A DNA stretch of 24,000 nucleotides from Nitrososphaeraceae archaeon (GCA_019246625.1 JAFAQB010000431.1:1-24000); one strand, 5' to 3'. Positions 1-24,000 are shown, counted from the stretch's first letter. The notes: generated by a model not told the origin, from the sequence alone. Numbers and translations are program-made.

Positions 1-121
1 CCTGACGTACAAGCCGGATAGAATCGATACGCTCCGGTACAGATCCATAGCCGTGGCTCAAACCCATGCAACCATAACCTATGGCGGAAACTTCCAGGTT
101 TCTCAGTTTTCTTGTTTTCAT
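1..121 (-). CDS. Aldo/keto reductase, 5' end only (gene continues beyond the left edge)
   Basis: Absent from the ORF track because it is truncated. The minus-strand ATG at 121-119 reads MKTRKLRNLEVSAIGYGCMGLSHGYGSVPERIDSIRLVRQ, the usual AKR N-terminus (LEVSxxGxGCMG). GGAGG at 134-130 lies 8 nt upstream of the ATG. The + ORF 53..244 is its antisense shadow. Confidence 0.6.
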   Translation of the reverse strand, partial: MKTRKLRNLEVSAIGYGCMGLSHGYGSVPERIDSIRLVRQ

Positions 122-282
122 AATGGCATCCTCCATTATCTTTTCAAACACTTAGATTTTATTAACCTTGGACAAAGCATTCATCTAGATATTAGCAAGT
201 TGATCGCCAACTGGTTTCCCATGCTCTACGATGACCGACCTTAAGCAGAGCAGTATCTACCCCTTAATTCTGCTAGTCGTAG

Positions 283-687
283 TTATCGACTACCCCCTTG
301 GTATTGTTCATCGCTGACCTTCTCCATCCAATCGACTGTCTTGCCATCGATCTGTTCCTGAATGGCGATATGAGTCATATCTGTAGTCGAAGTGGCACCA
401 TGCCAATGCTTTTCACTAGGCGGAATCCAAACCACGTCACCAGGACGGATTTCCTCGACAGGGCCATCCCAGCGTTGTGCTAAACCGCAACCAGTTGTCA
501 CGATCAGAATCTGACCTAGCGGATGGGTATGCCACGCGGTACGGGATCCAGGCTCAAATGTAACACTGGCGCCGACTGCCCGCGCTGGATCGTTTGCTTG
601 GAACAGGGGGTCAATTCTCACGCTGCCGGTGAAATAATCAGTCAAGCCTTTAGTTGAAGGCTGGGAGCCGGTTCGTTTAATATCCAT
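283..687 (-). CDS. Cupin-domain protein (bacterial-type small cupin)
   Basis: ATG 687-685 to TAA 285-283, 134 aa. The cupin barrel motifs are [20 protein letters not shown] and [20 protein letters not shown]+C is visibly higher than in the rest of the window. Confidence 0.85.
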
Positions 688-740
688 TTTCTTTTGAGTC
701 TTTTTTTGGCTTTAAGCGATATATCTATTATTTGTTGCAC

Positions 741-780
741 CGTCACCTGATGAACCGGTTAACGTCAAGTGACGTCAAAG
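741..780. promoter_or_regulatory. Cluster of CGTCA repeats and palindromes upstream of the cupin gene (candidate operator)
   Basis: CGTCA occurs at 741-745, 763-767 and 773-777. ACGTCAA at 762-768 and 772-778 is spaced 10 bp apart. Perfect palindromes are TGACGTCA (770-777) and AACCGGTT (753-760). There is an imperfect inverted repeat GTCACcTGA (742-750) / TCAaGTGAC (765-773). The cluster lies 55-95 nt upstream of the cupin ATG. Confidence 0.25.
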
Positions 781-981
781 AATAAGCGACTCTATCATAG
801 TATGCAGAGTTATCCATTATAGTCCATCCTTTGTCTCCTGTGTACAAGCTCAGTAAAATATGTAATGGTAACAGGTGAAATCAGGGAAAGTACAAGGGTA
901 TCAGCACAAGAATTACTGATATCAGATGGTATCATAGAAAAGATATAGGCAGGTGATCTCTTTATTATAGTAACACTACAA

Positions 982-1176
982 TTGGCAAGTGACAATAACA
1001 CTCAAAGAGAAAGCAAAGTTTTAGAGCTATACAACAATCAAGGCAAGACAACTCGAGAGATTGCAAAGGAACAAAGACTGTCGTTAAGAGATATTAGCCT
1101 TATTCTAAAAAAGCATGGAGTAAATCATGGAATTGCAACTATAGACGATGACAACAAGAAGTGTCATTCCAAATAA
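982..1176 (+). CDS. Small helix-turn-helix protein (transposase/resolvase-type HTH), possibly a gene fragment
   Basis: 64 aa. GKTTREIAKEQRLSLRDISLILKKHG reads as a classic HTH. The only available start is TTG at 982, because the frame is closed by TAG at 946-948 and has no ATG. An AT-rich TATA-like run at 961-969 is too close to serve this start. Confidence 0.45.
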   Translation: MASDNNTQRESKVLELYNNQGKTTREIAKEQRLSLRDISLILKKHGVNHGIATIDDDNKKCHSK

Positions 1177-1288
1177 CTAACAGCTGGTCAAAGGCATACG
1201 AACTAGTTCCAGTTCAAATAACAGTAGGATAGTTTTTACTAATCAAGCCAAGTATGCAAAAGTTCTAAAGTATTATGAAGCTTGATAC

Positions 1289-1565
1289 AGCTATCTGTGG
1301 GCCTATGAACTTTCATCATTTTTGCTTAGATTTATAGACTAGTATTAGTTTTCCTGAAGGATATATCAACATTACTTCCAAGTGAGTGATAGTCTTGCCA
1401 AACCACATATACATTACTTCCAGATAAAGCTATCTGTTGGCCAAATGAGTGTCCATTATTATTGCTTAGATTTATCCCAGCGCAGCGCCATTGCTAAAAG
1501 TATTTCCAGTACTTTTCCTGAAGAATATATCGCCATTTCCATTTACAGTAGTCATATCTTGCCAA
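1289..1565. repeat. Degenerate tandem duplication, two units of about 113 and 138 bp
   Basis: Unit A is 1289-1401 and unit B is 1428-1565. Both begin AGCTATCTGT.GGCC..ATGA...TTGCTTAGATTTAT, share TTTTCCTGAAG(G/A)ATATATC and end TCTTGCCAA. Hand alignment of the first ~48 nt gives about 38 matches. Unit B has a ~25-nt internal insertion. ACATTACTTCCA also recurs at 1369-1380 and 1411-1422. Confidence 0.6.
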
Positions 1566-1686
1566 CTAATTTTGCAATAATTAGATAGATAGAAAAAGGG
1601 CCAACCTACAACGTTCGTGGCTTTATCCACTACTGCTAATATTTTGAAATGTACTGACAGAATTTTTGATTCTTATACTATACTTA

Positions 1687-3162
1687 CTATGTTATTTCTT
1701 GCAAAAATATATTGCTATCGAGCTTTGAAAATATGGGTAGGTCTATTCTTGCTCCGGGTTTCATTATTTCCCTGAGATCTTTCCCCGGTTGTTTTTCTTT
1801 CCACCATTTATCCCCATATTTGTTTCTAATGTATATCTCTAGTTCGGCAGCTCTTACAACTGCAAGCAGGTAGCTTGGTACGTACATTATTGATTCAGGA
1901 AGAATATGATGTAATAACCAATATTCTCCTGGTATCTCAAATCCAGTATATTCTTTTATTAGCTTAGTGTATAGTTCACACGCTTGATGTATTGACACGT
2001 TTTCCTTCCAATATGCTAACTTCATTAACGAATTTGCTGCATAAAATGTGACAAAAAACAATTCCATAAAATGGGTTTTTGATATCAGTTTGCTGATCAT
2101 GTTTTGATTTTTTTCATTCAAATTAGATAATGATAGTATATAGCTGCTGTTTTTTGTCAGCCGTTCTAAAAACGTAGAAAATATCTCTGCTATACCCATC
2201 GGAATTCTGTATTTGTCCCAATAATTATTTTTTGCATCTACAGAGCTAGCATGCATAGCATGTCCGGTTTCATGAAAACAAGATTGAAGGTCAAAATATG
2301 GGCTCTCTCTCTTATAGAGTATTCGTATGTCGTTAGGTATCTTTACAAAGAAGCATATGGGTGATGGATATTTGTTCCTTCTATCTTCAGTATCAAAATA
2401 GATCTTAGACAAATCAAATTCCATATTTACAAGTGTATTTTTGACTTCCCTAAGTGGATCTATAGTTAAAAAATTACTGTCTATATCAGAGTATATTTTA
2501 TTTCTAAAAAAGTAAAAATCGTCATAATATTCCGGTTCTTTACCAAGAACTGTCTTACCAATATCGGTTAATGCATCTCTAAACGGTTTCTTTGCTCTTT
2601 GTCCCATGGATTTTACCAGGTCGATTAATTTCTCGTATGATATATTTTCTTCTTCCAAATAAGCAGAAATCGGATCTAGTTCATTATCCATTTCTTTGTC
2701 ATCTTTAATATGTCTATTTTCTGCATAGACTTGTTTTATTTGTGAAAATCTATTTTCTATGATCGGTGATATATGTTTGGTTTTTTCGATAAATTCATCA
2801 AATACCTCTTTTCGATTTTCAGGGTTTTGCTCAACGCTATTGAACTGGCGCCAAGTACTCCAGTTGACTGGAGAATCTTTGAACATATGTCTTGAGGAAG
2901 TAATCTTTGTGTTTCTTATGCGATGCAATTCTAGTTCGAGTTTCTTAGTCCTAGAATAGGCAATATCCTCTATTGCTCCAAGAAGAAGAGATTTGGGCTG
3001 TGAGAAAAAATCAATGAATACTTGTGAATTACTTATTTTCATTTCTGCAAGCCGTTCTATTATCTCTTCATTATAGTTGAGACCTGCATAATGCTTGTAT
3101 TCTTCATCTGTTTGTGAAACATATATCAGCTCATCTAACTCACACCATTGTTCTAAGTTCAT
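1687..3162 (-). CDS. M3-family zinc oligoendopeptidase (PepF-like)
   Basis: 491 aa with an ATG start. The HExxH motif is FHETGHAMH, and a Glu 25 residues after the second His (GIAEIF) gives the spacing of the third zinc ligand in M3 peptidases. It is shorter than typical PepF. Confidence 0.75.
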   Translation of the reverse strand: MNLEQWCELDELIYVSQTDEEYKHYAGLNYNEEIIERLAEMKISNSQVFIDFFSQPKSLLLGAIEDIAYSRTKKLELELHRIRNTKITSSRHMFKDSPVNWSTWRQFNSVEQNPENRKEVFDEFIEKTKHISPIIENRFSQIKQVYAENRHIKDDKEMDNELDPISAYLEEENISYEKLIDLVKSMGQRAKKPFRDALTDIGKTVLGKEPEYYDDFYFFRNKIYSDIDSNFLTIDPLREVKNTLVNMEFDLSKIYFDTEDRRNKYPSPICFFVKIPNDIRILYKRESPYFDLQSCFHETGHAMHASSVDAKNNYWDKYRIPMGIAEIFSTFLERLTKNSSYILSLSNLNEKNQNMISKLISKTHFMELFFVTFYAANSLMKLAYWKENVSIHQACELYTKLIKEYTGFEIPGEYWLLHHILPESIMYVPSYLLAVVRAAELEIYIRNKYGDKWWKEKQPGKDLREIMKPGARIDLPIFSKLDSNIFLQEIT

Positions 3163-3373
3163 TGTTAATGATTTTGTATCTGTAACACTTCATTTTATTA
3201 ACGCATCTATTATAATGAAATAACGCGTGAATTTCATTAAAGATAACTCAGTCTATGGTTTCCTGTGAACTCTGTTCCTGCTGTTTCTCCTAAGCTTGCT
3301 TTGTCACTCCCATTGTTATATAGGGGCTGTTGTTGATAGGGATTAGAGGTAAGAGCAGTAGAAGGAAGAGAAG

Positions 3374-3781
3374 TTATATGAAAAGTATCGTCGAAATTGT
3401 CGGTATCGTCGGAAGTGCCATTTTGAGCATGATTTTGTGCTGAATTCTGTATGTGTTATAAGTCCCAATTCACTTATGCAGGGGATCTTCACTTTCAGAT
3501 TTACGGAGGCCATTAAGAAATGCAAGAACATCTTCCTGTCTTTTCATCTGCTTGAAATCTTTGTCATTTGATCTTGTAGATAAATTACATAGTACATCGA
3601 CGATATCCTGTTTATAATTCCTTGAAGGATTAATTTCAGATTCTAACGCCACCAAATAATTCGAAATTGTCATTGCATTGTCTTGGTTTGTCAGCGTAGA
3701 TAACTTTCTGTGGATACTTGCGGTCATTGCAGTCGTTGTTGTCGCTAGTTCTGTTCTTATACTTTTTGATGAAGCCTTCAT
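3374..3781 (-). pseudogene. Truncated tyrosine recombinase/integrase (N-terminal SAM-like domain only, in-frame stop)
   Basis: ORF 3470..3781 ends ...LRKSESEDPLHK, then TGA (3472-3470). The same frame continues IGTYNTYRIQHK... to TAA (3376-3374). From memory, archaeal integrase N-domains read DPLHKWIGTYN, so TGA probably replaces TGG (Trp). No catalytic domain follows. Confidence 0.55.
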
Positions 3782-4007
3782 AATTAAATGATGATCGAAT
3801 AATAGATATAATTGTCCTTATATAAGCACACATGCTATGTCTGTTTATATATTGCTAAGGTGTCATTAGGTCTCATATAATTAATTTTATTCTGTGTAGA
3901 TGACCAAATCTATCCATGGGAGAAGATATACTTTACTCATCAAGCACTTCAAGAAACAGTTACAATCAATATGTATATCTGTATATTATCATAAATGATT
4001 AGGAGTC

Positions 4008-4616
4008 TCAGATTACTTTCAATATTTTCCCATTGGGTTCTGCTTCCTTGTAAACCATTGCCTCAAATTTATATAGTTGTGATTCTGGCATAAGCCATAT
4101 GTCAGGTGGAGCATTTGCTTTATAGCAAATGTTAGTAAGATATTTATCTATATCCCAATTTAATTCCATCGCAACTTGAGGGAGTAGTAGTCCTGATCCA
4201 TACTTCCATTTTAGGATCAAACCATCTCTGCCAATCTTGATATGATTTTTATAGTCCATTGTGTCTTGTACCTTAATCTTCTCTGGTGATGAAAGAATGC
4301 TAACTTCAAAAATTATATTTGCAAGTTCGTCTCTACCTACTGACGAAAATCTAGGATCCTGTGTAGCTGCATCTATAGCAGCTTCGATTACCGATTGATA
4401 CAATTTTTTTTCAGGAATAGGGAAACCTATGCACCCTCGTAGATGTTCTTCCTTGTTCTTCCCTAGGTAGTATAAAGTAACAAATACTCCTGCTTCCTGT
4501 GATAACTGATTTTGGTCAATGGGATGAATAATAGTTGATTCGTCAAGATATTTTTTGACTGATTGTCTTGCTAGTCTGACTAATTGTTCTCCATCCTTGT
4601 CAGAAATTTTTATCAA
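4008..4616 (-). CDS. AMMECR1-domain protein (AmmeMemoRadiSam system protein A family)
   Basis: 202 aa. It carries the hallmark LRGCIGF motif in the context GVFVTL...HLRGCIGFP...DPRF, with the length and layout of archaeal AMMECR1 homologues. The start is TTG at 4616. Confidence 0.85.
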   Translation of the reverse strand: MIKISDKDGEQLVRLARQSVKKYLDESTIIHPIDQNQLSQEAGVFVTLYYLGKNKEEHLRGCIGFPIPEKKLYQSVIEAAIDAATQDPRFSSVGRDELANIIFEVSILSSPEKIKVQDTMDYKNHIKIGRDGLILKWKYGSGLLLPQVAMELNWDIDKYLTNICYKANAPPDIWLMPESQLYKFEAMVYKEAEPNGKILKVI

Positions 4617-4897
4617 CTGAATATAATAAAATTGAACTACATTTAAAATTAATTACTTGTTCAAACCCTGTTGCTGTAATGAGATCCTGTACTCTTATTA
4701 TGTTTACAGGAATTCTTAAGTGCGGCTAACTGCAAATCAACTTCACCTAAATTGATTATTTTATCTGAAGCTACTTAATTCTCTATTACATTCACACTCT
4801 ATCTCTCAGTTGTAAAGAATTAATAGTATATATGTAATAGAGGAGTGGAAGTTGATGATGAGTACTCATATATATTTATTTTTAACATCGTTTAATC

Positions 4898-5920
4898 TTA
4901 TTCCGTTGTACCGCTATCTCCAAATATGAGCCTCATTTCATCAAAAGTTAGTTTTTCACCGTTTGACATCTTTCTCAACGCAACCTCCTTCAACATGTTC
5001 CATCTTTCCTGATTCTCTTTGTTACGTTTGGTTCTTTCCTGTGTTGCTCCATACCTTGATGCACGTCTTTCCTCGCCTTCTCTTTGTTTTCTTTGTCTAT
5101 GTTGAATGTATTGCATTCGCGACTTTCTAAATTCAATTGCATTCAGTTGGGTCTCCACCATTTCTAATTTTGCTCCGATTTCTCTTATCCCATGAATTTC
5201 TTTTCTCCTCTCTTCGTATAGGCTTTCGCGCAAGTTTAATAATGTATCAAGGCTCGCCTTTAATTTACCAATCTTATTACCAAACTCTGATTTTTGGTCG
5301 AAAATACTATTTATTTTAGTTTTCAAAATCTCGTATCTAGATGAAATATTCCTATAATGATCCTCTTTCTTATGTATTATCTTCAAGGTATGTAGTTTTG
5401 TAGCAATTTCCTTCGATCTAGAAACCAATTTGCGTTCTTCATCTTTTGATAATTTCTTTGTCTGAATGTCATGCTCGATATGCTCCAGAGCCTTGCTCAG
5501 ATTTACGATGTCGTATCTTTCCTTACGCAACTTTGATGTGGCAGCTGATCCTGTCTTGTCATCAAAAGTCTTTATTTTATTTCTAGCTTCAATAAGGCTT
5601 TTCTTGAGTTCCATAAATTTAGCATATTCTGCATCCTTTTGCTCATTAATCTGCTTTAGTACTATTCGCAAATCCTCTAATCGAGTTCTCTCTTCGTCGA
5701 TCTGTATCTTAGTAGATTCGATCTTGTTATTGAGCTCTTGGATTCTTTGATCTCCGTTTTTTTGCTCTTCCAGAAGCGCTTTCTTGAATTCTGATAGGGT
5801 TTTTAGATTAGAATCTATTGAATTCTGATTTTGCGCTGCCGCGTTATTATTATTTCTTGCCGCAGTTGTCGTAGTAGTTGCTGTACTGCTGCTTCCGTTA
5901 CTATGTTGGTCTCGTACCAC
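4898..5920 (-). CDS. Long coiled-coil protein (archaeal COG1340-like), low-complexity N-terminus
   Basis: 340 aa with a GTG start. The body is heptad-like and K/E/R/L-rich throughout. The N-terminus is SSSTATTTTTAARNNNNAAAQNQN and the C-terminal tail is KLTFDEMRLIFG. No enzymatic motif is visible. Confidence 0.7.
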   Translation of the reverse strand: MVRDQHSNGSSSTATTTTTAARNNNNAAAQNQNSIDSNLKTLSEFKKALLEEQKNGDQRIQELNNKIESTKIQIDEERTRLEDLRIVLKQINEQKDAEYAKFMELKKSLIEARNKIKTFDDKTGSAATSKLRKERYDIVNLSKALEHIEHDIQTKKLSKDEERKLVSRSKEIATKLHTLKIIHKKEDHYRNISSRYEILKTKINSIFDQKSEFGNKIGKLKASLDTLLNLRESLYEERRKEIHGIREIGAKLEMVETQLNAIEFRKSRMQYIQHRQRKQREGEERRASRYGATQERTKRNKENQERWNMLKEVALRKMSNGEKLTFDEMRLIFGDSGTTE

Positions 5921-6065
5921 GTCGCTTATGGTTTGTTAGAGAACCGAAAATATATTTTTTCGTATTCAAAATGGCTATCTAGGGTAGTACAGAGGGAACT
6001 TATTTAAGGCTACGGACCTTCCCACATCTTTATATGGTATGACATTGTACATATAATGACGTCAT

Positions 6066-6458
6066 ATGGACGATTTTGAGAAGGACTTCCCAGACTTTAA
6101 TTGGAAGAATATTCCTGCCTACAGGCATCCTCTAGGAAAAGATTGCCCATGTCCAAAACATGAGTACATTCGTGAACAGATTAATATATCTAAAACTATA
6201 AGCCACAATAAATGGGAGGCTAGTCCGGAGAAAAAGAGAAAAACCCATGTCACTCTTAAATTATGTCCAGATCATTATAGTGTATATTTTGAGGAGGTAA
6301 TTCCATCTATGCCTTTGAAATATCGACTAATGACGAAAATTGCACTTAAAATTGGTGCAGTGGTAGTTCAAAAAATACCCTATATGCAGTCTGATCAATG
6401 CTTCTATTGTAAATTTGGTTCAGGGGGTTTTGATAAGAAAACACCTATAATTAGGTAG
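6066..6458 (+). CDS. Hypothetical Cys/His-rich protein
   Basis: 130 aa with an ATG start. A TATA-like TTTATAT sits at 6029-6035. CPCPKH, CPDH and CFYC pairs suggest metal binding. I do not recognise a family. Confidence 0.45.
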   Translation: MDDFEKDFPDFNWKNIPAYRHPLGKDCPCPKHEYIREQINISKTISHNKWEASPEKKRKTHVTLKLCPDHYSVYFEEVIPSMPLKYRLMTKIALKIGAVVVQKIPYMQSDQCFYCKFGSGGFDKKTPIIR

Positions 6459-6597
6459 GGAAAATAATGCTCTAATAATTAAGCTTTTTATATCCTAAGT
6501 TACATTAATTTCTATCTTACTTTGACAGTTGTGATTGCTGCTGCTGTATGGGGTTATAGGATGAATATAAAGTAGTATCTTAACGTAATTGTTCCTC

Positions 6598-7320
6598 TTA
6601 GAATTCTTTGGGCCCGGATGATTTAGAATCTGCAAGCATATTTCGAAACATTGCAGTCTGATTTGAAGCAAAACCCAGAGAAAGCATGTTGCGTAAAATA
6701 ATATATAAGTAGGGAAAATCTTGCCTCATCTCTGATCTGTATCCCTCAAAAAAGGCCTTTTCTATTGTATAGTATCGAAAGCTTTCAAAATCAATAACAC
6801 TTGCTAGGAATGAACCTATATCCATACTTCTAGAGAAGACTGAATCTTTTCTTTGCATAAACCCTAAATCCGTTCTGACAACTAGATTATCCGATGTTAC
6901 AAGATAATTCTGTGACTTATTATCTATAAACACATATCCTGCCTTATGTAACTTTCCAGTTAAAGCTCCTGCTTGAAAAGCTAATGATGGTGTGCCCTTG
7001 CCCTCAGAAAATGCTCTGTAAAGATCACCGCCTTCTACGTATTCTTCAACAAGTGCTGTGTCTGAATAAGATATTAGCCCTGGTGTAGGAATTCCTAACT
7101 GTCCCAAATTTCTTCTCATCGTGTAGCCTTCACTGCTTGTTGTCATCCTTCCAAGTAATGGTGGCGAAGATGGATGTCCCAGAAGTATTGAAATTAAGGT
7201 ATATGCTGATATTAAAAGATACTCGTGAAAGTCCTTGGTTCTTTTATTTCGTTTAACGACGACTTTTTGTCCATTTAACTCTTCTATCGATATGTCTCTT
7301 TGCCAATTGATGAAATACAA
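6598..7320 (-). CDS. Small protein-kinase-fold protein (Bud32/RIO/Kdo-kinase-like)
   Basis: 240 aa. VVVKR supplies the VAIK-like Lys and LVEEYVEGGDL the hinge. The catalytic loop is GYVFIDNKSQNYLV, which keeps D-x-K-x-x-N but has Ile where His usually sits. TDLGF is the DFG-like motif. The start is TTG only. Confidence 0.6.
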   Translation of the reverse strand: MYFINWQRDISIEELNGQKVVVKRNKRTKDFHEYLLISAYTLISILLGHPSSPPLLGRMTTSSEGYTMRRNLGQLGIPTPGLISYSDTALVEEYVEGGDLYRAFSEGKGTPSLAFQAGALTGKLHKAGYVFIDNKSQNYLVTSDNLVVRTDLGFMQRKDSVFSRSMDIGSFLASVIDFESFRYYTIEKAFFEGYRSEMRQDFPYLYIILRNMLSLGFASNQTAMFRNMLADSKSSGPKEF

Positions 7321-7391
7321 CTATGAAAACTATAATATGATACTAGTATAAATTTTCAATATTTAATAAGACGTACTCCCAATCAACGATA

Positions 7392-8072
7392 TTGCAGATA
7401 CACCAAGGATATGGTAACGTCAGGAAATTCTTTAATTCTGAGAATGCCTCTAGTTATGATTCTATCGTACATTTTACTACTTTTGGTCGAGATTCTTCTT
7501 GGAAAAAGCAGATTATAAATATCATCACTAACCAAGGTTCGGTTCTTGATCTTGCTTGTGGAACAGGAATCCTTTCTTCAATGCTTACAGATAATGTTGT
7601 GATGATGAGGGTGATTGGTTTGGATTTGGTATTTGATTATTTACGAATTGCTAAAAAGAAAAGAAAAAATTTCCTTCTTACTAATGGAACAGCAGAAATA
7701 CTGCCTTATAAGTGTGAATGTTTTGATTTTGTAGTATCATCATATCTAGCAAAATACGTCGACATTAAAAGAGTTGTAGATGAATGCTGGCGTATTCTAA
7801 ACCACGACGGTACAATAGTTTTTCATGATTTTACTTATCCAAAAAACATTTTACTGCAGAATTTTTGGAGAGCCTATTTTGTGATTTTGAAAATGATGGG
7901 TTATCTAGTCAAATCGTGGAGGGTTGTTTTCCATGAGTTGTGCCAAGTAATAAGGACTAGTGGCTGGGTTGCACAAATGACGGAGTCGCTTGAGGAGAGA
8001 GGATTTAAAAATGTATCATGCAAGTACTATACATTTGGGATGGCTGCAATCATCTCTGCCATAAAACCATGA
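7392..8072 (+). CDS. UbiE/MenG/COQ5-family SAM-dependent C-methyltransferase
   Basis: 226 aa. The family signature is present end to end: YDSIVHFTTFGRDSSWKK (cf. YDxxNxxxSxGxHRxWR), VLDLACGTG, AEILPYKCECFDFVVSSY, ILNHDGTIVFHDF and the C-terminal YTFGMAAIISAIKP. TTG at 7392 is the only in-frame start. Confidence 0.8.
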   Translation: MQIHQGYGNVRKFFNSENASSYDSIVHFTTFGRDSSWKKQIINIITNQGSVLDLACGTGILSSMLTDNVVMMRVIGLDLVFDYLRIAKKKRKNFLLTNGTAEILPYKCECFDFVVSSYLAKYVDIKRVVDECWRILNHDGTIVFHDFTYPKNILLQNFWRAYFVILKMMGYLVKSWRVVFHELCQVIRTSGWVAQMTESLEERGFKNVSCKYYTFGMAAIISAIKP

Positions 8073-8794
8073 ATAAAGATACCCGTTTAAATGAATGGTT
8101 CGTACCAAAATTTGGGCCTCTCAGGTTTCGGATTTTTATAGGGTTACTGTTCATTCCATATACTGGGATGTGTATATCCTTTACAATAATAGGTTCCATG
8201 CTATCCAATAATATAGCGTGGGATCGAGTCGGAGCACTTGTTCTTATATATGCACTGGCCCTTGGAATATCTGCTCATGCAGCTGATGGTCTAGGTTCAC
8301 GAAAGACAAAGCCTTGGGGTAATTACTTTAATAAGAAACAGTTATGGCTATTAGTAATATTGGGCCTAGTGGTGGCATATTCCATAGGGATTTATTATAT
8401 GGTGCTTTATGTACCATTACTCTGGCTAATAGCTATTCTAGAAGGATTTTTTATTTTTACATATAATTTCGAATTATTCAATGGATATTTTCATAATGAT
8501 TTGTGGTTTTCAATCGCTTGGGGTGTGTTGCCGCTATTGGCTGGGTTTATAATGCAAACAAATTCAATTGGAATTATGCCATTAGCTTTCTCTGCTATTG
8601 CGGGTGTTATTAGCTATATAGAAATTAAGATATCTAGACCTTATAAAGAATTAAAAAAAGGAATTGTACAAGATGATTGTCGTGTGAAAAGATTGGAAAC
8701 CGGTCTTAAAACAATTAGTTTGGCAACTATAGCGTTTGCTAGTGTGTCAGTTATTTATAGGCTCTTGTCAGATCATCATTTTTTTGATATTTGA
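8069..8794 (+). CDS. Unassigned integral membrane protein, about 7 TM helices
   Basis: ATG at 8069 overlaps the upstream TGA (ATGA at 8069-8072), and I prefer it to the track start at 8018. The 241-aa product has seven long hydrophobic segments. Polar motifs are AHAADGLGSRK and FHNDLWF. I could not find the canonical UbiA Asp-rich motifs. Confidence 0.7.
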   Translation: MNKDTRLNEWFVPKFGPLRFRIFIGLLFIPYTGMCISFTIIGSMLSNNIAWDRVGALVLIYALALGISAHAADGLGSRKTKPWGNYFNKKQLWLLVILGLVVAYSIGIYYMVLYVPLLWLIAILEGFFIFTYNFELFNGYFHNDLWFSIAWGVLPLLAGFIMQTNSIGIMPLAFSAIAGVISYIEIKISRPYKELKKGIVQDDCRVKRLETGLKTISLATIAFASVSVIYRLLSDHHFFDI

Positions 8795-8811
8795 AGTGTT
8801 TGTGTAAGATA

Positions 8812-9306
8812 ATGGCTGTAGTTTCTATAGATATAGAAGATTTCAGAAGCATGATAGAAATAATTTCTGATCTTGAACATAAATCGAACCATAAACTCCA
8901 TTTGTTTGAAAAAATCCTCTTAGCTGAAACTGGAACTGTAGAGCAAGTCTTGAGTATACTGACAAATTCTGAGATTGTAGTAAAAATTTTGAAACAAAAG
9001 GAATCCTATCAATTAATTGAGCGGGAAGTAAATATCATTAACAAAAAAACAGGTAAAAAGCTAGGATATGCGAGATCAAATATTATTCCTTCTAATTTGC
9101 CTTATGAAATAATAAGCCAGATAAGACGTAAGGATGCTGGGATAGGGAGCATTATTACAACTGCTGAACTAGAGACATTCAGAAAAATCCTCAGAATAGG
9201 ATATAATTCGAGAACTAAATCAGTTTTTAGAATATATCAAATTATATATAAAGGAAACATAGGTTTTGAAATAAAGGAAGTTTTTCCGAGATTTGCCAAA
9301 ACTTAA
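8812..9306 (+). CDS. Chorismate pyruvate-lyase-fold protein (UbiC / DUF98 / UTRA-like)
   Basis: ATG at 8812 is preferred to the TTG at 8791. The pattern matches the family: LLAETGTVEQVLSIL (cf. LLxxDGSxTxxLE), IEREVNII, YARSNIIPSNLP, ETFRKILRIGY and RIYQIIYKGNIGFEIKEVFP. Confidence 0.6.
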   Translation: MAVVSIDIEDFRSMIEIISDLEHKSNHKLHLFEKILLAETGTVEQVLSILTNSEIVVKILKQKESYQLIEREVNIINKKTGKKLGYARSNIIPSNLPYEIISQIRRKDAGIGSIITTAELETFRKILRIGYNSRTKSVFRIYQIIYKGNIGFEIKEVFPRFAKT

Positions 9307-9437
9307 CAATAACTATTTTCAAACTGTATTCATTCTACTATAACTTCAAAACTGAACTAACTTCTCTATCTTAGGATCAACCTCATTGTTGTTCTATCAT
9401 GTTGTATCGAAAACTGTTTTTAGGTCTGGTAGAGTAG

Positions 9438-9511
9438 TGGACCGGGTGGGATTTGAACCCACGACCTCAGCAATGCCAATGCCGTATCCTACCGGACTAG
9501 ACGACCGGCCC
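9438..9511 (-). tRNA. tRNA-Ala (anticodon GGC)
   Basis: Hand-folded 74-nt cloverleaf. The acceptor stem is GGGCCGG/CCGGUCC, including the G3:U70 alanine identity pair. The anticodon arm is CGGCA-UUGGCAU-UGCUG and the T arm is GUGGG-UUCAAAU-CCCAC. The discriminator is A. There is no intron and no encoded CCA. Confidence 0.9.
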
Positions 9512-9612
9512 CCCTACAGCAATATTCCAACAGTTTTATTTAGATATTAATACGTTTAACATGGAGAAACAATGTTATAACTATCCTATCATTTGTAAAG
9601 TATTGGTATAGA

Positions 9613-10038
9613 GTGGCGCTGGAACAGTCAATTGGAGCAGTAATAAAATATCAGCCTTCACCTGAAAATATAGAGTCTTCTGAATTTCTCCTGCTAAAAA
9701 ATAAGAGAGGTTTCTGGGGTTTTCCACAAGGACACAAAGAGAAGGGAGAAACTGAAATCCAAACTTTAATGAGAGAGGTATCAGAAGAAACGGGAATTAC
9801 CTATTTAGATATTCAATCATATGTTGGAAGGATTCGATATTCTTATTTTAAAGCAGATGGTATGAAAGCTGAAAAGGAGGTTAGGTTTTATTTTGCTACT
9901 ACGTCTACTAGGAAAATTAGGCTCTCTGCTGAACATGGTGGATTCATGTGGGTAACTTTTTTAGATGCTTTGTCTATACTTGATCATCGACAACTAAAAT
10001 CAATATTGGTTAAAGGTCATAGAAAAGGTCTATATTGA
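9613..10038 (+). CDS. Nudix hydrolase
   Basis: 141 aa with a GTG start. The Nudix box GHKEKGETEIQTLMREVSEETGI matches Gx5Ex7REUxEExGU. Confidence 0.85.
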   Translation: MALEQSIGAVIKYQPSPENIESSEFLLLKNKRGFWGFPQGHKEKGETEIQTLMREVSEETGITYLDIQSYVGRIRYSYFKADGMKAEKEVRFYFATTSTRKIRLSAEHGGFMWVTFLDALSILDHRQLKSILVKGHRKGLY

Positions 10039-10117
10039 CTGCTTAAGAATGGATTTTCTGAGTGCGACGTTATAGTAATAGATTTATACTCAGGCTTAGA
10101 CGAAATAAAGAGAGGAA

Positions 10118-11692
10118 ATGAATGCTGGTAAGAGTATAGTTTTAACTGCGGATCGCAGTCTTATGACAAATTACAGAGGAAACTTCCTCTATGGCTTTAT
10201 TGCCTGCGGGCCTTATGAGCTCGTCCCTGAATTTGTATTTGACAAGTTGTTCTGCCCTAGCGTTGAGACTGATCAAAATACTGGAGGAGTCAAGGTTGCC
10301 CAATGTGGGTTAAGAAGAATTGAAGCAGCTCTTTTAAAAGAGTATAAACGCGAGGATATTTTCCTTGCACATCCGGAAATGCTTTACAAATGTATTGGAT
10401 CAGAAACCAAAGTTGTGGGAATTAACGTAATGGATCCACTTGGTATGGCGCCAGTTACTACTACAATGTCGCCTGAAAAACTGTCCTATGTAGCTATGAA
10501 ATTTAAGAAGATGTGTGCATCTATTATTCAATTAAAAAAGAAATTTAAATTCAAAGTCGTAGTTGGCGGAAATGGTGCATGGGAACTAGCAAAGCCTGAC
10601 AGGATGAAAATTCATGGAATTGATACCGTTGTGATAGGAGAAGCTGATGAACTCGCTCTTGACCTTTTCCATGATTTAGAGATAGGTGATGCGCCAGAAT
10701 TATTGCACACTTTTGTTAGAAATATTGAAAATATTCCTATGATTCGTGGCCCGACTATAAATTCTTTGATTGAAGCTATGCGTGGTTGTGGGAGAGGCTG
10801 TGACTTTTGTGACGTTAATAAGCGTTCAAAGAAGGATATTCCATTGGAGCGATTACAGGAGGAGGCTAAAATTAATTTGAAATATGGTTTTGACTCTATA
10901 TGGCTTCAGTCAGATGAGATGCTACTTTATGGATGTGATAATAGAGACTTCATTCCAAATTCCGATGCAATCGTGAATTTATGGAAAGGATTGAAATCCC
11001 TAGGTGCAAACTTTGTAGGAACCACACATATGACGTTATCTGCTGTCGCATCTTCAGCCAGCCTTATCGAGAAACTTTCTAAAATTAATGAAATGGATGT
11101 AAGCGGGAGGTGGCTAGCAACTAATCTTGGTGTAGAGACAGTAGCGCCAAGGATGGTCAAAAAACACCTAGGTATAAAGGCAAAGCCATACCAACCAGAT
11201 GAATGGGGAGCAGTTGTAAGAGAAGGGTGTAAAATTCTAAACCAGAACCACTGGTTTCCGGCACTGACTTTGATTATAGGGTGGCCAGATGAAACGCCAG
11301 ACGAAACACAGTATACAATTGATCTTATTGAAGATTTTAGAGAAATGAATATGAGGGGTCTAGTTGCACCATTGCTTTATCAGGACTTTTCAGAAAGGAA
11401 TTCGATGCACTTTGGAAACCTGAATGAAGCACAGTTTACATTGTTTTGGAAATGCTGGGAGCATAATCTTAGAGTCATCAATGACATCATTCCAATCATT
11501 ATTAGAAATAAGACGTATGGTCCAGCAATGAAAGTATTCATGGCAGGGTTGATAAAAACAGGAACGTGGGCTATACTGAGATATCTTAAAGGATTGTCAA
11601 AAGACCTCTTTAATGGTCAAGTCCCTGAAGACATTATAGATAAATATTCCAGAAAAAGATCCGTGACTGCGTCATTACCACCACGGCTCTGA
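10118..11692 (+). CDS. Radical SAM enzyme with an N-terminal B12-binding-like (Rossmann) domain, function unassigned
   Basis: 524 aa. The CxxxCxxC motif is MRGC224GRGC228DFC231. It is preceded by KVVVGGNGAW...DTVVIGEADE, typical of COG1032-type enzymes. The N-terminus is IVLTADRSLMTNYRGNFLYGFIACGP...AQCGLRRIEAALL. Confidence 0.85.
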   Translation: MNAGKSIVLTADRSLMTNYRGNFLYGFIACGPYELVPEFVFDKLFCPSVETDQNTGGVKVAQCGLRRIEAALLKEYKREDIFLAHPEMLYKCIGSETKVVGINVMDPLGMAPVTTTMSPEKLSYVAMKFKKMCASIIQLKKKFKFKVVVGGNGAWELAKPDRMKIHGIDTVVIGEADELALDLFHDLEIGDAPELLHTFVRNIENIPMIRGPTINSLIEAMRGCGRGCDFCDVNKRSKKDIPLERLQEEAKINLKYGFDSIWLQSDEMLLYGCDNRDFIPNSDAIVNLWKGLKSLGANFVGTTHMTLSAVASSASLIEKLSKINEMDVSGRWLATNLGVETVAPRMVKKHLGIKAKPYQPDEWGAVVREGCKILNQNHWFPALTLIIGWPDETPDETQYTIDLIEDFREMNMRGLVAPLLYQDFSERNSMHFGNLNEAQFTLFWKCWEHNLRVINDIIPIIIRNKTYGPAMKVFMAGLIKTGTWAILRYLKGLSKDLFNGQVPEDIIDKYSRKRSVTASLPPRL

Positions 11693-11693
11693 T

Positions 11694-12029
11694 CTATATT
11701 TTAGATTCCAAATATGTAATTGCGCTGTCTGCTACGGTTGCTCTTTTGGGAGTCAAGACAATGAAATAATTCTTGTCTGCACGTTCGACTGCAGTAACTG
11801 TCTTATATTTCTTTGTTGCAATATCAAATTCTATCATTCCTGGTTCCAATGTATTTTTTGTATAAACCATCATTAATACGTCTCCTGATAATGGGGTTAA
11901 TGGTACTATCGAAAATACATAGCCTTTATATGAGCTAACAGGCAGAACTTGCTTCATATAAGGTGCAATAGATATAAGATAAAGAAAAACATCTTCTATG
12001 GTTGAGAATTCTTCGACTTCAAATCTCAT
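11694..12029 (-). CDS. Hypothetical protein, 111 aa
   Basis: ATG start, 62 nt downstream of the FNR gene on the same strand. Its stop is 1 nt from the radical SAM stop on the other strand. I do not recognise a family. Confidence 0.5.
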   Translation of the reverse strand: MRFEVEEFSTIEDVFLYLISIAPYMKQVLPVSSYKGYVFSIVPLTPLSGDVLMMVYTKNTLEPGMIEFDIATKKYKTVTAVERADKNYFIVLTPKRATVADSAITYLESKI

Positions 12030-12091
12030 ATGATATCCTGCAATGTTTCCATGATATAAGGATTTAAAAAGTGAAAATAATATAATGGAAT

Positions 12092-12934
12092 CTATCCATA
12101 TGACTCAAATTTGACCTCATAGCTACCATCTTTTCTCTTATTACGTTCAGTAACGAAACCTTTTGGAACCAGATAATCTAGCGATCCGTCTACAGTTCCT
12201 TGCCATCCACATACATAAAAAGAAGTATTTTCAGTGGTTATCTTTTCACCTACTAATTCCTCAAGCGGTGACCGATCAGTTCCTGCTTTGGGCCTCAAGA
12301 ATGTTTCCACTCTGCCTTTTTGACCTCCCCATGATCTATTGAACCATTCTTGAGGTCTACTAATACTTGCTCTGTATCGGAAGTTCCATTTATCTCTACC
12401 ACTATCGATGCTTTCTTGTTCCAATTCCGTTAATAATTCACGATAGCTTAATTCGTCTACGTAACTTGCCCCGTGTAATACAACTATCTCGCGCCTGCTT
12501 CCAATTGCTTTCATGTGCAAGGAGTACGATATGAAGGGAGCCAAACCTGTTCCGCCTCCTATTAGGACCATCCTTCTATTATCAGGAGCACCATTGTGCA
12601 ATTTTTCATTAATGGTAAAAATACCAGTTGGTTTCACCCATATGATCTCATCTCCTTCTTTTTTACTAAATAACTCTGTAGTTAAACGTCCAGGGACTGG
12701 CTTTCTTACCCACCTTATAACTAGTTCAAAAGATTTTTTTTGCTCAGGTTGAGAAGCAATAGAATATGCTCTACGAACAATTTTTCCTTCAGTCGGTATG
12801 TGGAGGCCTAATGTAACAAACTGACCTGCTTTGAAGTCTGGAATAGGGCCGTCATTAGGTGTCACGCGGAAGATTGCTAGGTCTTCTTTGAGTACCCGAA
12901 TATATGAAATCGTACCCTTATTATCAACTACCAT
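12092..12934 (-). CDS. Ferredoxin-NADP(+) reductase (Fpr-type flavoprotein)
   Basis: 280 aa. It has the RAYSIAS FAD-binding motif (RxYS), the GGGTGLAPF NAD(P)H-binding motif, CGWQG and a C-terminal aromatic ...FESYG. Confidence 0.85.
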   Translation of the reverse strand: MVVDNKGTISYIRVLKEDLAIFRVTPNDGPIPDFKAGQFVTLGLHIPTEGKIVRRAYSIASQPEQKKSFELVIRWVRKPVPGRLTTELFSKKEGDEIIWVKPTGIFTINEKLHNGAPDNRRMVLIGGGTGLAPFISYSLHMKAIGSRREIVVLHGASYVDELSYRELLTELEQESIDSGRDKWNFRYRASISRPQEWFNRSWGGQKGRVETFLRPKAGTDRSPLEELVGEKITTENTSFYVCGWQGTVDGSLDYLVPKGFVTERNKRKDGSYEVKFESYG

Positions 12935-13036
12935 TCAATTCTCACATCAATTTATACTAAATAAATATATTGTTACTTCATCTGTGTTAGTATTAGCAAG
13001 TAAATTTTATTTATAGATAATGCTTTATAGTTAATA

Positions 13037-13312
13037 TTGGAATGGTTTAAGAAGTCCTTTTCTTACACTGTTGACGAAATAGATCAACTTACACAGACGA
13101 TAAACGAACAAGGCTCAGAACAGCGAAAGGCAATGAATGCTTTTTCTAAAGCAATGAATAATTTTGCTACAGAAAGATCTCTCGAAACATGTCTTGAGGC
13201 TCTAAATACATCTATGCAGATTGCTAATATTAGAGGTAAACTAGTTGAATCATATGAATATTATGCAAGATTATTAGAAAAGGAAATTACTAGGATAAAC
13301 AAACGCACATGA
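13037..13312 (+). CDS. Hypothetical small helical protein
   Basis: 91 aa with a TTG start only. The composition is helical. No recognisable motif. Confidence 0.35.
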   Translation: MEWFKKSFSYTVDEIDQLTQTINEQGSEQRKAMNAFSKAMNNFATERSLETCLEALNTSMQIANIRGKLVESYEYYARLLEKEITRINKRT

Positions 13313-13455
13313 TGTAAATTATGCTAGATAATTGCCAAACTTTTAAACTCATATAACAGTGCTTGGGAAATACCTATTAACTTGTCGCCTTGAAAGTTAT
13401 TAGTAGAAAATATTACCTTTCATCAACTTATTTCAAAATCATCTTAGCGCTGTAA

Positions 13456-13482
13456 CGAAATACACCACGAAGGTGTATTTTG
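13456..13482. terminator. Stable intergenic stem-loop (possible terminator or small structured RNA)
   Basis: AAATACACC (13458-13466) pairs perfectly with GGTGTATTT (13472-13480) across the loop ACGAA. The stem extends by G57:T81 and C56:G82 to 11 bp. The 3' arm, TATTT, runs into T81 to give a four-T run. It lies in the 281-nt gap between convergent genes. Confidence 0.3.
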
Positions 13483-13593
13483 AAGGTACAACAGGATTAA
13501 CAGCTCAATATCATAGCTTGGATTTGTTAGGGTATGATGAAGATACCGGTTCGGGCAGATCTGATAAAGCTTAAAACCAATAGAATCTGACTA

Positions 13594-14472
13594 TTACTGA
13601 AATACAATACGGTTTCTGATCATCCCGAGCTTTTCAATAGTAATCTCGACTATGTCACCGTCTTTCAAATACTTCGGTTCCTTCATTGACATTGCTACGC
13701 CTGCTGGAGTGCCTGTAGAAATGATATCTCCTGCTTCTATGGTCATTACCATGCTCAAACTTGAAATTATTCTCTTTATTGGCAATACCATGTTTATACT
13801 GGACGAATTCTGACGGGTCTCTCCATTGACTTTAGTGACGATTTTTAGATTTTGTGGATCTCCTACTTCCTCTTTAGTTGTAATCCACGGACCACATGGA
13901 GCAAAAGTATCGATACTCTTTGCACGAGTATATTGTTTGTCCTTGAACTGGATATCTCGAGAGGATACATCATGCAAAATCATGTATCCAAAGACATTCT
14001 CTAGGGCCTGATTTTCAGATACTTTTTTTGTATCTTCTCCAATTATCACTGCAATTTCTGCTTCATAATCTAAACGTTTTACAAATGATGGGCATATTAT
14101 ATCATTGAAAGGAGAATTCAGTGTAGTTCTTGGTTTCATGAATATTACAGGTTCATCGGAAGGTGTGAGCCCTGCATCTCTGGCGTGATCATAATAGTTG
14201 AACGCTAGACAGATTATCTTGGGTGGATTTGAAATGGGTGCCAAAAGTTCAATGTCTTCAACTCTGTGATTATACATTAATTTATTTTGATGTTCTTTTA
14301 CTTCATCTAACCAACCCTTAAACATAAATTCCTTAATGTTCGAAGGAATAGGAATACTAGTTTGTTCTTGAATTTCTGATTTAGTAATTAGTCGCTTTCC
14401 GTCATCAGAAATAACTGCATATGTATCTCCTTCCTTAGCATTCTTTATTCTTGCAATCTTCATTGTTGCCAT
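13594..14472 (-). CDS. Fumarylacetoacetate hydrolase (FAH) family protein
   Basis: 292 aa. Family blocks are PPKIICLAFNYYDHA, PVIFMKP, LDYEAEIAVIIG, GYMILHDVSSRD, APCGPW and GDIISTGTPAGV. The ATG abuts the gltX stop with 0 nt between. Confidence 0.9.
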   Translation of the reverse strand: MATMKIARIKNAKEGDTYAVISDDGKRLITKSEIQEQTSIPIPSNIKEFMFKGWLDEVKEHQNKLMYNHRVEDIELLAPISNPPKIICLAFNYYDHARDAGLTPSDEPVIFMKPRTTLNSPFNDIICPSFVKRLDYEAEIAVIIGEDTKKVSENQALENVFGYMILHDVSSRDIQFKDKQYTRAKSIDTFAPCGPWITTKEEVGDPQNLKIVTKVNGETRQNSSSINMVLPIKRIISSLSMVMTIEAGDIISTGTPAGVAMSMKEPKYLKDGDIVEITIEKLGMIRNRIVFQ

Positions 14473-16206
14473 CTACCTGTGGGTAAATATCGCATTATTA
14501 CTATCATCAATTCTACAGAATCCAAATCTTACGAATTGAATCCTAGTATCTATATTGAGCATTGACACAAATGACTCTGCATATCCTTCACAGATCTCGA
14601 GACTATTTGGATTGTATTTTTCTCCCAGATATAATTCTCTAGTTATCATAACTTTGTAAGGAATTGCGTCACTCTTTGCAACCCATTGGATCTTTGGTAT
14701 GCCTTGTCTTATATTCTCTGGTATAGCAGCAGCAATTAATGCCTTCCTAGTCTGATTAGGCTCAAACTTGATTATCTTTATGTTATATAAATCCATCAGT
14801 CTGATCTCATCATTAATATTGAGTTTCGCCGCATCTTCGGCAGAAATGTAAAATGAGTCTGAAACGGGGACTTTTCTTGTACCAAGATCGTTATTGGGAT
14901 GATTCTTTAGTATTATCTCCTTTGAAGAAACGTTTTGAATCTGCAATTCTACAGGATCCTTAACAAAGAATAATCTCATGCAGTACGAATCAATAATTTT
15001 TCTATTGAATGCTTCAAGGGTTTCAACCGGAGGTTTTGTTTCAGCAAGTGTCAATCCTAATGAAAGAACAAATTTTCTTATTGCATCAGGTAAGAAACCT
15101 TTTCTTTTAATTCCCATCAAAGTTGGGAGACGAGGGTCACTCCAACTTTTAACAATGCCTTTTTCTATCAGTGGCTTTATTTTTCGCTTGGAAATTGGAA
15201 CTCCATTAAATTCTAACCTTGAAAATTCTATCAATAAAGGCTTTCGAAGTCCAAGCCTGTCGAGTATTGCAAAGTATAATGCATTTCGTAATTCATACTC
15301 CTTTGTTCGCATTGCATGTGTTACCCCATCAATGCTATCTTCGACCGGCGCTGCGAAATCATAAGTTGGCCACAATCGAATTTTATTACCAATTTTTGGA
15401 TGCTCGCCATCTATTATCCTAAAAAGGGTAGGGTCTCTCATTGCAGTATTTTGGTTCGACATGTCTCCCTTAAATCTAATAACTGCGGCATTATGCTCAA
15501 AAGATCCATCAAACATTTTTTTTAATCGATCCAAAGCCACGTTCAAATCATTTCGACATTCGCATGGAAGTCCTCTTGCCCTAAGATCATGAATTGTTTT
15601 CTGATTACAAGTGCAAACATATGCCCCGCCAGAAAGGATCAATTTTTTACCATACTCATGTAACAATTGGATATCGTCAGAACTATTTTTTACGATATCC
15701 GGTCTTATTCCGAGCCATTCCAAGCCTTCACTAATTGCTTCATAGTATTCCAATTTTTCATTTAATGGGTTTGTATCGTCAAAGCGTAAAATAAATTTTC
15801 CATTATACATGTGTGCATATTCCTCATCAATGATGGCTGCCTTAGCATGCCCTATATGAGGATATCCGCTTGGCTCTGGTGGAAATCTTGTAACCACATT
15901 TCCTATCTCAGCGCCTTGTAATGGAGGTAAGGGTGCCTGGGAGCTTTCAGCGATTTTCTTTTTTTGAGATTCTCCAGGTGCGGCCTGCTCGAGCAATGCT
16001 TTTTGGTCTGCTAAGGAGAGCGAATTAATTTTCTGTACTGTTTCTGTAATTTTAGGAATTAGATTCTTCAAATTACTTCGAAGATCTGGTCTAGATCCTA
16101 TGACTTTTGCAATAACTGTGTCAACTCGCGATTTTCCTTTATATTCAAGTGCATTTTTCAATACAGTAACTTTGATGATTTTTTCAGTATCTTCGTTAAA
16201 AGCCAC
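14473..16206 (-). CDS. gltX: Glutamyl-tRNA synthetase, archaeal type
   Basis: 577 aa. The class I HIGH motif is PEPSGYPHIGHAKAA and the KMSKS-like motif is VPISKRK. It has the N-terminal helical domain typical of archaeal GluRS. The GTG start is 1 nt after the upstream stop. Confidence 0.9.
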   Translation of the reverse strand: MAFNEDTEKIIKVTVLKNALEYKGKSRVDTVIAKVIGSRPDLRSNLKNLIPKITETVQKINSLSLADQKALLEQAAPGESQKKKIAESSQAPLPPLQGAEIGNVVTRFPPEPSGYPHIGHAKAAIIDEEYAHMYNGKFILRFDDTNPLNEKLEYYEAISEGLEWLGIRPDIVKNSSDDIQLLHEYGKKLILSGGAYVCTCNQKTIHDLRARGLPCECRNDLNVALDRLKKMFDGSFEHNAAVIRFKGDMSNQNTAMRDPTLFRIIDGEHPKIGNKIRLWPTYDFAAPVEDSIDGVTHAMRTKEYELRNALYFAILDRLGLRKPLLIEFSRLEFNGVPISKRKIKPLIEKGIVKSWSDPRLPTLMGIKRKGFLPDAIRKFVLSLGLTLAETKPPVETLEAFNRKIIDSYCMRLFFVKDPVELQIQNVSSKEIILKNHPNNDLGTRKVPVSDSFYISAEDAAKLNINDEIRLMDLYNIKIIKFEPNQTRKALIAAAIPENIRQGIPKIQWVAKSDAIPYKVMITRELYLGEKYNPNSLEICEGYAESFVSMLNIDTRIQFVRFGFCRIDDSNNAIFTHR

Positions 16207-16207
16207 A

Positions 16208-17215
16208 TTACATGCTCCTTTCTACTATAAAATTGGCAGAAGATTCTAGTGCCTTCTTAGCATCTGAATCATCGTAGTTTTCAATTGATTTTATTGCTCT
16301 GTATATGTGTGCTTTTGCAGCATCTCTTACATGTTGATCTATGCCAATGGCAGAAATCGTTTTGGCTGCTTCCTCTAAATCAATACTTGAGGCATCTTTC
16401 GATCTAAATACTTTTAGGATCTTGTCCTTATTTTCACCTTTTGCATAGTTTAATGCGAGAAGGATTGGGTATGTATTTTTACCTTCTCTTATGTCATTTC
16501 CCACTGCCTTGCCAGTAATTTTCGGATCTCCTGTTATTCCGATTAAATCATCAATTAATTGAAATGCAATACCTACATTCCTTCCAAATGATGAAAGGTT
16601 TTCAACATCTTGTACACTGGGATCTTTGGAGGATAATACGCCCAGCGCACAAGAAACCTCAAAAAGAGCCGCAGTCTTCTTGCCAATCATGTTAATATAT
16701 TGAGATTCATGTGAAAGTATTCTGTTTGATGCCATGTTGACATCAGCAGCCTGGCCTTCACATACATATATGCATGCAGTTGAGAGCTTTGTAACCATTT
16801 CAGATATCGCTTTTTCTGCGAGCCCTACTTCTCTACCATTTACAGCTAATAGTTGAAATGCCTTAGAAAATAAAATGTCTCCTGCAAGAATGGCGAGCGG
16901 GGTACCATAATATTTGTGAACAGTTGGAACGCTGTGGCGCATATCATCATTATCCATTATGTCATCATGAACAAGAGAGAAATTGTGAACCATTTCAACA
17001 GCTGCAGCTGCCGGTAATGCTCTTTTAGAGCTTCCACCAAACATTTCGCATGATTTAACTACCATGAAAGGCCGTAACCGTTTGCCACCGCTTATGATAT
17101 AATGCGCTGATGCCTGGTAAAGTTGCTTTGGCTCTCCTTCTAAAATTGAGAGAATGAATTCTTTTATATCACAAGCATTAGATTCAAGTTCATCTCTAAT
17201 ACTACTTGTCTTCAT
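16208..17215 (-). CDS. idsA: Geranylgeranyl diphosphate synthase (trans-polyprenyl synthetase)
   Basis: The first Asp-rich motif is LVHDDIMDNDDMRH and the second is FQLIDDLIGITGD. I prefer the ATG at 17215, which forms an ATGA overlap with the idi2 stop. The track start TTG at 17221 is the alternative. Confidence 0.9.
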   Translation of the reverse strand: MKTSSIRDELESNACDIKEFILSILEGEPKQLYQASAHYIISGGKRLRPFMVVKSCEMFGGSSKRALPAAAAVEMVHNFSLVHDDIMDNDDMRHSVPTVHKYYGTPLAILAGDILFSKAFQLLAVNGREVGLAEKAISEMVTKLSTACIYVCEGQAADVNMASNRILSHESQYINMIGKKTAALFEVSCALGVLSSKDPSVQDVENLSSFGRNVGIAFQLIDDLIGITGDPKITGKAVGNDIREGKNTYPILLALNYAKGENKDKILKVFRSKDASSIDLEEAAKTISAIGIDQHVRDAAKAHIYRAIKSIENYDDSDAKKALESSANFIVERSM

Positions 17216-18303
17216 CCACAATTAACCCTCTCTGCTAAATCTCCTGTCAATATATATCTTGAGTTTTCCAGTGCTGGAATGTTTTCTGCGCCTAGCAGAA
17301 ACATTGTACTTCTAAGTTCGGCGAGAATAATGTCAGTAAACTTAAACAAACTTTCTTTGGATTCTGCAGCCTTTATTAAAAATGGATAGGCCATAGCACA
17401 CATACCTGCACCCAGTGCAATACATTTTGCAACTTCTAATCCGTTGCGCAATCCACCAGAAGCGATAAGAGGTAGTTTCACTGCCTTTTTTACTTCAATT
17501 AGGCTTAATGCAGTGGGGATACCCCAATCCCAAAACATCTCGCCTAGATGAATTTTAAGGTCGTCATTTGCTGTCTCTGCTCGCAATTTTTCAACTGCTG
17601 CCCAGCTGGTTCCGCCGGCACCTGCTACATTAATTGCAGATATGCCAGCCATCTCTAAGTTTATAGCGACTTCTTTAGAAATTCCTGCACCTACTTCCTT
17701 TACAATTATGGGAACATCGAGTTTTTTCACTAGTTCAGAAATTTTCTCAAGAACTCCTTTGTAATTTGGTTCTCCTTCTGGCTGAACAAGTTCTTGTAAT
17801 GGATTAAGGTGAACTATAAGAGCATTGGCTTGTATCATCTTTATAATTTCTTTTATGCTCTCAACTGTAAGCCCTTTGCCAAGTTGTGCTCCACCAATAT
17901 TTGCCATAAGAAATGCAGTAGGCGCGTTTTTTCTTGCTACAGAATATGTTTCAGCTAATTCCCCGCTTTCTAGACCTGCTCTCTGACTTCCCACACCCAT
18001 GGCAAATTCATACTTTTCTGCAAGTTCAGCCAATCTTCCATTGATATTAATTGCTTCAGGAGTTCCACCAGTCATAGAGTCAATAATAATCGGTGCAGAA
18101 AATTTGTGCTTCATAAAAGTAGTTGAGGTATTAATATCATCGTAGTTAAGTTCGGGTAAGGCATTATGGATAAATTTAACGTATTCTAAATAGTTTGATG
18201 TCGTCTTGGCTTGAACATTTTGTTTCAAAGGTATATCAATGCCCTCTTTCTTACGTTGTTTTATGATTTCAATATCTGATGGCGAACTAAATGTGTCAAT
18301 CAA
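17212..18303 (-). CDS. fni: Isopentenyl-diphosphate delta-isomerase, type 2 (FMN-dependent)
   Basis: 363 aa. Family blocks are QRKKE near the N-terminus, SAPIIIDSMTGG, AMGVGSQR and ASGGLRNGLEVAKCIALGA. The TTG start is 1 nt after the ipk stop. Confidence 0.9.
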   Translation of the reverse strand: MIDTFSSPSDIEIIKQRKKEGIDIPLKQNVQAKTTSNYLEYVKFIHNALPELNYDDINTSTTFMKHKFSAPIIIDSMTGGTPEAININGRLAELAEKYEFAMGVGSQRAGLESGELAETYSVARKNAPTAFLMANIGGAQLGKGLTVESIKEIIKMIQANALIVHLNPLQELVQPEGEPNYKGVLEKISELVKKLDVPIIVKEVGAGISKEVAINLEMAGISAINVAGAGGTSWAAVEKLRAETANDDLKIHLGEMFWDWGIPTALSLIEVKKAVKLPLIASGGLRNGLEVAKCIALGAGMCAMAYPFLIKAAESKESLFKFTDIILAELRSTMFLLGAENIPALENSRYILTGDLAERVNCG

Positions 18304-18304
18304 A

Positions 18305-19078
18305 CTATTTACTACTCCTCAATCCTTTTAGCACTGTACCTTCAAATTCAGTATTAGTTATAGCATTTGCAATTCTTTCAGGCTTTAACCCATTTATCAT
18401 AAATACATCCATTCCACTGCCACATATCTTTAGTGCTTCTGTCACTTTTCTTCGCATACCGCCTGTAACATCTTGTACTACCTTTGAAAAATTGATGGAG
18501 TTGTTAATGTTATCTAATTCTTTGAGAACTTCTTTCTTATTCATGTCCTTATAAATTCCATCAACGTTAAGCGTAAAAATGACTTTCGATGGTCTTAAAG
18601 TTTTGGAAAGGATCGACATCAAGGCATCTCCAGATACGATTGAATATGTTCTATTTCTTATGTGGACAATATCTCCAAATGTTATTGGAATTATGCTGTC
18701 TTCTGCAATGGATTGAAGTTCCTTAATTTTTTTAGCAATTGGTTTATGAGCTAATGTAAAATTTGAAGGCATAATTGCATAAGGGTTCATCCCCACTTTA
18801 ATCATGGAATTAACTATAACTTGGTTTAATGCAATCATTGATTCATGTACTACTGAGATGCCATGTGGATCATATTGATCGGGCCTTGTATGCATATTGT
18901 ATTTTATAGACAAATGATGTCCAAATGAACCACCGCCATGGACTATTATGAGTGGTATTTTCAGGGAGGCAAGAATACGTGAAATATTGTTAATTGCTTC
19001 AAAATTGGCAGTAAGTGGTTTTTCTTTGAAGGTAATTACCGATCCCCCTAGCTTGATCAATATAAGATTACGTACCAT
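18305..19078 (-). CDS. ipk: Isopentenyl phosphate kinase
   Basis: 257 aa of the amino-acid-kinase fold. Motifs are LIKLGGSVITFKEKP, IVHGGGSFGH and DVTGGM. It sits between mvk and idi2, as in archaeal mevalonate clusters. Confidence 0.9.
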   Translation of the reverse strand: MVRNLILIKLGGSVITFKEKPLTANFEAINNISRILASLKIPLIIVHGGGSFGHHLSIKYNMHTRPDQYDPHGISVVHESMIALNQVIVNSMIKVGMNPYAIMPSNFTLAHKPIAKKIKELQSIAEDSIIPITFGDIVHIRNRTYSIVSGDALMSILSKTLRPSKVIFTLNVDGIYKDMNKKEVLKELDNINNSINFSKVVQDVTGGMRRKVTEALKICGSGMDVFMINGLKPERIANAITNTEFEGTVLKGLRSSK

Positions 19079-19114
19079 CTTCTAAAAAGTCATGATTCTA
19101 AGTGGATTTAAAGT

Positions 19115-20092
19115 TTAGTATATTACTAATCCATCATAGTCAATCTTCACTGGTACGCATTCATAGCTATTTCTCTCAATTTCAGAAGTTAACTTTATTT
19201 TATCTTCCTTTGGAGTAAGCACGACCATACTTCCACCTCCGCCTGCACCGGTAAGTTTTACTCCTAAAGCACCATTTTTAAAACAAATTCTTACTATCTG
19301 GTCATTTTTTTTATGAGATACTCTGATCTGCTGTAGTAGTGTATGATTTTCATTCATCAATTTGCCGAGTTTTTTCTCATCGCCAATATTGATTGCAGTT
19401 AAAGCATCTTGACAAATATTATCCGCACAGGAAGATAAGTCTTTAAACAATGATCTATTATCATTCTTGAATTTTTTTACAGAAGAAACTAGATCTCCAG
19501 TACGATGCTTGATCCCAGTATTTACAATGATCAAAGACAAATCTCTTGTTGTTTCAATTGTTTTGAATCCTTTGATTTTGCTATAATATATTAAACCTCC
19601 GAATGTCGAAATGTAACAATCTCCTCCAGAAGAGTCTTTGTGGACTGTCTGTTCTGATTCAATTGCTTTTGAGCACACCCACAGTTTATCTGGTTTGTGA
19701 AAGAGTGAATCTACTGCAGCTACCGTGGCAACACAACACGCTGCAGAAGATCCTAGTCCAACTCCATGTGGTACTTCTGACACTACATTAATATCTATTC
19801 CTAAATTTTGTTTTCTTTCTGAAAGAACATTAACTGCAGACTTGTAGACTGGATCGAGGATTTCTTTTGTATTCTTCCCGCCTTTTATTAAGTTAAACTT
19901 TGAATCTGTATACGATCCTATAATTCCCAAATTTGATGTAATATTGATTGTTTGCGTTTTATTCAAAAAGACAGCGACATGAATACGCCTGTTAATTGCT
20001 GCCATAATTGCATGACTGCCGTATACAACAAAATGTTCACCAAACAAAATAATTTTTGCTGGTGCAGATGCCTTTGCTGAGGTTTTCCTCAT
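19115..20092 (-). CDS. mvk: Mevalonate kinase
   Basis: GHMP kinase with the motifs APAKIILFGEHFVVYG, PHGVGLGSSAACCVA and KLTGAGGGGSMV. I prefer the ATG at 20092, 2 nt after the upstream TGA. A GTG at 20098 (GTGA overlap) is the alternative. Confidence 0.9.
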   Translation of the reverse strand: MRKTSAKASAPAKIILFGEHFVVYGSHAIMAAINRRIHVAVFLNKTQTINITSNLGIIGSYTDSKFNLIKGGKNTKEILDPVYKSAVNVLSERKQNLGIDINVVSEVPHGVGLGSSAACCVATVAAVDSLFHKPDKLWVCSKAIESEQTVHKDSSGGDCYISTFGGLIYYSKIKGFKTIETTRDLSLIIVNTGIKHRTGDLVSSVKKFKNDNRSLFKDLSSCADNICQDALTAINIGDEKKLGKLMNENHTLLQQIRVSHKKNDQIVRICFKNGALGVKLTGAGGGGSMVVLTPKEDKIKLTSEIERNSYECVPVKIDYDGLVIY

Positions 20093-20094
20093 AA

Positions 20095-20943
20095 TCACAC
20101 AAATATAATTGATGAGTACCCTACAACGGCATTCATATCTCCTGTAACATTGCCGCTTGTAGCATATTTTAGTAATTCACCTTTTGTTGCTCCTAAATCC
20201 TTTACTGCTTCCATTGTTGATGCAATTGCACCATAGCCACAAGCGGATACATCAAATCTCTCCAATACTGAATAAAACTTCTGAATATCTAAAGATAAAA
20301 TTGCCTTTATTAATTCACCATCCTTTCTATATGCTTCGCTATTTGATTCATAGTGAGTAAAATCTGAGGATGCAATAAGTAATGTTTTAGAATTTGCTGT
20401 GGTCTGAGCTATGGATTTGCCTATGTTTATTGCAGTCTCTCGATCTTGTAATATTAACACAATTGGTATAATCTTAAACTCATTTCTCTTGATATATTGA
20501 AGAAAAGGAATTTGAACTTCTAGACAATGATCCCTACTGTGTGCGAAATCGTCAAAATCAACTATACCAGAATATCTTGAGATTTCTGATGCTAAAGATG
20601 GATTGATTTCGATTTGACCTAGCGGTGTTTCCCAAAGTCCATTATGCATTATAGCTACCCCAGCGCCAATTCCATAATGGTTAGGACCTATCATCACTAC
20701 ATTATCGAAATCTATCGATGATATTTCATAATATCCATTTGCAGCAACGGCACCAGAATAGACATATCCTGCATGAGGCGAAACAATACCATAAATTCTT
20801 CGTTTAGAGCCAGATGGCGGCATTCTACCTGGACCAAAATTTAGATCTCTAAATGATTGTTCAATTAGTTGTTTAAGTTCTAATGGTTCACTTGGATAGA
20901 AAATCCCAGCTACAACTGAAGTCCTTTTAGGACTATTGTTCAA
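20095..20943 (-). CDS. Memo-like protein (AmmeMemoRadiSam system protein B family)
   Basis: 282 aa. Motifs are VAGIFYP, GIVSPHAGYVYSG, HSRDHCLEVQIPFLQ, ASSDFTHY and ACGYG. The TTG start forms a TTGA overlap with the rps2 stop. Confidence 0.85.
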   Translation of the reverse strand: MNNSPKRTSVVAGIFYPSEPLELKQLIEQSFRDLNFGPGRMPPSGSKRRIYGIVSPHAGYVYSGAVAANGYYEISSIDFDNVVMIGPNHYGIGAGVAIMHNGLWETPLGQIEINPSLASEISRYSGIVDFDDFAHSRDHCLEVQIPFLQYIKRNEFKIIPIVLILQDRETAINIGKSIAQTTANSKTLLIASSDFTHYESNSEAYRKDGELIKAILSLDIQKFYSVLERFDVSACGYGAIASTMEAVKDLGATKGELLKYATSGNVTGDMNAVVGYSSIIFV

Positions 20944-21668
20944 GATATTTCCTCGACTAACTTTGTTTCAAATTCATCAATTGATGTTCTCATTTCGCTG
21001 TCAGATTTAATTGTGCCTTGTTTCTTCAATACCTCTCTTGCAAGAAGCCAATAGACAGTAGCAAGAGCTTTTCGTCCTCTGTTATTTGCAGGAATTACTA
21101 AATCGACTCTTGACGTCACATTGTCGCTATTAGCAATTGCAATCACTGGAACACCTGCTCTTGTTGCCTCTAATACTGCCTGTTGATCTGCTTGCGGGTC
21201 AGTAACAATTACGATTTCAGGTTCCATGTATTTTGGCAATGATGGGTTTGTGAATGTGCCTGGCATAAAGCGTCCAAAAATACTCATTGCACCTGTGAGT
21301 TCGCAAAATTTTTCTACAGGTGTTTTACCATATTCTCGTGCAGATGCTACCGCAACCTTTGAGATATTGGCACGGCCAATGAATTTGGCTGCGACATCGA
21401 TTTTTGCTAACGTTTTACTAATATCAAGAATGTACAAACCTTCTGGATTAGCTCGGACAATAAATGGTGTCATATATTTTGTTTTGACTGGAGTACCCAC
21501 ACGAATACCAGTAGAAAGAATCATTTTTTCTAAATTGTTACTCTCTAACACACTGTCACCTTCTTGCATTTCTGCGGAAGACGACTCCTCATTTGATGTA
21601 ACGTTATTGGGTTCGTCTTCGTTTATAGCATCCAAATCAGCATCTTGAACCCCTTTATCTTCACTCAT
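20940..21668 (-). CDS. rps2: 30S ribosomal protein S2 (uS2) with an acidic N-terminal extension
   Basis: 242 aa. The conserved core starts near GIRVGTPVKTKYMTPFIVRANPEGLYILDI and includes VTDPQADQQAVLEA and GVPVIAIANSD. The ATG lies 1 nt after the eno stop. Confidence 0.9.
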   Translation of the reverse strand: MSEDKGVQDADLDAINEDEPNNVTSNEESSSAEMQEGDSVLESNNLEKMILSTGIRVGTPVKTKYMTPFIVRANPEGLYILDISKTLAKIDVAAKFIGRANISKVAVASAREYGKTPVEKFCELTGAMSIFGRFMPGTFTNPSLPKYMEPEIVIVTDPQADQQAVLEATRAGVPVIAIANSDNVTSRVDLVIPANNRGRKALATVYWLLAREVLKKQGTIKSDSEMRTSIDEFETKLVEEIS

Positions 21669-21669
21669 G

Positions 21670-22917
21670 TTACGCAGTGGACAGATCAGCCATGCCTTCT
21701 ATTAAATCATACTCTCTAAGACGTAAAAGTTCGTTTAACTTCGCTATGCGCTCACCACCAATGACTCCTGACTTTAACATTTTAGAATCAGTAGCAATTG
21801 CAATATGTGCAATATGTGCATCAGAAGATTCGCCGGATCTATGTGATGTTATAATTTTGATATTGTTTATGGTACACGCATCAGCAAATTTCATGGAATC
21901 ATAAAGAGTTCCTGTTTGGTTGACCTTCAAAATTGCACCGCTGCATGATTTTGACCTTGCTGCTTCTTTGACTCTACTTGTATTGGTGACTAATATATCA
22001 TCACCAGTAACGAGGCATTTTGGATTCCTTTTGGTTATGGCGGCCATACTTTCGAAGTCCTCCTCATGGACTGGATCTTCTAGATAAATAAGATTATATT
22101 TTTTAATTAGATCGTTGGCAAAATCAATTTGCTCTTGGGTGTTTCGTTTTATTCCCTGCCTAACATACCCATACTCCTTCTTCTTTTCATTCCAAAGGGA
22201 AGAGCTTGCCAAATCAATTCCTAGCGATATTTCTTTACCTAGCGAAAAACCACAATTTTTAATAGCTTTGTCTATAAGTTCTAATGCCTGATCGTTATTT
22301 ACATTCGGAGCCCATGCGCCTTCGTCTCCTCGACCGTATGTGAAGCGTTTATCAATAGATTCAATAACTTTGCCAAGTTCTTTATGCATCTCAAAATTTA
22401 TTTCCAATGCTTCTATGATACTTTCAGCTCCGATAGGGCATACCAGAAATTCTTGTATGTCTGGAGTACCCGGCCCGGCATGAGCACCGCCACCTAATAT
22501 ATTCCCAAGAGGGAACGGAAATTTATAAGGTTTTCTTGGTTTTAATAATTTGAAGATAGGCACATCTAATGACTTTGCTGCAGAATCAATAGCTGCAATG
22601 CTCAAGGCATAAGCAATGGCGCCGCCAATTTTGGTGTACCTTTCAGTGTTATCAATAGATCTTAATACATCAAAAATTATCTTTGGATCTGCTGGGTCTA
22701 GTCCTATGAACTTTTTGGAATTTGTGGTGAATAATTCTAGTGCTTTTTTTGGATTATCATCAGGAAAACTCTGAGCTTCTTGCTTTCCTACACTTGCGCC
22801 AGATGGTGCAGAGGCTCTGCCAAAGAACTTTTTATCGGTGATGACATCTATCTCTATGGTTTTACTTCCTCTGCTGTTATAAACAATTCTGCCTTTAATA
22901 GCCGTAATTGAAGGCAT
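21670..22917 (-). CDS. eno: Enolase
   Basis: 415 aa. The N-terminus reads IVYNSRGSKTIEIDVITDKKFFGRASAPSGASVGKQEA. Other blocks are LEDPVHEEDF, LKVNQTGTL and SHRSGESSD. Confidence 0.95.
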   Translation of the reverse strand: MPSITAIKGRIVYNSRGSKTIEIDVITDKKFFGRASAPSGASVGKQEAQSFPDDNPKKALELFTTNSKKFIGLDPADPKIIFDVLRSIDNTERYTKIGGAIAYALSIAAIDSAAKSLDVPIFKLLKPRKPYKFPFPLGNILGGGAHAGPGTPDIQEFLVCPIGAESIIEALEINFEMHKELGKVIESIDKRFTYGRGDEGAWAPNVNNDQALELIDKAIKNCGFSLGKEISLGIDLASSSLWNEKKKEYGYVRQGIKRNTQEQIDFANDLIKKYNLIYLEDPVHEEDFESMAAITKRNPKCLVTGDDILVTNTSRVKEAARSKSCSGAILKVNQTGTLYDSMKFADACTINNIKIITSHRSGESSDAHIAHIAIATDSKMLKSGVIGGERIAKLNELLRLREYDLIEGMADLSTA

Positions 22918-22925
22918 CTATTTTC

Positions 22926-23162
22926 TTATTCTATGTCTGACTGGATTTCAGACATTCTTCGCCTTAAAGCTTCATAATAAGGAATTACTTGGTATATGGT
23001 CTCCACGCTTGAGGTAAACATTCTTCTACAGCAATAGCGCTTCATATTTAACGAATCCATTATCTTTGCTGGATCCTCGCCAGCTTTTACTCTGTTTGAA
23101 AACTCTGTATGCTTACTTGCAATTAAGTTTCCGCACGTGAAGCATCGTACTGGTATTAACAT
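22926..23162 (-). CDS. rpoN: DNA-directed RNA polymerase subunit N (Rpb10 homologue)
   Basis: 78 aa. [14 protein letters not shown] ... RYCCRRMF is the Rpb10/RpoN zinc-bundle signature. Confidence 0.9.
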
Positions 23163-23187
23163 TCTGCTTTAGAGGATTTAGAGTCCC

Positions 23188-23194
23188 TATAAAA
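23188..23194 (-). promoter_or_regulatory. TATA-like box upstream of rpoN (candidate promoter of the long minus-strand gene string)
   Basis: The minus strand reads GTTTTATAGGGACTCTAAATCCTCTAAAGCAGA-ATG. There are 25 nt between TTTTATA and the ATG, which fits an archaeal TATA box and a leaderless or very short-leader mRNA. No SD-like sequence is present. Confidence 0.3.
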
Positions 23195-23336
23195 CTATTA
23201 CGATTATAAACTTCTGCTACTGGCTCATTTGTAGTGATGAATAATAGAGTATTTGCTTATTTGTTTTTACAGGGATTGTGTGATCCTCCTGTTCCATAAT
23301 ATTCAAATTACTGCTATGGGCGCACTTATCAGCGAA

Positions 23337-23421
23337 GCGGGAGTCGCCCAGCTTGGCCAAAGGCGTAAGACTGAGGCTCTTATCCCTCAGGGGTTCGTGG
23401 GTTCAAATCCCACCTCCCGCA
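23337..23421 (+). tRNA. tRNA-Leu (anticodon GAG), class II with a long variable arm
   Basis: Hand-folded, 85 nt. The acceptor stem is GCGGGAG/CUCCCGC with discriminator A. The anticodon arm is UAAGA-CUGAGGC-UCUUA and the T arm is GUGGG-UUCAAAU-CCCAC. It has a long variable arm, no intron and no encoded CCA. It explains away ORF 23253..23447. Confidence 0.9.
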
Positions 23422-23855
23422 CTGTCATGGAGAGTTTATTTTATTGATTATTTAGAACTATAAAACAAAAGATGTTGTCTATTTAAGGTTTTATCTATGA
23501 TACTATTTGTTTATCATATGTTGCCAGACTTACCTTGTGCTATCAATCAATTTCAAGTTGTTGGCAGAGAAGATACAGGTAAAACAGTGGTAACGATCAT
23601 TAAATATAGTGTGGTCTCACATTTGGCATCTACAAAATTCAAGTAACTGCCTAAAAATAAGCGAGAGCTGCGTTGTTCTTAGGTCTATATCATAGCATTG
23701 CAACGTCTAGAATATGAATATTAATAAGTATATAGAAAGCCATTCCGAATAGATATTCAAATTACAGCTTACAAAAACTTTTCCATGAATTAGAAAACCT
23801 ATAACTCCAGAAGAACTTTGACCAAATAATTAAATTATTTCTTGTTAAGAAATGT

Positions 23856-24000
23856 TTATTTGTCTATTTCCTCTGATTCTTTGAATGCATCGAATATCTC
23901 AGGGAATCCTTTACCTGCGATTGGTTTTACCTTTGGAAATACTTTAACGATTTTGCCATTTTCATCAATTAGAAAAGTCGATCTATTCACCCCCATATAC
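23856..24000 (-). CDS. Peroxiredoxin (Bcp/thioredoxin-fold), 3' end only (gene starts beyond the right edge)
   Basis: Absent from the ORF track. The minus-strand frame reads ...YMGVNRSTFLIDENGKIVKVFPKVKPIAGKGFPEIFDAFKESEEIDK and stops at TAA (23858-23856). RSTFLIDxxGxIxxVF.KVKP is the usual Bcp C-terminal block. Confidence 0.6.
   Translation of the reverse strand, partial: YMGVNRSTFLIDENGKIVKVFPKVKPIAGKGFPEIFDAFKESEEIDK

Follow-up and report, generated by a model that had tools for sequence, protein, structure and literature searches.

The window analyzed here, a 24,000-nucleotide stretch of DNA from a Nitrososphaeraceae archaeon (GCA_019246625.1, JAFAQB010000431.1:1-24000), carries three tightly packed genes on the plus strand: a UbiE/COQ5-family methyltransferase (gene 1), a seven-helix membrane protein (gene 2), and a protein with the chorismate-lyase fold (gene 3). 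The trio is conserved as a block in the Nitrososphaeria. The reading preferred here, held tentatively and at a little under an even chance for the whole, is that the genes form one transcription unit whose products would make a membrane-bound lipid of isoprenoid-quinone type, with a methylated and prenylated aromatic ring, by the logic of ubiC, ubiA and ubiE. Public annotation already names the three genes UbiE, UbiA and UbiC, and they have never been characterized.

Gene models and the two soluble proteins

The trio and its neighbors are arranged in the window as follows:

6598-7320, minus strand: divergent Bud32-like gene, the upstream border of the unit
7321-7391, plus strand: AT-rich intergenic region of 71 nt separating gene 1 from the Bud32-like gene, the presumed promoter
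7392-8072, plus strand: gene 1, UbiE/COQ5-family class I SAM-dependent methyltransferase, 226 aa, TTG start
8069-8072, plus strand: ATGA stop/start overlap of genes 1 and 2 (gene 1 TGA at 8070-8072)
8069-8794, plus strand: gene 2, 7-TM membrane protein, 241 aa, ATG at 8069, stop at 8792-8794
8795-8811, plus strand: spacer of 17 nt between genes 2 and 3
8812-9306, plus strand: gene 3, single-domain chorismate-lyase-fold protein (PF01947/DUF98), 164 aa, ATG at 8812, stop at 9304-9306
9437-9511, minus strand: tRNA-Ala(GGC), the downstream border of the unit
10118-11692: radical SAM gene, 0.8 kb downstream of the trio; best family a B12-binding-domain/radical SAM model, below cut-off

Two features of this packing had been described in the first-pass annotation, namely the ATGA overlap and the 17-nt gap, and both are present in the sequence. 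The region at 7321-7391 is the sole non-coding space 5′ of the three genes and presumably serves as their promoter. The TTG of gene 1 at 7392 is the earliest start available after the preceding stop. For gene 2, the mechanical open reading frame opens at 8018, upstream of the ATG at 8069; since the orthologs all begin MN(E/K)DTRLNEWF, matching that ATG, translation is taken to start there, and the overlap with the gene 1 TGA follows. Gene 3 orthologs begin M(V/A)VVS. In public contigs with identical proteins, independent gene callers give the same genes of 226, 241 and 164 aa.

Gene 1 carries the UbiE/MenG/COQ5 signature from end to end, as had been noticed at the outset. Residues 9-225 match positions 8-233 of the 233 in PF01209 (E 3.6e-22), and the score of 79.3 bits, against a gathering cut-off of 20.1, places the protein in the UbiE/COQ5 family. 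The SAM-binding glycine-rich motif VLDLACGTG lies at residues 50-58, and the Methyltransf_11, _25 and _31 domains are matched as well. Among NCBIfam equivalogs, the best were UbiE/MenG models, and all scores lay under the curated cut-offs (106.9 versus 216 for UbiE, 104.6 versus 158 for TIGR01934, and 79 versus 335 for MpqE), a result that would count against a quinone-type lipid as the product. The ortholog of Nitrososphaera gargensis is annotated in UniProt as “putative menaquinone biosynthesis methyltransferase UbiE”.

Gene 3 had been assigned to the chorismate pyruvate-lyase/DUF98 pattern, and this assignment is borne out. Its PF01947 score is 25.8 bits (gathering cut-off 22), and a precomputed PF01947 match is present in 108 of 120 homologs among the matches listed. 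In 41 orthologs R71 and E156 never vary, and they align with R76 and E155 of E. coli UbiC, the active-site Arg and Glu of that enzyme, as well as with AF1396 of Archaeoglobus fulgidus; the UbiC sequence used for the alignment was verified against PDB 1g1b. AF1396 (PDB 2nwi, DUF98) is the closest solved structure. A profile match connects it to gene 3 at E 3.2e-05, and Foldseek with the AF2 model of gene 3 (pLDDT 87) returned it at TM 0.71 and E 2.4e-09, followed by E. coli UbiC at TM 0.50-0.63, with UTRA domains lower. AF1396 was deposited by structural genomics as a hypothetical protein, so no function can be carried over from it to gene 3. The protein consists of a single domain and has no winged-helix DNA-binding domain, and the possibility that it is a GntR-type UTRA effector domain devoid of a chorismate pocket is countered by the closer match to DUF98 and UbiC and by the invariant Arg/Glu pair. 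By alignment and model, then, gene 3 is a DUF98/UbiC chorismate-lyase-fold protein with equivalents of the catalytic Arg and Glu kept.

The membrane protein and the UbiA superfamily

Both hydropathy and an AF2 model (pLDDT 78.9) give gene 2 seven TM helices, with a further short helix at the N-terminus. The original description, a protein of about seven helices that lacks both Asp-rich motifs and displays AHAADGLGSRK (residues 69-79) and FHNDLWF (residues 141-147), agrees with the sequence search, the hydropathy and the model. NDxxDxxxD and DxxxD align among ApUbiA, AfUbiA, MjDGGGPS and E. coli UbiA, whereas a regular-expression search for NDxxD, N(D/Q)xxDxxxD and DxxxD found none of them anywhere in gene 2. 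The slot of the first motif, at the end of TM2, reads A-H70-A-A-D73-G (AHALDEL in the wider family). That of the second, at the end of TM6, reads S189-R190-P-Y-K193, a placement based solely on how far apart the two motifs lie in UbiA (D71 to D191, 120 residues) and not on a significant alignment. Near-invariant residues of the family include P30, Y31, T32, H70, D73, Y132, H142 and S189, and the conserved polar residues are predicted to lie at the cytoplasmic face of the membrane. Since both Mg2+-binding Asp-rich motifs are replaced, the chemistry of gene 2 must differ from that of canonical UbiA enzymes, and canonical Mg2+-dependent ionization of a prenyl diphosphate is unlikely.

Gene 2 had been regarded as an unassigned protein that merely occupies the slot of a MenA/UbiA prenyltransferase. 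The first half of this description stands: the window protein matches no Pfam or NCBIfam family and gives no PF01040 match at E up to 1. The second half needs amending, as relatives of gene 2 connect it remotely to the UbiA superfamily and the N. gargensis ortholog is already named “UbiA prenyltransferase” in UniProt. Fifteen of 43 diverse family members match PF01040 (best E 7.4e-07), and ten relatives run singly all align collinearly with the model, at 24-31 bits against a gathering score of 34.2. Weak NCBIfam matches of the family are mostly to MenA models. A match to the NCBIfam model “NOV95GJQ terpene biosynthesis-related” (E 0.004) was seen in one of the 43 members and was set aside as noise.

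Whether the fold is that of UbiA had been posed as a question, and the structural match is a weak one. In a Foldseek search of the PDB with the gene 2 model, the seven best matches were AfUbiA chains (4tq3-4tq6; probability 0.99), with TM 0.41 and E about 0.05. Like AfUbiA and ApUbiA (4tq3-4tq6 and 4od4), its best structural matches, the gene 2 model appears to hold a polar pocket where the even-numbered TM helices end on the cytoplasmic side, and the PF01040 alignment of its relatives is collinear; unlike them, it has neither Asp-rich motif, and identity is 12-15%. Compared with PDB sequences, the family profile retrieved no UbiA chain, only spurious lectin-repeat matches. An hhalign comparison of the family with a four-sequence UbiA alignment (verified PDB fragments plus E. 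coli UbiA) gave no match, either because the profile is too thin or because the relationship is too remote. Gene 2 thus stays below the PF01040 threshold and has neither Asp motif; on sub-threshold sequence and model evidence, it appears to be a truncated, remote relative of the UbiA superfamily.

Conservation and genomic context

A search with the narrower gene 2 alignment listed 80 loci, all from Nitrososphaeria, and the trio is complete in 76 of them; of the other four, three lie at the end of a contig. Genes 1 and 2 share an ATGA overlap or are separated by 9 nt or less in 68 of the 76 complete trios, and the distance between the tblastn matches of genes 2 and 3 is <250 nt in 74. Conservation as a block, which the first-pass annotation had put forward for testing, is further evident from 12 loci in which complete trios have unrelated flanks.

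The cluster is extended in some lineages. For example, the order in a Nitrosocaldus MAG is methyltransferase, SDR, gene 2, gene 3, polyprenyl synthase and GGR-family reductase. A Nitrosomirales locus has a similar arrangement, with the SDR and GGR-family genes added and no polyprenyl synthase in the stretch examined. The Nitrosocaldus set matches the cargo of ICE-2 in Nitrosocaldus cavascurensis, labelled UbiE, RmlB, UbiA, UbiC, GGPS and CHLP (Abby et al. 2018, PMC5797428), and likewise has conjugation-type ATPase genes beside it; in that paper the labels appear in a figure legend only, and the atypical “UbiA”, the product and the conservation in ammonia-oxidizing archaea (AOA) and bacteria were not analyzed. 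No membrane protein with a canonical NDxxDxxxD motif was found in any fetched locus, and hence the trio has no canonical UbiA linked to it. A decarboxylase or ring hydroxylase, including UbiD/UbiX, was likewise not found linked to the trio in AOA.

Since AOA genomes are gene-dense, the three genes could be functionally unrelated and packed together by genome compaction; the flanking synteny (Bud32-like, NUDIX and radical SAM genes) is also conserved within the Nitrososphaeraceae. This explanation is nevertheless very nearly dismissed. The trio persists where every flank differs, it behaves as a mobile block that is present in two copies in one MAG (L044 and L056), it adjoins conjugation-type ATPase genes in Nitrosocaldus, and genes 1 and 2 are co-inherited across domains.

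That co-inheritance is seen in bacterial homologs of gene 2, which share 53-57% identity with it. An occurrence in bacteria at this identity led to the rejection of a role for gene 2 in forming the cyclohexane ring of crenarchaeol. The close homologs are found in MAGs labelled Burkholderiales, Betaproteobacteria and Nitrospiria, groups in which ubiquinone or methyl-plastoquinone is made by canonical enzymes. Methyltransferases beside them are orthologous to gene 1 (35-39% identity over their full length). In L006/L007, L090, L096 and L097, gene 2 is followed by an abutting or overlapping polyprenyl_synt gene and then by a UbiE-type methyltransferase gene on the opposite strand; in L005 the synthase comes after gene 2 with a gap, and in L091 and L093 the methyltransferase lies directly beside gene 2. 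All-against-all BLAST of the neighbors revealed no conserved third partner in the bacterial clusters. The pair of gene 2 and methyltransferase occurs there without any lyase gene, which weakens the case for an aromatic acceptor in those clusters and would count against the preferred reading.

A polyprenyl synthase abuts or overlaps the gene 2 homolog in five bacterial contexts, and this arrangement would lend indirect support to the predicted transfer of a prenyl group by gene 2. The synthases linked to gene 2 are 39-41% identical between Nitrosocaldus and bacteria, and an archaeal hexaprenyl-PP synthase model is among their best matches. Together with the synthase and GGR-family reductase of Nitrosocaldus, they uphold the early suggestion of a link to isoprenoid quinone-type chemistry.

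An alternative, which we consider unlikely, is that gene 2 is a non-transferase with a UbiA-derived fold, acting as a lipid-binding scaffold for the methyltransferase or as a cyclase, isomerase or hydratase of the protonation type (His/Asp/Tyr), while gene 3 only binds a ligand. Both Asp motifs are lost throughout the family, and H70, D73, Y132, H142 and S189 are more reminiscent of acid/base or metal sites than of a diphosphate-Mg2+ site; moreover, the methyltransferase is the only universally conserved partner of gene 2, and the chorismate-lyase fold is common to non-catalytic UTRA ligand-binding domains. However, many polar intramembrane and interface residues are strongly conserved between archaea and bacteria (65 invariant columns in the narrower gene 2 alignment), as would be expected of an enzyme. 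Where the gene for a polyprenyl diphosphate synthase abuts or overlaps gene 2, consumption of a diphosphate substrate is suggested. The invariant basic residues R190 and K193 at the slot of the second Asp motif, as placed from UbiA spacing, and the catalytic Arg/Glu pair kept by gene 3 also speak against a non-transferase.

Proposed function, possible products and significance

For the preferred reading, a prenylated and methylated aromatic lipid, we infer the substrates, product and order of steps from the gene models, family and fold calls, block conservation and co-inheritance. Gene 3 would convert chorismate or a close derivative to an aromatic acid such as 4-hydroxybenzoate, as its fold and conserved Arg/Glu pair suggest. 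Gene 2 would bind a polyprenyl diphosphate in its polar pocket on the cytoplasmic side and join it to the ring supplied by gene 3; this step is drawn from the remote relationship to UbiA, the conserved adjacency of the lyase gene, and the apparent translational coupling to a polyprenyl diphosphate synthase in bacteria. The HxxD(E) sequence would take the place of the first Asp motif and the basic R190 and K193 that of the second. One possibility is that the basic residues bind the diphosphate directly while the His and Asp assist catalysis. Gene 1 would then methylate the ring, in keeping with its UbiE/COQ5 membership and its co-inheritance with gene 2. The SDR and GGR-family flavoprotein of deeper-branching AOA and the dedicated polyprenyl synthase of Nitrosocaldus point to a defined, probably saturated side chain.

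The closest precedents are only partly similar. Like E. coli ubiC-ubiA together with UbiE, the trio pairs a soluble chorismate-lyase-fold gene with a UbiA-type membrane protein and a UbiE/COQ5 methyltransferase, and gene 3 keeps the residues aligning with R76 and E155. In contrast to E. coli UbiA, gene 2 has seven rather than nine TM helices, no Asp-rich motifs, and no PF01040 match at the threshold; gene 3 is 19% identical to UbiC and falls in the DUF98/Rv2949c branch, and no UbiD/UbiX or hydroxylase is linked. With no decarboxylase or ring hydroxylase linked in AOA, these genes do not amount to a full pathway to a benzoquinone.

The methyl-plastoquinone cluster of Leptospirillum consists of mpqA (UbiA), mpqC (UbiC-like), a B12 radical SAM methyltransferase and mpqE (PMC11874023), and the trio likewise brings UbiA-type, UbiC-like and UbiE-like proteins together. 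It differs in that gene 1 falls short of the MpqE cut-off (79 versus 335 bits) and gene 2 is not a canonical MpqA-type protein. On this analogy, the radical SAM gene 0.8 kb downstream in the window was considered as part of the module and rejected. Since its linkage to the trio is confined to the Nitrososphaeraceae and its median identity is 87%, compared with 49-61% for the trio, it is probably unrelated.

The trio could belong to MK6 synthesis, as a late-stage or a parallel branch, or it could make an undescribed benzenoid prenyl lipid. Menaquinone MK6:0 is the sole Nitrososphaeria quinone mentioned in a paper on AOA quinone content, and a benzenoid product would for that reason be an undetected compound. 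The same observation favors a second alternative to the preferred reading, in which the trio performs late steps toward MK6:0 or MK6:1: gene 2 would be a counterpart of MenA/MqnP that attaches hexaprenyl to futalosine-derived dihydroxynaphthoate, gene 1 the C2-methyltransferase, and gene 3 an accessory, while the C30 tail would be made by the linked synthase and saturated by the reductase. The clustering of a polyprenyl synthase with a UbiE-type methyltransferase recalls the hepS-menH-hepT operon of Bacillus. The match of the linked synthases to the hexaprenyl-PP synthase model, the GGR-family gene adjacent in Nitrosocaldus and Nitrosomirales, the MenA bias of the weak NCBIfam matches, and the menaquinone annotation of the N. 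gargensis gene 1 ortholog are all in line with this, as is a GGR paralog of A. fulgidus known to be a menaquinone-specific prenyl reductase (PMC10821996). We nonetheless give it a low probability. Neither the futalosine nor the classical route needs a chorismate lyase, whereas in AOA no partner is linked to gene 2 more tightly than gene 3; gene 2 is without the motifs kept by every characterized MenA/MqnP; gene 1 scores under all MenG/UbiE cut-offs; and in the MAGs of Burkholderiales, Betaproteobacteria and Nitrospiria the module looks like an addition and not the main quinone pathway.

The first-pass annotation had gone further, proposing that in AOA the trio takes the place of men/mqn genes and supplies the naphthoquinone head group of menaquinone by a compact, non-canonical route. 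For each of the three proteins a chorismate-derived or quinone-type substrate is plausible, and a match to MqnA in only one of three marine AOA proteomes (Zhi et al. 2014) would still permit a first, chorismate-acting enzyme that is not orthologous to MqnA. However, MqnC and MqnD homologs occur in two of those three proteomes. A literature search for an assigned AOA menaquinone pathway gave little beyond that study, in which the Mqn genes are MqnA/C/D homologs only and from marine AOA only. A second ring is beyond what three enzymes of these families can build, the acid released by known UbiC-fold enzymes is benzenoid, and bacteria with their own quinone pathways possess the pair of gene 2 and methyltransferase without the lyase. 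The proposal has no support here and is considered highly improbable.

A broader possibility, speculative and rather unlikely, is that gene 2 founds a branch of intramembrane enzymes derived from the UbiA fold, in which a His-Asp-Tyr-His center and basic residues would take over from the Asp-rich motifs. The UbiE-type methyltransferase that co-evolves with it and, often, a dedicated polyprenyl diphosphate synthase would complete a module exchanged between archaea and bacteria that makes an undescribed methylated prenyl lipid. In AOA the module would be fed by the DUF98 lyase, the product being, for example, a benzenoid quinone or quinol beside MK6.

AOA drive nitrification in soils and oceans, and we know of no experiments that assign genes to the length and saturation of their quinone tails or to the last steps of quinone assembly. 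The operon, especially in its six-gene Nitrosocaldus form, provides a short list of candidates: a polyprenyl synthase, a prenyl reductase, a membrane coupling enzyme, a methyltransferase and a ring supplier. Should the product prove to be ordinary MK6, the result would be a useful but unsurprising annotation. If gene 2 does transfer or transform prenyl groups without Asp-rich motifs, the range of chemistry known for the UbiA superfamily would grow, and some two thousand unannotated archaeal and bacterial proteins would be defined as a family.

Gene organization and conservation of the trio

The window is AT-rich (G+C ~35%), and protein similarity assigns it to a member of the Nitrososphaeraceae, an ammonia-oxidising archaeon of soil. 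Within it, genes 1 to 3 form an isolated unit, bounded by a divergent Bud32-like gene on one side and a minus-strand tRNA gene on the other. The packing of three plus-strand genes reported by the first-pass annotation, with an ATGA overlap and a 17-nt gap, was confirmed, and the same three gene models are called on public contigs with identical proteins.

Features of the trio and its surroundings
6598-7320, minus strand: Bud32-like gene, diverging upstream of gene 1
7392-8072, plus strand: gene 1, UbiE/COQ5-type methyltransferase, 226 aa; TTG start, the earliest available after a stop
8069-8072, plus strand: ATGA overlap of genes 1 and 2, from the gene models
ATG at 8069, plus strand: gene 2, 7-TM membrane protein, 241 aa; start set by orthologs
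8795-8811, plus strand: 17-nt spacer between genes 2 and 3, from the gene models
ATG at 8812, plus strand: gene 3, chorismate-lyase-fold protein, 164 aa; orthologs begin M(V/A)VVS
9437-9511, minus strand: tRNA-Ala(GGC), downstream of gene 3
10118-11692, plus strand: radical SAM protein, 524 aa; best NCBIfam match TIGR04013 (B12-binding-domain/radical SAM), below cut-off

An upstream ATG at 8018 was ruled out as the start of gene 2 because all orthologs begin MN(E/K)DTRLNEWF. The Bud32-like kinase is stand-alone rather than fused to Kae1, lies 71 nt from gene 1, and matches KEOPS Bud32 models weakly, under their cut-offs.

In a scan of one genome per species, 586 loci encoding relatives were found, and the best 80 of these were analysed. 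All 80 belong to Nitrososphaeria (Nitrososphaera, Nitrosocosmicus, Nitrosopolaris, Nitrosocaldus, and Nitrosomirales); 76 carry the full co-oriented trio, with contig ends explaining three of the four exceptions, and gene 1 abuts or overlaps gene 2 in 68. Twelve trios in this set have at least 1.5 kb of sequence on each side and none of the window's flanking genes. Moreover, one Nitrososphaeraceae metagenome-assembled genome (MAG), SMAG_U2341 (DASTUU01), holds two trios (loci L044 and L056), which suggests that the block was duplicated or horizontally acquired. Given these three observations, the block is kept for its own sake, beyond family-level synteny, and the synteny anticipated by the first-pass annotation is thereby upheld. 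One of the two trios in this MAG occupies a window-like context and the other an unrelated one.

Median identity to the window is 49% for gene 1, 61% for gene 2, and 49% for gene 3. For the downstream radical SAM gene it is 87% over 32 Nitrososphaeraceae loci. Since its linkage is confined to Nitrososphaeraceae, this gene was left out of the module; its product could be an archaeal lipid-modifying enzyme.

Several other features of the window were recorded. Its first 1000 nt have a G+C content of 44.7% versus ~35% elsewhere and match no Rfam family. The Lys/Glu-rich protein keeps its synteny across Nitrososphaeraceae, and its orthologs show a weak DUF7121 match. An isoprenoid-precursor cluster lies 7 kb from the trio; beyond it, up to 22917, come a Memo-like gene, ribosomal protein S2, and enolase.

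Other features of the window
283-687, minus strand: cupin-domain gene, inside the G+C-rich 1-1000 region
4898-5920, minus strand: strongly charged Lys/Glu-rich protein, 340 aa, with a low-complexity N-terminus SSSTATTTTTAARNNNNAAAQNQN
16208-17221, minus strand: polyprenyl synthetase, isoprenoid-precursor cluster
17212-18303, minus strand: FMN-dependent dehydrogenase-family gene, probably type-2 IPP isomerase, same cluster
18305-19078, minus strand: amino-acid-kinase-family gene, probably isopentenyl phosphate kinase, same cluster
19115-20098, minus strand: GHMP kinase, probably mevalonate kinase, same cluster

Family assignment of the three proteins

The family calls made earlier for the two soluble proteins hold. 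Gene 1 matches PF01209 (UbiE/COQ5) from end to end (E 3.6e-22) and falls under the cut-off of every curated UbiE, MenG, and MpqE model in NCBIfam. On these sequence scores, it is therefore classed as a divergent UbiE/COQ5 member and not a recognisable ortholog of any characterised quinone methyltransferase.

Gene 3 scores above the PF01947 threshold, and the sole solved structure found by its family profile is 2nwi, the DUF98 protein AF1396 of A. fulgidus. AF1396 is also the best structural match (TM 0.71) of its AF2 model (pLDDT 87), followed by E. coli chorismate lyase (TM 0.50-0.63) and then by UTRA domains of GntR/HutC regulators. When the archaeal family was aligned with AF1396 and E. coli UbiC (the latter sequence checked against PDB 1g1b), its invariant R71 and E156 lined up with UbiC R76 and E155, the pair that we take to bind the substrate and act on it. 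This ranking and the two invariant residues thus argue against the pocket-less, UTRA-like domain that had been considered for gene 3.

Gene 2 is more distant from known enzymes. The window protein matched no Pfam or NCBIfam family and, as was noted at first pass, has neither NDxxD nor DxxxD, the Asp-rich motifs of UbiA prenyltransferases, anywhere in its sequence. Its description as unassigned needs amending, as it is one of about 2,000 proteins in a family with a remote, sub-threshold link to UbiA. For instance, 15 of 43 diverse relatives match the UbiA model PF01040 (best E 7.4e-07), and all ten of a further set match it with 24-31 bits, short of the 34.2-bit gathering score, with residues ~87-200 aligned on profile positions 64-180 in each. 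Other weak NCBIfam matches of the family are mostly to MenA models. The seven best PDB matches of the AF2 model (pLDDT 78.9, pTM 0.76) are all AfUbiA chains, at modest scores (prob 0.96-0.99, E ~0.05, TM 0.41). A profile-profile comparison of the family with a small UbiA alignment gave no match, and its profile found no UbiA chain among PDB sequences. In view of these two failed tests, the relationship is held to be likely but remote, sub-threshold in both sequence and structure.

In UbiA enzymes, the first Asp-rich motif lies at the end of TM2 and the second ~120 residues on, at the end of TM6. The counterpart of the first in gene 2 is A-H70-A-A-D73 (AHALDEL in the wider family), and that of the second, placed by the UbiA motif spacing, is S189-R190-P-Y-K193. 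H70, D73, Y132, H142, and S189 are near-invariant polar residues across the family, and 65 columns are invariant between archaeal gene 2 and the nearest bacterial group, including R6, E9, R21, R53, E125, N133, E135, R190, K193, E210, and K214. Hydropathy and the positive-inside rule place all of them at the cytoplasmic face, the site of UbiA active sites and potentially within reach of the two soluble partners. Gene 2 keeps a predicted UbiA-like pocket and has lost the ligands that hold Mg2+/diphosphate in every characterised UbiA member, so it cannot work exactly as UbiA does. An alternative in which gene 2 is no transferase, acting instead as a scaffold or modifying isoprenoids by protonation-type chemistry, is considered unlikely.

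Linked genes in archaea and bacteria

In Nitrosocaldus and Nitrosomirales, an opposite-strand SDR epimerase/dehydratase-type gene lies between genes 1 and 2. In the Nitrosocaldus locus L086, two genes come next after gene 3, first a polyprenyl diphosphate synthase and then a geranylgeranyl-reductase-family flavoprotein; in the Nitrosomirales locus L065 and in L075, the reductase comes directly after gene 3, and no full-length polyprenyl diphosphate synthase was seen. This gene set in Nitrosocaldus matches the cargo of “ICE-2”, labelled UbiE, RmlB, UbiA, UbiC, GGPS, and CHLP without further comment by Abby et al. (PMC5797428). Conjugation-type ATPase genes just upstream of the module fit its published placement in an integrative conjugative element. 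At L086 (601-3114), a HerA/TrwB-type ATPase and a conserved 379-aa unknown protein directly precede the methyltransferase, an arrangement repeated in two further Nitrosocaldus loci (L064 and L074).

In N. gargensis, gene 3 is Ngar_c21320 (hypothetical), and genes 1 and 2 are the two genes immediately upstream, annotated respectively as “putative menaquinone biosynthesis methyltransferase UbiE” and as “UbiA prenyltransferase” in UniProt (hypothetical in NCBI). Thus, from the ICE-2 labels and these annotations, the trio has already been seen and named in public sources, though never examined.

Gene 2 homologs at 53-57% identity occur in MAGs labelled Burkholderiales, Betaproteobacteria, Nitrospiria, and “Proteobacteria”, as well as on one contig of archaeal character. 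In four such contexts (L006/L007, L090, L096, and L097), a polyprenyl diphosphate synthase directly follows gene 2, abutting or overlapping it in three, and a UbiE-type methyltransferase comes next on the opposite strand. At L005, the synthase follows across a gap; at L091 and L093, the methyltransferase directly adjoins gene 2; and relatives at only 30% identity have a methyltransferase immediately upstream. Aligned over their full length, the methyltransferases of L090, L091, and L093 share 35-39% identity with gene 1; among themselves they share 48-55%. Nitrosocaldus and bacterial gene 2-linked synthases share 39-41% identity, and an archaeal hexaprenyl-PP synthase model is among their best family matches, with scores under its cut-off. 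In the bacterial contexts examined, gene 2 has no lyase gene linked to it. Therefore, the conserved core consists of gene 2 and its own methyltransferase, commonly joined by a polyprenyl diphosphate synthase; the chorismate-lyase-like gene is an addition specific to ammonia-oxidising archaea (AOA). In a rough NJ tree, the AOA sequences form the sister clade of the nearest bacterial group. At L097 alone, two more genes follow the cluster (5558-7121), one for a di-iron membrane protein of the FA_hydroxylase family and one for another UbiE-type methyltransferase; they would fit further modification of the product.

The coupled synthase gives good circumstantial grounds for taking a polyprenyl diphosphate as a substrate of gene 2. 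Clustering of a polyprenyl synthase with a UbiE-type methyltransferase is familiar from hepS-menH-hepT of Bacillus, and genes 1 and 2 might by analogy perform late steps of menaquinone-6 (MK6) synthesis. A saturated C30 tail would be in keeping with the linked synthase and reductase, and MK6:0 is the only Nitrososphaeria quinone named in one paper on AOA quinone content. However, a chorismate lyase is not required in that pathway, and close gene 2 homologs occur in bacteria whose known quinones are of other types; this reading, the main rival to the one favoured below, seems rather improbable.

Proposed function

The most economical reading, which we favour tentatively, has three steps, with the ring and product inferred. 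Gene 3 would supply an aromatic acid, gene 2 would attach a polyprenyl chain to it on the cytoplasmic side of the membrane, and gene 1 would methylate the ring; in some lineages, a reductase may then saturate the tail. A chorismate-lyase-fold gene likewise sits beside a UbiA-type gene in ubiC-ubiA of E. coli and in the methyl-plastoquinone cluster of Leptospirillum, mpqA-mpqC-(B12 radical SAM)-mpqE (PMC11874023).

The first-pass annotation had proposed a non-canonical quinone module that provides a new route to the naphthoquinone head group. A conserved operon with ubiC-ubiA-ubiE logic stands; the naphthoquinone route is unsupported and now very improbable. A second ring is beyond the chemistry of these three enzyme types, and Mqn homologs are reported in marine AOA: among the proteomes of C. 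symbiosum A and B and N. maritimus, MqnA was positive in one of three, and MqnC and MqnD in two of three each (Zhi et al.).

The locus is a conserved, previously labelled, uncharacterised operon in which ubiC-ubiA-ubiE logic is arranged around a motif-less UbiA-like enzyme. It would gain in interest should that enzyme prove metal-independent or catalyse something other than transfer, or should the product turn out to be a quinone overlooked in nitrifying archaea.
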